Below are positions 1 through 64,000 of a stretch of DNA of 64,000 nt, piece after piece. The stretch covers positions 3,168,001 to 3,232,000 of the forward strand of contig OZ244070.1 of NCBI GenBank assembly GCA_965215605.1. Reading direction: 5' to 3'. The position numbers and the translations under genes were made by a program. Origin of the DNA: an uncultured Candidatus Binatia bacterium. Its GTDB lineage: Bacteria > Desulfobacterota > Binatia > UBA9968 > JAJDTQ01. Positions within the stretch are counted from its first letter, which is position 1, and each line of letters starts with the position of its first letter. A model generated the notes under the pieces. That model saw only the letters and a list, made by a program, of their open reading frames with translations, was not told where the DNA came from and made no database searches.

Positions 1-2
1 CC

Positions 3-158
3 ATCACCTACCCCGGCGGATTCGCCCGTTTCTCGGAGTTCCCTTGCCGGATTCGACGCCGGGCGCCGCTCATCGGCGAGCACAATCGGGAGGTTTACGG
101 GGAACTGGGCCTGGACGCCGCCGAGCTGGCGCGGCTGGCGGACCAGGGCGTGATCTGA
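3..158 (+). CDS. CoA-transferase family III (CaiB/BaiF), C-terminal fragment (partial, 5' end outside window)
   Basis: Manual translation ITYPGGFARFSEFPCRIRRRAPLIGEHNREVYGELGLDAAELARLADQGVI* contains the typical APxLGEHNxE C-terminal motif. Confidence 0.85.
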   Translation: MTYPGGFARFSEFPCRIRRRAPLIGEHNREVYGELGLDAAELARLADQGVI

Positions 159-198
159 CGGCGGGCGCGGTGAGCGGTTTCAAGGGAATGGAAGTGTC

Positions 199-1413
199 AT
201 GAAAGCACTGGAAGGTCTCAAGGTCGTGGAGGCCGCCGCGTACGCGGCCGGACCGGTGGTGGGAAAGCATCTGGTGGACCAGGGGGCCACGGTGGTGCAC
301 GTGGAGTCGCGGACACGTCCCGACGGTTTCCGCACCCACTATCCGCCCTACAAGGACAACATCCACGGACTCAACCGGTCGGGGCTGTTCGCTCTCTGCA
401 ACAGCGAGAAGCTGGGCATCACCCTGAACCTCAAGAAGGGTCCGGAGGCCCTCGCCCTGGCCAAGCGCGTCGTGAGCTGGGCGGACGTTCTGGTGGAGAA
501 CTTCAGCCCCGGCACCATCGGCCGGTTGGGGCTGGGATACGAGACCCTGAGCGAGATCAACCCGCGGCTCATCATGTTGAGCAGCTCCAACCTCGGCCAG
601 ACCGGGCCCCACGCCCACCATCCCGGCTTCGGCTCCCAGCTTTCCTCGCTGGCGGGCTTCACCAATCTCACCGGGTACCGGGACGGCTCGCCCCAGATCC
701 TCTACGGCCCGTACATCGACTACATTGCCGTGGGCTACGGCGTGGTGGCGGTGCTGGCGGCGCTGGAGTACCGGGAGGCCACCGGCCGAGGACAGCATAT
801 CGACCTGGCGCAGTACGAAACCGGGCTCCAGTACCTCGCGCCGCTGCTGCTGGACTACAGCCTGAACGGGCACATCGCGGAGCGCGACGGCAATCGCCAT
901 CCGGAGGCGTCGCCCCACGGAGCGTTCCCTTGCGCCGGCGACGACAACTGGTGCGTCCTCAGCGTGGCTACGGACGATCAGTGGCGGGCGCTGTGCCAGG
1001 CCATGGACCGCCCGGACTGGGGCGGCCGGGACGAGTACGCCACCGCCGGGCGGCGGCGATCACGGGCGGACGAGCTGGAAGCCCGCATCGGCGAGTGGAC
1101 CCGCCAGTTCGAGGCCCGGGAACTGGTGGAGAAGCTCCAGGCCGCCGGCGTTCCGTCCGGCGTGGTCAACGGCATGGAGCATGTCTACGACGACCCGCAA
1201 CTCGTGCACCGGGGCCAATGGAACCGCATGGACCACCCCGAGATCGGCGCCATGTCGTACCAGCGCGCACCCTACACCCTGTCCGAAAGCGACGGCGGCC
1301 CCGATCGCCGGGACCCCCTGCTGGGCGAACACAACGAATACTTCTACCGGGAACTGCTGGGGCTCTCGGAGGAAGAGTTCGAGACCTTCAGACAAGCGGA
1401 AATCATTGACTAG
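199..1413 (+). CDS. CoA-transferase family III (CaiB/BaiF), probably second subunit of a heterodimeric pair
   Basis: ALEGLKVVE...AGP N-terminus, ADVLVENFSPG, NPRLIMLSSS, catalytic Asp region GPYIDY, GRGQHIDLAQ, PLLGEHN. Confidence 0.95.
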   Translation: MKALEGLKVVEAAAYAAGPVVGKHLVDQGATVVHVESRTRPDGFRTHYPPYKDNIHGLNRSGLFALCNSEKLGITLNLKKGPEALALAKRVVSWADVLVENFSPGTIGRLGLGYETLSEINPRLIMLSSSNLGQTGPHAHHPGFGSQLSSLAGFTNLTGYRDGSPQILYGPYIDYIAVGYGVVAVLAALEYREATGRGQHIDLAQYETGLQYLAPLLLDYSLNGHIAERDGNRHPEASPHGAFPCAGDDNWCVLSVATDDQWRALCQAMDRPDWGGRDEYATAGRRRSRADELEARIGEWTRQFEARELVEKLQAAGVPSGVVNGMEHVYDDPQLVHRGQWNRMDHPEIGAMSYQRAPYTLSESDGGPDRRDPLLGEHNEYFYRELLGLSEEEFETFRQAEIID

Positions 1414-1873
1414 TCTGTTCGAGTTGAGCGAAGCGGCCTTTGCCGCCGTCACCGCGCACGCCCTGGAGACGTATCCCGAAGAGTGTTGTGGAGTCATCCT
1501 CGGCGGCGACGAGGTCCACCGGCTCGACAACATCCAGAACCGGCTGCACGCCGCCGATCCCGAGACCTTTCCCAGGGACGCCAGCATTGCCTACACTATG
1601 GACCCGAAGGAGCTGGAGGCTGTTCTGGAGCAGGCCGAGAGCAGGGGTCGAGCCTTCAAGGCCCTCTACCACTCCCACCCGGACCACGACGCCTACTTCT
1701 CCGCCGAGGACAAGGCCTTCGCCACGCCATTCGGCGAGCCCACCTACCCCGACACGGCCCAGATCGTCATTTCGGTCATGAACGGCGACGTCGGCCGGGT
1801 GGCGGTCTACGCGTGGAGTGCCGACGTCGAAGACTACGCCGAAGTCGCTCTCAAGAGGGTGCCGGGCCGTTGA
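1406..1873 (+). CDS. JAB/MPN (Mov34, M67 family) metallopeptidase
   Basis: YPEECCG and YHSHPDHDAYFSAED (E...HxH...S..D JAMM motif); TTG start overlaps upstream gene end. Confidence 0.9.
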   Translation: MTSLFELSEAAFAAVTAHALETYPEECCGVILGGDEVHRLDNIQNRLHAADPETFPRDASIAYTMDPKELEAVLEQAESRGRAFKALYHSHPDHDAYFSAEDKAFATPFGEPTYPDTAQIVISVMNGDVGRVAVYAWSADVEDYAEVALKRVPGR

Positions 1874-2727
1874 CGCCGGAGCATCACAGCGTCGACGTCC
1901 GCGGTCTTCCGATCCACTGGGTGGAGTGGGGCGAGCCGGGTGCCCAACCCGTCATTCTCGTCCACGGGTTCCGTGACCATTGCCGGACCTGGGACTTCGT
2001 CGTCGCCGAGTTGCTGGCGAGTCGCCCGGAGCTGTGGATCGTGGCGCCGGACTGCCGGGGCCACGGCGACAGCGGCTGGGTCGGCGCCGGCGGCTACTAC
2101 CACTTCTTCGACTATCTGCTCGACCTCGATTTCCTCGTCCGCCATCTGGACGCCCCCGTCGTGAGGCTGGTGGGTCACTCCATGGGCGGCACCATTGCCT
2201 GTTTGTACGCCGGCACGCGTCCCGAGCGCGTCTCCCGGCTCGCGCTGGTGGAAGGGCTGGGGCCGCCCGGGATGTCGTTCGCCGATGCGCCCCGGCGGGC
2301 CGAGCGGTGGCTGGAGGAGATACCGGCGGTGGGGGAGGGCGCGGGCTACCGCACCCTGGAGGAGGCCGCGGATCGTCTGCGGCGCGGCTATCCCGGATTG
2401 ACCGAGGAGCGGGCGCATCACCTGGCCTGCCACGGCATGCGCCGGATCGAGGCGGGCGGATGGCGATGGAAGTTCGATCCGCTCCACCGGACCACCTCGC
2501 CGCAACCGTTCTACCCGGCGCAGTTCCGCGAGTTCCTGCGCCGCATTATCTGTCCGACACTGGCGATTCAGGGCGCGGAGAGCGAGCACCGCGCGCGGGG
2601 CGATATACAGACGCGCCACGGCTGGCTGCCCGGCGCCGACCTTGTCACCTTGCCCGGCGCCGGGCACATGGTCCACCAGGACAACCCCGAGGCCCTGGCC
2701 CGGACCCTGGCGCCGTTTCTCGACTGA
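1870..2727 (+). CDS. Alpha/beta-fold hydrolase
   Basis: LVHGF, PDCRGHGDS, GHSMGG nucleophile elbow, GAGHMVH; TTGA overlap with upstream stop. Confidence 0.92.
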   Translation: MTPEHHSVDVRGLPIHWVEWGEPGAQPVILVHGFRDHCRTWDFVVAELLASRPELWIVAPDCRGHGDSGWVGAGGYYHFFDYLLDLDFLVRHLDAPVVRLVGHSMGGTIACLYAGTRPERVSRLALVEGLGPPGMSFADAPRRAERWLEEIPAVGEGAGYRTLEEAADRLRRGYPGLTEERAHHLACHGMRRIEAGGWRWKFDPLHRTTSPQPFYPAQFREFLRRIICPTLAIQGAESEHRARGDIQTRHGWLPGADLVTLPGAGHMVHQDNPEALARTLAPFLD

Positions 2728-2829
2728 ACGAGCGGGTATCCGGCACCCGGAATCCGCCGGACCCAGATTTGAATTGCCGACCCGATGCTGTTACCGTGCC
2801 AGCCAGGGAGAGCGTTTGTGCGGAACGAC

Positions 2830-3102
2830 GTGAGACTATTCCTGAGGGCGGGAGAGCAGGTCAAGCACAACCGCTACCTTCAGTGGGGTGTCGGGATTGT
2901 GGAGGAGATCATGACCTCCAACGTCCCCGGCGGCACCTGCCTCGCGCGGATTCGTTTCCAGGACGGCCGGCTCCGCGTCTTCCACAACGACCTCGACAAC
3001 CAGAGCTGCTGCTACTACTTCGGCATCCGCCACTACGATGACCCCGGCCACAAAAGCGTCCGCCGCCAGCTCCTGGCGTATCTCGATTCCGAGGACTGCT
3101 GA
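2830..3102 (+). CDS. Small hypothetical protein, DUF3553-like SH3-type beta barrel
   Basis: GEQVKHNRYLQWGVGIV...IRFQDG pattern; C-terminal CCYYFG; GTG start inferred. Confidence 0.6.
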   Translation: MRLFLRAGEQVKHNRYLQWGVGIVEEIMTSNVPGGTCLARIRFQDGRLRVFHNDLDNQSCCYYFGIRHYDDPGHKSVRRQLLAYLDSEDC

Positions 3103-3165
3103 TAGAAAGTCGGGAGTCATTGCTGTCCCGCAAACATCAGGACCGCGTTTCCCCTCAACTCTCGT

Positions 3166-4395
3166 TCATCGCTGCGGCGCGTACCAGCTTGCGAGCCCTT
3201 TCTGCAACCGGGCGCCGAGCTCTTCGGCGGTCGCCGCCCCGGTGATCGCTTCCACCGATGCATCCCAGGTCTCCTGTTCCAGATTCGGCGTACCCCGCGA
3301 CAGGAACCGGGACGTGGAACGGATGGTCGAACGGCAATCGCTACGCCAAGACAGAAACGTGCGGGCCAGCGGGTCCTCTATCTTCACGGGATGATCCGAC
3401 AGCGGGTAGAATCCAGGCAGCGCATTGGCGTAGAGCGAAGCGAACTCGGCCGAGCTGACCCAGTTCAGGAAGGCTCGCGCCGCATCCGCATTCGGGCTGG
3501 CAGCGTTCAGACCGATGGCGGTGTCGATGTGGTCGGAAATATGACAGTCGTCACCGGCCTCCCACACGGGCGGCCTGAAAGCGCCAATGCCGAACCCGGC
3601 GCGAGAGCGGAAGCCGGCGATCTCCCAACTCCCGGCGGGATAGACAACCGCGCGGCCTCGGGTGAAGAGGTCCTGGCTGTCCCGGTAGCTGCGCGTCTCA
3701 TACCCGTCTCCCAGGTAACGGCGCCACCGGGCCAGAGTCCGGTAGGGGGCAACCCAGGGCTCGTCGGTCAGCTTCTGCCGGCCGGCGACCAGGGCGCGAC
3801 GGCCTTCCTCGCCCTTCCAGTAGGTCGGTCCGATATTGTTGTAGCCCATGGTCGCGGCTTCCCATCGGTCGCGGACGCCCATGGCCATCGGGACCCAGGC
3901 GCCGTCTTCCCGGATTCTTTCAAGGACCGCGAAAAACACCGCTTCCGTTTCAGGTGGATCGAGACCGAGTTTACCGAACGCGTCCCGGTTGTAGAGAAAC
4001 CCGTGGATCACGGATGCCACCGGCACGCAGAAGGTCGCCGACCCGTCATCCGTCTGCCAGGCTGATTTTGCCGCACTCGAGAAACCGGCCAAACCAGGCA
4101 GATCGTCGAGGTCGGCGAGGCGTCCGGCTTCGTACAGGGCCAAGGACGCGTCGAACGGACGACACGTGATCAGGTCGCCCGCGGCGCCCGCCGCAAGCCG
4201 GGCGTTCAAGGCCGCATCATAGTCGGCGGGCGCCGTCGGCCTGAACCGCACCGCTATTTCCGGGTGAGATGCCTCGAAGGCCGGTATCAACTTCTCCTCC
4301 CAGATGGTGCGGTCGTCCTCTCTCCAGCTTTCGAGGACGAGGCTTGTCCGGGCGAATGCCCCGCCTTGCGCGAGCAGGACCAACAGGACGAACAA
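3166..4395 (-). CDS. ABC transporter substrate-binding protein (carbohydrate-type, SBP_bac_1)
   Basis: Hydrophobic signal-like N-terminus, ESWREDD..IWEEKLIPAFE, GDLITCRPFD, YPAGSWEI; start uncertain. Confidence 0.88.
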   Translation of the reverse strand: MFVLLVLLAQGGAFARTSLVLESWREDDRTIWEEKLIPAFEASHPEIAVRFRPTAPADYDAALNARLAAGAAGDLITCRPFDASLALYEAGRLADLDDLPGLAGFSSAAKSAWQTDDGSATFCVPVASVIHGFLYNRDAFGKLGLDPPETEAVFFAVLERIREDGAWVPMAMGVRDRWEAATMGYNNIGPTYWKGEEGRRALVAGRQKLTDEPWVAPYRTLARWRRYLGDGYETRSYRDSQDLFTRGRAVVYPAGSWEIAGFRSRAGFGIGAFRPPVWEAGDDCHISDHIDTAIGLNAASPNADAARAFLNWVSSAEFASLYANALPGFYPLSDHPVKIEDPLARTFLSWRSDCRSTIRSTSRFLSRGTPNLEQETWDASVEAITGAATAEELGARLQKGLASWYAPQR

Positions 4396-4543
4396 GAGAC
4401 CAGAAGACTTTATCCCGATTCCCCTGTTCCGCGCGGCACCCTGACGGGAGCCAGCCCCCGACGGCGGCCATCAGCCGCCTGGAGGAAGCGGACTTGGCAA
4501 TGGCACGCGGTGCCTGGCAAGTCCCGCCCGTTGAGTGGTACGG

Positions 4544-5272
4544 CTAGGCCGACAGCTTGGCCTTGTAGAAATCCACCGTGCGTTGCCAAGCGTCGGCGGC
4601 GGCTTCGGGGTGCCAGCGGTCGGCGTTGGTGTTGTTGTTGAAGGCGTGCCTGGCGCCGTCGCCGTAGATCTTGAGGTCGATGGTCTTGCCGGCCTTGGCC
4701 AGCGCCTCTTCAAGGGGCTCGATGCCGGGCATGATGTTGGGATCGTCCTCGGCATAGTTGCCCATGAGCGGGCAGGTGATGTTGGCCACCCGATCCAGCG
4801 GATCGGGGTTGCGGCCGTAGTACACCACCGCGGCGTCGATCTGGTTGCACTTGGTGGCGAAGTTCAGCGACTGGCCGCCGCCCCAGCAGTAGCCGACGAC
4901 GCCCACCTTGCCGTTGGCGAAGCCCTGGCTCTTGAGGTAGTCCACCGCGCGGGTCAGGTCTTCCACGCAACCGGCCGGGTCCAGGCTGCGGATGGCGGCG
5001 ATGGCGTCCTGCGGGGTCTGGTACTGCGCGGTGCCGCCGGTGCGCTGGAGCATGTCCGGAGCCAGTGCCGCAAAGCCTTCCTTGGCGAAGTGCCTGGCCA
5101 CGTCCTTGATGTGGTCCACCAGCCCGACGTTCTCGTGAATGACGACGACCGAGCCGAGGTCGGCGCCGTCCCTGGGCCGCGACAGATAGCCCGTGCAACT
5201 CCCGTATTCCACCATTCCCGATTCGAGCTCGGGATCGTTCTCGTCGACGAGACAGGGTATGGTATCCGCCAT
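4544..5272 (-). CDS. Dienelactone hydrolase family protein
   Basis: VIHENVGL, GYCWGG nucleophile motif, HAFNN. Confidence 0.93.
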   Translation of the reverse strand: MADTIPCLVDENDPELESGMVEYGSCTGYLSRPRDGADLGSVVVIHENVGLVDHIKDVARHFAKEGFAALAPDMLQRTGGTAQYQTPQDAIAAIRSLDPAGCVEDLTRAVDYLKSQGFANGKVGVVGYCWGGGQSLNFATKCNQIDAAVVYYGRNPDPLDRVANITCPLMGNYAEDDPNIMPGIEPLEEALAKAGKTIDLKIYGDGARHAFNNNTNADRWHPEAAADAWQRTVDFYKAKLSA

Positions 5273-5342
5273 ATTCGCAAACCTCCTCGTTGCCGGTTCC
5301 GGTTTCTCCAATCACCCGGATCGAACGCAGGCGCTCCACTCG

Positions 5343-7550
5343 CTACGCCGCAGCCAAACGCGACCCGCGCCTCCTCTTCTGGAACAGGTACAGCGCCGCA
5401 AACACGACCCACGCGCCGAACTGCACGGTCATGCGCAGGGAATCGGTGTCGCCCACCAGAAGGGCGGGGCGGAAGGCGGCGATGCAGATGGCTGCCAGCA
5501 GGACCCGTTCGGGCCAGCCGCACCGGTCGGCGAAGAATCCCTGCATGGCGGCGGCAAAGGCCATCATGGCCACCAGGCCGTTCAGTATCACCCAGACAAC
5601 CGAGAACATGTCGTCCAGCCAGATGATGGACTTGTCGGGCGCCACGCCGGCGATCAGCAGCAGCTCCAGGTTGAAGATGAAAACGAACGGCAGGATCGCG
5701 GTGCGCAGGTCGTAGGTAAACCCCTGGATGCCGGTCTTGATGGGGTCCGACCCGGCGATGGCTGCTGCCGCGAACGCTGCCAGGCCCACCGGCGGCGTGT
5801 CATCGGCCAGAATCCCGAAGTAGAAGACGAACAGATGGGCCGCCAGCACCGGGATCACGAGTCCCGCCTCCGCGCCCAGGGTGACGATCACCGGTGCGGT
5901 CAGGGTGGCCATGACGATGTAGTTGGCGGTTGTGGGGAGGCCCATGCCCAGGACCAGGCTGGTGAGAGCGGTCAGCAGCAGCATGAGCACGACGTTGCCC
6001 AGCGAGATGATCTCGATGGCCTCGATGAACCGGCTGCTGAGGCCGGTCAGGGTGACCGTGCCCACGATGATGCCGGCGGCCGCGGTGGCCACGGCGATGG
6101 GCGCCATGTTCCGGGCGCCGGACACGCAGCCTTGCAGGATCTCGCGGATGCTCAGGGCCAGACCCTGCATGACCGCCTGTCCGAGCGAGCCAGCCGCGGG
6201 GTTGTCCGGCGAGGGTCGAAGCACCGCCGCGCAGCTCTGCCCGACCCGCTGGATGACCATGATGGCCAGGGTCAGCAGAATGGCGTTGAAAGCCGCGGAG
6301 ATCGCGGAGAAACGCAGAATGACCAGCGTGTAGAGCAGCGCCAGAATCGGGATCAGGAAGTGAACGCCCTTGAGGAACGTGGGCCAGAATCGCGGCAACT
6401 CTTCATCCGGGATCGCGATCAGATCCAGTTTGAGCGCTTCCAGGTGCACGACGTAGAGCAGGGCGATATAGGAAAGCACCGCTGGAATGGCCGCCGCGGT
6501 GACGACGTCGATGTACGGAAGCCCGAGAAACTCGGCCATGATGAAGGCGGCCGCGCCCATGACGGGCGGCAGGAGTTGCCCGTTGGTGCTGGCGCCCACC
6601 TCCACCGCCCCGGCCTTGTAGGCCGGGAGCCCCACCCGCTTCATGAGCGGGATGGTGAAGGTCCCGGTGGTGGCGACGTTGGCGATGGACGAGCCGGACA
6701 CCATGCCGGTCAGTCCGGACGCCAGCACCGCGGCCTTGGCGGGGCCGCCGCGGAAACGGCCAAGCATCGCGTAGGCCACCTGGACGAAGTACTCCGCCGC
6801 CCCGGCCCGGTCCAGCAACGCGCCGAACAGGACGAAGAGAAAGACGAAGTCCGTCGACACCCCCAGCGGCACGCCCCAGATGCCGCTGTCGGACAGGTAC
6901 ATGTGGTCCACGATGAAATCGAGGGGGATGCCGGGGTGTGCCAGGAACCTCGGCAAGTACGGGCCAACGAAGCAGTACAGCAGAAAGACCGTGGCCAGCG
7001 CCGGAAGCGCCAGTCCCAGGGAGCGGCGAGCCGACTCCAGCAGCAGAAGGATGAACGCCGCGCCGATGTATACGTCCCGGGCCAGGGGGAGGCCGGAACG
7101 CTGTATGATCCCCACGTAGTCCCAAGCCAGGTAGCCCGTGCCGCAGGCGGCCAGGGCGGCAATGACGAAGTCGTACCAGGGTATCTTGACCGGATCCCGC
7201 TTGCGCCGTCCCGGGAACAACTGCTGCATCAGCGCGTGGAAGCGCTCCAGCGTCGCGACCCGCCGTATGGCCGGGAAAGAGAGATAGACCAGCAATACGG
7301 CGAAGGTCAGATGGATGCTGCGGGCGATGATGGAGTTGATGGGATGGTAGGCGATGTTGAGTTGGAAGAGGGACCAGCAAAGCGCCAGGAGCCAGAGGAA
7401 ACCACCGATCGGGCCGCCGGGGGACCGGGTCTTGCCCTCGCCCTCGCCGAGTTCGGCCAACGCTTCGAGGTCAACGGATTCGCCGGCCGGCCCGTTGCTG
7501 TCGGAGGATGAATTCACGGGCGCGTCTGCCTGATGGGCTGTGCCATGCAA
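5343..7550 (-). CDS. TRAP transporter fused 4TM/12TM permease (TAXI type)
   Basis: GGPAKAAVLAS, SGSSIANV, GQLLPPVMGAAAF, GMGLPTTANY, DTPPVGLAA motifs; polytopic. Confidence 0.95.
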   Translation of the reverse strand: MHGTAHQADAPVNSSSDSNGPAGESVDLEALAELGEGEGKTRSPGGPIGGFLWLLALCWSLFQLNIAYHPINSIIARSIHLTFAVLLVYLSFPAIRRVATLERFHALMQQLFPGRRKRDPVKIPWYDFVIAALAACGTGYLAWDYVGIIQRSGLPLARDVYIGAAFILLLLESARRSLGLALPALATVFLLYCFVGPYLPRFLAHPGIPLDFIVDHMYLSDSGIWGVPLGVSTDFVFLFVLFGALLDRAGAAEYFVQVAYAMLGRFRGGPAKAAVLASGLTGMVSGSSIANVATTGTFTIPLMKRVGLPAYKAGAVEVGASTNGQLLPPVMGAAAFIMAEFLGLPYIDVVTAAAIPAVLSYIALLYVVHLEALKLDLIAIPDEELPRFWPTFLKGVHFLIPILALLYTLVILRFSAISAAFNAILLTLAIMVIQRVGQSCAAVLRPSPDNPAAGSLGQAVMQGLALSIREILQGCVSGARNMAPIAVATAAAGIIVGTVTLTGLSSRFIEAIEIISLGNVVLMLLLTALTSLVLGMGLPTTANYIVMATLTAPVIVTLGAEAGLVIPVLAAHLFVFYFGILADDTPPVGLAAFAAAAIAGSDPIKTGIQGFTYDLRTAILPFVFIFNLELLLIAGVAPDKSIIWLDDMFSVVWVILNGLVAMMAFAAAMQGFFADRCGWPERVLLAAICIAAFRPALLVGDTDSLRMTVQFGAWVVFAALYLFQKRRRGSRLAAA

Positions 7551-7635
7551 ATCTCCATCGGATGAATCGGCTCGGGACAGGACTTCGTTCCGCCGGCCCC
7601 GAGCCGGTTCTCATGTCGACAAAGGGTATGACGGG

Positions 7636-8601
7636 TTACATCAAGCCCTTTTCCTTGTAGTACTTCGTAGCCCCCGGATGCATCGGCGCCGCGAGGCCGT
7701 CCAGCATTCCCTTCGGGGTCAGAATCTTGAACGCGGGGTGCAGGTTGCGGAGCGCGTCGAGGTTCTCGAACACGGTCTTCACCACCGTATAGACCTGGTC
7801 CGCGGGCTCTTTCTCGCCGGTCACGAAGGTCGCCTTCACGGCGTAGGTCGGAACGGCCTTGTCCACACCCTTGTAGATTCCGCCGGGAATCGCCGTCATG
7901 GCGTAGTAGGGCTTGTCCGTTGCCAGCTTCTGGATTCCCTTCGAGTTCAAGGGGATCATGGTGATGGCGGTGCTGTTGGCTATTTCCAGGCCGCCGCCCC
8001 AGGGGTTGCCCACGGTGTAGAAGAACGCATCGATCTTCTTGTCGACCAGCGCGCGGTTGGCTTCGTTCTGCTGCAGACCTTCGGCCTTGATGTCCTTGTC
8101 CTTGTCGATGCCGGCGAGGCGCAGCACCTCCTCCGCGTTACCCCGTTGTCCGGACCCGGGGTTGCCGATGTTGACGCGCTTGCCCTTGAGGCCGGCCACG
8201 GAGGTGATCCCCGTGTCCTTGCGCGTGACCAGCATCACGGTCTCGGGATGGGCGCTGAAGACCGTACGCAGTCCTTTCTGGGGCTTGCCGTCCCAGTCCC
8301 TCTTGCCGTTGGCGGCCTGCCAGACACGGTCGGACTGGGCCACGCCGTAGTTCAAGAGGCCTCTCTTGATGGCGTTGATGTTGAAGACCGATCCGAGGGC
8401 CGGCCGGCCGATGCAGTTGTAGCCCTTGCTGCCCAGCTTGTCGTTGATAATCTTGCAGACGTTGAGAGCCACCTGATAGTAGACGCCGGTGGTGGAGCCC
8501 CCGCCCACCACGAGGAAATTCTGTGCAGCCGCATCCTTGGCCGCCATGGTCATGGTGCCGCACAGCGCGAGACCAATCATAAACGTGAGTAAGCGTTTCA
8601 T
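7636..8601 (-). CDS. TAXI family TRAP transporter solute-binding subunit
   Basis: Signal peptide MKRLLTF..., GGGSTTGVYY, GSVFNIN, QSD, GNPGSGQR, PMHPGATKYYKE. Confidence 0.95.
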   Translation of the reverse strand: MKRLLTFMIGLALCGTMTMAAKDAAAQNFLVVGGGSTTGVYYQVALNVCKIINDKLGSKGYNCIGRPALGSVFNINAIKRGLLNYGVAQSDRVWQAANGKRDWDGKPQKGLRTVFSAHPETVMLVTRKDTGITSVAGLKGKRVNIGNPGSGQRGNAEEVLRLAGIDKDKDIKAEGLQQNEANRALVDKKIDAFFYTVGNPWGGGLEIANSTAITMIPLNSKGIQKLATDKPYYAMTAIPGGIYKGVDKAVPTYAVKATFVTGEKEPADQVYTVVKTVFENLDALRNLHPAFKILTPKGMLDGLAAPMHPGATKYYKEKGLM

Positions 8602-8929
8602 AGGGTCCTCCTTCAGGTTACGTTTCCGGTCGTGAGACCATTCTTGAGCCAACAGCCGTTGTCTATCCCACAAGGGGTCCGGCAATGCAACAGGACCTTT
8701 CGGAACGGGCGTCTCGCGAATCGCCGGCGCTTCGGGACCGACCACGCGGATGGCCGGCAACCAGGGGTCATGCAAAGGAAACGGACGGCGCGGCGCGCGG
8801 CCGTCGTGCCCGTGCGTGGATGCGCTGGTGGATATTTCGCAAATCCTGGGATACGTTTTTGCGGAAGCCCCAGGGACCCGGGCACCCGGCCCGGAGCTGT
8901 TTCACCGTACCGACGTCCAGGAAATTCAG

Positions 8930-10321
8930 ATGAAGGAAGACGGAGTGGCTGAAGTCGCCGGCATGCTCGACATCGCCCGACTGGAAGAAGACGTGGCCGC
9001 GGGGCGGGTGGATACCGTGCTGGTGGCGTTCACCGACCTCTACGGCCGGTTCATGGGCAAACGGCTGGACGCCGGTTATTTCCTGGACACGGCGGCCTCC
9101 GAGGGCACCCACGCCTGCGATTACCTGCTGACCGCGGACATGGAGATGGAGCCGGTGCAGGGATACCGGCTGGCCAACTGGAAGCGGGGCTATGGCGACG
9201 TCCATCTGGCGCCGGACCTGAGCACTCTGCGGCGCCTCAGCTGGCAGGACAGGACCGCGCTGGTGCTGTGCGACGTCAAGGAGAACGTCTCCCACGAACT
9301 GGTCGCGGAAGCGCCCCGCTCGGTGCTGCGGGGGCAACTGCAACGGGCTCGTTCCCTGGGGTTCGAGGTCATGGCGGCATCGGAGCTGGAGTACTACCTG
9401 TTCGAGGACTCGTACCGGCAGGCGGCGGAGAAGCACTACCAGGACCTGGCGCCCGCGGGCGGCTACATCGAGGACTATCACGTGCTCCAGGGGTTCCGGG
9501 AGGAAGGTTTCCACGGCGCGGTGCGACGCCACCTGCGGGACTCCGGAGTGCCGGTGGAGAGTTCCAAGGGCGAGTGGGGACCGGGCCAGCACGAGCTCAA
9601 CGTACGCTACAGCGAAATCCTGACCATGGCCGACCGTCACTGCGTGTACAAGGAGTGCCTCAAGGAGGTGGCGGAGCAGATGGGCCTGAGCGTCACCTTC
9701 ATGGCCAAGTACGCGTCGGAGCTGGCGGGGTCGAGCTGCCACATGCACCTGAGCCTGTGGCGCGACGGCGGCGGCAATGCCTTCGCCGGAAACGGCGGCC
9801 AGGACGGGTTCTCCGACGTGTTCCGTTGGTTCCTCGGGGGCTGGCTGACCCACATGGCGGAGACCATGGTGTTCTACGCGCCCACCGTCAATGCCTACAA
9901 GCGTTACCGGGCGGAGTCCTGGGCGCCCACCGGCATCGCCTGGGGCCACGACAACCGCACCGCCGGGTTCCGGGTGGTGGGGCGGGGCCATGGCTGCCGC
10001 ATCGAATGCCGCGTGCCGGGCGCGGACTGCAACCCCTACCTTGCCTATGCCGCGGCCCTGGCCGCGGGCATGGACGGCATCCGGCGCCGGATCGAGCCGC
10101 CCCCCGCGTTCGATGGCAACCTGTACGCCGCCGCCGACCTGTTGCAGGTGCCGGGGGCGCTGGCGGACGCGGTCGACCTGTTCGAGGCCAGCGAGTTCTG
10201 CCGCGAGAGTTTCGGCGCCGACGTGGTGGAGCACTACGCCCATTTCTTTCGCACCGAAGTGCGAAAGTACCGCGAGGCGGTGACCGACTGGGAAAGGAAA
10301 CGCTATTTCGAGAGGATCTGA
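8930..10321 (+). CDS. Glutamine synthetase-like gamma-glutamyl-amine ligase (PuuA/GlnA3/GlnA4-like)
   Basis: DLYGRFMGKR, ASELEYY, KGEWGPGQHE, GSSCHMHLSL, SWAPT, DNRT, IECRVPGAD, VTDWERKRYFERI. Confidence 0.93.
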   Translation: MKEDGVAEVAGMLDIARLEEDVAAGRVDTVLVAFTDLYGRFMGKRLDAGYFLDTAASEGTHACDYLLTADMEMEPVQGYRLANWKRGYGDVHLAPDLSTLRRLSWQDRTALVLCDVKENVSHELVAEAPRSVLRGQLQRARSLGFEVMAASELEYYLFEDSYRQAAEKHYQDLAPAGGYIEDYHVLQGFREEGFHGAVRRHLRDSGVPVESSKGEWGPGQHELNVRYSEILTMADRHCVYKECLKEVAEQMGLSVTFMAKYASELAGSSCHMHLSLWRDGGGNAFAGNGGQDGFSDVFRWFLGGWLTHMAETMVFYAPTVNAYKRYRAESWAPTGIAWGHDNRTAGFRVVGRGHGCRIECRVPGADCNPYLAYAAALAAGMDGIRRRIEPPPAFDGNLYAAADLLQVPGALADAVDLFEASEFCRESFGADVVEHYAHFFRTEVRKYREAVTDWERKRYFERI

Positions 10322-10345
10322 AAGACCCGGCCGCCGGGCGGGAGT

Positions 10346-11071
10346 ATGCGCGTGAGCGGCGACGGCGAAGGAAACGCCCCGTTCGTCGGCATCACCACGT
10401 ACGGTCGCGGCCCGCACAACCGGTACATTCTGCCGGCGGAGTACGTGGACGCGGTGCGCCGGGGCGGCGGCATCCCGTTGCTTCTGCCCCCTGGGGAGGA
10501 GCGGATGGACGCGATCCTGCCGCTCCTCAAGGCGGTGGTGTTCAGCGGCGGCGGCGACCTCGATCCCGACCTCTACGCCGGTCTACACCACGAGACCATT
10601 TACATGGTGGAGCCCGAACGGGACCGCTCCGAGATCGAGCTCGCCCGGCGCGTGTTCGATCTGGGGGTCCCCACCCTGGCCATCTGCCGTGGGACCCAGA
10701 TACTCAACGTCGCCGAGGGCGGGACGCTGATCGAGCACCTTCCCGACGTGGTGGGGGAGACGGTGATCCATCGTGCCCCGCCCCGCGAGCCTGTCGCCCA
10801 CCCTGTGCGCGTGTTGTCGGAGTCACGGCTGGCCGGCGTCCTGGGAGCCACCGACTTCTCATGCATGTCGTGGCACCACCAGGCCATTCGCAAGGCGGCG
10901 CCGGGATTCGAGGTCGTGGCGTATGCCCCGGACGGCACCATCGAGGGTCTGGAGATGCGGTCGCACCCCTGGCTCTTCGCGGTGCAGTGGCACCCCGAGC
11001 TGACCGCGGCCGAAGACCCCGTACAACAGCGCCTGTTCGATGCGCTGGTGGAGGCCGCAGCCGGGAGTTGA
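10346..11071 (+). CDS. Gamma-glutamyl-gamma-aminobutyrate hydrolase family (PuuD-like, peptidase C26)
   Basis: SGGGDLDP..Y, LAICRGTQ, SWHHQA, AVQWHPE class I glutamine amidotransferase triad. Confidence 0.93.
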   Translation: MRVSGDGEGNAPFVGITTYGRGPHNRYILPAEYVDAVRRGGGIPLLLPPGEERMDAILPLLKAVVFSGGGDLDPDLYAGLHHETIYMVEPERDRSEIELARRVFDLGVPTLAICRGTQILNVAEGGTLIEHLPDVVGETVIHRAPPREPVAHPVRVLSESRLAGVLGATDFSCMSWHHQAIRKAAPGFEVVAYAPDGTIEGLEMRSHPWLFAVQWHPELTAAEDPVQQRLFDALVEAAAGS

Positions 11072-11113
11072 GCAAGGTGCCTCCAAAACCACTTCGGGAT
11101 CCAGGTTGTGGTC

Positions 11114-11920
11114 ATGCGTCTTGAGGACAAGGTGGCGCTCATCACCGGCGGCGCCGGCGGCATCGGCCGGGAGACCGCCCTGCTGTTCGCGCGCGAGGGC
11201 GCCCGGGTGGTCATCGCGGATGTGGATGACCGCGCCGGCAAGCGTCTGGCGGGCCGCATCAACCGGAACGGGGGCAAGGCGGTATACGCTCACGCGGACG
11301 TGTCCCGTAGCGCCGACTGCGCCGGGATGGTGGCGGCCGCGGAGGCCGAGTTCGGCGCGCTCCACGTCCTGTTCAACAACGCCGGCATCATGCTGGCCGA
11401 TGACGCCGGCGCGGTGGAGACCTCGGAAGCGGTCTGGGACGCCACGCTGTCGGTGAATCTCAAGGGGGTGTTCCTGGGCTGCAAGCACGGCATCCCGGCG
11501 TTGCGGCGCGCGGGCGGCGGCTCCGTCATCAACACCGCCTCGTTCGTTGCGCTGATGGGCGCCGCCACCCCGCAACTCGCCTACACCGCCAGCAAGGGCG
11601 GGGTGGTGGCCCTGAGCCGGGAACTGGCGGTGATCCACGCCCGGGAGAACATCCGGGTCAACGCGCTCTGTCCGGGCCCGTTGCGCACGGACTTGCTGAT
11701 GAAGGTGCTCGACACGCCCCGGAAGCAGCAGCGCCGCCTGGTCCACATCCCCATGGGGCGTTTCGGAGAGGCCCGGGAGATCGCCCGGGCGGCGTTGTAT
11801 CTGGCCGGCGACGATTCGTCCTTCGTCACCGGCGCCGAGTTCGTGGTGGACGGCGGCATCACCGCCGCCTACGTTACGCCGGAGCCGGCGCGTCCGCGGA
11901 AGGGGAAGAGGAAGGGTTGA
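11114..11920 (+). CDS. Short-chain dehydrogenase/reductase
   Basis: [18 protein letters not shown] (YxxxK), [13 protein letters not shown]. Confidence 0.95.
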
Positions 11921-11928
11921 GGGATCAC

Positions 11929-15609
<3,681 letters not shown>

Positions 15610-15650
15610 AGCAAGGCCGGCATTCCGCCGCCTGCCGCGGGCAATCATCT

Positions 15651-16469
15651 CTACCCTGCGAGAAAACCCTTCACCAGCGCCGCCGTGGTCTCCGGGTCCT
15701 CCGCCTGGGGACTGTGGCCGGCGCCCTTCACCAACTCCACGCCGTCGGAACCGGGGATGCCGGCGGCATAGGCCTCGCCGTGCGACACGGGCACCATTTG
15801 GTCCGCTTCTCCCCACACCACCAGGGTCGGCGCCGCGATGCGGCGCAGGCGGCTTCGCAGCGAGCGGTTGTAGAAGTAGGGGGGACTGAAGCCGAACCGG
15901 TTGGTGAAGCGTATCATCTGGTAACGCCGCAACTCGTCCTCGATGTTTTCGGCCCGGCCGTCGGGGAACAGCGCGTTCCCAACCGGCGCGCGGTCGCTTT
16001 CGAACAGCATGGCCCGCAGTTCCGAGTAGTCGGTGCCTCGCACCGGGTGGGACATCATGAAGATGTCGCCGATGGGCGCCCCGGACACGAACAGGCCCGA
16101 GGCGTCGATGAGCACGAGCTTGCGGACCTTCTCGGGGTGGCGCGCCGCGAGCTCGGCGGCGACCCATCCGCCGACGCAGGTCCCCACCAGATGGAAGCGG
16201 TTGAGCCCCAGGGCGTCGATCACCTCCAGGTAGTGGAACACCAGGTCCTCGGCGGACTCCAGGTACTCGATCTCGTCGGACGCCGCGCACCCCGGATGCG
16301 CCGGGGCGTAGAGCTGGCAGCTCTCCATGAGCTGCTCGTGGAAAGGCATCCAGCCCTCCGTGACCGCGTGCACATCGGCGAATCCGTGGAGGTAGAGGGT
16401 GGGCTCGCCCGCGCCGTCCTCCAGGACCGACACCTTCCGGCCGTTGATCTCCAGGGTCCGTGCGCTCAT
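15651..16469 (-). CDS. Alpha/beta-fold hydrolase with a Cys at the nucleophile elbow
   Basis: YLHGF, PAHPG, GTCVGG, GAGHSP; ATGA-coupled to the LLM gene. Confidence 0.88.
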   Translation of the reverse strand: MSARTLEINGRKVSVLEDGAGEPTLYLHGFADVHAVTEGWMPFHEQLMESCQLYAPAHPGCAASDEIEYLESAEDLVFHYLEVIDALGLNRFHLVGTCVGGWVAAELAARHPEKVRKLVLIDASGLFVSGAPIGDIFMMSHPVRGTDYSELRAMLFESDRAPVGNALFPDGRAENIEDELRRYQMIRFTNRFGFSPPYFYNRSLRSRLRRIAAPTLVVWGEADQMVPVSHGEAYAAGIPGSDGVELVKGAGHSPQAEDPETTAALVKGFLAG

Positions 16470-17713
16470 GCCGTCGCTCCGGCCGCCGCAAGGGTCTCTT
16501 CCATCCTCGGGTAGGCCTTGGCGAAGACCCGTGCCGAGTCTTCCCTCAGGGCCGGCGCCACCTCGGTGGCGAACAGCCGTTGGCTCTTGAGCGCCAGCTC
16601 ACCCGGCATGTTGCCGAGATGGAACTGGATCAGCAGGTTTCCAACCTGCGACTTCTCGATCAGGTCCAGGATCTTCCGGTGCACGGTCTCGGGACTTCCG
16701 ACCACGATGGACTGGGCCTTGTCCAGCTCGTCCCAGTCATTGACGTCCCCCAGCATCGCGCGGTTCGGATCGGAATGCTTCAGGAATTCCTTCCAGGCGG
16801 GGGCCGGGATGTACGGCACGCCGGCGCCGAAGGTGAGCTGGCGTCCTTCCTTGCGCAGGTGGCCCTTGAGGCAGTTGCGCAGGAAGTACCACACGCCCTC
16901 CTCGCACTCCTCCTTGGCCTGGGCGTCGGTCTCGCTCACGTAGGCCGACATCAGGATGCCCATGCGGTACGGCTGGTAGGTGTCGCCGTGGTCTTCCAGC
17001 ACCTTGGAGAACTGCTCACGAGCCCGGTAGGTCTCGCCGCCGTGGCTTCGGGACGAGAGGAAGTAGCAATAGCCGCGCTTGGCCACCTCCGTCAGCGTCG
17101 AGGCGCTACGGGAACCGGGGACCCATATGGGCGGGTGGGGCTTCTGGGTCGGCTTGGGCCAGGGGTTGACGTAGCGGAGCGGATAGTAGCGGCCCTCGTG
17201 ATTGAACGGGCCGTCGTCGGTCCAGGCCCGCACCACCAGGTCCATGGCCTCCCAGAAGCGTTCCCGGGAGGTCACCGAGGGGATGTCGTAGTTGTAGTTT
17301 TCGGGACCGCCTCCGGGGGCGAAGCCGGCGATGATGCGCCCGTTGCTCATGTTGTCGAGCATGGCGTACTCTTCCGCCACCCGGAGCGGGTTGTTGTGAA
17401 GCGGCAGCAGGTTGCCCAGCACACAGATCCTGGCCTTGCTGGAGCGCTGGGTCAGCGCCGCCGCGATGAGGTTCGGTGACGGCATCAGGCCGTAGATGTT
17501 CTGGTGGTGCTCGTTCAGCACGAGCCCGTCGAAGCCGAGCTCGTCCGCGTAGGCGAGTTGGTCGATGTATTCCTGGAACAGGCCGCGGGACTTCTCCGAG
17601 TCCCAAAGCTTGTTGGGAACCGTCACCCAGCCCGTGTCGTACTTCTCGTCGAAGTCCTTGGGCAGGTGGGGATAGGCCATGAAGTGCCAACAGAATAGCT
17701 GTACCGGGTGCAT
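16466..17713 (-). CDS. Luciferase-like (LLM) flavin-dependent oxidoreductase
   Basis: ADELGFDGLVLNEHH, PSPNL, PLRVAEEYAMLD, PWPKPTQKPHPPIW. Confidence 0.95.
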   Translation of the reverse strand: MHPVQLFCWHFMAYPHLPKDFDEKYDTGWVTVPNKLWDSEKSRGLFQEYIDQLAYADELGFDGLVLNEHHQNIYGLMPSPNLIAAALTQRSSKARICVLGNLLPLHNNPLRVAEEYAMLDNMSNGRIIAGFAPGGGPENYNYDIPSVTSRERFWEAMDLVVRAWTDDGPFNHEGRYYPLRYVNPWPKPTQKPHPPIWVPGSRSASTLTEVAKRGYCYFLSSRSHGGETYRAREQFSKVLEDHGDTYQPYRMGILMSAYVSETDAQAKEECEEGVWYFLRNCLKGHLRKEGRQLTFGAGVPYIPAPAWKEFLKHSDPNRAMLGDVNDWDELDKAQSIVVGSPETVHRKILDLIEKSQVGNLLIQFHLGNMPGELALKSQRLFATEVAPALREDSARVFAKAYPRMEETLAAAGATA

Positions 17714-17758
17714 GTGTCCCTCCTGGTGTCAGACCGCGTGAAACGGAATACGTCGAGA

Positions 17759-18325
17759 CTATGTGAAGCTCCGGTTTCGGACTTTCTTTCGCAAGCGGAG
17801 GCGGGTCCAGCCCATCAGCCAGCCAGCCAGGAGCACCCCGGCTCCGGCCAGGAACCAGCGCAGCCGTATGTCCCGCTGCAGATCGGAGCTTTCCTGCTGG
17901 AGCCGTCTGAGCACCCGATTGTCGTTGGAGCTATTCTTGGTCAGCGTCTCGTTCGCGGCCAGGAGTTCCGTGTTCCTGCCGCGCAGCGCCGCGAGTTCCG
18001 TGGCCTGGGACTCTACCTTGGCGGTCAACTCTTCGATCATCCGCAAGGGCGGCGCTTCGCCGGTCAGGAAGCTCTTGAGCACGTAGCCTTGGCGCCCGTC
18101 GGGCAGTACGACGAGGCTGTACTCGCCCTCTTCCGACACCGCCTCCATCTCGTTGCCGGTCTGCAGCACCGCGAGGATACGGTGCTCCACGCTGGGTCCG
18201 GAGCGCAGCATGATCTCGCGGTGGCCGCTGACGTAGGCCTTTTCCGCATGGCAGAGCGAAGCGGACGATAGCACGATCAGGCCCAGGAGCCAGATGCACG
18301 GTTTTCGGCTGCGGCCACGCCTCAT
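17759..18325 (-). CDS. SH3-domain protein (TIGR04211/YgiM-like)
   Basis: Signal peptide, LRSGPSVEHRI SH3b motif, coiled coil, C-terminal WFLAGAGVLLAGWLMG TM followed by basic tail. Confidence 0.88.
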   Translation of the reverse strand: MRRGRSRKPCIWLLGLIVLSSASLCHAEKAYVSGHREIMLRSGPSVEHRILAVLQTGNEMEAVSEEGEYSLVVLPDGRQGYVLKSFLTGEAPPLRMIEELTAKVESQATELAALRGRNTELLAANETLTKNSSNDNRVLRRLQQESSDLQRDIRLRWFLAGAGVLLAGWLMGWTRLRLRKKVRNRSFT

Positions 18326-19200
18326 GCGGTGCCCTCCGACAGGCACCCCATCTGGTTCAAGACCGTGCGCAACATCAGGCTGCCGCGTTCTCCGAGCTGG
18401 CCGGAGACCGAGAAGTGGTGCTTTCCGGGGACCTCCAGGTAGCTGCAGTCCAGGCCCCGCTCCCGGCAGAGGGCGAAGAAGTCCCTGGACATGCCGATCC
18501 AGCCCCGGGTCTCGGCCCCGCCCACCGCCACCACGAACGGGGCCCGGTCCAGGGGAGGATGGAGCATGGCGCTGATCTCCCGTGCGGTATCGGGCGTCAG
18601 GCGGATGTCGTCATTGGAAGAGACGTAGAAGACGGGGTCGGCGTCGTAGACCCCGGTGATGGCCACGGCGGCCTTGATGATGTCCTCGGGCAGGCCGTCC
18701 TCCTCCCAGCGATGGCTGAGGGCCCTGGCTGTCAGGTGCCCGCCGGCCGAGGACCCCGAAAGGTAGATCCGCTCCGGGTCGCCGCCGTACTCGGCGATGT
18801 GGCGATAGACCCATGCGATGCCCTCGCGGGTCTCGCGCATGATGTCGGGCACGGTGACCTGGGGACACAGGTCGTATTCCAGCAGCACCATGGTGGCCCC
18901 GGCCTCGACGAAGGGCTCGGCAATGAAGCTGTAGGCGTCCTTGCTGCCGCCGCGCCAGTAGCCGCCGTGGATGTAGATCTGCACCGGGGCGCCGGCCTGC
19001 TCGGCCGGGAAGATGTCGAGGGTCGTTCGCGGGCGGTCGCCGTAGCGCACGTCGCGGACATGCTTGAGCTTCGCGCGGGTGGCTTCGCTGGCCGCCTCCC
19101 GTTCCAGCGCCAGTTGCGGATATTCGGTCACGGTGGTGCGGGGATTGAACTGGTACTCCATTTCGTCCCGTTTGAAGTCCTTGTAGACCGTCTCCGCCAT
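18322..19200 (-). CDS. Alpha/beta hydrolase, arylformamidase/kynurenine-formamidase-like
   Basis: LDIFP, YIHGGYW, YDLCP, GSSAGGHL, HHFS. Confidence 0.88.
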   Translation of the reverse strand: MAETVYKDFKRDEMEYQFNPRTTVTEYPQLALEREAASEATRAKLKHVRDVRYGDRPRTTLDIFPAEQAGAPVQIYIHGGYWRGGSKDAYSFIAEPFVEAGATMVLLEYDLCPQVTVPDIMRETREGIAWVYRHIAEYGGDPERIYLSGSSAGGHLTARALSHRWEEDGLPEDIIKAAVAITGVYDADPVFYVSSNDDIRLTPDTAREISAMLHPPLDRAPFVVAVGGAETRGWIGMSRDFFALCRERGLDCSYLEVPGKHHFSVSGQLGERGSLMLRTVLNQMGCLSEGTA

Positions 19201-19373
19201 GACGATTCCTCCTTGCTCCGGCGTGTCCGGCCCGGAATCGCTTGCCGCGACCTGCCGGTCCGGAAATGTGTAGCAGATCCGGTCACATGAAGCGAGAACA
19301 ACTTTCCGGTTCCGGCGGCCGAAAGGAGCCCCGGTGCTTGCCACCGGCCGCGCCTTCCCGTAAGGAATTCCGT

Positions 19374-20687
19374 ATGGACATGGCGAGCTATGCGAAGCGG
19401 CGGGAGGCCTTTGCGGACAGCATGGGCGAGGGCGTGGCCATCATCCCGGCGGCACCTCAGGCCACCCGCTCCAACGATGTGGAGTACCGGTACCGGCAGG
19501 ACAACGACCTGCTCTATCTGACCGGGTTCCCGGAACCCAACTGCCTCTGCGTCCTGTCACCGCAGCATGAGCGGGAACGCTTCATCCTGTTCGTGCAGCC
19601 GCGGGACCGGGAAAAGGAGACCTGGACCGGAAAGCGGTACGGGGTGGATGGGGCGCGGGAGGTATTCGGCGCGGACGCCGCCTACACCATCGACCAGGTG
19701 CGGGAGGTTCTGCCCGAGCATCTGGCGCGGACGGACAACGTCTGCTTCGCCCCGGGCCGGGACGAGCGCATGACCGCCTTGATACAGGAACTCATCGACA
19801 ACAGCCGATCCGGGCGCGCCCGCACCGGCCGGGGCGTGGTGTCGCTGGTGGACCCGGCCGCGATTCTGCACGAAATGCGCCTTTTCAAGTCGGCCGGGGA
19901 GCTGGATCTCATGCGCCGGGCGGTGGCTGCGTCCGCCGGCGCCCACGTGGCGGCCATGAGGGGAGTCCGTGACGGCGCCTTCGAATACGAGCTGGAGGCG
20001 TTGCTGGAGTACCACTTCCGCGCGGCCGGCGGCTCCGGTTGGGCCTATCCGTCCATCGTCGCATCCGGCGCCAACGCGACCATCCTCCACTACACCCAGA
20101 ACGACCGCCGCATGCGCGACGGCGACCTCGTGCTCATCGACGCCGGCGCGGAATTCGGCGGCTACTGCTCGGACGTGACGCGCACGTTTCCCGTGGGGGC
20201 GGGCTATTCGCCGCCGCAGCGGCGGGTCTACGACATCGTGCTGCGGGCGCAGAAGGAGGGCATCGCCGCGGTCCGTCCCGGGGCCTCCATGGAGGACGTC
20301 CACAAACGGGCCACCGAAGTCCTGGTGGACGGGTTGCTCGAAATCGGTCTCCTGGAGGGCGAGGCCGGCGACCTCATCGAGAAGGGCGAGCACACCCGGT
20401 TCTACATGCACCGCACCGGCCACTGGCTGGGCCTCGACGTGCACGACGTCGGCCGCTACCGGGTGGACGGCGTCTCACGGCCGCTTGAACCCGGAATGGT
20501 GCTCACCGTGGAACCGGGCCTCTACATTGCCGAAGACCTGGAGCGGGTGAGCGACGACTACCGTGGCATCGGCATCCGCATCGAGGACGACGTCCTGGTC
20601 ACCGAGGAGGGCCACGAGGTGCTGTCGGCCGCCATCCCCAAGGAAGTCGACGACATCGAAGCCCTCCGGAGGGAGGAGGCGCGCTGA
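19374..20687 (+). CDS. pepP: Xaa-Pro aminopeptidase P
   Basis: YRQDNDLLYLTG, ILHY, IDAGAE..YCSDVTRT, HRTGHWLGLDVHD, EPGLY, GIRIEDD. Confidence 0.96.
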   Translation: MDMASYAKRREAFADSMGEGVAIIPAAPQATRSNDVEYRYRQDNDLLYLTGFPEPNCLCVLSPQHERERFILFVQPRDREKETWTGKRYGVDGAREVFGADAAYTIDQVREVLPEHLARTDNVCFAPGRDERMTALIQELIDNSRSGRARTGRGVVSLVDPAAILHEMRLFKSAGELDLMRRAVAASAGAHVAAMRGVRDGAFEYELEALLEYHFRAAGGSGWAYPSIVASGANATILHYTQNDRRMRDGDLVLIDAGAEFGGYCSDVTRTFPVGAGYSPPQRRVYDIVLRAQKEGIAAVRPGASMEDVHKRATEVLVDGLLEIGLLEGEAGDLIEKGEHTRFYMHRTGHWLGLDVHDVGRYRVDGVSRPLEPGMVLTVEPGLYIAEDLERVSDDYRGIGIRIEDDVLVTEEGHEVLSAAIPKEVDDIEALRREEAR

Positions 20688-20734
20688 CACGGGCCAGGGC
20701 CGGATTCGACGCCCTCGGCGCCGGCGCTTTGGGT

Positions 20735-20920
20735 TCAATCGCAGCCGAGACAGCGAACGGTCTGGAAGACGGCCTTTTCGTCAGCGCTGGTGCGGGCGTG
20801 GTCCAGCACGATGCGAAGGGCCTTGGCGGGGTCGGGCAGCTCGTACTTCTTGGCCATGGCGTCCAGCCATTCCTGTTGAACCCGCTCGATCTCCAGGCTT
20901 GCGTTGATCTTGTCCTTCAT
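20735..20920 (-). CDS. Small hypothetical protein (61 aa), ribbon-helix-helix-like with C-terminal CxxC
   Basis: AAGGAG RBS before ATG; beta-alpha-alpha-like pattern; ends RCLGCD. Confidence 0.7.
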   Translation of the reverse strand: MKDKINASLEIERVQQEWLDAMAKKYELPDPAKALRIVLDHARTSADEKAVFQTVRCLGCD

Positions 20921-20938
20921 TCGATGCTCCTTTGCAGG

Positions 20939-23158
20939 TTACGCGCCGGCCGACCACCGGCGGAGTTCTTCCACAAGGGTGATGCCGGGCTCATCATGCC
21001 ACTCGCGGCAAAGGCCCGCCAAGGAACGCTTGAGGGCGGGCAAGGGGTCCGCCGCGGGCGTCATCGCCGCGGTTTCCCGGCGCAGCCACTGGAGTAGCTC
21101 GTCGAGGCCGGCGAACCGGCCATTCCTCATCGCGTCTCGCAGGCGCGGCGCGGTCTCGCCGGCGAAACGCTGCTTGGCCTCCAGATCGACGATGTCGGGG
21201 AGCAGCAGCGCGGCTTCGTCCAGCGAGACGCCGATGTAGGACAGCAGCTCGTTGTAGAGGGATCGCGCCACCCGGTCCGCCCTGCCTCTTACCTCATCGA
21301 GCAGGCCGGTTCCGGCGGCCTCGAGGGGCTGTCCGTCCGGGAGGAGCTGACAGTAGAGCTTGAGCTTGGGCTCGGTGCCGGAGGGCCGGACGGTGATGAT
21401 GAAGTGGTCGGTATGGGCCTGCAGCACGTTCCGCGGCAGCCGGTCGGTGTCGCTCACGATGGGCCCGAAGCGTTCCGTATCCCGGTAGTCGATGAAGCGC
21501 CGCACCGGCTGTCCGGCCAGTTCCCGCGGCGGCGCTGCCCTGAGGCTGGCCATGATCCGGTCCTTCTTCCGGGTCCCCTCCGCTCCTGCCAGCGTGATGC
21601 CGCGGTTGACGTTGTCGTAACCGCCCAGCTCCCGGAGCATCTCGACGTAGTAGTCCAGCATGGTCCGGTCCTCGTCCAACAGCCTCTGGTAGAGGGCTGC
21701 CAGGAACATGCACGCGGGCGTGGCGTCCTTGTCCCGGATGCCGGGCGCCATGACCACGCCGTGGCTCTCCTCCGCGGCGAGCACCAGGTCTTGCGGCGAG
21801 CAGGTGATGTCCTTGTAGCGGCCGGTCCGCTCCAGGGTCTTGAGCACGTCGGCCACGTACTTGAAACCCACCAGCAGGTCGTCGATGAGCCACGAGTCGC
21901 CGGCCTCGGCCACCACCCGCCCGAGCAGGCGGGTGGTCACCAGGGTCTCCATCACCAGCCCCCGGCGCCGCGGGCCCTCCGGGTCCAGCATGAGATGGTG
22001 CCCCAGGATGGCGGCGATCTGGTTGCCGTCGAAGTGGTACCAGGAACCGTCCGCGGTCCGCGCCTCCATGCCGATGCGGTCGGCGTCCGGATCGCTGGAC
22101 AGCACGATGCCGGCGCCGTGGCGATCGGCGAACTCCCGGGCCGGCGCCGTGGCGTGGGGCACCTCCGGGTTGGGCGCCTTGAAGGGAATGGCGGCAAAGC
22201 TGCCGTCCAGCCCCTGGTCCGGGGGAATCAGCAGGGTGAAGCCGAGCCGTTCCAGCACCTCCTTCACCGTGTTCACGCCGCAGCCGCACAGAGGGGTGTA
22301 GACCACCGGCGCTTTTCCGTCCGGGGGACGGAGGTTCCCGTAGAGGCTCAGGTAGGTGTCGATGTAGGCCGCGTGGAGCTCCGGCGGCAGCGGGTGAATC
22401 ATTCCCGAGCGGAGGCCCTGCTCGAAGGGCACCGTCCGCACCTCGGTGGCCCGATCCATGGTGTCCACCAGCCGCTGGTCCTCGGGGGCGATGGGCTGGC
22501 TGCCGTAGGCGTCGTACACCTTGATGCCGTTGTCGTCCGGCGGGTTGTGGGACGCCGACACGTTGACCCCGCCCGCGGCCGCCAGTTGGACGATGAAGCA
22601 CGACAGTTCCGGAGTGCTGGTGACGGCGCGGTCGTCTTCAGGTGCGGCCAGATAAGCGACGATGCCGTTGGCCGCGTAGATCTCGCACGCCAGCCGGGCC
22701 AGGGACCGCGAGGAAACCCCCATGAGGGGATGCCGCGGACCCAGGAACCGGTACGCTCCGGCGTTGTCCGTGAAGACGCGGACGTCGTTGGCCACCACCA
22801 CGCTCAGCGGCCGTTCGGGGGACGGCCCCGTCGCGCGGGGCTCCTCCGGAGAAGTTCCGTTCAGGTAGTTCGAATGGCCCTGGGCGGTCATGGCCACCGT
22901 CGACGGGTTCATCCGGTTGGGGCCGTAGCCCATCGGCCCGCGCCGTCCGCCGGTGCCGAAGGGGAGCACCTGCCTGAAGGCGTCGAACACGAGGGGCAAG
23001 TGTTCGGCTTCGAGGTGCCGGTCGATGACCTCGGGCGCGGCATAGGGAATCTCGCCGCTCATCCACCGGCGCAGCCGCTCCGCCGCCTCCCGTCCGGACA
23101 CGCCGTAGCGGTCCTCCAGCAACGCCGACATCCGTTCCAGTCGCGCGGGGTCGGTCAT
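20939..23158 (-). CDS. Phosphoglucomutase/phosphomannomutase family protein with C-terminal extension
   Basis: FGTGGRRG, SASHNP phosphoserine loop, DPDADR metal loop, VGFKY, EESHG, VRPSGTEPKLK. Confidence 0.95.
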   Translation of the reverse strand: MTDPARLERMSALLEDRYGVSGREAAERLRRWMSGEIPYAAPEVIDRHLEAEHLPLVFDAFRQVLPFGTGGRRGPMGYGPNRMNPSTVAMTAQGHSNYLNGTSPEEPRATGPSPERPLSVVVANDVRVFTDNAGAYRFLGPRHPLMGVSSRSLARLACEIYAANGIVAYLAAPEDDRAVTSTPELSCFIVQLAAAGGVNVSASHNPPDDNGIKVYDAYGSQPIAPEDQRLVDTMDRATEVRTVPFEQGLRSGMIHPLPPELHAAYIDTYLSLYGNLRPPDGKAPVVYTPLCGCGVNTVKEVLERLGFTLLIPPDQGLDGSFAAIPFKAPNPEVPHATAPAREFADRHGAGIVLSSDPDADRIGMEARTADGSWYHFDGNQIAAILGHHLMLDPEGPRRRGLVMETLVTTRLLGRVVAEAGDSWLIDDLLVGFKYVADVLKTLERTGRYKDITCSPQDLVLAAEESHGVVMAPGIRDKDATPACMFLAALYQRLLDEDRTMLDYYVEMLRELGGYDNVNRGITLAGAEGTRKKDRIMASLRAAPPRELAGQPVRRFIDYRDTERFGPIVSDTDRLPRNVLQAHTDHFIITVRPSGTEPKLKLYCQLLPDGQPLEAAGTGLLDEVRGRADRVARSLYNELLSYIGVSLDEAALLLPDIVDLEAKQRFAGETAPRLRDAMRNGRFAGLDELLQWLRRETAAMTPAADPLPALKRSLAGLCREWHDEPGITLVEELRRWSAGA

Positions 23159-23181
23159 TTCGTGCGGTCCGTGTCCGGGCG

Positions 23182-23213
23182 AAAAAAAGGGCGGCCAGGA
23201 AGGCCACCCTTTT
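23182..23213 (-). terminator. Rho-independent terminator after the UbiD gene (possibly bidirectional)
   Basis: Minus strand GGGTGGCC-TTCCT-GGCCGCCC followed by T7; A4/T4 on the other side. Confidence 0.8.
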
Positions 23214-23227
23214 GCGTCCCGTGCCGG

Positions 23228-24802
23228 TTACCGGCCGGTGCGGGCCAGCGAGTGCACCCAGCCCTGCATCCGGGACTTCGCGTTTGCGATATCCTTGTCA
23301 CTGAAGAAGTTGTTGAGGTCCACCTTCTCCACCGCGTAGACCGGGCGGAGGAAGTCGCTCTCGTAGCCGAAGGGCACGGTGGCATCGATGCCCATGCCGC
23401 CTTCGAACACGGTGTTGGAAGCCGTCCACTGCTGGTCGCCGGCGGTCATGCGCTCGGCCGGCATGAAGGTCTGGCCGCGCCCGCCGGGAATCGGGTTCAG
23501 GATGTCCGTCCTGGGATTCACCCGGGTGGTGAGACACCACATGATGTCGTCCATGTCGTAGATGTCGGTGTCCTCGCTGGCGGCCACGACCAGTCGGGAT
23601 CCCTGGGAGGTGGACAGGATGGCCGACATGAAGTTGCGCTGCCAGCCCTCCTCGATGCGGTTGCGCTTCTTCACCTGGATGATGGCGCCGCCCCAGTCGG
23701 TCATGCAGTAGGGGATGTTGACGTCCTGGATGATGCCGGGCTGCATGCGCTCGCACAGGAGGTACATGCAGGCCTCGCGCACGGTGGTGTCGATGTTGTG
23801 GTCGTCCAGGGTATGCACGCCCAGCGGGAAGATGATGGGCTTGCCCTCGCGCTTGCGCGTGGTCACCGCGGTGACGTGGAAGGTGGGCGCCTTGTAGGCC
23901 TTGCCCATGTAGCCGGCCCATTCCGGATGGAAGTGGAAACGGCCCTGGATGTCCGCCTTCTCGGACTCCTCGGTCTCGTAGCGGCGGTCGCGCGGGTTGA
24001 CGTAACCCTCCAGCACCACCTCGCAGTCGGCCAGCGCCAGGGCGTCCACGGTTTTGGCCTTGACCACCCGCACCGGCGCGCCCTGCACCGCGCCGGCCAC
24101 GCCCAGCTCGTCGCAGCCCTGGGGCAGCACCACGTAGTCGAAGCCGGCGCCCGCCAGCAGCGTGCAGGAAGGCGGAACCCCGAAGCACATGGTGATGGGA
24201 ACGGGCTTGTCTTCCTTGTAGTACTTGGACACCACCTGCCACATGTGCGATCCGGGCGAGATCTGGAAGGTGGCCACGTTGCCCCAGCGAAAATTCATGC
24301 GGTTGTAGCCGAGGTCGGTCCCGCCGTCGAAATGCTCGCCGGAGATGAGCCGGTTGCCCGAGCCCACGGTCAGTTCCGGCTCGTACTCGGTATGCCGGAT
24401 GGGCAGCATGTACTCGTTGACGTCCTTGGGGTCCTTGATGATCTCCTCGTGGACCGGCGCCTCCTCGGAGCTCACCTCCACCGGCGGAATCTGGTTCTTG
24501 ATGGCGTCGGCGAGCTTGTGGGTGCGGTCGGTGTGGCTCTCCCACCCGAACATCTTGTTGATGACGCCCATGTCGCCGAACAGGTTGGTCACCGCCCGGT
24601 GATAGGGCTTGTCCTTGACGTTGTTGAACAGGATCGGACAGCCGCCGTCGAGGTTCTTCTGGATCGCGGTGATCTCCAGGTCGGGATCGACCTCCTTGTC
24701 GGTCTCGATCAGGTCGCCTTCGGACTTGAGCCACTCCAGCGCATTGCGCAGATCGTGGATCTGCTCCGCCGGGGCCCCGAGTTTCTTTGCTGCTTTGGCC
24801 AT
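23228..24802 (-). CDS. UbiD-family prFMN-dependent decarboxylase, phthaloyl-CoA decarboxylase-like clade
   Basis: UbiD fold motifs (TNLFG, GYNRM, VLEG, TTRVNP, MGIDATVP). QGRFHFHPEWAGYMG replaces the usual EGPFGE and the C-terminus is SLARTGR, as I recall for Thauera/Azoarcus phthaloyl-CoA decarboxylase. Confidence 0.9.
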   Translation of the reverse strand: MAKAAKKLGAPAEQIHDLRNALEWLKSEGDLIETDKEVDPDLEITAIQKNLDGGCPILFNNVKDKPYHRAVTNLFGDMGVINKMFGWESHTDRTHKLADAIKNQIPPVEVSSEEAPVHEEIIKDPKDVNEYMLPIRHTEYEPELTVGSGNRLISGEHFDGGTDLGYNRMNFRWGNVATFQISPGSHMWQVVSKYYKEDKPVPITMCFGVPPSCTLLAGAGFDYVVLPQGCDELGVAGAVQGAPVRVVKAKTVDALALADCEVVLEGYVNPRDRRYETEESEKADIQGRFHFHPEWAGYMGKAYKAPTFHVTAVTTRKREGKPIIFPLGVHTLDDHNIDTTVREACMYLLCERMQPGIIQDVNIPYCMTDWGGAIIQVKKRNRIEEGWQRNFMSAILSTSQGSRLVVAASEDTDIYDMDDIMWCLTTRVNPRTDILNPIPGGRGQTFMPAERMTAGDQQWTASNTVFEGGMGIDATVPFGYESDFLRPVYAVEKVDLNNFFSDKDIANAKSRMQGWVHSLARTGR

Positions 24803-24972
24803 TTGCTACTCCTCTTGTGTGGTATTGCGGTGGTATTGCGGCCAACGGTTGCCGCTCCCTGTCCGATGGCTGCCCCCCCGGTCGTCACCGTCGCTTGCCG
24901 ATGACGGCAAACGCTTCCTCAACACTACAAAGGAACTCGTCGGACAGGGTGATGCACTCACGAACGGAGTGC
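24803..24972 (-). promoter_or_regulatory. Structured 5' leader of the UbiD gene (candidate cis-regulatory RNA)
   Basis: Perfect 10-bp long-range stem (24857-24866 with 24940-24949) enclosing three hairpins, plus a 5' GCACTC/GAGTGC hairpin. Confidence 0.5.
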
Positions 24973-24976
24973 CACC

Positions 24977-25005
24977 ACAGTAGCCAAAGGAATTGGCCGT
25001 GTCAA
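24977..25005 (-). promoter_or_regulatory. Sigma70-type promoter for the UbiD gene
   Basis: Minus strand TTGACA-17 nt-TACTGT. Confidence 0.65.
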
Positions 25006-25046
25006 CCTTTGGACGTCAAGAAAGGGCGGTTGGCGTCCTGCTTCAC
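25002..25046 (-). pseudogene. Remnant 5' end of a third MFS paralogue
   Basis: VKQDANRPFL mirrors VRQDAKRPFF at 26320, with the same GTGA overlap on the preceding stop, then stops after 14 codons. Confidence 0.6.
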
Positions 25047-26320
25047 CGTGTCTCGCGGCCGGAACGCCGTTTCCACGTCATGCTCATCTGGATGCTCACG
25101 TAGGCCAGCGTATACGACAGCAGTCCCAGCATCCAGGCGTACCGGTACGAGCCCATGACGTCGTAGGCGAACCCGCCGAACCAGGGTCCGATCGTGATCC
25201 CGATACCGAAGAAGATTTCCAGGAAACCGATGATGGTTGCGACGTGCTTTCCCCAGAAAATGTCCGTGAGGGTGGCGCCGAACGTGGGGTTGGCGGCGCT
25301 GTGGCCGACGCCGTAGAGGACCGCGAATGCCACGAACCACCATCCGGAGGACCCGGCGCCCGAGGCCAAGAGCAGTCCGATGCCGCCGAGGGCCATGACA
25401 GTGGCGATGCCATAGGCACGGTCACGCCCCAGGCGGTCCGAGGCGAAACCCCAGAAAGGCGTTCCGGGAATCCGCACGAACCCCGCCAGGGCGAAGACCG
25501 TGGCGGCGGCGAGCTTGTCCAGCCCGACATGGACCAGGTGGGCGACGGTGTGGGTGTTCATGAGCGACAGGCCCATTCCGGCCGCCAGGTGGCCCAGGGC
25601 CATGGACCAGAAAGGGAACGAGCGCAGCGCCGTCGCCGGAGTCCAGTCGCGGCGGTCCGGTTGCTCTCCGCCGGGGCTCCTCGAAGCCGGGTGGGCCTCA
25701 GCGGTTGCCGCGCCGTCCGGGAGCTGCCCGATATCCTCGGGCCGCCGTCGCTGGAGCAGCGCGTTCAGCGGCACCTGCGACGCCAGCACGGCGGTCCCCA
25801 GCAGCACCATCGCGGCGCGCCAGCCGTGGCGGGTGACGAGGAACTGCACGCCGGGCACCAGCAGCGTGCCGACGCCTAGGCCCATGGCGGCGAAACCGAT
25901 GGCGGTGGCCCGGCGCCGGCGGAACCAGTGGGATAGCAGGGTGGTGGTGCCGACGAAATCGAGGCAGATGACCCCAACGCCTGCCATGAGTCCGTACCAG
26001 AGGTAGAATTGCCAGAGCGACGTGCTGTTTCCCGACAGTACGAGTCCGCCGCCGATCAAGAACCCGCCGAGGGGCATGATAATGCGCGGCCCCAACCTGT
26101 CGTAGGCCCATCCCACCAGCGGCGCCACCGCGATCACCGCGATACCGTTAACGGAGGCAATGGCGGCGGTGGCGGCCCGGGACCACGGAAACGCCTCCAG
26201 CAGCGCGACGTTGAAGACCCCGAACGACGCCCAGAGGCCCCCCACCAGCACCAGGTTCATGAAGCAGAGGGCGACGATGACGTAGCCGTAAAAGAAAGGG
26301 CGCTTGGCGTCCTGTCTCAC
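25043..26320 (-). CDS. MFS transporter (OFA/MCT-like), tandem copy 2
   Basis: FFYGYVIV, GWAYDRLGPR motif A, WFRRRR, SDRLGR; multi-TM. Confidence 0.93.
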   Translation of the reverse strand: MRQDAKRPFFYGYVIVALCFMNLVLVGGLWASFGVFNVALLEAFPWSRAATAAIASVNGIAVIAVAPLVGWAYDRLGPRIIMPLGGFLIGGGLVLSGNSTSLWQFYLWYGLMAGVGVICLDFVGTTTLLSHWFRRRRATAIGFAAMGLGVGTLLVPGVQFLVTRHGWRAAMVLLGTAVLASQVPLNALLQRRRPEDIGQLPDGAATAEAHPASRSPGGEQPDRRDWTPATALRSFPFWSMALGHLAAGMGLSLMNTHTVAHLVHVGLDKLAAATVFALAGFVRIPGTPFWGFASDRLGRDRAYGIATVMALGGIGLLLASGAGSSGWWFVAFAVLYGVGHSAANPTFGATLTDIFWGKHVATIIGFLEIFFGIGITIGPWFGGFAYDVMGSYRYAWMLGLLSYTLAYVSIQMSMTWKRRSGRETR

Positions 26321-27594
26321 CGCGTCTCGTGGCCGGACCGCCGCTTCCACACCATGCATGCCTGGATGCTCAGGTAGGCCGCCGTGAAGGACGCGATTCC
26401 CACGACCCAGGCGTACTGGTAGGAGCCGTAGAGGTCATAGGCGAATCCGCCGAACGCCGACCCGAAAGCCACGCCCAGGCCGAAGGTGACCTCCAGCCAC
26501 CCGAGGATCTTGCCGACGTTCCTGCCGCCGAAGATGTCCGTGATGGTGGAGCCGAAGGTGGGGTTGCCGGCGCTGTGGCCGACGCCGTAGAGGATGGCGA
26601 ACGCCACGAACCACCAGGCCGGCGCCTCGGGGCCGAGGAGCATGAGCATGCCGATGCCCCCCAGTGTGAAAAGGGTGCCGAGACGGTAGGCGTGGTCCCG
26701 CCCAAGGCGGTCCGAGGCAAACCCCCAGATGGCCGTACCCGGAATCCGCGCCACCCCGACGAGACTGAACGCGTTGGCGGCCGACTGCTTCGCCAGCCCG
26801 GCATGGACCAGGTGCGCGACCGCGTAGGTGTACATCAGCGAAAGGCCGGTGCCGAGGGCCAGGTGCCCCATGGCGATGGCCCAGAACGGGAACGACCTGA
26901 AGGCTTCTCCGAGCGTCCAGTCTCGACGGGAATCGGGCGGTTCCGGGTGAGACGCCTCGACCACCGGAGTGATATCGGCGTCATCCGCGGAGCCGCCGTC
27001 CGGAAGTTGTCCGATGTCCTCGGGCCGGCGTCTTTGGAACGCGGCATTCAAGGGCGCCAGGGTCGCCAGCACGACGGCCCCGAGGAACGCGATGGCGGCG
27101 CGCCAGCCGTAGGCGGTGATCAGAGCCTGCACCACGGGCACCATGAGGATGCCGAACCCCAGTCCCATGGTGGCGAAACCCAGGGCCGTCCCCCGCCGCC
27201 GGCGGAACCAGTGGGATATCAGGGCGGTGCTGCTGACGAAGCCTATGCAGCCGATGCCGAGGCCCACCAGCAGGCCGTAGGAGAGGTAGAAGTGCCAGAG
27301 GGACGTGCCGGCCCCCGACAGCAGCAGGCCGCAGCCGATGAGGAGGGCTCCGATGGGCATCAGGATGCGCGGTCCGAGACGGTCGTAGGCCCAGCCCACC
27401 AGCGGCGACGAAGCGCTGTAGAAAAAGCCGTTCACCGAGGCGATGGAGCCGGTGACCGCGCGAGACCACGGAAACGTTTCCTGCAACGCGATGTAGAAGA
27501 CGCTGTAGGAGGCCAGGATTCCCCGCATCAGCACCATGTTGAGGAAACAGAGGGCGACGATGACGTAGCCGTAGAAGAAGGGGCGGCGAGCCAT
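26317..27594 (-). CDS. MFS transporter (OFA/MCT-like), tandem copy 1
   Basis: Same motifs as the adjacent paralogue; colinear over the full length. Confidence 0.93.
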   Translation of the reverse strand: MARRPFFYGYVIVALCFLNMVLMRGILASYSVFYIALQETFPWSRAVTGSIASVNGFFYSASSPLVGWAYDRLGPRILMPIGALLIGCGLLLSGAGTSLWHFYLSYGLLVGLGIGCIGFVSSTALISHWFRRRRGTALGFATMGLGFGILMVPVVQALITAYGWRAAIAFLGAVVLATLAPLNAAFQRRRPEDIGQLPDGGSADDADITPVVEASHPEPPDSRRDWTLGEAFRSFPFWAIAMGHLALGTGLSLMYTYAVAHLVHAGLAKQSAANAFSLVGVARIPGTAIWGFASDRLGRDHAYRLGTLFTLGGIGMLMLLGPEAPAWWFVAFAILYGVGHSAGNPTFGSTITDIFGGRNVGKILGWLEVTFGLGVAFGSAFGGFAYDLYGSYQYAWVVGIASFTAAYLSIQACMVWKRRSGHETR

Positions 27595-27599
27595 GGGAC

Positions 27600-28532
27600 T
27601 CAGCTCTGGATGGCCGGCAGGGCCTCTTCGGCGAACCGTTGCATTTGCTCGAGGCGGTCGGGCCAGCGCGGCACCATGAACTGGAGCGCCAGGTGTTCCA
27701 CTCCCGCGGCGCGGTAGCGCGCGATGGCCTCCACGAGTTGGGCGGGGGTGCCGGCCAGACGGTCCGGCTCCTGCGTCACCGGTTCCCGCGTGACCTCGAT
27801 GGGAAGGCAGCAGTTGAGCCGCAGGCTCTCCGGTGAACGCCCGGCTTCTTCGGCGTGTCGCCGGGCGTTGTCGAACCGCGACGCCAACTCATCGGGTCCG
27901 ACGCGCACGAAGTAGGGGAACCACGCGTCGCCGTAGCGTCCGGCGCGCCGCTGGGCCCGGCGTCCTTCGCCGCCGATCCAGACCGGGATGCCCTCGGGCC
28001 GGCGGGATTTGGGCAGGAAACTGATGTCGTCGAACCGGTAGAACTCGCCGGCAAAGCTCGAATGCTCGGTGCCCAGGACTTCTCTCAGCACCTCGATCTG
28101 CTCGTCGGTCCTGCGGCCCCGGTCCCGGAAGGGCGCCTGCAGCGCCCGGAACTCCTCTTCCATCCACCCCACGCCCACGCCGAGAATGAAACGGCCCTCG
28201 GACAGGTGGTCGAGGGTGGCGGCGATCTTGCCCCAGACCAGCGGCTGACGGTAGGGCAGCACCAGCACGCTGATGCCCAGCTCGACGCGGCTGGTGCACG
28301 CTGCCAGGAACGTCAGGCAGGTGAGGGAATCCAGGAAGGGGCGGTCCGGCGGCACGATGAATGCGCCCTCGCTGGCGTAGGGGTAGGGCGTGTCGATGCG
28401 CCAGGGGATGATGATGCGGTCCGCCGCCCAGATGGAGTCGAAGCCCCAAGCCTCGGCGCTCCGGGCCGCCTGACGCAAGGTCTCGGCAGTGGCTGCGCGT
28501 CCAGAAATGGGCAGGAAGACTCCGGTTTTCGT
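27600..28532 (-). CDS. LLM class (probably F420-dependent) oxidoreductase; natural start appears to be ACG
   Basis: KTGVFLP N-terminal strand, GFDSIWAAD, LDHLSEGRFILGVGVGW..EF, PVWIGG; first canonical start (TTG 28478) lies inside the fold. Confidence 0.85.
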   Translation of the reverse strand, partial: TKTGVFLPISGRAATAETLRQAARSAEAWGFDSIWAADRIIIPWRIDTPYPYASEGAFIVPPDRPFLDSLTCLTFLAACTSRVELGISVLVLPYRQPLVWGKIAATLDHLSEGRFILGVGVGWMEEEFRALQAPFRDRGRRTDEQIEVLREVLGTEHSSFAGEFYRFDDISFLPKSRRPEGIPVWIGGEGRRAQRRAGRYGDAWFPYFVRVGPDELASRFDNARRHAEEAGRSPESLRLNCCLPIEVTREPVTQEPDRLAGTPAQLVEAIARYRAAGVEHLALQFMVPRWPDRLEQMQRFAEEALPAIQS

Positions 28533-28794
28533 GGTGCGGCTCCGTTCGAAGGGAATGCGGTCGGTGTCTGCACTACTAGCCGAACAGCGGCGGGAGTGTC
28601 AAATCAGCAAGGCGTCGCACACGGGACTGTTCGAGAGGCCGGGAAGGACGGAGAGGGGTGCGGCTCTGTTTCATTCCACGGGGCGCCTCAAACCGGGACA
28701 TGCGCGTTTGAATGGACCGGCCAAGGTTGACGCAGGTGGTTCAAAGCGGCTATGGCTTTGCACGAACAACATTCACCGAGGGGAGAACACTTAT

Positions 28795-30564
28795 ATGGCA
28801 AAGGCCGGCAGGGCGGAGAAGAAGCAGGCGGAGTACGGCTCGGACGTGGTCGTCGACATGCTGAAGGCGTTCGACATCGAATACACGGCCTTCAACCCGG
28901 GAGCGAGCTTCCGCGGCATCCATGATTCCATCGTGAACTACGGTGGCAACCACCACCCGGAGGTGATCTTCTGCTGCCACGAGGAAATCTCGGTGGCCAT
29001 CTCCCACGGTTACGCCAAGGCCACGGGCAAGCCCATGGTGGCGATCCTGCACGACATCGTGGGCCTGCAGCACGGCAGCATGGGGATCTTCAACGCCTGG
29101 TGCGACCGCGTCCCGGTGATCTGCCTGGGCGGCACCGGCCCGGTGGACACCACCATCCGCCGCCCCTGGATCGACTGGATCCACACCGCGCTGACGCAGG
29201 GCAACCAGGTGCGGGACTACACCAAGTGGGACGACCAGCCGGCCACGCTGGAGAGCATTCCGGAGTCCTTCATCCGTGGCTACCGGCTCGCCGTCACGGA
29301 GCCCACGGCGCCCGTGTACATCAACTACGATGCCGGCCTGCAGGAAATGGCCATGTCCAGGCAGATCGAGATTCCCGACGTGAGCCGGTTCGCGCCCCAG
29401 GCGCCGGTGCAGGGGAATCCGGAGGCCATGCGCCGGGCGGCCGAGTTGCTGGTGGACGCCAAGGCTCCCCTCATCGTCGCGGACTTCATGGGCCGCAAGC
29501 CGGCGGCGGTGGCGGCCCTGGCCGAGTTGGCCGAGTTGCTGGCGATCCCCGTCATCGACAAGGGCAACCGGCACAACATCGCCAACACCCATCCGCTGGA
29601 CGTGACCAACGTCTCCGGCGATTTCCTGAAGAAGGCGGACGTCGTGCTGGGGCTGGACGTCCAGGACCTCTACGGCTCGCTGACCACCGTGGACCGCACC
29701 ACCCGGGAGATGGGCTACGTCATCCAGCCCGGAGCCAAGATCATTCACATCAACCTGAACGACATGCTGGTGCACAGTTGGGCCACGGACGTCCAGCCGC
29801 TGCAGCCGGTGGACGTTCCCATCAGCGCCGACACTGCCATCGCCCTACCGGAGCTCACGCGGCTGTGCCGCGAGTTGATGGGCTCGGACAGGTCCGGCAT
29901 CGAGGCCCGGGCCAGGGAAGTGAAGGCCGTGCACGACGCGGCCCGCGCCCGCTGGCAGGAGGAGGCGCGGCAGACCCTCACCCGCAACGACATCTCCACC
30001 GCCTGCCTCGGCTACGAGATCGGCGAGGCGATCAAGAACGAGGACTGGGTGCTGGCCAACGGCAGCGCCAACGGGTGGGCCAGGAAGCTGTGGGACTGGA
30101 CCAAGCCGGGACAGTACCTGGGGCGCAGCGGCGGCGCCGGCGTGGGCTACGGCATGAGCGCCGCCATCGGCGTGGCCCTGGGGCACATGAACACGGACAA
30201 GTTCTGCGTCGACATCCAGTCGGACGGCGACCTGCTGATGACCTCCAGCGCGTTGTGGACCGCGGCGCACCACAAGATCCCGCTGCTGATCGTCATCCAC
30301 AACAACCAGTCCTTCTACAACTCGGAAGAGCACGGCATCAAGCTCGCCGAGTTCCGCAACCGCCCGGTGGAGAACGCGGGCATCGGCACCCACGTCAGCG
30401 ATCCGCCGGTGGATTACGCCAAAATGGCCGAGTGCTTCGGGGTCTGGGGCGAAGGGCCGATCCGCACGCCGGCGGAGCTGGGCCCGGCGCTGGAACGGGC
30501 CTGCAAGGTGGTGAAGGAGCAAAGGCTGCCGGCCGTGCTGGACGTGGTTTCCGACCCGCGTTGA
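28795..30564 (+). CDS. Thiamine-diphosphate-dependent enzyme (acetolactate synthase/benzoylformate decarboxylase-like family)
   Basis: NPGASFRGIHDS, CHEE catalytic Glu, SDGD...HNN ThDP motif; RBS GGGGAG. Confidence 0.93.
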   Translation: MAKAGRAEKKQAEYGSDVVVDMLKAFDIEYTAFNPGASFRGIHDSIVNYGGNHHPEVIFCCHEEISVAISHGYAKATGKPMVAILHDIVGLQHGSMGIFNAWCDRVPVICLGGTGPVDTTIRRPWIDWIHTALTQGNQVRDYTKWDDQPATLESIPESFIRGYRLAVTEPTAPVYINYDAGLQEMAMSRQIEIPDVSRFAPQAPVQGNPEAMRRAAELLVDAKAPLIVADFMGRKPAAVAALAELAELLAIPVIDKGNRHNIANTHPLDVTNVSGDFLKKADVVLGLDVQDLYGSLTTVDRTTREMGYVIQPGAKIIHINLNDMLVHSWATDVQPLQPVDVPISADTAIALPELTRLCRELMGSDRSGIEARAREVKAVHDAARARWQEEARQTLTRNDISTACLGYEIGEAIKNEDWVLANGSANGWARKLWDWTKPGQYLGRSGGAGVGYGMSAAIGVALGHMNTDKFCVDIQSDGDLLMTSSALWTAAHHKIPLLIVIHNNQSFYNSEEHGIKLAEFRNRPVENAGIGTHVSDPPVDYAKMAECFGVWGEGPIRTPAELGPALERACKVVKEQRLPAVLDVVSDPR

Positions 30565-30631
30565 GCGGTGCCGCGACCCGGAACGGCGGATCGCCCGCGG
30601 AGGAGGGCCGCGGGCCGACTCTGGAGGTGAA

Positions 30632-31462
30632 ATGGACGGGAGCGCCCAATACCTTGCCTTTGCCGAAGCGGTTTCCGAGCCCGACATGGACCTGGCCCGG
30701 GTGGCCCTGACCATCGCCGCGCCGGAGTATCCCGAGCTGGATGTCGAGGCGTACCTCGCCCGACTCGACCGGATGGCGGAGCGGGTTAGCGATGCCGCCG
30801 GCGCCGAGCAAGGCGCCTATCGGCGGCTCGCGTGCATCGAATACGTGCTGTTCAAACAGGAAGGCTACCGCGGTAACGACGAGGACTATTACGATCCCGA
30901 GAACAGCTTCCTGAACCGGGTCATGGACCGCAAGAGCGGCATCCCCATCACCCTGTCGGTGCTTTACATGGAGGTGGCCCGGCGGGCAGGTCTGGAGGCC
31001 GGAGGCGTGGGCTTCCCGGGTCATTTCCTGGTCAAGACGGCCTGCGAAGGTCAGGAGGTCTTCATCGATCCCTTCAACGGCGGCCGCATCCTGTCGGCGC
31101 CGGACTTTCAGGGGTTGCTGGACAAGCTCTACGGCGGCCGGCTGGCAGTCCAGCCCGAGTACCTTTCCCCGGTGTCCAACAGACAGATCGTTCAGCGAAT
31201 GCTGAACAACATAAAGCTGATCTACGCCAACCGCCAGGATCTGAAGCGATGCCTCCGGGTCGTGGAGCAACTCGTGATCCTGAACCCGCGCGACCCCGAT
31301 CAGGTCCGTGACCGTGGCCTGTTACGGTTGCGGCTGGAGGATGGCGCCGGCGCGCTGACGGATCTGGAGAGGTATCTGGAGCTGGCGCCGGATTCCGACG
31401 GCGCCGCCACGGTGCGGGAACAGATCGAGAAGATCCGGAAGCACTCCCGCGCGCTTCACTGA
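30632..31462 (+). CDS. SirB1/YchA-like transglutaminase-like protein with TPR
   Basis: YYDPENSFLNRV...GIPITLS, GVGFPGHFLV, DPF, RDRGL. Confidence 0.92.
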   Translation: MDGSAQYLAFAEAVSEPDMDLARVALTIAAPEYPELDVEAYLARLDRMAERVSDAAGAEQGAYRRLACIEYVLFKQEGYRGNDEDYYDPENSFLNRVMDRKSGIPITLSVLYMEVARRAGLEAGGVGFPGHFLVKTACEGQEVFIDPFNGGRILSAPDFQGLLDKLYGGRLAVQPEYLSPVSNRQIVQRMLNNIKLIYANRQDLKRCLRVVEQLVILNPRDPDQVRDRGLLRLRLEDGAGALTDLERYLELAPDSDGAATVREQIEKIRKHSRALH

Positions 31463-31464
31463 GA

Positions 31465-31487
31465 GCGGCGGATTGCAAACCCGCCGC
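31465..31487. terminator. Hairpin between convergent genes (probable terminator)
   Basis: GCGGCGG-N9-CCGCCGC between two convergent stop codons. Confidence 0.5.
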
Positions 31488-31498
31488 CCTTCCTTGTT

Positions 31499-33526
31499 CT
31501 ATTGAAAGGCTCTGATGTAGGCCCGTTGCACCCTCTCGACCCGGCTGGTGTACAGCAGGCCGAGGCGGGCGAACGCTTCCAGGGCGGCGCCGTCCCCCTG
31601 GTCCACGGGGAAATGGACCACCTGGCGAAACCGCTTGATTTCCTTCTGGGACTCTTCGGTCAGGTGGTCCACCGCCTGTTGCAACTCCTCGCGGCCCTTC
31701 AGCACCTTGTTGAGGATGGGCAGCACCAGCACGTCGGCCCTGTCCTGGATGCGTGACAGGGCGGCGCTCGCCACCGGCACCACGTCGATGTCGAGGTCCG
31801 ACAGGAAGTGGCTCAACCGCTGGCCCACGTTGTCTTTCAGGAACGCTTCCGGCACCGCCACGGCGTGGCGCAGCCGCCGCCGCATCCACCGCCAGCGTAT
31901 GGCGCCGGGGTATACTTCGCGTTTGAGCTTCCTCAGGTAGTCCTTGCTCAGCTCGCCCCAGGTCTGCTCCACCGCGGCGCTTTCCACGAAAGGCTCGCCG
32001 GCCACCGTCTCGGGATCGCCGTGGGCTTTGTCCACGTAGTCGTGGAAGTGCTTCTCCGAGATCATGTAGCTGATGGCGTAGTCCAGCTTCTCGAAGCTGG
32101 GGCGGGGCCACATGATGTTCCGCAGGGTCTTGAGAAAGAAACGGCGCCGGGCACGGTCGGTGGTGAAGATGTAGTGCCGGAAAGTGTTGGCCAGTATGCC
32201 GAGGACCTCCCGATCGATCTTGCTTCCCCGGCCCCGGCGCACGTACTCCGGCCGGAATGCCTTCACCCCGGTGGCCAGCCGCGCGCCGTAGTTTTCGTAC
32301 TTGTAGAGGCTCCGAATCAGCCAGTTGTAGCCCTGCTGGACCTGCTCGACGGTCATCAGCTTGGGCACGAAGTTCAGGTCCGCGGAGCCGTGCCCCTTCA
32401 TCTGCGCGGAGTCGTAGGGGATCAGCCGGCCTTCCTTCTCCAGGCGTTCGTAGAGCGGCGTCTTCTCGATGGCGGTCAGCACGCCGCTGGTGGTGAAGGC
32501 GATGCCGGCTTCCTGGAGGAAGTCGAACTGCTCCTTGAAGATGTCGGTGTCGTCGTTGTCGAAGCCGACGATCATGCCCGCCAGGATCGCCATGTTGTGG
32601 GACTGGATCTTGCGGATGCTCTCCATCAGCGGCGAGGTGGTGTTCTGCCGCTTCTGGGTCTCGGTGAGGCTCGCCACCCGCGGCGACTCGATGCCCAGGA
32701 ACATGCTGGTGAAGTTGGCGTCGTGCAGCAACTGGAGCAGCCTGGGCTTCTCCGCCACGTTGATGGTCATCTCCGCCGAGAAATTGATGGGATAGTTGTT
32801 GGCGCGGCCGTATTCCGCCACTGCGGTCAGCAACTCCTCGGCGTAGCGCATGTTGCCGATGAGGTTGGCATCCGAGAAGCTGATGTGTATGCCGCCGACG
32901 GACTCCACCGCCCGGATTTCCGCCAGCACCTGATCCACGTTCTTGGTGCGCGGCACCCGGCCGTCGGTGATGATGATGTCGCAGAACTCGCACTTGAAGG
33001 GACAGCCCCGGGTGGTCTGCAGGAAGTAGTAGAGGTAATCGTCACGGGGGGCCAGATCCACCCGCGGCACCGGCGAGAGCGTGATGTCGACGTTGCCTTC
33101 CTGCTTGTAGAGAGCCTGGTGACTGCCCGACCGGAGGTCGTCGCAGAACTGCGGCCAGGTGATCTCCACTTCGCCGTCAAAGACCACGTCGAAGAGCCCG
33201 TCGGTGAAGCGCTCGGGACACAGGGAGGGGTACGGGCCGCCCGCCACCACCATCTTCCCGCGCTTCCGGAACGCTTCCGCGATACGCCGGGCGCGGCCGT
33301 ACTGGATGCTCCAGCAGGCAATGGCCACCACGTCGGCATCGGTTTCGAAATCGAGCGGCTTGACGTTCTCGTCCTGCAGCTCCACGTCGAAGTCCGGCGG
33401 CGTCAGGGCGGCCACGGTGAGGAGCCCCAGCGGCGTCTGCGCGCAACGCTGCGGCAGGATGTCGGTGATGCCGGTCAGCCGCCACAGCGAGTTCGGAAAG
33501 CGCGGATTGACGAACAGTATTTTCAT
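31499..33526 (-). CDS. B12-binding radical SAM protein (DUF4070-type) with extra C-terminal domain
   Basis: PLGLLTVAAL and GGPY B12-binding region, RGCPFKCEFCD CxxxCxxC, GIES, IVGFDND, TPLYERLEKEGRL. Confidence 0.93.
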   Translation of the reverse strand: MKILFVNPRFPNSLWRLTGITDILPQRCAQTPLGLLTVAALTPPDFDVELQDENVKPLDFETDADVVAIACWSIQYGRARRIAEAFRKRGKMVVAGGPYPSLCPERFTDGLFDVVFDGEVEITWPQFCDDLRSGSHQALYKQEGNVDITLSPVPRVDLAPRDDYLYYFLQTTRGCPFKCEFCDIIITDGRVPRTKNVDQVLAEIRAVESVGGIHISFSDANLIGNMRYAEELLTAVAEYGRANNYPINFSAEMTINVAEKPRLLQLLHDANFTSMFLGIESPRVASLTETQKRQNTTSPLMESIRKIQSHNMAILAGMIVGFDNDDTDIFKEQFDFLQEAGIAFTTSGVLTAIEKTPLYERLEKEGRLIPYDSAQMKGHGSADLNFVPKLMTVEQVQQGYNWLIRSLYKYENYGARLATGVKAFRPEYVRRGRGSKIDREVLGILANTFRHYIFTTDRARRRFFLKTLRNIMWPRPSFEKLDYAISYMISEKHFHDYVDKAHGDPETVAGEPFVESAAVEQTWGELSKDYLRKLKREVYPGAIRWRWMRRRLRHAVAVPEAFLKDNVGQRLSHFLSDLDIDVVPVASAALSRIQDRADVLVLPILNKVLKGREELQQAVDHLTEESQKEIKRFRQVVHFPVDQGDGAALEAFARLGLLYTSRVERVQRAYIRAFQ

Positions 33527-33722
33527 GGCGTTAAACTCCTCGAAGAGTCGATGCTCCTGTTTCGCTCCGTGGTTTCCCTTTTGTTCCTGGGGCGGTTTAG
33601 TGATAACCTGCGCCGAGACGCGGTCAAATCATACAATAGACTGAATTTACGCCACGTTAACAGCCGTCCGATGGCGATGTCAAGATCGATTTGCCGTTTC
33701 TCCCTCAACGCCGCCGATATCC

Positions 33723-34400
33723 ATGATTCAGCTCCACAACGTCTCCAAGCTCTACCCTCCGGACAACACCGGGGTCCGGGACATCGGGTTCCAGGTGGAG
33801 GACGGGGAGTTCGTGTTCCTGTGCGGCCCCAGCGGGGCCGGCAAGACCACCTTGCTGCGGCTGCTGTTCCGTTCCGAGCAGGCCACCGAGGGCCAGGTCA
33901 TCGTCAACGGGCGGAATATCACGCGCCTGAAAGGCAAGGGCCTTGCGGCCTTCAGGCAGCGGCTGGGGCTGGTGTTCCAGGACTTCAAGCTGATCCCGCA
34001 CATGAACGCGCTGGAAAACGTGTCGCTGGCCGCGGACGTCACCGGCGTTTCCTGGCGCCAGAGCCGCCGCAAGGCCTTTGCGCTCCTGTCCGAGCTCGGC
34101 TTGAAGGAGAAGTACGGGACGCTGCCGCCCGCCCTCTCGGGCGGCGAACAGCAGCGCGTGGCCATTGCCCGCGCGCTGGTGAACGATCCGGAACTGGTGC
34201 TGGCCGACGAGCCCACCGGAAACCTGGACCCGGAGATGGCCGACGACACCATGCGGTTGTTCGCCCGAATCCAGCGGCGGGGAACCACCGTGCTCGTCGC
34301 CACCCACGACCCCCGTCTCCTGCGGCGCTTCGAGGGCCGTGTGCTGATGATGCGCCAGGGGCGTCTGATCGGTGAGCAACACACGGCCGGGGCGCGATGA
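33723..34400 (+). CDS. ftsE: Cell division ATP-binding protein FtsE
   Basis: GPSGAGKT, VFQDFKL, LSGGEQQRVAIARA, ADEPTGNLD; upstream of ftsX. Confidence 0.95.
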   Translation: MIQLHNVSKLYPPDNTGVRDIGFQVEDGEFVFLCGPSGAGKTTLLRLLFRSEQATEGQVIVNGRNITRLKGKGLAAFRQRLGLVFQDFKLIPHMNALENVSLAADVTGVSWRQSRRKAFALLSELGLKEKYGTLPPALSGGEQQRVAIARALVNDPELVLADEPTGNLDPEMADDTMRLFARIQRRGTTVLVATHDPRLLRRFEGRVLMMRQGRLIGEQHTAGAR

Positions 34401-35293
34401 AGTCGGCCCACGTCGTTTTCGTGGCCGGCCGCGTGGCCAGGAGTCTGCGGGAGCTGTTCTGGACGCATCTCCTGACCGCCGGCATCGTCGCCATGACCCT
34501 CTCGGTGTTCGGCGGTTTCCTGCTGCTTCAGGACAATGTGCGCGGATTGGTGAGGGGCTGGAGCGACGAGATCCAGGTGTTCGTCTACCTGGGCGACGGC
34601 GTCGACCCGGCCGCCGGGGAGGCCCTCCGGGCCAGGCTGGCGGCTTTGCCGGAGGTGAAGGCCGCGCGTTACGTCTCCAAGGCGCGCGCCTGGGATGAGT
34701 TCGGGAAGACGCTGGGATCGCAGTCCGGGATCCTGGAGGGCCTGGACCCGCGGATGTTGCCGGCGTCCGTCGACCTCGAGCTGCGGTCCGGTCACCGCTC
34801 GCGCGAAGCCGTGTTGGGGCTGGTGCGCCGTGTGGCTGTCCTGGAAGGGGTCGAGGAGGTGGAGTACCCGGAGACGTGGCTCGAAAAGATGCGGCTCCTG
34901 CTGGCGGCCGTCGAATGGCTGAAGTGGGTGGTCGGCGGGTTTCTTTTCCTGGTGGCCTTCCTGATCGTCGGCGGCACCATCAAGCTCGCCATCGTCGCGC
35001 GGCAGGACGAGATCGAGATCATGCAGTTGGTGGGGGCCCCCGCCGGCCTGATCAAGGCCCCTTTCGTCATCGAGGGAATGGTTCAGGGGCTGGCGGGGGC
35101 CGGATTGGCCGTGGCCTTGCTGCGGGCGGCGTTCTCGCTGCTGACGGCGGACCTTCTGGCCCCTTTCGGCGCGCTGGTGGCGGGTGAGCAGTTGGTGTTC
35201 CTGGACGTCTCCCAGCACGTCCGTCTCGCTCTCATGGGCTGGCTGCTGGGGACCGCCGGGAGTATGCTGTCGGTGAAGCGGTATTTGGCGTGA
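34397..35293 (+). CDS. ftsX: Cell division permease FtsX
   Basis: 4-TM topology, EIEIMQLVGA...IKAPFVIEG. Confidence 0.95.
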   Translation: MKSAHVVFVAGRVARSLRELFWTHLLTAGIVAMTLSVFGGFLLLQDNVRGLVRGWSDEIQVFVYLGDGVDPAAGEALRARLAALPEVKAARYVSKARAWDEFGKTLGSQSGILEGLDPRMLPASVDLELRSGHRSREAVLGLVRRVAVLEGVEEVEYPETWLEKMRLLLAAVEWLKWVVGGFLFLVAFLIVGGTIKLAIVARQDEIEIMQLVGAPAGLIKAPFVIEGMVQGLAGAGLAVALLRAAFSLLTADLLAPFGALVAGEQLVFLDVSQHVRLALMGWLLGTAGSMLSVKRYLA

Positions 35294-35332
35294 CGCCGTC
35301 ACCGCCGCAGGAAGGTTTTCGCGAAACCGGTC

Positions 35333-36490
35333 ATGAATGCCAACCGTATCAGCCGCCGCGTCGTGGCCGTGGCGGGGCTTTGCCTCTCTTTCGCGTGCCT
35401 CGGACCCGCCGGGGCGGAAGAGGCCGGCGAATTGGAGGAGTTGAGGCAGCGCATCCGGCAGGGCCAGGCGGCGCTCGAAAGAGTACGGCGCGGGGAGTCT
35501 TCGGTCCTGGAGGTTCTGGACGAGATAGGGGGCGCGCTGGATCGCAAGAGCGGGCGGCTCGAGACCCTGAATTCGCGTCTGCGGCAGCGCCGGCGGGACG
35601 TGGCAGCGGCGGAGGCGGCGGCCGGCGAGGCCTGGGCGGCCTTCGAGGAAGGACGGCGGGCCCTTGCCGGCAGGGCGCGGGCGCTCTACCGGTGGCAGCG
35701 GGCGGGGACCCCGTTCGTGCTTCTCAACGGCGAGTTCTCGGTGACCGAGCTGATGCGGCGCAAGCGGCACCTGGAGAACATGCTTTCCCGGGACCACGCG
35801 CTCATACGGCGGCTCTCACGCAACGTCCGCCGCAGCCGGGACCTCCGAGCGGCGGTGACGGCCAGGCGGCGGGAGCTTGCGGAGGAGCGCGACGCCGTTG
35901 CCGCGTTGCGCGGCGAGCTCGCCAGGGAAAGGGCGCGCAAGCAGGAGACCCTCGCCGTCCTGCGACGCGAGCGCGAGTTCCAGGCCCGGACGTTGACCGA
36001 GCTGGAGCAGGCCGCCCGCCGTCTCGCGGGGATCATCGACGGTTCCGAGAAGAGCCGCGGGCCGGTTGTGGGCCCGGCGCCGGGCCTCCCGGCCGCCGGC
36101 CGGGGGCTGGAGCTTCCGGTGACGGGCAGGATCGTGAGCGGATTCGGCATCCATAAACACCCGGATCTGAACGTCGACGTACACCGTCCCGGGATCGACA
36201 TCGCAGCGCCCGCGGGCGCCGAGATCCGGGCCGTGGAACGCGGCAGGGTGCTGTTCGCCGATCGGCTGCCGGGCTACGGGCGGATGCTCATCATCGATCA
36301 CGGCAAGCGTCACTATACGGTCTACGGGCACCTCTCGAAGCTCGACAAGGGGGTCGGGGACCGGGTGGAGCGGGGCCAGCGGATCGCTTGGGTGGGGGAC
36401 GGCTCGGCGTCCGGACAGTCGCGGCTCTACTTCGAGGTCCGGAAGAACGGCAAGCCGGTGGACCCGGCTCCCTGGTTCCGCCGGTCGTAG
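35333..36490 (+). CDS. envC: Murein hydrolase activator EnvC (coiled coil + degenerate M23)
   Basis: Signal, long coiled coil, GIDI, GYG..LIIDHG, LYFEVRK; follows ftsEX. Confidence 0.9.
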   Translation: MNANRISRRVVAVAGLCLSFACLGPAGAEEAGELEELRQRIRQGQAALERVRRGESSVLEVLDEIGGALDRKSGRLETLNSRLRQRRRDVAAAEAAAGEAWAAFEEGRRALAGRARALYRWQRAGTPFVLLNGEFSVTELMRRKRHLENMLSRDHALIRRLSRNVRRSRDLRAAVTARRRELAEERDAVAALRGELARERARKQETLAVLRREREFQARTLTELEQAARRLAGIIDGSEKSRGPVVGPAPGLPAAGRGLELPVTGRIVSGFGIHKHPDLNVDVHRPGIDIAAPAGAEIRAVERGRVLFADRLPGYGRMLIIDHGKRHYTVYGHLSKLDKGVGDRVERGQRIAWVGDGSASGQSRLYFEVRKNGKPVDPAPWFRRS

Positions 36491-36565
36491 TGTGGTGTCT
36501 CACAAACAGGCCCCCGTGCGCGTTTGCGTCAGCGCCGGTTTGCGGAGCGGGTTCCAGGGCACTAG
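36488..36565. repeat. TAG/CTAG-bounded MITE-like repeat remnant
   Basis: TAGTGTGGTGTCTCACAAACA begins at the envC stop and ends CACTAG; same motif at 46357-46382 (reverse) and 50275. Confidence 0.6.
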
Positions 36566-36592
36566 AATCAATCAGCCGGAGGAGACCATACG

Positions 36593-37903
36593 ATGAAGCT
36601 GTGGAATGGAAAACACCGGGTGCTTGGCTGGTTTCTGGCCCTGGGGTGGGTGCTGTTCGTCGCCGGGTTGCTGGTGCCGCGGGTTTCGGCGGTGGGGCCC
36701 GGCGGATACCGGAGCCTGGAAACCTTCGCCAACATCCTCGCCATCGTCCAGCGGAACTACGTCAAGGAAGTGGAAACGGACAAGCTCGTCACCGGCGCCA
36801 TCAAGGGCATGCTGGCCTCGCTGGATCCCCACAGCAGCTATTTGACGGAGGACGCGTACCAGGATCTCCAGACCGAGACCGAGGGTCGCTTCGGCGGCCT
36901 TGGACTGGAGATCACCATGCGCAACGGCGTGCTGACCGTGGTGTCGCCCATCGAGGGCACCCCGGCCTCCCGCGCCGGCGTCCAGCCGGGCGACCAGATC
37001 GTCGGCATCGACGATCGGTCCACCGAAGAGATGAGCCTCATTGACGCCGTCAAGCGGCTCCGGGGTCCCCGGGACTCCAGCGTCACGATCCGGGTGCGGC
37101 GAAAGGACCACGACAAGCTTTTGACCTTCACCATCGTCCGCGACGTCATCGAGGTCAGCAGCGTGCGCGCCTACGTCCTGGAGCCGGGCTTCCTCTACGT
37201 GCGCATCGCGCAGTTCCAGGACCGCACCAGCGGGAACCTGGCCGCCGCCGTCATCAAGAACCAGCCCGCCGCCGGGTCGTTCAAGGGTCTCGTGCTCGAC
37301 CTGCGCAACAACCCCGGAGGCTTGCTGAGTCAGGCCGTGCGGGTCTCGGACCTCTTCCTGGATTCGGGCCTGATCGTGTACACCGACGGGCGTCTGGACC
37401 AGCAGAAGCAGAAGTTCTCCGCCAACCGCCCCAACTCCAGGACCGATTTTCCGATGGTGGTGCTGGTGAACGGCGGCAGCGCCAGCGCTTCCGAGATCGT
37501 GGCCGGGGCGCTCCAGGACCACAAGCGCGCGCTGATCCTGGGCACGAAGACCTTCGGCAAGGGCTCCGTGCAGACGATTCTTCCGCTGGACGACCGTTCG
37601 GCGCTTCGGCTGACCACGGCGGAGTACTTCACGCCCAACGGCCGGTCGATCCACGAGACCGGCATTCAGCCGGACATCGTCATGGAACGAAGCGCGCCGG
37701 CGGCGCCCGCCGTGAGCGCGGAAGGGGCCCAGGGGAAGAGCCCCGGGGAAGCCCCGCCGAAGGCGGCTCCCGGCGGTAGCGCCGAACCCCCGGACAGCAT
37801 CGCGCAGAGGGTCAAGAACGATCCCCATGTGGCCCGGGCGCTGGAGCTGCTCAAGGGCTGGGAGATGTTCCGCGGGCTCGCCGGGTCGGGCAAGGCCACC
37901 TGA
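36593..37903 (+). CDS. ctpA: Carboxy-terminal processing protease (S41 family)
   Basis: LDPHS, PDZ GLG, DLRNNPGG, SASASEI, TFGKGSVQ. Confidence 0.95.
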   Translation: MKLWNGKHRVLGWFLALGWVLFVAGLLVPRVSAVGPGGYRSLETFANILAIVQRNYVKEVETDKLVTGAIKGMLASLDPHSSYLTEDAYQDLQTETEGRFGGLGLEITMRNGVLTVVSPIEGTPASRAGVQPGDQIVGIDDRSTEEMSLIDAVKRLRGPRDSSVTIRVRRKDHDKLLTFTIVRDVIEVSSVRAYVLEPGFLYVRIAQFQDRTSGNLAAAVIKNQPAAGSFKGLVLDLRNNPGGLLSQAVRVSDLFLDSGLIVYTDGRLDQQKQKFSANRPNSRTDFPMVVLVNGGSASASEIVAGALQDHKRALILGTKTFGKGSVQTILPLDDRSALRLTTAEYFTPNGRSIHETGIQPDIVMERSAPAAPAVSAEGAQGKSPGEAPPKAAPGGSAEPPDSIAQRVKNDPHVARALELLKGWEMFRGLAGSGKAT

Positions 37904-37916
37904 GGCGGACCGGTCG

Positions 37917-39146
37917 ATGTCCCGTCCCTTCGCTCGCGGCCCCGACGCCGGTCCGTCTTCGGTGCTTACGGTCGGCGAGCTGAACGAGATCATCCGGGAT
38001 CGGCTGGAGACGGGACTCGGCGCGTTGTGGGTGGCGGGCGAGCTCTCCAACGTGCGTTTCCCTCCGTCCGGACACGTCTACTTCACCCTCAAGGACGCTC
38101 AGTCGCAGATATCCGCGGTGCTGTTCCGCCGCCACGCCGAGAGCCTGCGGTTCCGTCTGGAAGACGGCATGCAGGTGGTCTGCTCCGGACGCGTGGGGCT
38201 GTACACGGTGCGGGGCGCGCTCCAGTTCTATGCCGTCGAGATGGAAGCCCGGGGCAAGGGCGCGTTGACGGCCGCCTTCGAGCAGTTGAAGAAGAGGCTC
38301 TTGCAGGAAGGGTTGTTCGACCAGGAACGCAAGCAGCCGCTGCCGTTCCTGCCGCGGACGGTGGGGATCGTCACGTCGCTTCAGGGCGCGGCGGTCCGGG
38401 ACATGCTGCGCATCATCGGCGACCGGTTCCCGGACCGCCGGGTGGTGATCCGGCCGGCGCGGGTGCAGGGACCGGGGTCCGCGGAAGAGATCGCCCAGGC
38501 GATCCGCGAGCTCGATGAGAGCGGCATGATCGACGTCATGATCGTGGGCCGGGGCGGCGGTTCGCTGGAGGACCTCTGGGCCTTCAACGAGGAAGCGGTG
38601 GCCCGCGCCATGCACGCCGCGGCGGTTCCGGTCGTCTCCGCGGTAGGGCACGAGATCGACGTCACCATCGCGGACTTCGTTGCGGACCGGCGCGCGGCCA
38701 CGCCCACGGCGGCGGCCGAGATGGTCGTGCCGGACAGAAACGGACTGGCGGAGCACGTGGGGTTGCTGGCGCGGCGCCTGCACCGGGGCACGGCCGGCCG
38801 GCTGGAGCGCCAGCGGGAGGGCCTGCGGCATTGGGCCCGCCGGCTGGCCGATCCCAGCCGGGGCCTGCGCCAAGGGCAGATGCGTCTGGACGATCTCTCG
38901 CTGCGGTTGCGGCGCCGTCAGGAGGATTCGGTGTCGAGGCTGAGAGAGCGCCTGGGCCACCTCGCGGGAAGACTGGAAAGCGTGAACCCGCTGGCGGTCC
39001 TGAGGCGCGGCTACAGCATCGTGTACCGGGTTTCCGACGGCAGCATCGTTACGGACGCTTCGTCCCTGCGAAAGGGTCATCAGGTGCGCGTGGACTTCGC
39101 CGCCGGGCGGGCGACATGCCGGGTGGAAGACGTGGAGGAGTGCTAG
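37917..39146 (+). CDS. xseA: Exodeoxyribonuclease VII large subunit
   Basis: GELSN...SGHVYFTLKD, GRGGGSLEDLWAFN, SAVGHEID, TPTAAAE, LRRGYS. Confidence 0.97.
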   Translation: MSRPFARGPDAGPSSVLTVGELNEIIRDRLETGLGALWVAGELSNVRFPPSGHVYFTLKDAQSQISAVLFRRHAESLRFRLEDGMQVVCSGRVGLYTVRGALQFYAVEMEARGKGALTAAFEQLKKRLLQEGLFDQERKQPLPFLPRTVGIVTSLQGAAVRDMLRIIGDRFPDRRVVIRPARVQGPGSAEEIAQAIRELDESGMIDVMIVGRGGGSLEDLWAFNEEAVARAMHAAAVPVVSAVGHEIDVTIADFVADRRAATPTAAAEMVVPDRNGLAEHVGLLARRLHRGTAGRLERQREGLRHWARRLADPSRGLRQGQMRLDDLSLRLRRRQEDSVSRLRERLGHLAGRLESVNPLAVLRRGYSIVYRVSDGSIVTDASSLRKGHQVRVDFAAGRATCRVEDVEEC

Positions 39147-39215
39147 GGCCGGAATTTGACCCGCCCGCCGCCGCATGACGCTGTCGGCCGATGGGTCCGC
39201 AAGGGAGGAGTCAGG

Positions 39216-39488
39216 ATGTCTCGGGAAGAGCGGGCGCCGCAGGACGGCGCCCATGAGGACAAGAGCTTCGAGGAGTGTCTTCGGGCCCTCGAAGCAGTGG
39301 TGGAACGCATCGAGAGCGGGGAACTGAACCTTGAAGAATCGCTGGCGACCTTCGAGGAGGGAGTCGGGCTGGTCCAGTCCTGCAACCGCAAGCTGAGCGA
39401 GGTGGAGCGCCGGATCGAGGTGCTGACCAAGGACCCGGACGGCCGCCCCAGGCTGCAGGAATGGACGGAGGAGGAGGCTCCCGACTAG
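39216..39488 (+). CDS. xseB: Exodeoxyribonuclease VII small subunit
   Basis: SFEE...LE.VV..IESGELNLEESL..FEEG; strong GGAGGAG RBS. Confidence 0.95.
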   Translation: MSREERAPQDGAHEDKSFEECLRALEAVVERIESGELNLEESLATFEEGVGLVQSCNRKLSEVERRIEVLTKDPDGRPRLQEWTEEEAPD

Positions 39489-39518
39489 GCCGCCGGGACC
39501 GGGCGCCTAGAGAACGTC

Positions 39519-40337
39519 ATGTCCGTCGCGAAAGAGCCGGAGGCGCGAAAGGCTTCGCGCAAGGAACGTCTCGACCGTGTGCTGGTGGACGCGTCCCTGT
39601 GCCGAAGCCGCGAAGAGGCCCAAAGGTACATCCTGGCGGGAGCCGTGCTGGTGGACGACGTGCCCGTCACCAAGGCGGGCGCGCTGATAAGACGCGATTC
39701 CCGGGTACGGGTCAAGGCTTCCTCGCGTTACGCCAGCCGCGGCGGAGAGAAGCTCGAGGCGGCCCTGGAGCATTACGGCGTGAAGGCGGCAGGCAGGGTG
39801 GCGCTGGACGTGGGAGCTTCCACCGGCGGTTTCACGGATTGCCTGCTCGCTCACGGCGCGATGCGTGTCCACGCCGTGGACGTGGGTTACGGGCAACTCG
39901 AGTGGCGGCTCCGGCAAGACCCCCGCGTGGTCGTGCTGGAGCGGACCAATATCCGCCGTCTCGAGCCCGGCGCGTTGGGCGAGGAGCCGGACCTCGCCGT
40001 CGTGGACGTCTCCTTCATATCGCTGCGGCTGGTCCTCCCGCGCGTGTGCGGTCTGCTGTCCCGCCCGTTCGACGTCATGGCGCTCATCAAGCCCCAGTTC
40101 GAGGTGGGCAGGGGCAAGGTCGGCAAAGGGGGGGTGGTACGTTCGGAACAGGAACACCGGCGCGTCATCGGCGAGATCGAGGAGGCGGTGGACGCGCTGG
40201 GGCTGACGCGGCGGCCGGTCTTCCAGTCGCCGCTGCTGGGGCCCAAGGGCAACCGGGAGTTCTTCATCCACTGCCGTTCGCGGGCCGTCCTGGGTCCCGA
40301 TTCAAATGCCGTTGACGGGGTTGACTTGGGTGACTGA
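39519..40337 (+). CDS. tlyA: TlyA family rRNA 2'-O-methyltransferase
   Basis: S4 domain ERLD, YASRGGEKL, DVGASTGGFTD, DVSFISL, LIKPQFE, GPKGNREF. Confidence 0.96.
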   Translation: MSVAKEPEARKASRKERLDRVLVDASLCRSREEAQRYILAGAVLVDDVPVTKAGALIRRDSRVRVKASSRYASRGGEKLEAALEHYGVKAAGRVALDVGASTGGFTDCLLAHGAMRVHAVDVGYGQLEWRLRQDPRVVVLERTNIRRLEPGALGEEPDLAVVDVSFISLRLVLPRVCGLLSRPFDVMALIKPQFEVGRGKVGKGGVVRSEQEHRRVIGEIEEAVDALGLTRRPVFQSPLLGPKGNREFFIHCRSRAVLGPDSNAVDGVDLGD

Positions 40338-40348
40338 TTGGCTATAGT
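40321..40348 (+). promoter_or_regulatory. Sigma70 promoter for the rpsU-cvpA-dnaG-rpoD operon
   Basis: TTGACT-16 nt-TATAGT about 30 nt upstream of the rpsU start. Confidence 0.6.
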
Positions 40349-40377
40349 TCGACTGACTCAAGGAGTGAACAAAGCCT

Positions 40378-40578
40378 ATGACAGGGGTTCGAATCAAGGA
40401 CAACGAGTCCATCGAGAGCGCCATCCGGCGTTTCAAGAAACAGTGCGAGAAAGCCGGAATCCTGGCGGAGTTGCGCAAGCGGGAACACTACGAAAAGCCT
40501 AGCGTCAAGCGGAAGAGGAAGGCCATCGCAGCCAAGAAGCGTGCCATGAAGCGGGCTCGAAGCCACCAGTGGTATTAG
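40378..40578 (+). CDS. rpsU: 30S ribosomal protein S21
   Basis: [12 protein letters not shown]...[13 protein letters not shown]. Confidence 0.98.
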
Positions 40579-40708
40579 CGGACTGCGACCAGAAGCTTGG
40601 GCACAACACAATGGCAGTGACTGGCCGAGTCTGATCGGAGAAGGGCCCATGAGGTTCGCGTTGGATCTCTTCCGGGTTCCGGAGACCGACAACTCCGAAT
40701 AGGCCATT

Positions 40709-41242
40709 GTGAACATCGTCGACGCAGTGTTGGCAGCGGTCCTTTGCGTGTTCGCCGTAAGGGGGTACATCAAGGGGCTGTTCCGGGAGGTATTCGCCTT
40801 GCTGGGCCTCGCGGGTGGCTTTATCTTGTCCGTACGCTACTACGAACCGGTTTCGCTCTGGATCGATTTCTGGCCCTATTCGCCGCTCCTCCTCAAAGGC
40901 TTCGTTTTCGCGATTCTTTTCTTCCTCGTCTACATCGCCTTCAACTGGGTGGGGTTCAGGCTCCACCGGGCGGCCAACGTCTTTTTCCTCGGCGGGTTCG
41001 ACCGGTTCGGGGGGGTGCTGGTGGGAGGCTCCAAGGGCGCGTTGTTTCTGGGGATCGGGCTGTTTTTCCTCGTCTCCCAGTCCTGGGTTCCCAGGGACTT
41101 TCAGCAGCAGTTCGGCACCGCGGCCCTGGTCGCTCCTCTGTTGGGCTTCGGGGCATGGGCGGTGACGAAGGGTCCCGGCTTGGCGTGGCCCGGCGCATCC
41201 GGAACGGATTCGATGCCGGGCGACCCGCAACGCGGCGCATGA
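40709..41242 (+). CDS. cvpA: CvpA family (colicin V production) membrane protein
   Basis: MNIVD...RGYIKGLFRE, DRFGG..G..KG; 4 TM. Confidence 0.9.
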   Translation: MNIVDAVLAAVLCVFAVRGYIKGLFREVFALLGLAGGFILSVRYYEPVSLWIDFWPYSPLLLKGFVFAILFFLVYIAFNWVGFRLHRAANVFFLGGFDRFGGVLVGGSKGALFLGIGLFFLVSQSWVPRDFQQQFGTAALVAPLLGFGAWAVTKGPGLAWPGASGTDSMPGDPQRGA

Positions 41243-43017
41243 TCTCGGATCAGACCACTCAAGAGGTTCGCGCACGCGCTTCCATCGTGGAGGTTGTCTC
41301 CGATTACGTCACGCTCAAAAAGGCCGGCCGGAACTATTCCGGGCTGTGCCCCTTCCATTCCGAGAAGACACCCTCCTTCACCGTCAACGAGGAAAAGGGA
41401 ATCTTCTACTGTTTCGGATGCCAGGCAGGAGGCGACATCTTCAAGTTCCTGATGTTGTACGACGGGCTCACCTTTCCGGAGTCCATCGAACGGCTGGCGG
41501 AACGGTACGGCATCCGCGTGGTGTCCTCGGGACCCGCCGCCGGCGCGCGCGAGACGCGGCGCGGGGACTATTACCGGTTGAACGAAGAGGCGGCGGAGCT
41601 TTACCATGCGCTGCTGCTGGACCCCTCCCGCGGCGCCCGGGCCAGGGCCTACCTCAACGAGCGCGGCGTGGACGAGGCCCTGTGGCGGCATTTTCGCCTC
41701 GGCTTCGCGCCGGGAGGAGATGTGCTTGCCGGCCGGTTCCGGCACGAAGGCGTGGCGCCGGCGGAGGCGGCCGAGGCGGGGTTGCTGGCGGAGAAGGGGC
41801 CGGACTACTACCGGGACCGGTTTTTCGAGCGCATCGTCTTTCCCATCACCGAGCCGGGCGGCAAGATCACGGGCTTCGGCGGCCGGGTCATCGGCGAGGG
41901 CGTACCCAAATACCTCAATTCCCCGGAAACGCCGCTCTTCCACAAGGGCTCGCAGGTCTATGGCTTGGCGCAGGCCCGGGACGGCATCCGGTCCAATGAC
42001 CGGGTGGTGGTGGTGGAGGGCTACCTGGACGTGCTGGCCCTGGCGCAGTTCGGCGTGACTCACGCGGTGGCCACCCTGGGCACGGCCCTGACCGCCGATC
42101 ACTTGCGGCTTCTGGGGCGCTACACCCGGAATGTCGTCGCGCTGTTCGACGGCGATACGGCGGGGCGCAACGCCGCCGCCCGCGGCTTCGAGGTCTTTCA
42201 GCAGACCGGTCTTTGGGGGCATGCGGCGTTCCTGCCGGAGGGCGCGGATCCGGACACGTTTGTCCGGACCGAGGGAAAGGCGGCGCTGGAAGGGGTGCTG
42301 GAGCGGGCGGTGCCGATCGTGGACTTCTACCTGAACTGGCTGCGGGAGAACCACGGGCCCGGCTTCGCCGGCAAGAGCCGGTTGGCGAGCGAGGTGAGCC
42401 GGATGCTGGCCAAGGTGACGAATCCCCTGGACCGGGACCAGTTGGCGCGGCGGGCGGCGGACCTTCTGGGTATTCGGGAAGAGTCGCTGCGGCGTCAGGC
42501 CGCCGGCGCGGCCGCCGGAACCCCGGCGAGCGGCGGGGATGCTCGCCGCCGCCCGCGCGGCACGGCGGACCGCTGGTCCCTGGGCGAAGACCGCGCGGAG
42601 TCCGTGCTGGTGGCGTTGTTGCTGCGGTTCCCGCTGGTGGTGGAGACGCTGCGCGGCCAGCAGATGGAAAGGCTCGTGACGGAGAAGTGGCGGGAGGTGA
42701 TCCGGCGGTTGCTCGAGGGCGGGGAGGTGGCGGTGGGCGTCTTGACCGACGGCCTGCCTCCCGAGCTTGTGTCGGAAATCAGCGCGCTGGTGTTGGAAGG
42801 ACAGGAGATCGACGAAGAAGAACGGGATCGAATGACCGCGGACTGTCTGTTCTTTCTGCAACGACGATACCTGAAGGGGCTCGAGCAGGAACTGCGGAGA
42901 GCCATCCGGATCGCGGAAGAGGCCAGCGATGATGAGGTCAAGAAAGAGAGGATGCGGCAATGGCAGGAGGTCGTACAAAAAGAGCGGCGGTTGGAGCGCG
43001 TGAGACTGAGCTTGTAG
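41239..43017 (+). CDS. dnaG: DNA primase
   Basis: [11 protein letters not shown]...CFGC zinc finger, [22 protein letters not shown] Toprim, DPD. Confidence 0.98.
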
Positions 43018-43061
43018 ACGCCGCCCCGGCCAAGACCGCTCGTGAGGTATCCCGGGCCCGC

Positions 43062-44813
<1,752 letters not shown>

Positions 44814-44856
44814 CGGCTCGTGGCGCGCTTCCATCGACTACCCCCACGCTTTTTTC

Positions 44857-44933
44857 GGGCCCATAGCTCAGTTGGTTAGAGCCACCGGCTCATAACCGGT
44901 AGGTCCCTGGTTCGAGTCCAGGTGGGCCCACCA
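44857..44933 (+). tRNA. tRNA with CAT anticodon, most likely tRNA-Ile2 (lysidine-modified)
   Basis: GGGCCCA/TGGGCCC acceptor stem, D arm AGCTCAGTTGGTTAGAGC, anticodon arm ACCGG-CTCATAA-CCGGT, GGTTCGAGTCC, encoded CCA; position after rpoD typical of ileX. Confidence 0.95.
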
Positions 44934-45077
44934 TTTCCCCACCCAAGCAGGAACCCTCACCGGAACGCCGCAGGAGCGAACGGGTTCGGGTGCCGGCATC
45001 CGATGACTCAGAGCAACGGCACCGGTCAATTGGGGCATCGCGGTTCCAGGGAGCAGTGAACACAGGAGGCGCCTGAA

Positions 45078-46112
45078 ATGGCCGAGAACTTCGAAGCGGG
45101 TATCGAGAACTGCGTCGCGACGTGCGCCAGGGTCGAACGCGGCCAAGGCGTCTACATCGTCGCCGAAGACGGGTTCGCCGACGCGGCGGTGGTCGAGGCG
45201 TTGACGGAGTCGGCGCGGGATCGGGGAGCGGACGTCCGCGTGGTGAGCGGCCCGGTCATCCCCAAGGACCGGCCCGAGGCGATTCCGCCCGCCGTCCTGG
45301 AGGCCTACGACCGGGCGGACGTGCTGTTCGCCCACTATCCCTCGCTCAAGCGGGAGGCCCTGCACCCCCATTTTTCCGGAGAGTCGCGGGTGCGGGTGCC
45401 GAACCGGGCGCGGACCGTTTCGCTCATGTCGTCGGAGTGGGCGGGCTTCCCCTACTCCGTGCAGAGGGCGCTGGCGACCACCCTCGACACGCTGTCCGCG
45501 CCGGGAAGGTCGTGGCGCATCACCAGCCCCAGCGGCACCGACGTCAAGGGCAGCTTCGGCTCGCGCGAGAGCACCGTGGCGCAGGCCTATTTCGTCGAGG
45601 ACGAAGGCGGCCGCGCCCGCCGCAACTTCCCCGGCGGTGTGCACAGCCCGGTGGTGGCGGTGGCCACGGAGGGAGTGATCGTGGCGGACCACGTCGCGGG
45701 TTTCGGCGGCATGCCGGAATCCGTGCGGTTGGAGCTCAAGGATGGGCGCGTGGTCTCGTTGCAGGGCGGCGACCCGGCGATGCACCGATCGCTGAGCGGC
45801 ACGGACGGTTTCATCGACTCCTGGCACGCCGGCGTCAATCCCAAGACCATCGTGCCCATCGCCCGGGCCATGAACCCCGGCCAGTGGTACAGCTATTCCC
45901 ACTGCAGCCCGACCATCGTGCACTTCCACGTGGGACGCTCCCACGATCCCGTGGACGTCGCCTGTTTCGACCAGACCATCGAGATCGACGGCCGCATCGT
46001 CTACGACGGAGGAGGGCTGACCATCTGGGACGAGCCGGAGGTCGACAGCGCCGTCAAGGCCTCCGGGATGGCCGGCTCGATGATGGTGAATACGCCGATG
46101 ACGCTGAGCTGA
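45078..46112 (+). CDS. Hypothetical protein, M29/aminopeptidase-T-like fold (NicX-like superfamily)
   Basis: Size and ITSPSGTD, NFPGG, EGVIV, LKDGRVV, GVNPK, HFHVG, D..TIEIDG pattern; AGGAGG RBS. Confidence 0.65.
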   Translation: MAENFEAGIENCVATCARVERGQGVYIVAEDGFADAAVVEALTESARDRGADVRVVSGPVIPKDRPEAIPPAVLEAYDRADVLFAHYPSLKREALHPHFSGESRVRVPNRARTVSLMSSEWAGFPYSVQRALATTLDTLSAPGRSWRITSPSGTDVKGSFGSRESTVAQAYFVEDEGGRARRNFPGGVHSPVVAVATEGVIVADHVAGFGGMPESVRLELKDGRVVSLQGGDPAMHRSLSGTDGFIDSWHAGVNPKTIVPIARAMNPGQWYSYSHCSPTIVHFHVGRSHDPVDVACFDQTIEIDGRIVYDGGGLTIWDEPEVDSAVKASGMAGSMMVNTPMTLS

Positions 46113-46129
46113 CGCCAGCGGGCTAGTGT

Positions 46130-46214
46130 CGTCATCTTCACACCTCTCCGCCTTCCCGCATCCCCTCCGTCATCCTCGCACCCCCTCCGTCATTCCCGCG
46201 AAAGCGGGAATCCA
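46130..46214. repeat. REP-like palindrome CGTCATTCCCGCGAAAGCGGGAATCC preceded by three decayed 19-20 bp tandem half-copies
   Basis: ATTCCCGC-GAAA-GCGGGAAT hairpin at 46192-46211; units start at 46130, 46149, 46168, 46188. Confidence 0.75.
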
Positions 46215-46356
46215 GGGGTGGGGTGCGCGTGGGCACCCTGCGTCTCCTCGAAGTCGTACATCGGGAAGCTCACTCTGCAACGGGTCCTTCAGAAACAGCT
46301 TATCGATCCGGCGCCCTCACTCCATGGTGGCTCCTCGCGATGCCCCGTGTCGTCGG

Positions 46357-46386
46357 CTAGTGTTTGTGAGACACCACGCTAGCTAG
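46357..46386. repeat. CTAG-bounded MITE end/footprint at the ureG stop
   Basis: Reverse complement CTAGCGTGGTGTCTCACAAACACTAG matches the 36488 copy. Confidence 0.6.
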
Positions 46387-46997
46387 AGCCCGCCCGTTTG
46401 CATGATGAAATCGACGATCTCTGCCAGCCCGGTTTGCTTGCGCAGGTTCGAGAACACGAAGGGCCGGTCGCCACGCATCTTGCGGGCGTCGCGGTCCATG
46501 ATGTCCAGGCTCGCGCCCACCAGCGGGGCCAAGTCGATCTTGTTGATGATGAGCAGGTCCGAGCGCGTGATGCCGGGACCGCCCTTGCGCGGGATCTTGT
46601 CGCCGGCGGAAACGTCGATGACGTACACCGTCAGGTCCGCCAGTTCCGGGCTGAATGTGGCGGCGAGGTTGTCGCCTCCGGATTCGATCAGGATGAGGTC
46701 GAGGCCCTCGAACCTTTCGTTCAGCTCCCGGACCGCGCCCAGGTTGATGGAGGCATCTTCGCGGATGGCCGTGTGCGGACAGCCGCCGGTCTCCACGCCG
46801 ACGATGCGTTCCTCCGGTAGAGCGCCGGCGCGGACCAGGAAGCGGGCGTCCTCCTGCGTGTAGATGTCGTTGGTCACTGCGGCGATCTGGTAACGGTCCC
46901 GCATGGCCTTGCACAACGCGTTCATGAGGGCGGTCTTGCCCGACCCCACCGGGCCGCCAATGCCTACCCGCAGGGGTCCGTGCGTACCGGCGGTCAT
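46383..46997 (-). CDS. ureG: Urease accessory GTPase UreG
   Basis: [42 protein letters not shown]. Confidence 0.99.
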
Positions 46998-47683
46998 GAG
47001 CGGAACAGCCTCGTGTGTTGCGTTTCGTGTTTCATGGAACTCCAGTCCACCATGGGAGTCATGGTCCCCATGTCCTCCGGGCTTGTCGTCAGGGAGCGTT
47101 GCGTCGCCTCCAACACCACGGGTTCGAGCCGCACCAGCACCGCCTGGCCGTCGCTCTGGCCCAACGGGATCAACCTCATTCCGGCGGAAACCAGGTTAGC
47201 CGCGAAGGCCTGGATATACGTCCGTAGCGCCGGTTCGAGCGGAATGCCATGGGCGCCGCAGGCCCATCCCACGGCGACGCAATAGGATGCGGGACACGAC
47301 GGCTCGGTGAGCGGAGCGAGGCCGGCCGCGTCCCAGGCCTTCGCCACGGCGCTCACGAAAGCCTCCCCCTGGGCGCCGCTCTCCAGCGCCAGCTCATGGG
47401 TGCCGCGGGACGCCGCGGCGATTTCCGCCACTTCCCGCAGCCGCGCCCGGTCCCCGTCGCGGGCGGCGTGCCAAGCGTTGCGGAAGAGCACCGCGTCCAC
47501 TTGGCAACTGCCGTGGACCAGGATTCCCCGGATCCATTCCTTGAGCCCGGCCCCGTCCAGGACCTGTTCCGCTTCCACCGCATACTCCAGGCCATGGCTG
47601 TAGGCAAAGGAACCCACCGGGAAGGCCGGTGACAGCCAACTCATGAGCCGGTACAGGTCGCTACTCCGGATGGATTCTCGCAT
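46994..47683 (-). CDS. ureF: Urease accessory protein UreF
   Basis: [40 protein letters not shown]. Confidence 0.97.
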
Positions 47684-48137
47684 GGTTCGTATGCTCCCGC
47701 GAAACATATGCGCCGGCCTCCGGATCGAACGGGGCCTCGACGATGCGGACCTGTCCGCCCAAGACCACGGCCAGCCCGGTGATCACGTGGTCGTTGCGGA
47801 TGCGCAGCCGACCATTCTCGATCTGCGTGGGCACGTGCCGGTTCCCCAGGTGCCAGGCGATCCGCGTAAGTCTCCCCGGGTCATCGCAGGTAATCTCGGC
47901 GAGGACCTCGTCGGCCGCACGGACCAGGACCCAACCGCCGCTCTCCAACTGGAGGCCATCGCCGTCGTGCATCACGGCCGCCTCTCGCAGGTCCAGCATC
48001 ACCCAACCGCCGCCGTCGGTCTTGAGCCGTGTCCGCCGCCGGTGCCGCCCGTCGTACGGAAGGGTCACCGTGCCGCGTGCCGAGTGTCTCGGCCACTGTC
48101 CGGCCGGGCGCGTTCTGATGGCTCGTTCCCTGATCAC
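47661..48137 (-). CDS. ureE: Urease accessory protein UreE (no long His-rich tail)
   Basis: RHRRR, DGDGL, AWHLGNRHVP, DHVI, PFDPEAGAY; GTG start at 48137. Confidence 0.95.
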   Translation of the reverse strand: MIRERAIRTRPAGQWPRHSARGTVTLPYDGRHRRRTRLKTDGGGWVMLDLREAAVMHDGDGLQLESGGWVLVRAADEVLAEITCDDPGRLTRIAWHLGNRHVPTQIENGRLRIRNDHVITGLAVVLGGQVRIVEAPFDPEAGAYVSREHTNHARIHPE

Positions 48138-48154
48138 AGGTGTCCGCCGGCGCG

Positions 48155-49864
48155 TCAGAAGAGAAAATACCGCTGCGCCATGGGCACGGTCCGCGCCGGT
48201 TCGCACGTCAACAGCTCGCCGTCGGCGCGTACCTCGTAGGTTTCGGGGTCCACCTCCATGCGCAGGGTGGCGCCGTTGTGGATCAAGTCTTCCTTGCAGA
48301 GGTCCCGTGTTCGCTTCACTGGAAGGAGTGGCCTCCGGAGTTGCAGCACGCCGGCGAGATCGGCGTCGAGCGCCGCGGCGCTCACGAAGGTGACAGTGTT
48401 CTCGCGCCGCGAGCCGCCGAAGGCGCCGAACATCGGCCGGTAGTGCACCGGCTGTGGGGTCGGGATGGAGGCGTTGGGGTCGCCCATGGGCGCGGCGACG
48501 ATGACGCCGCCCTTGAGGATGACGTCCGGCTTGACGCCGAAGAAGGCCGGTGACCACAGCACCAGGTCAGCGAGCTTCCCCGGTTCCACCGATCCGACGT
48601 ATTCCGATATGCCGTGGGTGATGGCCGGGTTGATGGTGTACTTGGCCAGGTAACGCTTTGCCCGGACATTGTCGTTGTCCGCCGTCTCCGCGGGGAGCCG
48701 GCCGCGCTGGCGCTTCATCTTGTCGGCGGTCTGCCACGTGCGGATGATGACCTCGCCCACGCGGCCCATGGCCTGGCTGTCGGACGCCATCATGCTGAAC
48801 GCGCCCAGGTCGTGCAGGATGTCCTCGGCCGCCATGGTCTCTTTGCGGATGCGGCTTTCCGCGAAGGCCACGTCCTCGGCGATGGCCGGGTCCAGGTGAT
48901 GGCAGCACATGAGCATGTCGAGGTGCTCGTCCACGGTGTTGACGGTGAAGGGCCGCGTCGGGTTGGTGGAGGAGGGCAGCACGTGGGAAAGGCCGCAGAG
49001 CTTGATGATGTCGGGCGCATGGCCGCCGCCGGCGCCCTCGGTGTGGAATGTGTGGATGGTGCGGCCCTTGAACGCCCGCAGGGTGTCCTCCACGAAGCCC
49101 GACTCGTTCAGCGTGTCCGTGTGGATGAGCACCTGCACGTCGTAGGCGTCGCCCACGGACAGGCATGTGTCGATGGCGGCCGGTGTGGTGCCCCAGTCCT
49201 CGTGCAGCTTCAGGCCGCAGGCTCCCGCCCGGACCTGCTCCTCCAGGGCCGCGGGCCGGCTGGCGTTGCCCTTGCCGAAGAAGCCCAGGTTCACCGGGAA
49301 CGCCTCCGCCGCCTGGAGCATGCGGCCCAAGTGCCAGGGTCCCGGCGTGCAAGTGGTGGCCTTGGTGCCCGCCGCCGGTCCCGTGCCGCCGCCGAGCATG
49401 GTGGTGACGCCGCTGTAGAGTGCGTCTTCCACTTGTTGGGGACAGATGAAGTGGATGTGGACGTCGAGCCCGCCCGCGGTGACGATCTTGCCCTCGCCGG
49501 CGATGACCTCGGTGCCCGGCCCGATGATGATGTCCACCGCCGGTTGCGTGTCCGGATTGCCGGCTTTGCCGATGGCGTGGATACGGCCGTCCCGGATGCC
49601 GATGTCCGCCTTGACGATGCCCCAGTGGTCCAGCACCAGGGCGTTGGTGATGACCGTGTCGATCGCGCCTTCCGCCCGGGTGGCCTGGCTCTGACCCATG
49701 CCGTCGCGGATGGTCTTGCCGCCGCCGAACTTCACCTCGTCGCCGTAGACCGTCCGGTCCTCCTCCACCTCGATAATGAGCTCGGTGTCCGCCAGCCGGA
49801 TCCGGTCCCCGACCGTTGGTCCGAACATGGCCGCGTAGGCCGCACGCTCGATCTTTCTTGCCAT
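48155..49864 (-). CDS. ureC: Urease subunit alpha
   Basis: [57 protein letters not shown]. Confidence 0.99.
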
Positions 49865-49932
49865 GGGTCGCCTTTCTTGCTTCGCTCCGCATCGCCGCAC
49901 GCGCGGTGGCATGGGCGGGACGGTCGGAGCGT

Positions 49933-50241
49933 TCAGTCCAACGGTCCGTCGACCTTGCCCTGGAACCCCACGACCGCGCGTTTGCCGGCGTAGCCCACCA
50001 GGGTGACGGTGCGGGTCTGTCCGGGTTCAAATCGCACCGCGGTGCCGGACGGGATGTCGAGCCGGAAGCCCCGGGCCTTGTCGCGGTCGAACACGAGGGC
50101 CTCGTTGGTCTCGTGGAAGTGGTAGTGGGAACCCACCTGCACCGGGCGGTCGCCGCTGTTGGCCACGTCCAGCGTTACCGTCTCGCGCCCGGCGTTGAGG
50201 GTGATGGGTCCCCCCTTGGTGAGAATCTCTCCCGGTATCAT
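49933..50241 (-). CDS. ureB: Urease subunit beta
   Basis: [32 protein letters not shown]. Confidence 0.99.
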
Positions 50242-50274
50242 TGAAGTCCCTCCTGTCTTGTGGGTCCCCTCACG

Positions 50275-50402
50275 CTAGTGTGGTGTCTGGTTAATTCGGG
50301 TCATAATCTGCGGAGGATTTTTTGTTGTCGGCAAGGCGCGATGACGAGCAGTGGCGGGTACCACGCGAGGAAGAGTAACGCAGCCGACGGCGAAAAAGAC
50401 CC
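50275..50402. repeat. Palindromic MITE-like element: left end and central hairpin present, right arm missing
   Basis: Starts CTAGTGTGGTGTCT as in other copies; 15-bp stem 50318-50332 with 50383-50397 (three G.T pairs); no intact mirror of 50275-50312 follows. Confidence 0.6.
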
Positions 50403-50697
50403 ATATATTGTGTACTGATCTCACCTGATTCTCACCCATTCCCTCGGGTAGCGGACAAGCGCTGTCATGTCAACTCTCGTCACGACAGCCTTGCAATAAC
50501 CCTATATATTCCAGTCCGTTATGGTGGATTCCGTATAACTCAACCTCCTGCGCCATTCGGTCACGTCGCGCCAGCCGATGACATGCCACACTCCACTGTG
50601 CGATTCCAGTGGGTTGCGTTTCGATTACGGTCCTGATAGCATTTTCTCCGGTTTCGGGGTTTCGTTTTGAGCTCCCGAGGCCGGAGGAAATCCCCCC

Positions 50698-51879
50698 ATG
50701 CCCGGACGCCAACCCGTCAAACTCACCAAGCGCGCCGTCGATGCGCTCAGCGTGGAATCGGGCGACACCGTGGTCTGGGACCGGGACCTGCCGGGCTTCG
50801 GCATTCGGGTGTATGCGTCGGGCCGCAAGGTCTGGTGCGTGCAGACCCGGGGACCGGCCGGGGGGCCGAAGCGCTTCGCGCTCGGCCGCTACGGCAATAT
50901 CACTCCAGACGACGCCCGCCGCAAGGCGGCGCTCGCCATCGACCGCATCAAGCAGGGATTGGAGCCCGACCCTCCGCCCGCGGCGACCGAGCCCACGGTG
51001 GCGGAGCTTGCCGAGCGCTACATGGAGGCCCATGTGCGGGTGAACTGCCGGCCCGCGACGGTGGAGGCCTTCGGGCGCATCCTGCGCCTGTACATCGTGC
51101 CGGAGCTGGGCCATCTGCAGCTCTCGGAGGTGGATCGCCCGCAAGTCTCGGAGTTCCATCACAAGCTCCGAAAGAAGCCCTACCAGGCGAATGCGGGGGT
51201 GGGGGTGCTGGCGCACATGTTCCGGCTTGCGGAAGCCTGGGGGATGACGCCGCCGCGGCGCAATCCGTGCCGGTCGGTGCGGCGCTACAGGGAGACGCGC
51301 CGCGAGCGGTTCCTGACGCCCGAGGAGTACCGCGAGTTGGGCCGGGTGCTCGACGAGGCGGAAGCCGACGGCACCGTGTTCCCCCCGGCGATCCCCGCGC
51401 TCCGCCTGTTGCTGCTCACGGGCTGCCGCCGGAACGAGATCCTGACGCTCAGGTGGGACGACGTGGACCACACGGCGGGGGAGCTTCGGCTGAGGGACGG
51501 CAAGACGGGATGGCGCAGCGTGCCGCTCACGCCGGCGGTGGAGGCGGTGCTCGCGGGGATACCGCGGACGAAGGGCAACCCGTGGGTGATCGCGGGGCGG
51601 AAGCCCGGAACGCGTCTCACCAACCTCGATGCGATCTGGATGAGGCTCCGCAGGCGGGCGGGGCTCGACGACGTGCGGCTCCACGACTGCCGTCATTCGT
51701 ACGCGTCGCGGGCGCTGGCGCTGGGCGAGGGGCTTTCGATGATCGGCGCGCTGCTGGGTCACGCGAAGGTGGCGACGACGGCGCGCTATGCGCACTTGGC
51801 GCGGGACACGGAGAAGGCTTCGGCCGCCCGGGTCGGCGGCAGCATAGGCGCGGACATCCTGCCGCCGGGCGCGGTCTGA
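50698..51879 (+). CDS. Tyrosine recombinase/integrase with N-terminal arm-binding (DUF4102-like) domain, copy 1
   Basis: WDRDLPGFGIRV; TGCRRNE (R), DGKTG (K), HDCRH, LGH, TARY catalytic set. Confidence 0.96.
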   Translation: MPGRQPVKLTKRAVDALSVESGDTVVWDRDLPGFGIRVYASGRKVWCVQTRGPAGGPKRFALGRYGNITPDDARRKAALAIDRIKQGLEPDPPPAATEPTVAELAERYMEAHVRVNCRPATVEAFGRILRLYIVPELGHLQLSEVDRPQVSEFHHKLRKKPYQANAGVGVLAHMFRLAEAWGMTPPRRNPCRSVRRYRETRRERFLTPEEYRELGRVLDEAEADGTVFPPAIPALRLLLLTGCRRNEILTLRWDDVDHTAGELRLRDGKTGWRSVPLTPAVEAVLAGIPRTKGNPWVIAGRKPGTRLTNLDAIWMRLRRRAGLDDVRLHDCRHSYASRALALGEGLSMIGALLGHAKVATTARYAHLARDTEKASAARVGGSIGADILPPGAV

Positions 51880-51900
51880 GCCGGAAGGAGGCATCCTCAA

Positions 51901-53115
51901 ATGGCGAAACTCACCACGGCGACGATTTCGAAGCGCACGGTGGAAGCGCTGGTGGTGAAGAGGGACACGGTCTACTGGGACTCGGAGCTTTCGGGCTTCG
52001 GGGTTCGCGCCTATCCGTCGGGGAGCAAGTACTACGTGGTGCAGACCCGGGCCAACGGCAAGGCGGCAAAGCGGGTGACGGTGGGCCGGCACGGAATCGT
52101 GACGGCGGAGGAGGCGCGCAGGCGGGCGGCGCTGATCATCGCGCGCATCAAGGCGGGAGAGGAGCCGCTGGCGGAACCCGCGGCGGCCCTGGCCGAGGGT
52201 CCCACGGTGGGGGAGCTTGCGCGCCGGTGGCTCGAAGAGCACGTGGCGGTGCGGTGCAAGCCCAGGACGGTGGAGATGTACACGCTGATCGTCCGCAAGC
52301 ACCTGCTGCCCGCGCTCGGCAGGGCACCGGCGCTGGCCGTGGATCACAAGCGGGTGACCGAACTGCACCATTCGATGCGCGGGACGCCGTCGATGGCCAA
52401 CCGGACGGTGGAGGCGCTGTCGCGCATCTGGAACTCTGCGGAGGACCGGGGGGAGTTGCCGGAGGCGAGCAACCCGTGCCGGGTCGTGGTGAAGAACCGC
52501 GAGCGCGGGCGCGAGCGGTTCCTGAGCGAGGAGGAGTTCCGCCGGCTGGGGCGGGCGCTGGCGGAGGCGGAGACCGGGAATGGCATGTCGGTGCACGCGG
52601 TGGCGGCGATCCGGCTGTTGCTGCTCACGGGGTTGAGGCGGAACGAGGTTCTGGTGCTCCGCTGGCGGGACGTGGACCTCGATGCGCGCGAGATCAAGCT
52701 CGAAGACTCCAAGACCGGAGCGCGCGTGGCGCCGCTCTCGCCGGAGGCGGCCCGGGTGCTCGCCGTCATCCCGCGCGTGGAGGGGAACCCGCACGTGATC
52801 CCCGGGAAGAAGGCGGGCACGCACCTGCGCAACCTCAACGACCCCTGGGACCGGATCCGCAAGCGCGCGATGCTGGAGGACGTGCGGCTCCACGACTGCC
52901 GCCACTCGTTCGCGTCCAGGGCGCTGGCGCTCGGCGAAGGGCTGACCATGATCGGGAAGCTCCTGGGTCACACCAAGGTGGAGACCACCGCGCGGTACGC
53001 GCATCTGGCGCGGGAGTCGGTGCGCGACTCCGCCATCCGCGTATCCGACAGCATCGCCGCCGACATCCTGAAGGGATACGGCGGGGACCAAGCTCGGGCC
53101 AGGACGGCGACCTGA
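51901..53115 (+). CDS. Tyrosine recombinase/integrase with arm-binding domain, copy 2
   Basis: WDSELSGFGVR; TGLRRNE, DSKTG, HDCRH, LGH, TARY; AAGGAGG RBS. Confidence 0.96.
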   Translation: MAKLTTATISKRTVEALVVKRDTVYWDSELSGFGVRAYPSGSKYYVVQTRANGKAAKRVTVGRHGIVTAEEARRRAALIIARIKAGEEPLAEPAAALAEGPTVGELARRWLEEHVAVRCKPRTVEMYTLIVRKHLLPALGRAPALAVDHKRVTELHHSMRGTPSMANRTVEALSRIWNSAEDRGELPEASNPCRVVVKNRERGRERFLSEEEFRRLGRALAEAETGNGMSVHAVAAIRLLLLTGLRRNEVLVLRWRDVDLDAREIKLEDSKTGARVAPLSPEAARVLAVIPRVEGNPHVIPGKKAGTHLRNLNDPWDRIRKRAMLEDVRLHDCRHSFASRALALGEGLTMIGKLLGHTKVETTARYAHLARESVRDSAIRVSDSIAADILKGYGGDQARARTAT

Positions 53116-53402
53116 CGCCCTCACCGGGCGTAAACCTCTTAAGAGTCCTCTTACCGTTGCGGCTCCGACCTTCGCGGTGGTCGCCGCCGAGCGCGTATGG
53201 CCTCCTGGGTGTCGTCGGCCAGTTTGAAAGAGACAACCGCGCCAGCTCTTCGGCACCGATCACCCGCACCCTCAACACGAAAGTATGCGACTCGATCGGT
53301 CCAAGTCCGCGTATCGTTGGCCGACCATCGAGAATTGAGGTGGTCCTGGAAAATCGGACAGGTTGCTAAGGTGTATTCCACGGACCGAAGGAGGGATACG
53401 CA

Positions 53403-53684
53403 ATGAGCACACGACGACGGTTCAGCGGAGACTTCAAGGCGAAGGTAGCGCTGGAGGCGCTGCGAGGGGACAAGACGATCCAGGAGATTGCGGCGCGGCA
53501 CAAGGTCCACCCGAACCAGGTGAGCACGTGGAAGCAGCGTGCGGTGGAGGGGATGAAGGAGGTGTTCTCGAAGGGAGCCGAGGGGGCACGAGGAGACCAC
53601 GAGGGGGAGGTCCGGGACCTGCACGCGAAGATCGGGGAGCTGACGGTGGAGCGGGATTTTTTGGCCAAAGGGCTCAAGTGGTGA
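53403..53684 (+). CDS. IS3 transposase OrfA (HTH)
   Basis: RRRFSGDFKAKVALEA...VHPNQVSTWK...IGELTVERDFL. Confidence 0.93.
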   Translation: MSTRRRFSGDFKAKVALEALRGDKTIQEIAARHKVHPNQVSTWKQRAVEGMKEVFSKGAEGARGDHEGEVRDLHAKIGELTVERDFLAKGLKW

Positions 53685-54610
53685 GCCGGGAGAAGCGCCG
53701 GGGGATGATCGCGCCCGGCCATCCCAAGCTCAGCTTGAGCCGTCAATGCCATTTGCTTCGAGTGAGTCGATCCTCCGTGTACCACCGGCCCAAGGGCGAG
53801 AGCGCGGAGAATCTGGCGTTGATGCGCCGGATCGACAAGCTGTTTCTGGAGTACCCCTTCTACGGCAGCCGCTAGATGGTCCGCCATCTGTGGCGGGAGC
53901 GAGTCCGAGTGGGTCGTCACCGGGTGCGGCGTCTGATGCGCCTGATGGGGCTCCAGGCCATCTATCAGGCGCCGCGCACCACCCGACCGCACCCCGAGCA
54001 CCGGGTCTATCCCTATCTGCTCAAGGGGGTCGCCATCGAACGGCCCCATCACGCGTGGACCTCCGACATCACCTATGTCCCTGTCCAGAGTGGCTTCCTG
54101 TACCTGGTGGCGGTGATGGACTGGGCCACCCGCCGGGTGCTCTCCTGGAGGCTGTCGAACACCCTCGATGCCCGCTTCTGTGTCGAGGCCCTCTCAGAGG
54201 CTCTGGAACGCTACGGCCCTCCCGAGATCTTCAACACCGACCAGGGCAGCCAGTTCACCAGCCTGGAGTTCACCTCCGTGCTCAAGGACGCCGGCGTCGC
54301 CATCTCCATGGACGGCAGGGGCCGATGCATGGACAACATCTTCATCGAGCGCCTGTGGCGCTCCCTCAAGTACGAGGCCGTCTACCTGCACGAGCTGACC
54401 GACGGCTTCGCCGCCCAAAGGGTCATCGCCCGATGGATGGAGTTCTACAACACCCAAAGGCCTCACACCGCCCTCAATGGCTCGACCCCGGCCGAGGCCT
54501 ACGACCATGGAATGCTGATGGAGATGCAGGCTGAGCCCCTCCGCTCTCCTGCCCCTCCACCCGCTCAACCGGAACGGGAAGACGTGTTAAACAGGACCCT
54601 GGCGGCATGA
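53681..54610 (+). pseudogene. IS3 transposase OrfB (DDE) with internal amber stop
   Basis: FYGSR*MV with TAG at 53873-53875; WTSDITY, FNTDQGSQF, DNIFIERLWRSLKYE downstream. Confidence 0.9.
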
Positions 54611-54843
54611 TCCACTACCCGGAATACACCTTATTTTCGCCGCCCACCTGTCCAACGAAGTAGGACCACCTCAATTGAGAAAATCCTGTTTGAGTTCGGC
54701 ATATGTGGTGTATAGTACGTAACGTACTTTCCATCACGCATGACGCTGATAGTGCCCAGTCGCAAGAAACAAAATCCAAGAAGCGCGGGGGCGGCACCGC
54801 GACGTTCATCGGGTCGATGTCACGCCCCGTCGGAGTGTCTTCC

Positions 54844-56556
54844 ATGTGGCAGGTATCGCTGCCCGGCCTATGTCCAGTGACTGATGCTGTTGCCATCCTT
54901 GGCGCTGACGGCATTGAGCACCGCGGCGCGGTCTATACAAAGCGGGAGGTGGTTGAGTTCATTCTTGATCTTTCCGGCTATACCTCCGACCGTCCGCTTT
55001 ACAGTTACCGCCTTCTGGAGCCGTCCTTCGGCGACGGTGATTTCTTGCAGATAGCAATCGAGCGTCTGCTCGAAAGCTGGCACCTAAGCAAGTCATGCGG
55101 CAATCCTGTTGCTGCGCTCGCGCAGTGCATTCGCGGCGTTGAGTTACACCCATCCTCTTTCTGGAGCACGCGCGGCAAGGTCATCAAATGGCTCAAGGAC
55201 GCAGGCATGACGGTCGAGGGGGCAGAACGTCTTGCGGATGTATGGCTTATGCAGGGCGATTTCTTGCTCACCGAACTGGCCAACTCCTTTGATTTTGTTG
55301 TCGGTAATCCGCCATATGTGCGGCAGGAACTGATTCCCGATTCCTTGATCGCGGAATACCGCACGCGCTACCGCACAGTGTTCGATCGCGCCGACATCTA
55401 TATTCCCTTTATCGAACGCTCGCTGAACCTGCTGAGTGAGGACGGCACCCTCGGCTTTATCTGCGCAGACCGCTGGATGAAGAACCGCTATGGCGGTCCG
55501 TTGCGGCAGATGGTGGCTGAAGGATATCACCTGAAGGCCTATATCGATATGACCGACACGCCGGCCTTCCATGCCGATGTGATCGCCTACCCGGCGATCA
55601 CCATCATTACAAAGGGAAACCCTTGCAGGACGCGGATCGCCCATCGCCCCGCCATTGACAAAATAGTGCTGGATTCCCTTGCCCGGGAAATATTGGCCGA
55701 CAGTCCGCCCGCACCTGACGGTTCGGTCAAGGAAATAGCAGATGTTGCCGTCGGTCAGCAGCCCTGGATTCTGGAATCCTCAGATCAGCTCAAGCTCATT
55801 CGCCGGTTGGAACACGATTTTCCGGGCATCGAAGAAGCCGGGTGCAAGGTCGGGATCGGCGTGGCGACCGGTGCGGACAAAGCCTTTATAGGCCCTTTCA
55901 ACGAACTCGACGTGGAGGAGGATCGCAAGCTGCCGCTCGCCATGACCCGCGATATCGACAGCGGTGAAGTCAAATGGCGTGGCCTTGGGGTTGTTAATCC
56001 GTTCACCGATGGCGGCGGTCTTGTCGATCTGAACGACTATCCCCGCCTGAAGAGTTATTTTGAACAGCGACGCGGCCAGATTGCAAAAAGGCACGTCGCA
56101 CAGAAGGTGCCAGCGAACTGGTACCGGACTATCGACCGAATTTATCCTGCGCTTGCCACCGAACCGAAGCTGCTCATCCCGGACATCAAGGGCGAAGCCC
56201 ATATCGTCTACGAAGACGGGCACCTGTATCCGCACCACAATCTCTACTTCATCCTTTCCGACGAGTGGGACTTGAGGGCGCTACGCGCCGTGCTGCGCTC
56301 CGGTATCGCCAAGCTCTTCGTTTCGATCTACGCGACCCGCATGCGAGGCGGTTATCTACGCTTTCAAGCGCAGTATCTCCGGCGCATTCGACTGCCGCGC
56401 TGGAAGGACATTTCCGCCGTCCTCAAAAACGACCTGATCAAGGCCGCTACGTGCAACAATACTGGCGCCTGTAACAGGGCTGTTTCACAGATCTACGGTT
56501 TTACACAAGAAGAACGTGCCGCCATCGGCGGGAACGGTGAACGGGAGGCCTTTTGA
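54844..56556 (+). CDS. Type II N6-adenine DNA methyltransferase, PaeR7I/XhoI-like (Eco57I/TaqI-like fold)
   Basis: [15 protein letters not shown] motif I, VGNPPYVR motif IV, TaqI-C-like tail; GGAG RBS. Confidence 0.93.
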
Positions 56557-57290
56557 CAATAGATCTTGCCGATTACGAACAGAGGGCCCGGCAGGCCATC
56601 CGAGCGTTCTGGGGCAACCGCGAGAAGGCACGCCAGAAGCAGGCCGATTCCGGCAGGGCCGATCAAGGCGAACGCGCCGGCGTCACGGCCGGCAAGAACA
56701 TGGATGGGTTTATTGCCCTGGTTATCGACATCGTTCGGGCCAACGGACTGGATCATGCTGACATTCATCAGCGGCGCCGTGTACTGACATTGCCCGGCTA
56801 TTTTCGGCCCACGAAGTTGTGGGACCTTCTGGTTATCAATGAAGGCCGCCTGGTCGCTGCACTCGAATTTAAGAGCCAGGTGGGCCCATCGTTCGGTAAC
56901 AATTTCAACAACCGTTCCGAAGAAGCCATCGGCACTGCGCTTGATCTTTGGACGGCCTACAGGGAAGGGGCATTTGGCGAACAGGCACGTCCTTTCGTCG
57001 GCTGGTTGATGTTGCTTGAAGACGCGCCAGCATCGCGGACTCCCGTCGGGGATGCGTCTCCCCATTTCCCAGTATTCAAGGAGTTTCAGGGTGCCTCGTA
57101 TGCCGAGCGCTACAATATTCTCTGCCGTAAGCTAGTGCGGGAACGGCTTTATACGACGGCATCGGTCCTGACATCGCCGCGGTCGGCTTCGACAGACGGC
57201 GACTATTTCGAAATGAGCGATATGACTGGGCTGCGCGCATTTGTTACCGAACTTGCCGGACATGTGGCCGCAGAGGCGGCAAGATCATGA
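56553..57290 (+). CDS. PaeR7I/XhoI-family type II restriction endonuclease (predicted CTCGAG)
   Basis: [52 protein letters not shown]; coupled to MTase stop. Confidence 0.92.
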
Positions 57291-57400
57291 GCTGTATCGG
57301 CAACCCGTCGATCCGCGACGCTCTCGGGTTCGCTGGGTTCACTATTCCCGTTGTCGAGGTTTACTGATGTTTGATCGTCGCGGGATAGCCCGACCTTTCA

Positions 57401-58402
57401 CTAGCTCATCTCCCACATGCGACAACTGACGTGGTTTCGCTTTGAAATCATCGAACCGATGACTTGGGAGTGACGTGGTCGGCAAGACGCCTCTTGTGAT
57501 GGTGCCTCCGCGTCAAAGGACGACTCCACTTGCCGTCGAAGTTCCTCAACCTCGTTTCGCGACAGGTTCCGGACATCCCAAGCGTAAGTCCGTGGGTCCC
57601 TGATCATCTTCCAAAGCCGTCCCAAGCCGCACGGCTCACGGTTCCCCGCGATCTCGACGTCTCCGAGCATTCTGACCACCGCCGCCTCAAAATCCCTCAG
57701 TGTGGCATAGCCACTCCCCAACTCCCTCACGGGCGAATTGGCAAATATCTCATTCAGCGGATGATGTTCAAAAATTTTCGACAAGAGGCTTCGGAGGTCG
57801 TCCACCGTGTCACAAGCACTTCCCCATGCCCGCCCCTCGCGGTACGCGACCTTCAGCGCCCGCAGGGACTGAGCCAGTCTCTGTTCTGCCCGGCAAAGAC
57901 GGTATTCATGAGACAACCGGCGCACTATCTCACGATAGTCAAAGATGATATCCCCTCGATCCGCAAGATAGCAAATTCCGAAATTGCGCAGCGCCACGTA
58001 CGCCAAATCAGCCACGAGTGGCACATCCCGGATCAACGTTTCCGCCGGAAACCGCTCAATCGGTAAAGCCAACTCCGCGCTCTTCAACGCTTCAACTTCG
58101 TAAGTTTCCTTCTTGTCCGCGCCCCGCAGCGTCCCTGCCAGCCACCCATTGTTATCCGCAATTATGATACCTTCAAGTCTCAAATGCTGAACGAACAGAC
58201 TACCTGCTGAACTCATCTTCGACAGTCGCGTCGGTGAATAAGACGCAACTGACCAGCCCGCTGCGCGCCAGCGGCGAACCAGTTGTCGGCGCCTCTGGTC
58301 ATCATCCCCTACAACCAGTACATCTCGGTCGCTCATGACGTCGGTTGATGACCTGGCCGCCGACCCAAAGATACAAACACTTTCAATATTGCCCGGTTTC
58401 AT
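57401..58402 (-). CDS. Pol-beta-superfamily nucleotidyltransferase, Hailong HalB-like
   Basis: FGSAARSSTDVMSDRDVLVV (GS-x-DxD), SVASY, GSLFVQHLRLEG; ATGA overlap with the channel gene. Confidence 0.85.
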   Translation of the reverse strand: MKPGNIESVCIFGSAARSSTDVMSDRDVLVVGDDDQRRRQLVRRWRAAGWSVASYSPTRLSKMSSAGSLFVQHLRLEGIIIADNNGWLAGTLRGADKKETYEVEALKSAELALPIERFPAETLIRDVPLVADLAYVALRNFGICYLADRGDIIFDYREIVRRLSHEYRLCRAEQRLAQSLRALKVAYREGRAWGSACDTVDDLRSLLSKIFEHHPLNEIFANSPVRELGSGYATLRDFEAAVVRMLGDVEIAGNREPCGLGRLWKMIRDPRTYAWDVRNLSRNEVEELRRQVESSFDAEAPSQEASCRPRHSQVIGSMISKRNHVSCRMWEMS

Positions 58403-59301
58403 GGCGAGATCTTCCGGAAGAGCATAGACGCCAACAGTGCCAATAGAAAAAATCCCAGTAGGCTTTGCACCGAAGCCGCCAAGTGCCCCGTGTGTGTCGT
58501 TGGAACGATGTCTCCGTAACCAGCCGTTGTAAAGGAGATTATTGTATAGTAGAGCGCCTCTACCCACGACGTGATTGGCTCGCCGTCCACTTCTAAGCCA
58601 AGGTCGCGACGCAATCGATAATTGAATATGGTAAATGACGTAATCGTAACCCCAACAGTTCCCAGGAAGTATCTAAGTCGCAATCCGGAGCCGAAGAGCT
58701 TCTCCCAGATCCAGCGACGCATATAACCGAAACATTTGAGAACGAATCTTCCGGACAACCGCCTTGTTCCCTCCCGTTTCGTCCAATTTCTGATCTCGTA
58801 TCCGTCTTGAAGTCGCTTCCACCGCAAGAAAAAAAACTGCGCATCACGCTCGAACTCGATTTGTTCCGTTCCACGGCTGTTACTTAAAAGCATTTGATAC
58901 AGATGTACTCCAATATTCTGATGTTTACGGCTGATTAGACATCTACGAAAACTCATCGGATCAATGTAGGTACGACAAATCGACAACTTGTGTGTGTTAG
59001 TAAGAATGAAATGACAGTTATGGAACTCGCAATCTTCGATAGAGGCGCCGATAAAAAGACAACGGTCAAACGTGCAATTCCGAAAACTAAATCCTGATAT
59101 ACATGTCTTCGAAAAACTCACTCGCTCGAATGTCGTATCGCGGATGCGACACTCTCTCGCGTCACCCGTTCGCTGCATGACGTCCGGCATATATGATGCA
59201 TGAGTCACATGACGTGAGGTTTTTAGAAGGCTATGGAAGTCTTCCTGCGACGCTATCAAGGTACTGCCGTCTAGGTGCCAGAATTCGTCGGTCATCGTCA
59301 T
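58399..59301 (-). CDS. Pentapeptide-repeat protein fused to 2-TM K+-channel pore (Ion_trans_2), Hailong HalA-like effector
   Basis: Pentapeptide run IRDTTFERVSFSKTCISGFSFRNCTFDRCLFIGASIEDCEFHNCHF; TM-ALYYTIISFTTAGYGDIVP-TM. Confidence 0.87.
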   Translation of the reverse strand: MTMTDEFWHLDGSTLIASQEDFHSLLKTSRHVTHASYMPDVMQRTGDARECRIRDTTFERVSFSKTCISGFSFRNCTFDRCLFIGASIEDCEFHNCHFILTNTHKLSICRTYIDPMSFRRCLISRKHQNIGVHLYQMLLSNSRGTEQIEFERDAQFFFLRWKRLQDGYEIRNWTKREGTRRLSGRFVLKCFGYMRRWIWEKLFGSGLRLRYFLGTVGVTITSFTIFNYRLRRDLGLEVDGEPITSWVEALYYTIISFTTAGYGDIVPTTHTGHLAASVQSLLGFFLLALLASMLFRKISP

Positions 59302-59484
59302 CAAAAATGTGGCGTCCCGAATAAAACGGACTGCACTGCTTATGTACTGAAAAAACCACTGGTTCCACCGCCTGTGATGGATGGCGCTTCAATTGTCGGG
59401 TGCTCGTGGGCGATCGCGGCGGACGCAGAATACATCGTGGACGGTCCTTTGAAAACGGTCCCCAGTCGTCCTGGGTTCCTCCTG

Positions 59485-60210
59485 TCTGCCTTCGCCGTTT
59501 TGGGCATCACTACCGCATCCACAGGAATGTTGACCGTCCTGCCAGTCCCTTCCTGCTCGACTGGCACGTTGAGACGGAACGAATACGTCCCCGGCTCCAA
59601 CTCGTCATATTTCGTGCCCTCGCCTGCGGATAAGTTTTCGTACTCCAGAACTGTCAACCATTCGCTGATCGCCGTGAGCTGACGCTATTCCTGTCGGTTA
59701 CGGATGAGCGGATTGGCGACGGCCCCGCATAGGCGATCGGCCACGATGGTCGCGGCCCGGTACAGCTCCGGTTCGGACGGATCGTCTCCGCGCTCCAACC
59801 AGACGAAGACATCCGGGTCGGCCATCCGCTCGATGATCTGCCCAATCTTCTTGAGGTCTCTGTCCAGTTCCTGCTGGGACATTCGCGGCGGGAGCCTGTT
59901 CTCCTTATCCATCGCCTTGACCAGGTTCCCGGAGACGCCAGCAAGACCGATCAGCCGGTCCATGGCCAGAGGCGGACAAGTGGACATCCGCAGTGACGGC
60001 AACACCGAGGGCTTCGCCTTCAGGAGCTCCACCCCCCACATCTGTCAGGTTCTTCGTCGCTATAAGGGTCGCCTCGACATCCATTGTGGTCTGCACCCGC
60101 GTCGTCCGGTAGGCCTCCGGCGCAAATCGCATGAACCAGTCGTTGTACATGTCCACCGAATCTGCGATGTCCTGTTTCCACCGGTCGGGTTTGTCCCTGT
60201 TGACTGCCAT
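59485..60210 (-). pseudogene. XamI-family type II restriction endonuclease pseudogene
   Basis: MAVNRDKPDRWKQDIADSVDMYNDWFMRFAP...RMSTCPPLA.DRL...ADRLCGAVANPLIRN; frameshift in G6 run near 60035, TAG at 59685-59687, C-terminal part lost near 59485. Confidence 0.82.
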
Positions 60211-60635
60211 CACTTGTTTTTCTTTTCCTGATCTTCCCGCTTTGCCAGCCAGCAAGGCTTACACATCTCCTGAAAAAGCCGGTCAGGCACACATAACGGT
60301 CGCCGCTTCCTTCTCGAAAGCGACCACCATCTGCTTCGGCAGCCTGATCCCGGCAACCTGCGTCGGGCCTCGTGCCACCATCCGCCTACTCTCTCCTTGG
60401 CTTACTGCTAGGTTCATTGTTGACGACGACTCGACACCCGTCAACAGCGCTCACTTGAGTTTACCGAAATTAGCATGCTGCTGCACTCCTCGGGAACTCT
60501 CGCGTGACGAACTTGAAGTGATCGCCGACGAGCCTGTCCTCGCATCCATTGCCACCCGTGAATGACTCGTCGGAAGGACCGGACGGCCGCGACCTAGACG
60601 GCGACCCGGTCTCCAGCCACACATCTACTTGGGAT

Positions 60636-60703
60636 TTCGGCCTCCTCCGACACGCAGCCCGCCGCCGGAAGGTGGTGGTCGGCTTGGGCTGGGCGAATCC
60701 CGG
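60636..60703 (+). repeat. Conserved hairpin leader repeat, copy 1
   Basis: 59/68 identical to 61172-61239 by manual alignment; CGCCGCC-GGAA-GGTGGTG core. Confidence 0.8.
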
Positions 60704-60746
60704 GGCCCGGGCGGCCGCGCCGGTGCCACCGGAAGAAGTGGAGGCT

Positions 60747-61130
60747 ATGAACATGGCGAGAACACTCACAGTTCAGGACTACAGCCCAGCCCCGAGTCCG
60801 GCCGTGTGTCGGCCCACCTGGCGCGCCCGCGCCTTCGTGCTCGGCGGGCTCGCCCTCGTCGCCGTCTATACGGCCACCGCGCTCGGTCTCAGCGCAGGCG
60901 CGGAGCACATCAGCCCGCTCTGGATGGCGGCGATTGCCTGGACCCTCGTCGCAAGCCTCGCGGGCGCCCTCTGGCGGGGATTCCGTCACCGCGACTGGTC
61001 CGCCTTCTCCGGTTACGAGTTACCGGAAACCGACGGCGAGGTAGACGAATGGGCGTTGCGCACAGGCCGCTACTCCTGGCTTCGGGAAATGGAGGATGCG
61101 CTACTCCACGACGACGATCACCTTCACTGA
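60747..61130 (+). CDS. Hypothetical membrane protein (2 TM)
   Basis: GGAGG RBS; two hydrophobic segments; acidic C-terminus. Confidence 0.7.
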   Translation: MNMARTLTVQDYSPAPSPAVCRPTWRARAFVLGGLALVAVYTATALGLSAGAEHISPLWMAAIAWTLVASLAGALWRGFRHRDWSAFSGYELPETDGEVDEWALRTGRYSWLREMEDALLHDDDHLH

Positions 61131-61171
61131 TCCATTCACGGCGACTGGTCCTACCGGTCCGGCCCGAGAGC

Positions 61172-61239
61172 TTCGGCCTCCGCCAACGCGCCGCCCGCCG
61201 CCGGGAGGTGGTGGCCGGCTGGGGCCGGGCGAGTCCCGG
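61172..61239 (+). repeat. Conserved hairpin leader repeat, copy 2
   Basis: CGCCGCC-GGGA-GGTGGTG core; upstream of AAGGAG RBS. Confidence 0.8.
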
Positions 61240-61292
61240 TGTCCCGAGACCGAACTCCCCTACACCACGCCACCGCCAAGGAGATCACCACC

Positions 61293-61535
61293 ATGCCCGA
61301 CACCAATATCAGCGGGGAGCACCACCGAGCGTTCGAGGCCCTGACCAACGACCGGTTCGACAATTTCTGTCTCGTCTCGTGCTTCGTCGACGGCGAACCA
61401 ACCGCGGCCATCGCCGCCGTCAACCTCAGTCCTCCCGCTCAAGACGGCGGTGAACCAGAAGTTCTCATCCGTCCGCTCTTCATCTGGCCGACCGCGGCGA
61501 TGACGCTGACCGACCACGACGGGAGGGAAGCATGA
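61293..61535 (+). CDS. Small hypothetical protein (loosely DUF6117-like, mobile-element backbone)
   Basis: AAGGAG RBS; ATGA-coupled to the next gene. Confidence 0.7.
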   Translation: MPDTNISGEHHRAFEALTNDRFDNFCLVSCFVDGEPTAAIAAVNLSPPAQDGGEPEVLIRPLFIWPTAAMTLTDHDGREA

Positions 61536-62389
61536 GCGAGAGCCCGCCATGCGGCCACCGACCTGCCGCCGACCTCCATATCCCGCCCGAATGCCGCGAC
61601 ATGATCCGCCGCGGCGCGCTCGTGGCCATCAATTCGTCGGGGGGCAAGGACAGCCAGGCCATGACGATCCTGCTCGCCCGGATCGTGCCTCACGATCAGT
61701 TGGTGGTAGTTCACGCCCCGCTCCCCGTGGTCGAGTGGCCGGGCACGATCGAGCACATCGAGAACACGATCCCGGCCGACGTTCCGCTGATATTCGCGCC
61801 AGTGGCGTCGGGGAAGACCTTGCTCGACCAGGTCGAGGAACGGGGGAAATGGCCGGGAATCCACCAGCGGTGGTGTACTGCGGGCCACAAGCGGGGCCCG
61901 ATCGAGCGCGAACTCCGCCGCTACCTGAAGGCTCATCCCCGCTTTGACGGCCTCCTGGTCAGCGCCATGGGACTGCGACGAGACGAGAGCGCCGACCGCG
62001 CCAAACGCTTTCCCTGGAAGTACAGCGACCGCAACTCCCGCGCCGGCCGGGAATGGTTCGACTGGCTGCCGATCTTCGAGCTGACCGAGGCCGACGCGTT
62101 CCGGATCATCCACGACGCCGGACAGTCGCCGCACTGGGTCTACGCGCAGGGGATGTCGCGATGTTCGTGCAGTTTCTGCATCTTCTCGTCGCGCTTCGAT
62201 TTGCGCCGCGCCGCCGAGCTTCGCCCTGCGCTCTATCGCCGGTACGCCGCGATCGAGAAGCGCATCGGCCACACGCTGTCGCCGTCGGGCGTTCCTCTTC
62301 CCGAGCTGACCGGCATTCCGGCCGAACCCGCCGCCGGAACGCCCGGCCTGTCCGACGGGCTCCGCACCGAAGAGAGCGCCAGGCCATGA
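61532..62389 (+). CDS. Phosphoadenosine-phosphosulfate-reductase-like (PP-loop) protein
   Basis: SSGGKDS PP-loop, RWCT..HKRGPI, GLRRDES..RA, YAQGMSRCSCSFC. Confidence 0.9.
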   Translation: MSESPPCGHRPAADLHIPPECRDMIRRGALVAINSSGGKDSQAMTILLARIVPHDQLVVVHAPLPVVEWPGTIEHIENTIPADVPLIFAPVASGKTLLDQVEERGKWPGIHQRWCTAGHKRGPIERELRRYLKAHPRFDGLLVSAMGLRRDESADRAKRFPWKYSDRNSRAGREWFDWLPIFELTEADAFRIIHDAGQSPHWVYAQGMSRCSCSFCIFSSRFDLRRAAELRPALYRRYAAIEKRIGHTLSPSGVPLPELTGIPAEPAAGTPGLSDGLRTEESARP

Positions 62390-62532
62390 ATCACCCGGTC
62401 CGCGGCCCGCCGGCAACCGGCGCCGCATCACCGCACGAACACCGCCTGGAGGCGGAGCCTGGCCCGGGCCGGGCGGCGGGACAAGGCTCGCGAGAGCCGC
62501 CGCCACAACCATCAACTCCCACGGAGGACCAC

Positions 62533-64000
62533 ATGAACCACATCGCTCCCCTCCACGAGCCGGCGATCCGCCCGATCGCGCTCGACCGGCTGTCCGTCGC
62601 GCCGGAGAACGTGCGCAAGACGCCGCCCGCTACGGCCGCCGAGGCCGAGTTGAAGGCTTCCATCGCAGCCCATGGGCTGCTGGAGAACCTGATCGTCCGA
62701 AGCGAAGGCCCCGGCGGCGGCTATGCCGTGGTCGCGGGCGGCCGCCGCCTCGCGGCGCTCAAGAAGCTCGCCGCGGACGGCGTGCTCGATGCCGCCCATC
62801 CGGTGCCGTGCCTGGTCGTCGACGACAATGCCTCGTCCAGTGAACTGTCGCTCGCCGAGAACGTCATTCGCATCGCCATGCATCCCGCGGACCAGGTGAC
62901 CGCGTTCACGAAGCTCGCCGAATCCGGCGTCACGGTGGCGGCCATCGCCGCGCGGTTCGGCATCTCCGAGCCCTTGGTCGAACAGCGCCTGCGGCTCGGC
63001 AACGCGGCGCCCGAACTGGTCGACGCATACCGGGCCGACGAGATCGACCTGGAGACGCTCAAGGCCTTCGCGGTCACGACCGATCACGGCCGCCAGATGG
63101 CTGTCTGGGAGCAGTTGGCGAACCAGGGCTACCGTCCGACCTCCTGGGAGGTGAAACGCCTGCTGACCGAGGAGCGGACTCCGGCGAACTCCGCCATGGC
63201 CCGTTTCGTCGGCATCAACGCCTACGAGGCCGCGGGCGGACCGGTGTTGCGGGACCTCTTCGCCGACGAGGAAGAGAGCGGAATCTGGCTGGAGGACCCG
63301 GTGCTCCTGCAGAAACTCGCCATGGACAAGCTGGGCGAGGCCGTGAAGGACCTCCAGACCCGCTGGCGCTGGGCAACGGCCGTGCCGGAGGTCGACTGGA
63401 CCTCGATGGCGCGTTACGGGCGCATCCAACCGGAGCCCGCGGCGCCGACCGACGAGGAGACGGCCGAGCTCGATCGTCTGCGCACCCGCGAGGATGAGCT
63501 CTGCAATCTCGACGAAGACGAGTGGACCGAAACGCTCGGAGAGGAGGCCTGCGCCATCGAGACCCGGACAGGCGAGATCAGCGCGGCGATCGAGGCCCGC
63601 GAGACCTACCGGGCGGAGGACTACGCGGTCGCCGGAGCCATCGCCACCATCGCATGGAACGGCGAGCTTCAGGTCATCGGGGGCCTGGTCCGTCCCGAGG
63701 ACATGCCGAAGCCGGCCGATTCCGGCGCGGGCCCTGACGCTGACGCCGGTGATGGCGACAACGCCACTGGGTCCGTCCGGTTTCAGGGAACCGCAATCTC
63801 TGCGCCCATGGCCTCGCCTCCCGATCCGCAGGCCGAGGCGCGCAAGGAAGCCGGGGTCGGGATCGGCCTTGCCGACGATCTCCGCTCGATCCGCACGGCA
63901 CTGGTCAAGGCTCAACTCGGGAACGACTTCGCGGCCGCCTTCGACCTCATGCTGTTCCAGCTCGGCCGCGCCGTGTTCACCCGCGGCTACCGGGACCATG
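62533..64000 (+). CDS. Long ParB/RepB/Spo0J-family protein (partial, runs off window; absent from ORF track)
   Basis: Manual translation MNHIAPLHEPAIRPIALDRL...ENVRKT...LKASIAAHGLLENLIV...VAGGRRLAAL...SLAENVIR..MHPADQ; GGAGG RBS. Confidence 0.92.
   Translation, partial: MNHIAPLHEPAIRPIALDRLSVAPENVRKTPPATAAEAELKASIAAHGLLENLIVRSEGPGGGYAVVAGGRRLAALKKLAADGVLDAAHPVPCLVVDDNASSSELSLAENVIRIAMHPADQVTAFTKLAESGVTVAAIAARFGISEPLVEQRLRLGNAAPELVDAYRADEIDLETLKAFAVTTDHGRQMAVWEQLANQGYRPTSWEVKRLLTEERTPANSAMARFVGINAYEAAGGPVLRDLFADEEESGIWLEDPVLLQKLAMDKLGEAVKDLQTRWRWATAVPEVDWTSMARYGRIQPEPAAPTDEETAELDRLRTREDELCNLDEDEWTETLGEEACAIETRTGEISAAIEARETYRAEDYAVAGAIATIAWNGELQVIGGLVRPEDMPKPADSGAGPDADAGDGDNATGSVRFQGTAISAPMASPPDPQAEARKEAGVGIGLADDLRSIRTALVKAQLGNDFAAAFDLMLFQLGRAVFTRGYRDH

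Follow-up and report, generated by a model that had tools for sequence, protein, structure and literature searches.

Gene content of the locus

The window, the whole stretch of 64,000 nucleotides analysed, contains the left end of an island of about 49 kb (island 1), which carries two neighbouring integrase genes and separates ureB from ureA inside a copy of a palindromic MITE. The left chromosomal neighbour, ureB (urease beta subunit; 49933..50241, minus strand), matches Pfam Urease_beta with E = 1.8e-45. The genome's only Urease_gamma match, ureA, lies at C1:3267309-3267605 on the minus strand, now 49 kb from ureB; ureA is the usual upstream partner of ureB. The sole tRNA of the window, a tRNA-Met at 44857-44933, lies outside the element at a distance of 5.4 kb, in agreement with the first-pass annotation, which had noted that no tRNA-end duplication is present.

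Two intact tyrosine integrase genes follow the junction, as that annotation had also stated. The upstream gene, int1 (50698..51879, plus strand), encodes 393 aa with matches to Pfam Phage_integrase (2.7e-19) and Arm-DNA-bind_3 (5.4e-13), and the downstream paralogue, int2 (51901..53115, plus strand), encodes 404 aa with matches to the same families (1.5e-22 and 3.1e-11). Directly behind int2 lie IS fragments (53403..54610, plus strand) of an rve integrase-core transposase truncated at its N-terminus (Pfam rve 8.8e-24 and rve_3 for 53876-54610), indicating decay of island 1. The cargo includes a type II restriction-modification pair at 54703..57290 on the plus strand, an Eco57I/TaqI-like methyltransferase and an XhoI-family endonuclease (Pfam Eco57I 3.8e-25, TaqI_C, XhoI 4.3e-100), and the remaining cargo extends from 57401 to the window edge at 64000. 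Pfam scans of 48 called ORFs identified ParB-like proteins, RadC, a strawberry-notch-type helicase, SSB, AbiEii, and ankyrin and Sel1 repeat proteins in island 1, and returned neither type IV secretion genes nor a relaxase. Because of the IS fragments behind int2 and the lack of relaxase and type IV secretion genes, island 1 may no longer move; it has lost its transfer module and gained IS fragments, and is probably a decayed or merely mobilisable derivative.

The junction and its attachment sites

The left arm and core of the MITE occupy window positions 50275-50402, and the palindrome is interrupted after AAAAGACCC, between 50402 and 50403, where the sequence reads ...GAAAAAGACCC up to the break and ATATATTGTG beyond it. 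A switch at about 50402 had been proposed, together with 18 matches in 37 positions to the expected arm; the break is now placed exactly, and the count is reproduced in the register from 50403. The missing right arm, GCAGATTATGACCCGAATTAACCAGACACCACACTTG (37 nt), was found at C1:3267263-3267299, 48.9 kb from attL and abutting the ureA stop codon, which is where the far end of the island had been predicted to carry it. Island 1 is thus delimited as a 48,860-bp integrative element at C1:3218403-3267262, its right boundary C1:3267262 corresponding to a would-be window coordinate of 99262, and the junction in the window is its attL.

The attL of island 1 reads ...GCGAAAAAGACCC followed by ATATAT, and its attR reads ...GCAGAAAAGACCC followed by GCAGAT. 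Common to both is the 9-bp direct repeat AAAAGACCC (50394..50402, plus strand), the presumed crossover (overlap) region; the direct repeat at the ends of a second island in the same genome is shorter (AGACCC, 6 bp). In the predicted fold, AAAAGACCC falls on the internal loop that separates the inner stem of the MITE hairpin from the outer one. An in-silico attP shares with the MITE only the blocks AAAAGACCC and the adjacent CAACGCAG, so that attP/attB identity amounts to just 6-9 bp, and the attP-versus-MITE alignment scores 20 against 18 +/- 2.2 for shuffles, which is no better. By inspection, inverted symmetry is not obvious in the half-sites flanking the core. A degenerate attP motif, representing the attP junction of an excised circle, gave 0 sites in the G000 assembly; the same search returned 2 attL, 2 attR, and 6 unoccupied attB-like sites. 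The read datasets were examined as contigs, a level at which rare forms would not show.

On the island side, the attL arm (P' arm) and the int1 leader occupy 50403..50697 on the plus strand. Blocks conserved there across 17 aligned attL regions include TAGCGGACAAGCG and a hairpin formed by CATGTCAA...CACGACAG. The motif GATTACGG, found in the P' arm at 50623-50630, has a single copy in every one of the four 300-bp segments at the island ends, in constant orientation relative to the island; it has 57 occurrences in 4.06 Mb, equivalent to 0.004 expected per 300 bp. These properties make GATTACGG a candidate arm-type integrase site.

The junction at 50402/50403 is not an assembly chimera, a concern raised at the outset. 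Short-read contigs of two datasets cross it with 0 differences, X19 record 16 over 50346-51200 and X20 record 26 over 50346-50473, although both possibly represent the sample behind the window's assembly and are then not independent of the window. A contig from another sponge metagenome (X1 record 4) crosses the junction over 50372-50472 with 7 differences and 3 gaps.

The interrupted repeat

At full length the repeat is a 165-bp palindrome that opens with CTAGTGTGGTGTCT at 50275. Its outer left arm, a terminal inverted repeat at 50275..50313, has its complement in the displaced right arm at C1:3267263-3267299; window 50277-50313 pairs with C1:3267261-3267297 at 37 of 37 nt. A conserved core of about 94 bp (50309..50402, plus strand) follows, at the end of which the chromosomal (B) side of attL stops. 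Within it, the 15-bp inner stem described by the first-pass annotation (50318-50332 / 50383-50397) does exist, but its pairs are not all perfect, 12 being Watson-Crick and 3 G-T. The fold prediction pairs 39 bases in the outer stem. The palindrome is not a product of chance: an intact copy, folded as single-stranded DNA, reaches -69 kcal/mol, whereas 200 shuffles give -23 +/- 3 (z = -15).

In G000 there are 14 core-bearing copies; identity is 95.7-96.8% for the five longest matches to the core and drops to 93% among shorter or partial ones. A mirrored right arm, which intact copies had been expected to possess, is present in 8 of the 14. Across the genus, 26 of 28 genomes contain a match (23 with at least 22 matches and 3 with 1-2, leaving 2 with none), and the copies are 90-99% alike. 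The repeat is therefore a MITE, being small, non-coding, multicopy, polymorphic between species, and bounded by terminal inverted repeats. For about 24 nt, the MITE terminus and the right end of an IS of 1,159 bp (C1:3383740-3384898) are identical; this IS encodes a 360-aa DDE_3 and HTH protein, a transposase. The DDE_3 domain marks transposases of the IS630 type; on its domain content this IS is classed as IS630-like, and it could supply the transposase of the MITE. TA is invariant just outside GTGT.../...ACAC in the flanks and the next base is variable, a pattern compatible with duplication of a TA target site, but the MITE-free site of G003 is 3 bp off the expected pre-insertion sequence.

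Comparison of the urease site between genomes supplied the empty-site evidence that had been called for. G011, a sister species whose ureB is 99% identical, carries ureB, an intact 165-bp MITE, and ureA in succession with no island, thus providing the naive site in a relative by which an ICE is recognised. The MITE is present at this site in G000 and G011 and absent from three further sister species, G003, G024, and G019, where ureB and ureA are adjacent.

The integrase pair

Int1 and Int2 share the same domain set, comprising a DUF4102-type (PF13356) arm-binding domain together with SAM-like core-binding and catalytic domains, and are 55% identical over 383 residues (BLASTP). Both align at the motifs TG(C/L)RRNE, (G/S)KTG, HDCRHS, LLGH, and TTARYAH, which correspond to the catalytic residues R, K, H-x-x-R, H/W, and Y. 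NCBIfam models of other tyrosine recombinases score far below their cut-offs, with 43 and 50.9 bits against 265 for integrase_gron and 50-60 bits against about 330 for XerC/XerD.

A tree of 60 upstream and 60 downstream genes resolves two clades separated by one change with support of 100, int1 falling in the upstream clade and int2 in the downstream clade. Gene order and tight spacing are constant in all 60 full pairs (from 78 loci), and the pairwise identities of Int1 and Int2 co-vary with r = 0.95 over 1,770 comparisons. Where a locus was of sufficient length for a judgement, the downstream partner is absent at L104 and L107 alone, while L105 represents a fusion. Between the MITE clade and a sister clade that targets SRAP genes, the core-binding region is 72-73% identical in Int2 and 81-82% in Int1. 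Judged from their sequences, Int1 and Int2 are an ordered, co-diverging, ancient paralogous pair of DUF4102 (IntSXT/P4-type) tyrosine recombinases. They most likely act together; whether they do so as a single heteromeric enzyme we rate as an even chance.

The element family and its recurrent junction

A second island in the same genome, island 2 (C1:823472-908335, 84.9 kb), breaks another MITE copy at the identical base. That copy belongs to a different arm subfamily, its two arms matching each other and the intact copy at C1:2246674. The integrase pairs of the two islands are 92% identical in nucleotides, and a common backbone of about 30 kb is 89-97% identical; similarity ends at island coordinate ~2845 and restarts at ~10263. 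Island 2 encodes an F-type type IV secretion system and relaxase (TraL, E, C, W, U, N, H, G, a TrbI-like protein, and the TrwC relaxase), and a RIT trio is nested in it as a separate element. The family is conjugative, occurs in a genus of sponge-associated bacteria, and has its complete form in island 2. Both islands differ in what they show of an ICE: int1 and int2 of island 1 begin 296 bp inside attL, placing the integrases at one end, whereas conjugation machinery is found in island 2 and not in island 1. The family qualifies as an ICE because island 2 carries transfer genes, while the copy in the window is at best mobilisable or decayed. Several family copies occur per genome, up to 5 in G020.

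Homologous tandem-integrase loci had been proposed as a source of the same repeat and crossover position, and this held for close relatives only. In 19 of 21 assessable loci (Int1 identity at least 89%, 10 species), the left arm and core of the MITE lie upstream of int1, ending ...AAAGACC[C/A] at the break and continuing with [A/G/T]TATAT, in the same orientation in 19 of 19; the 21 exclude two G020 Int1 loci of at least 90% identity, and two loci lay at contig edges. Chromosomal flanks differ among the 17 loci compared for flank (L064 and L067 left out), so kin genomes, though non-independent samples of the family, display differing insertion sites. All 16 attR-type ends from 4 complete genomes read ...CAAYGCRGAAAAGACC[C/A] up to the break and GCARAT after it, followed by the right arm and unique flank. 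The attL and attR arms, read from the sequences, are mutually complementary in at least 3 islands (G018 L056/L146, G018 L038/L141, and G020 L055/L140).

For the two remaining loci, L054 and L179, the MITE was not found within 1.5-2 kb upstream. The 2 kb upstream of L179 are 98% identical to the region preceding another integrase pair, suggesting that an insertion or replacement took place there later. A tRNA within 3 kb was found at 0 of 60 related loci scanned. The upstream regions of more distant tandem pairs of the genus (Int1 identity 56-82%) contained the MITE in 0 of 18 cases examined; where resolved, these pairs instead border SRAP, PIN, or integrase genes at their 5' ends, and the sister clade with Int1 identity of 81-82% abuts the 5' end of a SRAP gene. 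MITE targeting is thus confined to the one clade with Int1 identity of at least 89%, and specificity follows the integrase clade.

Proposed mechanism and alternative explanations

Since relatives break other copies at the same base, the MITE is read as the landing site of the family, and we assign a probability of about 0.85 to its being the attachment site used by site-specific recombination. The split MITE and the recurrent junction base likewise support the original proposal of a hybrid attL with a multicopy hairpin as attB. The element would circularise to give an attP core (A)AAAGACC[C/A] between two arms, each with one GATTACGG motif. This attP would recombine with the short core that matches it toward the 3' side of the MITE, in the internal loop separating the inner stem from the outer one, strand exchange presumably taking place inside the 6-9 bp of identity. 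The asymmetry of the core within a near-palindromic MITE would set both position and orientation of insertion. Int1 and Int2 would form the recombinase, with both probably contributing to catalysis, and the MITE itself would be mobilised by an IS630-like transposase. Present-day copies may still be able to excise.

That the island and both arms constitute one large transposon, with the 165-bp repeats as its internal-deletion derivatives and not its target, is very improbable and already contradicted by the data here. The arms do stand as inverted repeats around the island, and PMC3184786 describes MITEs as generally being deletion derivatives of larger elements, but the arms differ (GTGTGGTGTCTGG... 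in island 1 versus GTGTCCTGTCCGG... in island 2) although identity between the ends of the two islands is 88% and 92%, and the arms of each island match a separate free MITE subfamily. Moreover, G011 has a complete MITE at the identical urease site with the island absent, the arm terminus belongs to the 1.16-kb DDE_3 IS and not to the island, and the tyrosine integrases accompany a 6-9 bp direct repeat within the MITE, with no bounding target duplication outside the arms. Hardly credible at all is RecA-dependent homologous recombination between an element-borne and a chromosomal MITE with no site-specific core. Such exchange predicts a whole MITE at each end, whereas one split MITE with 6-9 bp common to the ends is observed; the abundance of copies that are 90-99% alike and the signs of rearrangement between element copies in G020 would suit it, but the break base is identical in 19 attL and 16 attR sites, and attP has only the two short blocks in common with the MITE.

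The MITE may instead recombine as a folded hairpin (cruciform or single-stranded DNA), as attC does, its asymmetric bulge marking strand and position. The exceptional stability of the hairpin, the position of the crossover in an unpaired internal loop between stems, the constant side and orientation of insertion, and the probable single-stranded entry of a conjugative element into cells are compatible with this, which we nevertheless consider improbable: the lambda/P4-style arm-binding domains and the candidate arm site point to a classical double-stranded intasome, integron-integrase models reach 43-51 bits versus 265, sister clades integrate at ordinary gene ends with no evident hairpin, and both island ends are clean reciprocal products. 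A less remote, still rather unlikely, alternative assigns integration into the MITE to one integrase alone and to the other a different function, for example at a second attachment site, in resolving dimers, or in regulation or the control of excision. Most characterised IntSXT/P4-type elements use one integrase (PMC8138268), two distinct half-sites are not evident in the sequence, and the greater divergence of the Int2 core-binding region might indicate that the core is read by one protein. However, both proteins retain arm-binding, core-binding, and catalytic domains with catalytic-type motifs, their order and spacing never vary in the full pairs, their divergence is closely correlated, and loci that have lost the partner are limited to the two named above beside the fusion.

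Under site-specific insertion into the MITE, tens of MITE copies or more per genome therefore offer the family many neutral intergenic landing sites. Such a target makes several element copies per genome possible and leaves no target gene to rebuild.

Comparison with known systems

The first-pass annotation knew of no description of such targeting. ICE insertion into a MITE was likewise not found in the literature searched, which yielded only REP-targeting IS elements and Neisseria filamentous prophage at dRS3; the claimed novelty of such targeting for this integrase type is consistent with this. The recombinase of the Neisseria Nf/MDA prophages is of the Piv/IS110 type. According to PMC1797815, these prophages at dRS3 resemble the present family in being large, horizontally transferred elements that integrate site-specifically at a multicopy repeat, and their enzyme is termed a phage-encoded transposase/recombinase. 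They differ in involving a 20-bp repeat and a phage, compared with a 165-bp MITE, a conjugative element, and paired tyrosine integrases here. IS1397 and IS621 in REP/BIME (PMC3184786) also have a multicopy intergenic palindrome as their specific target, but they are 1-2 kb long with DDE or IS110-type transposases, whereas the islands here are conjugative, 49-85 kb long, and equipped with tyrosine integrases and attP/attB sites.

The IntSXT/P4-type subgroup is defined by DUF4102, and its members insert beside conserved genes, as stated in PMC8138268. Int1 and Int2 have DUF4102 and the catalytic domain, but their target is a non-coding MITE and not a conserved gene; gene ends are used by the sister clades. 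Like SXT/R391 (prfC) and P4-like islands (tRNA genes), the family has a terminal integrase gene with a DUF4102 domain, short direct repeats, site- and orientation-specific insertion, and a conjugation module in its complete form. Unlike them, it targets a non-coding multicopy MITE, has two obligatorily paired integrases where they have one, and occurs in multiple copies per genome.

With XerC/XerD at dif (and IMEX), the family shares two paralogous, catalytically equipped tyrosine recombinases kept together, their pairing here being suggested by conservation and co-divergence; XerC/XerD, however, are host housekeeping genes without arm-binding domains and act at a single chromosomal site. To our knowledge, Tn554, RIT elements, GInts, and SEs are without a DUF4102 arm domain, a conjugation module, or a MITE target. 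What they have in common with the present family is adjacent tyrosine recombinase genes (Tn554 TnpA/TnpB, recombinase-in-trio or RIT elements, GInts, and strand-biased circularising elements or SEs; PMC5385486, PMC9345347, and PMC10214605), although gene numbers and partners differ: RIT elements and GInts have three recombinases, and two of the four coding sequences shared by SEs encode recombinases. Integron attC x attI recombination offers a further likeness, in that the target is an imperfect hairpin with the crossover beside unpaired bases; the family studied here departs from it in its integrase type, its arm-binding domains, its reciprocal double-stranded junctions, and the 49-85 kb size of its elements.

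Organization of the left junction and the urease locus

Bare coordinates refer to the window, those with the prefix C1 to a contig of the genome named (the source genome unless stated otherwise), and those with the prefix L to fetched loci. The window spans C1:3168001-3232000 of the source genome. Its minus strand carries ureB, ureC, ureE, ureF and ureG, and ureA is not present upstream of ureB in the window. ureB itself (49933-50241, minus strand) lies left of the insertion. Starting 33 bp past the ureB start, a repeat opening with CTAGTGTGGTGTCT occupies 50275-50402 and switches at 50402/50403 into ATATATTGTG..., upstream of two intact tyrosine integrase genes, int1 (50698-51879) and int2 (51901-53115), each encoding Arm-DNA-bind_3, SAM-like and catalytic domains. 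The first-pass annotation had read this arrangement as a tandem-integrase element integrated into a palindromic MITE. The stem that it described (50318-50332 with 50383-50397) exists, although its pairing comprises 12 Watson-Crick and 3 G-T pairs, and its count of 18 matches in 37 positions to the expected arm was reproduced exactly.

The genome's only ureA is found at C1:3267309-3267605, on the same strand as ureB and 49 kb away. Abutting its stop codon is ...CAGAAAAGACCC, then GCAGATTATGACCCGAATTAACCAGACACCACACTTG, which supplies the missing arm predicted to lie beside ureA, with 37 of 37 positions complementary to 50277-50313. Because this arm adjoins ureA and is fully complementary to the left arm, the two parts constitute one palindromic element split by 48,860 bp (C1:3218403-3267262), hereafter island 1, and AAAAGACCC is found at both of its junctions. 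Contigs from two sponge-metagenome runs span the break with 0 differences, and one contig of a different study spans a near-identical junction. In the two best holders, summed depth reached thousands over the MITE against single to double digits over the flanks, as expected for a repeat. A tRNA gene as the target was rejected: the sole tRNA of the window lies 5.4 kb off, and none was detected within 3 kb in 60 related loci scanned.

A search with the ureB flank gave strong matches in 5 of 28 genus genomes, three short matches (E ~1e-4) being ignored. In G011, whose ureB is 99% identical, a complete 165-bp repeat lies between ureB and ureA and the island is absent, and in G003, G024 and G019 ureB adjoins ureA with the repeat absent. 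Set beside the source genome, these arrangements present the urease locus in three states: bare, with the repeat alone, and with repeat and island. The insertion now parts ureA from ureBCEFG in the source genome, a separation that may affect urease expression; ureB and the genes after it might be transcribed, for example, from a promoter directed outward from the MITE or the end of the island. Elsewhere in the locus, the Rfam family 5_ureB_sRNA matches 49423-49712 (plus strand; 117.6 bits, E = 8.6e-31), antisense within the urease alpha-subunit gene (48155-49912, minus strand); the match is probably due to conservation of the protein-coding sequence and does not demonstrate an antisense RNA in this organism.

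Characterization of the repeat as a MITE

The source genome holds 14 copies bearing the conserved core of about 94 bp, of which eight are two-armed, one has a non-complementary left arm, three are truncated and two are split by islands. Core identity is 95.7-96.8% in the five longest matches. Between copies the core is more than 93% conserved and the arms are highly variable, their outer 13 nt being conserved and the next ~20 nt differing from copy to copy with self-complementarity kept. The DNA fold predicted for an intact copy has an energy of -69 kcal/mol (z = -15) and consists of an outer stem of 39 bp and an inner stem of 15 bp, separated by a small internal loop. Matches to the repeat occur in 26 of the 28 genus genomes, with at least 22 matches in 23 of them, and one genus genome contains dozens of matches at 97-99% identity. 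A known RNA family was rejected for the repeat: Rfam returned none for the split copy or four intact copies, apart from two snoRNA matches at chance level (E = 0.008 and E = 0.36).

In the source genome there are 116 occurrences of the terminus TAGTGTSSTGTC, some of them within palindromes of 42-65 bp that lack the core, such as those at C1:1203184-1203225, C1:3379868-3379925 and C1:306525-306589. Since these core-less palindromes have the same 13-nt termini as the MITE, the 94-bp core appears to be a distinct module lodged in the loop of a more ancient hairpin element. Several species additionally carry GC-rich hairpins of ~20-25 bp inside their MITE cores (e.g. GGGGCGACC...GGTCGCCCC and CCCCGGGTCAAG..CCCGGGG), located upstream of int1 in other genomes (L033, L034, L036, L040, L066 and L180) and forming a third layer of nested repeats.

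A 1,159-bp IS at C1:3383740-3384898 (L181:40-1198) encodes a 360-aa DDE_3 and HTH transposase, and ~24 nt at its right end match the terminus of the MITE arm exactly. A BLAST search with the first 24 nt suggested at least two further IS copies, near C1:1259691-1260849 and C1:2216154-2217449. The IS probably represents the MITE's autonomous partner. Immediately beyond the arms of the MITE the dinucleotide TA does not vary, and the bare site in G003 is 3 bp off the expectation for a TA target-site duplication.

Conservation of the junction across the genus

Relatives of Int1 (E <= 1e-40) are present in 21 of the 28 genus genomes, and full-length proteins of at least 89% identity in 11, with up to five copies per genome. 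The junction survey covered 21 loci with Int1 at this identity and at least 1.5 kb upstream; outside it fell two loci at contig edges, two in G020 and some partial copies in G004. At 19 of the 21, the MITE left arm and core end in ...AAAGACC[C/A], followed by [A/G/T]TATAT and a conserved leader, in one orientation throughout (19/19). The chromosomal flanks are all different at the 17 loci compared, L064 and L067 being outside this comparison. L066 has a 2.2-kb insertion, and L178 ~250 extra bases, between junction and int1. No MITE was found within 1.5-2 kb upstream of int1 at the two remaining loci, L054 and L179, and the 2 kb upstream at L179 match the region upstream of another integrase pair at 98% identity.

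On the far side, all 16 attR-type ends from four complete genomes read ...CAAYGCRGAAAAGACC[C/A] followed by GCARAT, beyond which come the right arm and a flank unique to each end; the attR query gave no match in a fifth genome, G017. The arms at attL and attR, read by eye from the sequences, are mutually complementary in two G018 islands and one G020 island. Complementary arms also occur in G020 at attL C1:1764679 (L039) and attR C1:493719 (L152), 1.27 Mb apart and in a geometry unlike simple insertion, which suggests that two copies of the element recombined and inverted part of the chromosome.

Comparison of islands 1 and 2

A second island of 84,864 bp in the source genome, island 2, splits a MITE with other arms. 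Its left part lies in reverse orientation at C1:908336-908463 and is broken at the same base (...AAAAAAGACCC followed by ATATATATCACC), with the matching right arm at C1:823435-823471. The two islands have in common the integrase pair (92% at the nucleotide level), a backbone of ~30 kb (89-97%) and the last ~350 bp (88%). Island 2 encodes the transfer proteins TraL, E, C, W, U, N, H and G, a TrbI-like protein and a TrwC relaxase, none of which is present in island 1. The content of island 1 includes IS fragments, an XhoI-type restriction-modification pair, ParB-like proteins, RadC, a strawberry-notch-type helicase, SSB, AbiEii, and ankyrin and Sel1 repeat proteins.

Several features of the cargo were recorded in passing. 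Past the window, at L003:12434-14394 of island 1, Sel1-repeat and ankyrin-repeat proteins are encoded side by side between IS fragments; repeat proteins of this eukaryote-like kind are characteristic of symbionts of sponges. A 118-aa ORF at 59688-60041 (minus strand) matches only positions 9-122 of the 256 in the XamI endonuclease model, so that it resembles the remnant of a truncated restriction gene in the cargo of island 1. Nested in island 2 are three consecutive tyrosine recombinase genes (L005:17403-19591 and L006:569-1579, C1:~859-862 kb), arranged like a recombinase-in-trio element, and another DUF4102 integrase gene (L006:3538-4656). Island 2 also carries defence-type and toxin-antitoxin cargo comprising a DncV-like nucleotidyltransferase, an Xre/MbcA-RES pair and an AbiEi/AbiEii pair (L008:4541-5917; L007:14305-15201; L005:12057-13875).

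Attachment site core and candidate arm-type sequences

The direct repeat common to both ends measures 9 bp in island 1 and 6 bp in island 2. The variable base C/A that closes the core, and a G variant six bases in, each recur at both ends of one and the same island, in G018 (L056/L146) and in the G020 pairs, as would be expected if this segment were the overlap region. Derivation of attP from the MITE was considered and ruled out: an in-silico attP has only AAAAGACCC and the adjacent CAACGCAG in common with the MITE, 9 + 8 bp, and the alignment score is within that of shuffles. No attP junction was detected in the source assembly with a degenerate motif. Loose ends of Logan contigs at 50402 continue into GCAGATTATG..., the same as other intact MITE copies, and have no bearing on excision. 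The exact points of strand exchange, and excision by present-day copies, are inferred.

The genome contains 57 occurrences of the motif GATTACGG, yet each of the four 300-bp island-end segments has one, always in the same orientation, and the motif is conserved in 17 aligned int1 leaders. Its presence at all four ends, its fixed orientation and its conservation in the leaders make it a candidate arm-type site.

The integrase pair and its target specificity

Int1 and Int2 share 55% identity, and catalytic-type motifs are retained in both; against the NCBIfam Xer and integron models, either protein scores well short of the cut-offs. Among 78 related public loci, those of sufficient length all have a second integrase behind the first, except L104 and L107, which have no partner, and L105, a fusion. 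A FastTree phylogeny of 60 full pairs separates an upstream clade from a downstream clade with one change (support 100), and the pairwise identities of Int1 and Int2 co-vary (r = 0.95).

The MITE is absent from all 18 upstream regions examined of more distant pairs in the genus (Int1 56-82% identity). The 81-82% clade (L058, L176) adjoins the 5' end of a SRAP (YedK-like) gene, with a Pfam E-value of 1.4e-70 for L058 and the same first residues and no Pfam match for L176. Three loci of the 57-59% clade (L172, L173, L175) adjoin the 5' end of vapC-like PIN-domain genes, and PIN genes were found occupied at several loci. Three loci of the 60% clade (L167-L169) adjoin 5'-truncated DUF4102 integrase genes, and several alphaproteobacterial loci (e.g. 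L084, L088) adjoin the 3' part of an integrase gene. Two loci of a 67% clade (L162, L163) adjoin a coding frame that is closed by a stop codon at the junction. Specificity follows the integrase clade, and two of the target classes, the MITE and the integrase genes of other elements, are themselves mobile DNA. A GACGGCGAAA-like stretch common to the SRAP 5' region and the MITE core was judged a coincidence because its orientation relative to the integrase genes is opposite.

Between the MITE and SRAP clades, divergence is greatest in the core-binding region of Int2 (72-73% identity). Int1 and Int2 may divide the labour of recombination between them, and the hairpin form of the MITE may have a role in the reaction. 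A tentative reading, which as a whole we consider rather unlikely, is that Int1 and Int2 form a two-subunit, XerC/D-like recombinase with arm-binding domains, in which split recognition eases retargeting of the family. If true, these islands would represent a class of conjugative elements not described before, whose spread between phyla of sponge microbiomes relies on targets in repeated or mobile DNA rather than on a unique housekeeping gene, with the MITE possibly read as a bulged hairpin.

Host range and habitat

Near-identical records are described as sponge-associated MAGs and labelled Candidatus Binatia, Thermodesulfobacteriota or Deltaproteobacteria, and the runs holding the junction are sponge metagenomes. 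Sponge-associated Alphaproteobacteria MAGs (L069, L073, L074 and L076-L081) encode relatives with 80-83% identity to Int1 and 74-82% to Int2. Since Alphaproteobacteria belong to another phylum than the host of the window, this similarity points to a recent cross-phylum transfer of the module.

Significance and comparison with known systems

The split MITE with its missing arm beside ureA is confirmed, and the interpretation offered in the first-pass annotation is supported, with the element assigned to an ICE family that has a MITE as attachment site by means of a conserved tyrosine integrase pair. Mapping of ICEs and genomic islands, like software searches for them, usually concentrates on tRNA genes or a small number of conserved genes, and one attachment site per genome limits the coexistence of related elements. 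A transposing, multicopy MITE as attB offers many neutral landing sites, plasmids included, and permits up to five related elements per genome, which become substrates for large rearrangements. It also couples the spread of one mobile element to that of another and hides islands from tRNA-based island finders. The conserved two-integrase module with its clade-specific targets is a natural system for specificity change in tyrosine integrases, and integrases whose sites are multicopy or re-targetable might be obtained from it.

In the literature covered, which did not extend to subscription journals, no tandem DUF4102 integrase system was described, nor any ICE, conjugative element or genomic island for which a MITE or REP sequence serves as the integration site. 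The preprint 10.64898/2026.10.15.759431 was set aside as a precedent; its available text mentions REP and attB, and its topic is RNA-guided silencing, not integration. Repeats as targets are known from IS elements that insert into REP sequences (PMC3184786) and from Neisseria filamentous prophages that insert into dRS3 repeats (PMC1797815), as these sources report. Known elements with several recombinases include GInt, SE, RIT and Tn554. On the description in PMC8138268, Int1 and Int2 fit the DUF4102 (IntSXT) subgroup, members of which insert beside conserved genes.

Follow-up and report, generated by a model that had tools for sequence, protein, structure and literature searches.

A Coupled Pentapeptide-Repeat Channel and Nucleotidyltransferase Gene Pair That Looks Like a Distant, Unannotated Branch of Hailong

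Introduction

Do two overlapping genes on a low-GC island of an uncultured Candidatus Binatia bacterium, one encoding a predicted membrane channel and the other a nucleotidyltransferase (NTase), form an anti-phage module of the Hailong type, and which of their traits set them apart from it? We addressed this question in a window of 64,000 nucleotides, by which we mean the whole stretch of DNA that was analyzed. The Hailong proteins HalA and HalB were described by Tan et al. 2025, Nature 643:794, a study in which the C-terminal tyrosine of HalB reportedly primes the reaction and HalA reportedly has a crown domain. In the accessible parts of PMC13434031 and PMC13276650, Hailong is described as relying on a constitutive inhibitory signal, a tyrosine-primed oligo-deoxyadenylate, and HalA is reported to cause Na+ influx and depolarization; the former (PMC13434031) also describes free oligo-dA, 5 nt long, that is bound where HalA subunits meet.

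Results

The Gene Pair and Its Setting

The features of the locus, with the evidence for each in brackets, are as follows.

51901-53115: tyrosine integrase
53403-53684 and 53876-54610: IS3-type pair
54703-56556, plus strand: Eco57I-type N6-adenine methylase (Pfam Eco57I 89 bits, TaqI_C)
56553-57290, plus strand: XhoI-family endonuclease (Pfam XhoI 334 bits)
57401..58402, minus strand: HalB-like pol-beta nucleotidyltransferase, 333 aa (translation, NF051895, PDB HalB, hhalign)
57578..57595, minus strand: PRTYAW motif, P270-W275 (family conservation)
57694..57717, minus strand: Y232-x3-R236-x2-E239 motif (GYATLRDFEA; family-specific, no HalB counterpart)
58322..58369, minus strand: catalytic motif F12-G13-S14 ... 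D25-x-D27 (family conservation)
58399..58402, minus strand: ATGA overlap of channel stop and NTase start (sequence)
58399..59304, minus strand: channel gene, HalA-like membrane protein (ORF and translation, Pfam, homologues, alignment)
58408..58692, minus strand: pore module, residues ~205-299, with TM1, pore helix, selectivity filter and TM2 (Ion_trans_2; solved K+ channels)
58510..58530, minus strand: selectivity filter TTAGYGD, residues 259-265 (sequence)
58927..59157, minus strand: pentapeptide-repeat region, residues ~50-126 (HalA model, BLASTP, hhalign)
59340..60041, minus strand: broken XamI-family endonuclease gene, two ORFs (Pfam RE_XamI)
62.5-64 kb: ParB-like gene

The shared ATGA translationally couples the channel and NTase genes, as judged from the sequence. 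GC content was 0.475 in the channel gene and 0.559 in the NTase gene; the window as a whole has 0.657, and its bases 1-51900 have 0.666. The methylase and XhoI genes (54703..57290) are an intact restriction-modification (R-M) pair, which is context outside the module. The XamI gene, likewise context only, is broken: its ORF at 59685-60041 corresponds to profile positions 9-122 and that at 59340-59657 to positions 138-189, while positions 190-256 of 256 are absent, so that the gene lacks its 3' part and ends 36 nt before the channel gene begins. A promoter scan of the locus gave 3 promoter-like sites versus 1.7 expected, on par with shuffled sequence, and a terminator scan gave 0 terminators.

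The original prediction had described two ATGA-coupled genes, lower in GC than the host and set between an intact and a dead restriction system on an integrative element, the first combining pentapeptide repeats with a 2-TM pore bearing TTAGYGD and the second encoding a pol-beta NTase with GS...DxD and PRTY motifs; this description held in each of its parts, including the protein features detailed below.

The Nucleotidyltransferase

The predicted NTase has a conserved core up to residue ~283-285, followed by a variable tail. Pfam NTP_transf_2 scored 22 bits against a cut-off of 21, and the protein carries both FGSAARSSTDVMSDRDV (G13 S14 ... D25 x D27) and GSLFVQHLRLEG. The catalytic motif was invariant in 34 of 34 sequences and 95-97% conserved in 218 long-family NTases. 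P270, Y273 and W275 were also invariant (34/34 sequences), with Y273 conserved at 97% among the 218 long-family members, in all of which (100%) Y232, R236 and E239 were retained. A search of a 5.8-billion-protein set found 97 NTase homologues, and the family profile collected 225 protein clusters (50% identity) at E <= 1e-30; the family measures ~270-340 aa throughout, as compared to 228-237 aa in canonical HalB.

The curated family closest to the NTase was HalB (NF051895), with 62.3 bits and an E-value of 4.6e-17 over model positions 3-151 of 211, the cut-off of 190 not being reached. HalB (9dbh/9dbi/9dbj) was also the sole significant solved relative; a search with the one sequence gave E 1e-6 and a profile search 1.1e-10, the runner-up solved NTase in the profile search standing at 0.027. 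Alignment with hhalign to canonical HalB covered residues 1-183 (probability 97.2, E 3.5e-11), and residues 59-183 alone still aligned at P 3e-6 (probability 88); the C-terminal ~150 residues had no HalB counterpart in this comparison (P 0.37). On these alignments, the homology between the NTase and HalB spans ~180 residues and so extends past the catalytic core common to pol-beta enzymes.

All 4 canonical HalB sequences compared have a tyrosine among their last 3 residues, whereas only 16 of the 218 long-family NTases have one in their last 4 residues. The final tyrosine of our NTase (P0002) is Y273, 60 residues before its end, with none after it, and this is a candidate priming residue; the conserved internal tyrosines (Y232 at 100%, Y273 at 97%) could take the place of the terminal tyrosine of HalB. 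Given the ~100 extra conserved residues and the lack of a terminal tyrosine, priming or product may differ from those of HalB.

The Channel

The channel product has 301 aa when read from TTG at 59304 and 300 aa from ATG at 59301, and the latter start agrees with the 300-aa length of its homologues. The genome's own entry in the 5.8-billion-protein set (P0003) has only 259 aa; the longer form is favored because the homologue alignment is conserved from residue ~5 on. In the protein, an N-terminal region is followed by pentapeptide repeats, which a conserved helical linker joins to a 2-TM pore of the K+-channel type. Ion_trans_2 matched residues 225-299 with 49.1 bits (cut-off 22.5), and K+ channels were the best solved-structure matches of the pore. 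The pentapeptide models were borderline, PF00805 scoring 20.2 against a cut-off of 20.2 and PF13599 (34.5 vs. 38) and PF13576 (25.1 vs. 27) falling just under theirs; precomputed matches to the latter two are present in most channel homologues. The same protein set contained 113 channel homologues of ~300 aa, 107 of them with the filter [TSA][TSA]xG[YF]G[DE] and one more with TPLGYGD, the remaining 5 being truncated before the pore. The Ion_trans_2 score and the TxGYGD motif between two predicted TM helices place the pore in the K+-channel class.

In NCBIfam, HalA ranked above Qnr as the best pentapeptide-type match of the channel. The HalA model (NF051894) gave 34.2 bits over model positions 70-148 only, short of the cut-off of 250, as compared to 446 bits for a canonical protein (L115). 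BLASTP against canonical HalA found 36% identity over 45 aa, confined to the pentapeptide region, and this part alone aligned to HalA by hhalign with probability 97.8 (E 8.4e-13). The full-length alignment (probability 97) kept a single register throughout, starting in the pentapeptide region and taking in TM1, GY and TM2, and the C-terminal half by itself was in register and weak (P 0.006-0.03, hhalign probability 2-6%). We rejected the full-length score as proof of pore homology to HalA since sub-region controls traced it to the pentapeptide repeat. This repeat is a common one, and the HalA model also matched B. subtilis and other control genomes. A pentapeptide-Ion_trans_2 protein from a further locus (L019) matched the TM part of the HalA model, at positions 227-336 (E 1.7e-4). 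In PHROGs, canonical HalA and HalB matched phrog_24530 and phrog_24076 at 292 and 183 bits, respectively, and the channel and NTase of the window matched the same two families weakly, at 24.7 and 32.5 bits.

Pairing and Distribution

The channel and NTase are strictly coupled. The pair was present at 23 loci in other genomes, 16 of which show an NTGA overlap; the channel gene was directly upstream in 20 of 21 loci recovered through the NTase, and the NTase directly downstream in 10 of 10 recovered through the channel N-terminal domain, bearing out the expectation that homologues of the two genes would co-occur. Among the 113 channel clusters, 43 had a longest contig identical in size to that of an NTase cluster, a figure to be taken as a lower bound on pairing only. 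The 113 channel and 97 NTase homologues with conserved motifs argue against a chance pair of open reading frames. Split (frameshifted) copies of the pair occurred in four other genomes. A first channel-based genome scan was dominated by generic K+ channels, and 7 of its 80 kept loci were examined, yielding 2 true members.

The distribution of the pair is rare, patchy and mobile. The pair was absent from 60 of 60 relatives searched, 27 of them of the same genus, and 400 sampled genomes of the phylum gave one other match, a shorter variant. A tblastn search of the NTase against a plasmid collection returned no match. The neighborhoods of 19 homologous loci (142 ORFs) contained 5 integrases, 3 transposases, 4 DNA methylases and 1 EcoRII-type endonuclease, the other neighbors being ordinary-looking and the counts having no background control; the defense association of these neighborhoods is weak.

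Discussion

Proposed Mechanism and Alternatives

On balance, we favor the reading that the pair is a Hailong-type guard, in which the product of the NTase keeps a toxic channel shut. The locus would then be an anti-phage guard module of two translationally coupled genes, carried as low-GC cargo of an integrative element. The NTase would constitutively make a nucleic-acid signal (in Hailong, a tyrosine-primed oligo-deoxyadenylate), which would bind the cytoplasmic pentapeptide-repeat domain and hold a tetrameric pore shut; a phage enzyme, e.g., a DNA exonuclease, would degrade the signal, whereupon the pore would open and ion flux would halt growth before the phage cycle ends. By analogy with Hailong, we infer what the NTase makes, how the channel is gated, that it is toxic, what the trigger is and that the pair protects against phage.

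The complete K+ filter leads us to expect, as the lesion, a K+-selective conductance (K+ loss) and not the Na+ influx and depolarization of HalA. A K+-selective pore would not depolarize the cell as HalA reportedly does, a point that was counted against a Hailong-type guard.

An unlikely alternative is a pair resembling a toxin-antitoxin (TA) system, in which the NTase either nucleotidylylates the channel itself or, by way of an adduct of its own, remains attached to it, with no release of a free oligonucleotide ligand. In type VII TA systems, MntA acts on HepT by direct protein modification. The pair here resembles MntA/HepT in that a pol-beta NTase there neutralizes a toxic partner, and the post-core part of our NTase looks HEPN-like by its fold neighbors, those of one family member (P0164) including NTase+HEPN fusions aligned over residues 6-218; several invariant tyrosines and arginines in the family-specific C-terminal region, as well as a weak match to the MntA model (NF047752), would also suit this reading. 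However, that match reached only 14.9 bits, far short of the cut-off of 60, HalB is a much closer relative than MntA, and the NTase in this pair is partnered with a membrane channel, not with an RNase like HepT. Furthermore, the oligo-dA reported at the HalA subunit interfaces, in the accessible part of PMC13434031, is a free 5-nt molecule.

We regard as improbable an infection-activated signaling pair like those of CBASS or Pycsar, whose NTase would be silent until infection and would then open the channel with a nucleotide signal. Such systems generally consist of a pol-beta NTase beside a membrane effector, and the extra C-terminal region of the NTase could be a sensor; yet the nearest characterized relative works in the opposite sense, through a constitutive inhibitory signal, as far as it is described in the accessible parts of PMC13434031 and PMC13276650, and no CD-NTase, cyclase or other signaling family scored in Pfam, PADLOC or NCBIfam. 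Finally, an ordinary regulated K+ channel that serves ion homeostasis, has the NTase as an accessory and plays no part in defense would fit the complete K+ filter, the housekeeping genes that make up most neighbors of the homologous loci, and the existence of NTase-less pentapeptide-K+ channels in ordinary-looking neighborhoods (L016, L019, L030, L041, L046), but it is very improbable in view of the absence of the pair from all 60 relatives, its low GC and position on a mobile island among restriction genes, its strict coupling to a HalB-like NTase, the frameshifted copies in four genomes and a taxonomic spread that is wide yet very sparse.

To return to the Hailong-type guard, inhibitory-DNA guard immunity would, if the reading is correct, extend, judging from record titles, to Rhodobacterales, Hyphomicrobiales, several gammaproteobacterial orders, Chloroflexota, Acidobacteriota and Bacteroidota. 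This branch lies wholly outside the reach of the curated NCBI models for HalA and HalB, and its members go by names such as "ion channel" or "hypothetical protein." The family would also offer two natural experiments, namely whether killing requires a non-selective leak or a K+-selective conductance is enough, and how a HalB-type enzyme is primed without a terminal tyrosine.

We further propose, tentatively, that the family may be a large sister group of Hailong, in which a HalB-like NTase primed at an internal tyrosine (Y232/Y273), or making some other product, acts through the pentapeptide domain to gate a channel that is truly K+-selective. The effector pores vary: GYGD is intact here, the filters of the Dehalococcoidia and Bacteroidia members are degenerate, canonical HalA has AGYTK, and one variant (G295) lacks GY altogether; under a sister-group relationship the pore would vary while the coupling of pentapeptide and NTase stays. 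Hailong effectors would then descend from pentapeptide-K+ channel fusions, and what is conserved as the receptor for the signal of the NTase would be the pentapeptide domain rather than the pore.

Comparison with Known Systems

Several standalone pentapeptide K+ channels (L016, L019, L030, L041, L046) combine, as here, pentapeptide repeats with an Ion_trans_2 pore bearing GYGD. They scored 57-84 bits on the family profile, against at least 180 for paired channels, and have neither an adjoining NTase gene nor the conserved HQNIGVHLYQ...EFERDA linker of the paired channels.

Among defense collections, PADLOC (2023 library, older than Hailong) gave no match for the channel and only generic weak matches for the NTase (PDC-S09, PDC-M05A); Hailong escapes detection by both DefenseFinder and PADLOC according to the accessible text of PMC13586616. 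This article (NAR 2026) was the sole match of a literature search for Hailong with a pentapeptide potassium channel and a nucleotidyltransferase. As far as its accessible text goes, it reports tests of enterobacterial Hailong from P4-like satellite hotspots, equated there with published Hailong, in which pentapeptide repeats are joined to an IRK potassium-channel domain, like the channel here when the two are compared by description only, and the partner is NTase-like and HEPN-like.

Canonical Hailong loci for comparison came from an enterobacterial family, in which 2 of 401 genomes held HalA above the cut-off and 5 at E <= 1e-20; none of the 400 genomes of the window's phylum had canonical HalA above the cut-off. 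The effector gene comes first and the NTase gene second, with overlapping stop and start, in the canonical loci L115, L117 and L118 as here (the overlap is 4 nt in L117 and L118), and L115 adjoins an integrase, a mobile setting shared with our pair. The catalytic GS...DxD motif is intact in HalB and in our NTase, at a pairwise identity of 27% over 101 aa, and canonical HalA has the same domain order as the channel, with the pentapeptide repeats first and a TM pore at the C-terminal end. The two systems differ in that HalB has 228-237 aa and a terminal tyrosine, whereas the NTase here has 333 aa and no terminal tyrosine; in that the channel here keeps a full TTxGYGD K+ filter where 14 of the 17 canonical HalA sequences have DITFLAGYTK; and in that Pfam finds no channel domain in the three canonical HalA proteins scanned, against Ion_trans_2 in our channel.

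The proposal of a Hailong-like module thus agrees with HalB being both the closest curated family and the sole significant solved relative, and with the shared gene order; that of a variant with a longer NTase is upheld by the family lengths and by the scores of both proteins, which lie far under the HalA and HalB cut-offs. The pentapeptide repeat, which had been put forward as the cytoplasmic sensor, does not distinguish the pair from Hailong: canonical HalA has one too, and it is the only part of the channel with a significant match to HalA. At the level of sequence, the distinguishing traits are the unbroken K+ filter of the channel and the C-terminal region of the NTase, and the pair looks like a distant, unannotated branch of Hailong.

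Gene Pair and Genomic Setting

Both genes are encoded on the minus strand and, as had been claimed from the sequence, are ATGA-coupled and low in GC (0.475 for the channel gene and 0.559 for the nucleotidyltransferase (NTase) gene versus 0.657 for the window), with low GC throughout 54-60 kb of the window. The features of the pair and its neighborhood are as follows:

58399..59304, minus strand: channel gene, TTG start, 301 aa (alternative ATG at 59301, giving 300 aa)
57401..58402, minus strand: NTase gene, 333 aa
58399-58402, minus strand: ATGA overlap of channel stop and NTase start, read from the sequence
Channel residues 225-299: Ion_trans_2 pore (Pfam, 49.1 bits)
Channel residues about 50-126: pentapeptide repeats (Pfam, borderline)
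53403-54610: IS3-type element separating the integrase from the XhoI restriction-modification pair, its HTH_Tnp_1 and rve ORFs lying in different frames
59340-60041, minus strand: XamI-family endonuclease gene in 2 ORFs, 3' part missing (profile positions 190-256 absent)

The 300 aa obtained from the ATG at 59301 is the length of most channel homologues; the entry for this genome in the protein collection (P0003) has 259 aa, its start being placed 42 codons downstream of the homologue-supported start. Translation returned the filter TTAGYGD in the channel and the motifs GS...DxD, GSLFVQHLRLEG, and PRTY in the 333-aa protein, where Pfam recognized a pol-beta NTase domain, in agreement with the original prediction for both proteins.

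The restriction and integrative setting was likewise found, the gene order being integrase, IS3-type element, intact Eco57I-type methylase and XhoI endonuclease, the pair, broken XamI, and PAPS-reductase-like and ParB-like genes. The XamI remnant ends 36 nt upstream of the channel start, and the arrangement looks as if the low-GC cassette had replaced the 3' end of the XamI gene. No XamI-type methylase was recognized adjoining the remnant; the ORF at 59905-60255 had no Pfam match. The PAPS-reductase-domain gene and, after it, the long ParB-like gene occupy 61532-63999, a combination which suggests an integrative or conjugative element backbone extending past the window edge. No tRNA was found between 45 and 64 kb.

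Relation of the NTase to HalB

HalB, the NTase of the anti-phage system Hailong, was the top NCBIfam match for the NTase (62.3 bits, E 4.6e-17), although far below the model's cut-off of 190 bits. HalB was also the sole significant match among solved structures: a search from the single sequence gave E 1e-6 and one from a profile 1.1e-10, the next NTase structure in the profile search being at 0.027. Canonical Hailong loci for comparison were taken from an enterobacterial family; the HalA of these loci has 85% identity to a protein named HalA by NCBI, and profile-profile comparison with their HalB gave a probability of 97.2 over residues 1-183. As a control, the alignment was divided into the core, residues 59-183, and residues 184-300. 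The generic catalytic core matched HalB at P 6e-8 and the region following it (59-183) matched by itself at P 3e-6, whereas the C-terminal part (184-300) had no match (P 0.37). Because 59-183 matches alone and 184-300 does not, these alignments indicate a genuine relation to HalB that reaches beyond the shared core, with the last ~150 residues new.

The family's most conserved residues are in the region without a HalB counterpart, where all of 218 sequences share Y232, R236, and E239; Y187 and Y273 are 97% conserved in the same set. The fold neighbors of one family member were NTase+HEPN fusions (residues 6-218), which agrees with the wording "NTase-like plus HEPN-like" used for a Hailong NTase in PMC13586616.

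Relation of the Channel to HalA

The best pentapeptide-type NCBIfam match of the channel was HalA, the Hailong effector, at 34.2 bits in the repeat region only and short of the 250-bit cut-off; the same model also matches unrelated pentapeptide proteins. In canonical HalA, as in the channel, a membrane part at the C-terminus comes after the pentapeptide repeats; Pfam detected no ion-channel domain in the three canonical HalA sequences scanned. Full-length profile comparison gave a probability of 97 in a single alignment spanning the repeats, TM1, the GY position, and TM2; this score was rejected as proof of pore homology, since the repeat region alone gave 97.8 in sub-region controls. The C-terminal half scored P 0.006-0.03 in constant register, with TTxGYGD aligned to FLAGYTK. 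The channel is thus HalA-like in architecture, and pore homology is likely given two indirect lines of support: a bona fide pentapeptide-Ion_trans_2 protein (L019) matches the HalA model in its TM part (E 1.7e-4), and PMC13586616 annotates a Hailong effector with an IRK potassium-channel domain.

Pairing, Distribution and Pore Variation

In a set of 5.8 billion proteins we found 113 relatives of the channel and 97 of the NTase, nearly all about 300 aa and 295-356 aa long, respectively. With clusters defined at 50% identity, the NTase profile retrieved 1556 of them at E <= 1e-3 and 225 when the limit was E <= 1e-30; most of the best 150 are 270-340 aa. Co-occurrence of homologues, named beforehand as a check on the prediction, was observed from both sides: the channel gene was directly upstream on the same strand in 20 of 21 genome loci found via the NTase (the remaining locus ends at a contig end), and the NTase was directly downstream in 10 of 10 loci found via the channel N-terminal domain alone, 2 of them new. 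An NTGA overlap was present in 16 of 23 loci. A frameshift splits one gene of the pair in four genomes (the channel in L094, L098, and L109; the NTase in L015/L103), suggesting frequent inactivation.

Among 142 neighboring ORFs from 19 loci there was no conserved third gene. Most frequent were phage integrases (5), followed by rve transposases (3) and DNA methylases (2 + 2), with one EcoRII-type endonuclease and otherwise ordinary-looking genes; these raw counts hint weakly at a defense setting. In a Thalassobius locus (L130) a serine recombinase (resolvase; 1892-2533) and a tyrosine integrase (4731-6269) lie on either side of the pair, another mobile setting. The pair is rare: it was found in 0 of 60 relatives, including 27 of the same genus, and a sample of 400 genomes from the phylum held one further match, which is a different, shorter variant.

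The filter was intact in 107 of the 113 channel homologues, one more having TPLGYGD and five being truncated. Degenerate filters occurred in distant members from three Dehalococcoidia (L106, L107, L111) and one Bacteroidia (L109); in these loci (about 7000-8900 in each) GYGD is lost (e.g., TTHVGINIF, AGIFGGFADH) and the long NTase is kept. Genome G295 holds another Hailong-like variant, a 217-aa pol-beta NTase paired with a pentapeptide-TM protein without any GY. Solitary pentapeptide-K+ channels without an NTase also exist, with much lower scores on the family profile. The G295 variant and examples of the solitary channels are located as follows:

L121 (G295:C68), 1255-2769: 284-aa pentapeptide-repeat membrane protein, 6-nt gap, 217-aa NTase
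L019, 7494-8417; L030, 7731-8726; L046, 7809-8756: solitary gammaproteobacterial pentapeptide-repeat K+ channels, ~310-330 aa

The solitary channels end in ...FVVVFVKKMTR (L019, L046) or FVKRMTR (L030) and have no NTase neighbor. Because filters differ (intact, AGYTK, degenerate, no GY), the pentapeptide domain seems to be the constant partner of HalB-like NTases while the pore varies.

Proposed Mechanism

For the pair, the observations cover homology and architecture, the intact motifs, the coupling, and the distribution; for its action we infer every step by analogy with Hailong, whose mechanism is taken from a review (PMC13434031). The reading we favor, with moderate confidence, is a Hailong-type guard in which the NTase product keeps the channel shut. 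A short nucleic acid, produced constitutively by the NTase, would bind to the cytoplasmic domain of the channel and keep the tetramer closed, and its removal by a phage nuclease would open the pore and stop growth. Since the K+ filter is intact, K+-selective conductance and K+ loss would be expected rather than the Na+ influx that is reported for HalA. It is unlikely that the NTase instead nucleotidylylates the channel directly, in the manner of type VII TA, and somewhat less likely still that a signal made upon infection opens the channel. A housekeeping channel is the least probable explanation.

Comparison with Known Systems

Hailong itself is already known, and PMC13586616 has described a system that combines pentapeptide repeats, a K+-channel domain, and an NTase. 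The pair in the window belongs to a large, coherent branch uncaptured by curated models, a clade which may already be catalogued in the primary Hailong paper or its supplements. One difference from canonical Hailong is that its K+ filter is intact, where 14 of 17 canonical HalA sequences have DITFLAGYTK. The second difference concerns the terminal tyrosine of HalB, present in 4 of 4 canonical sequences and reportedly the primer for DNA synthesis: the branch has a longer NTase without it, the window's protein having no tyrosine after Y273 and only 16 of 218 relatives having one within the last four residues.
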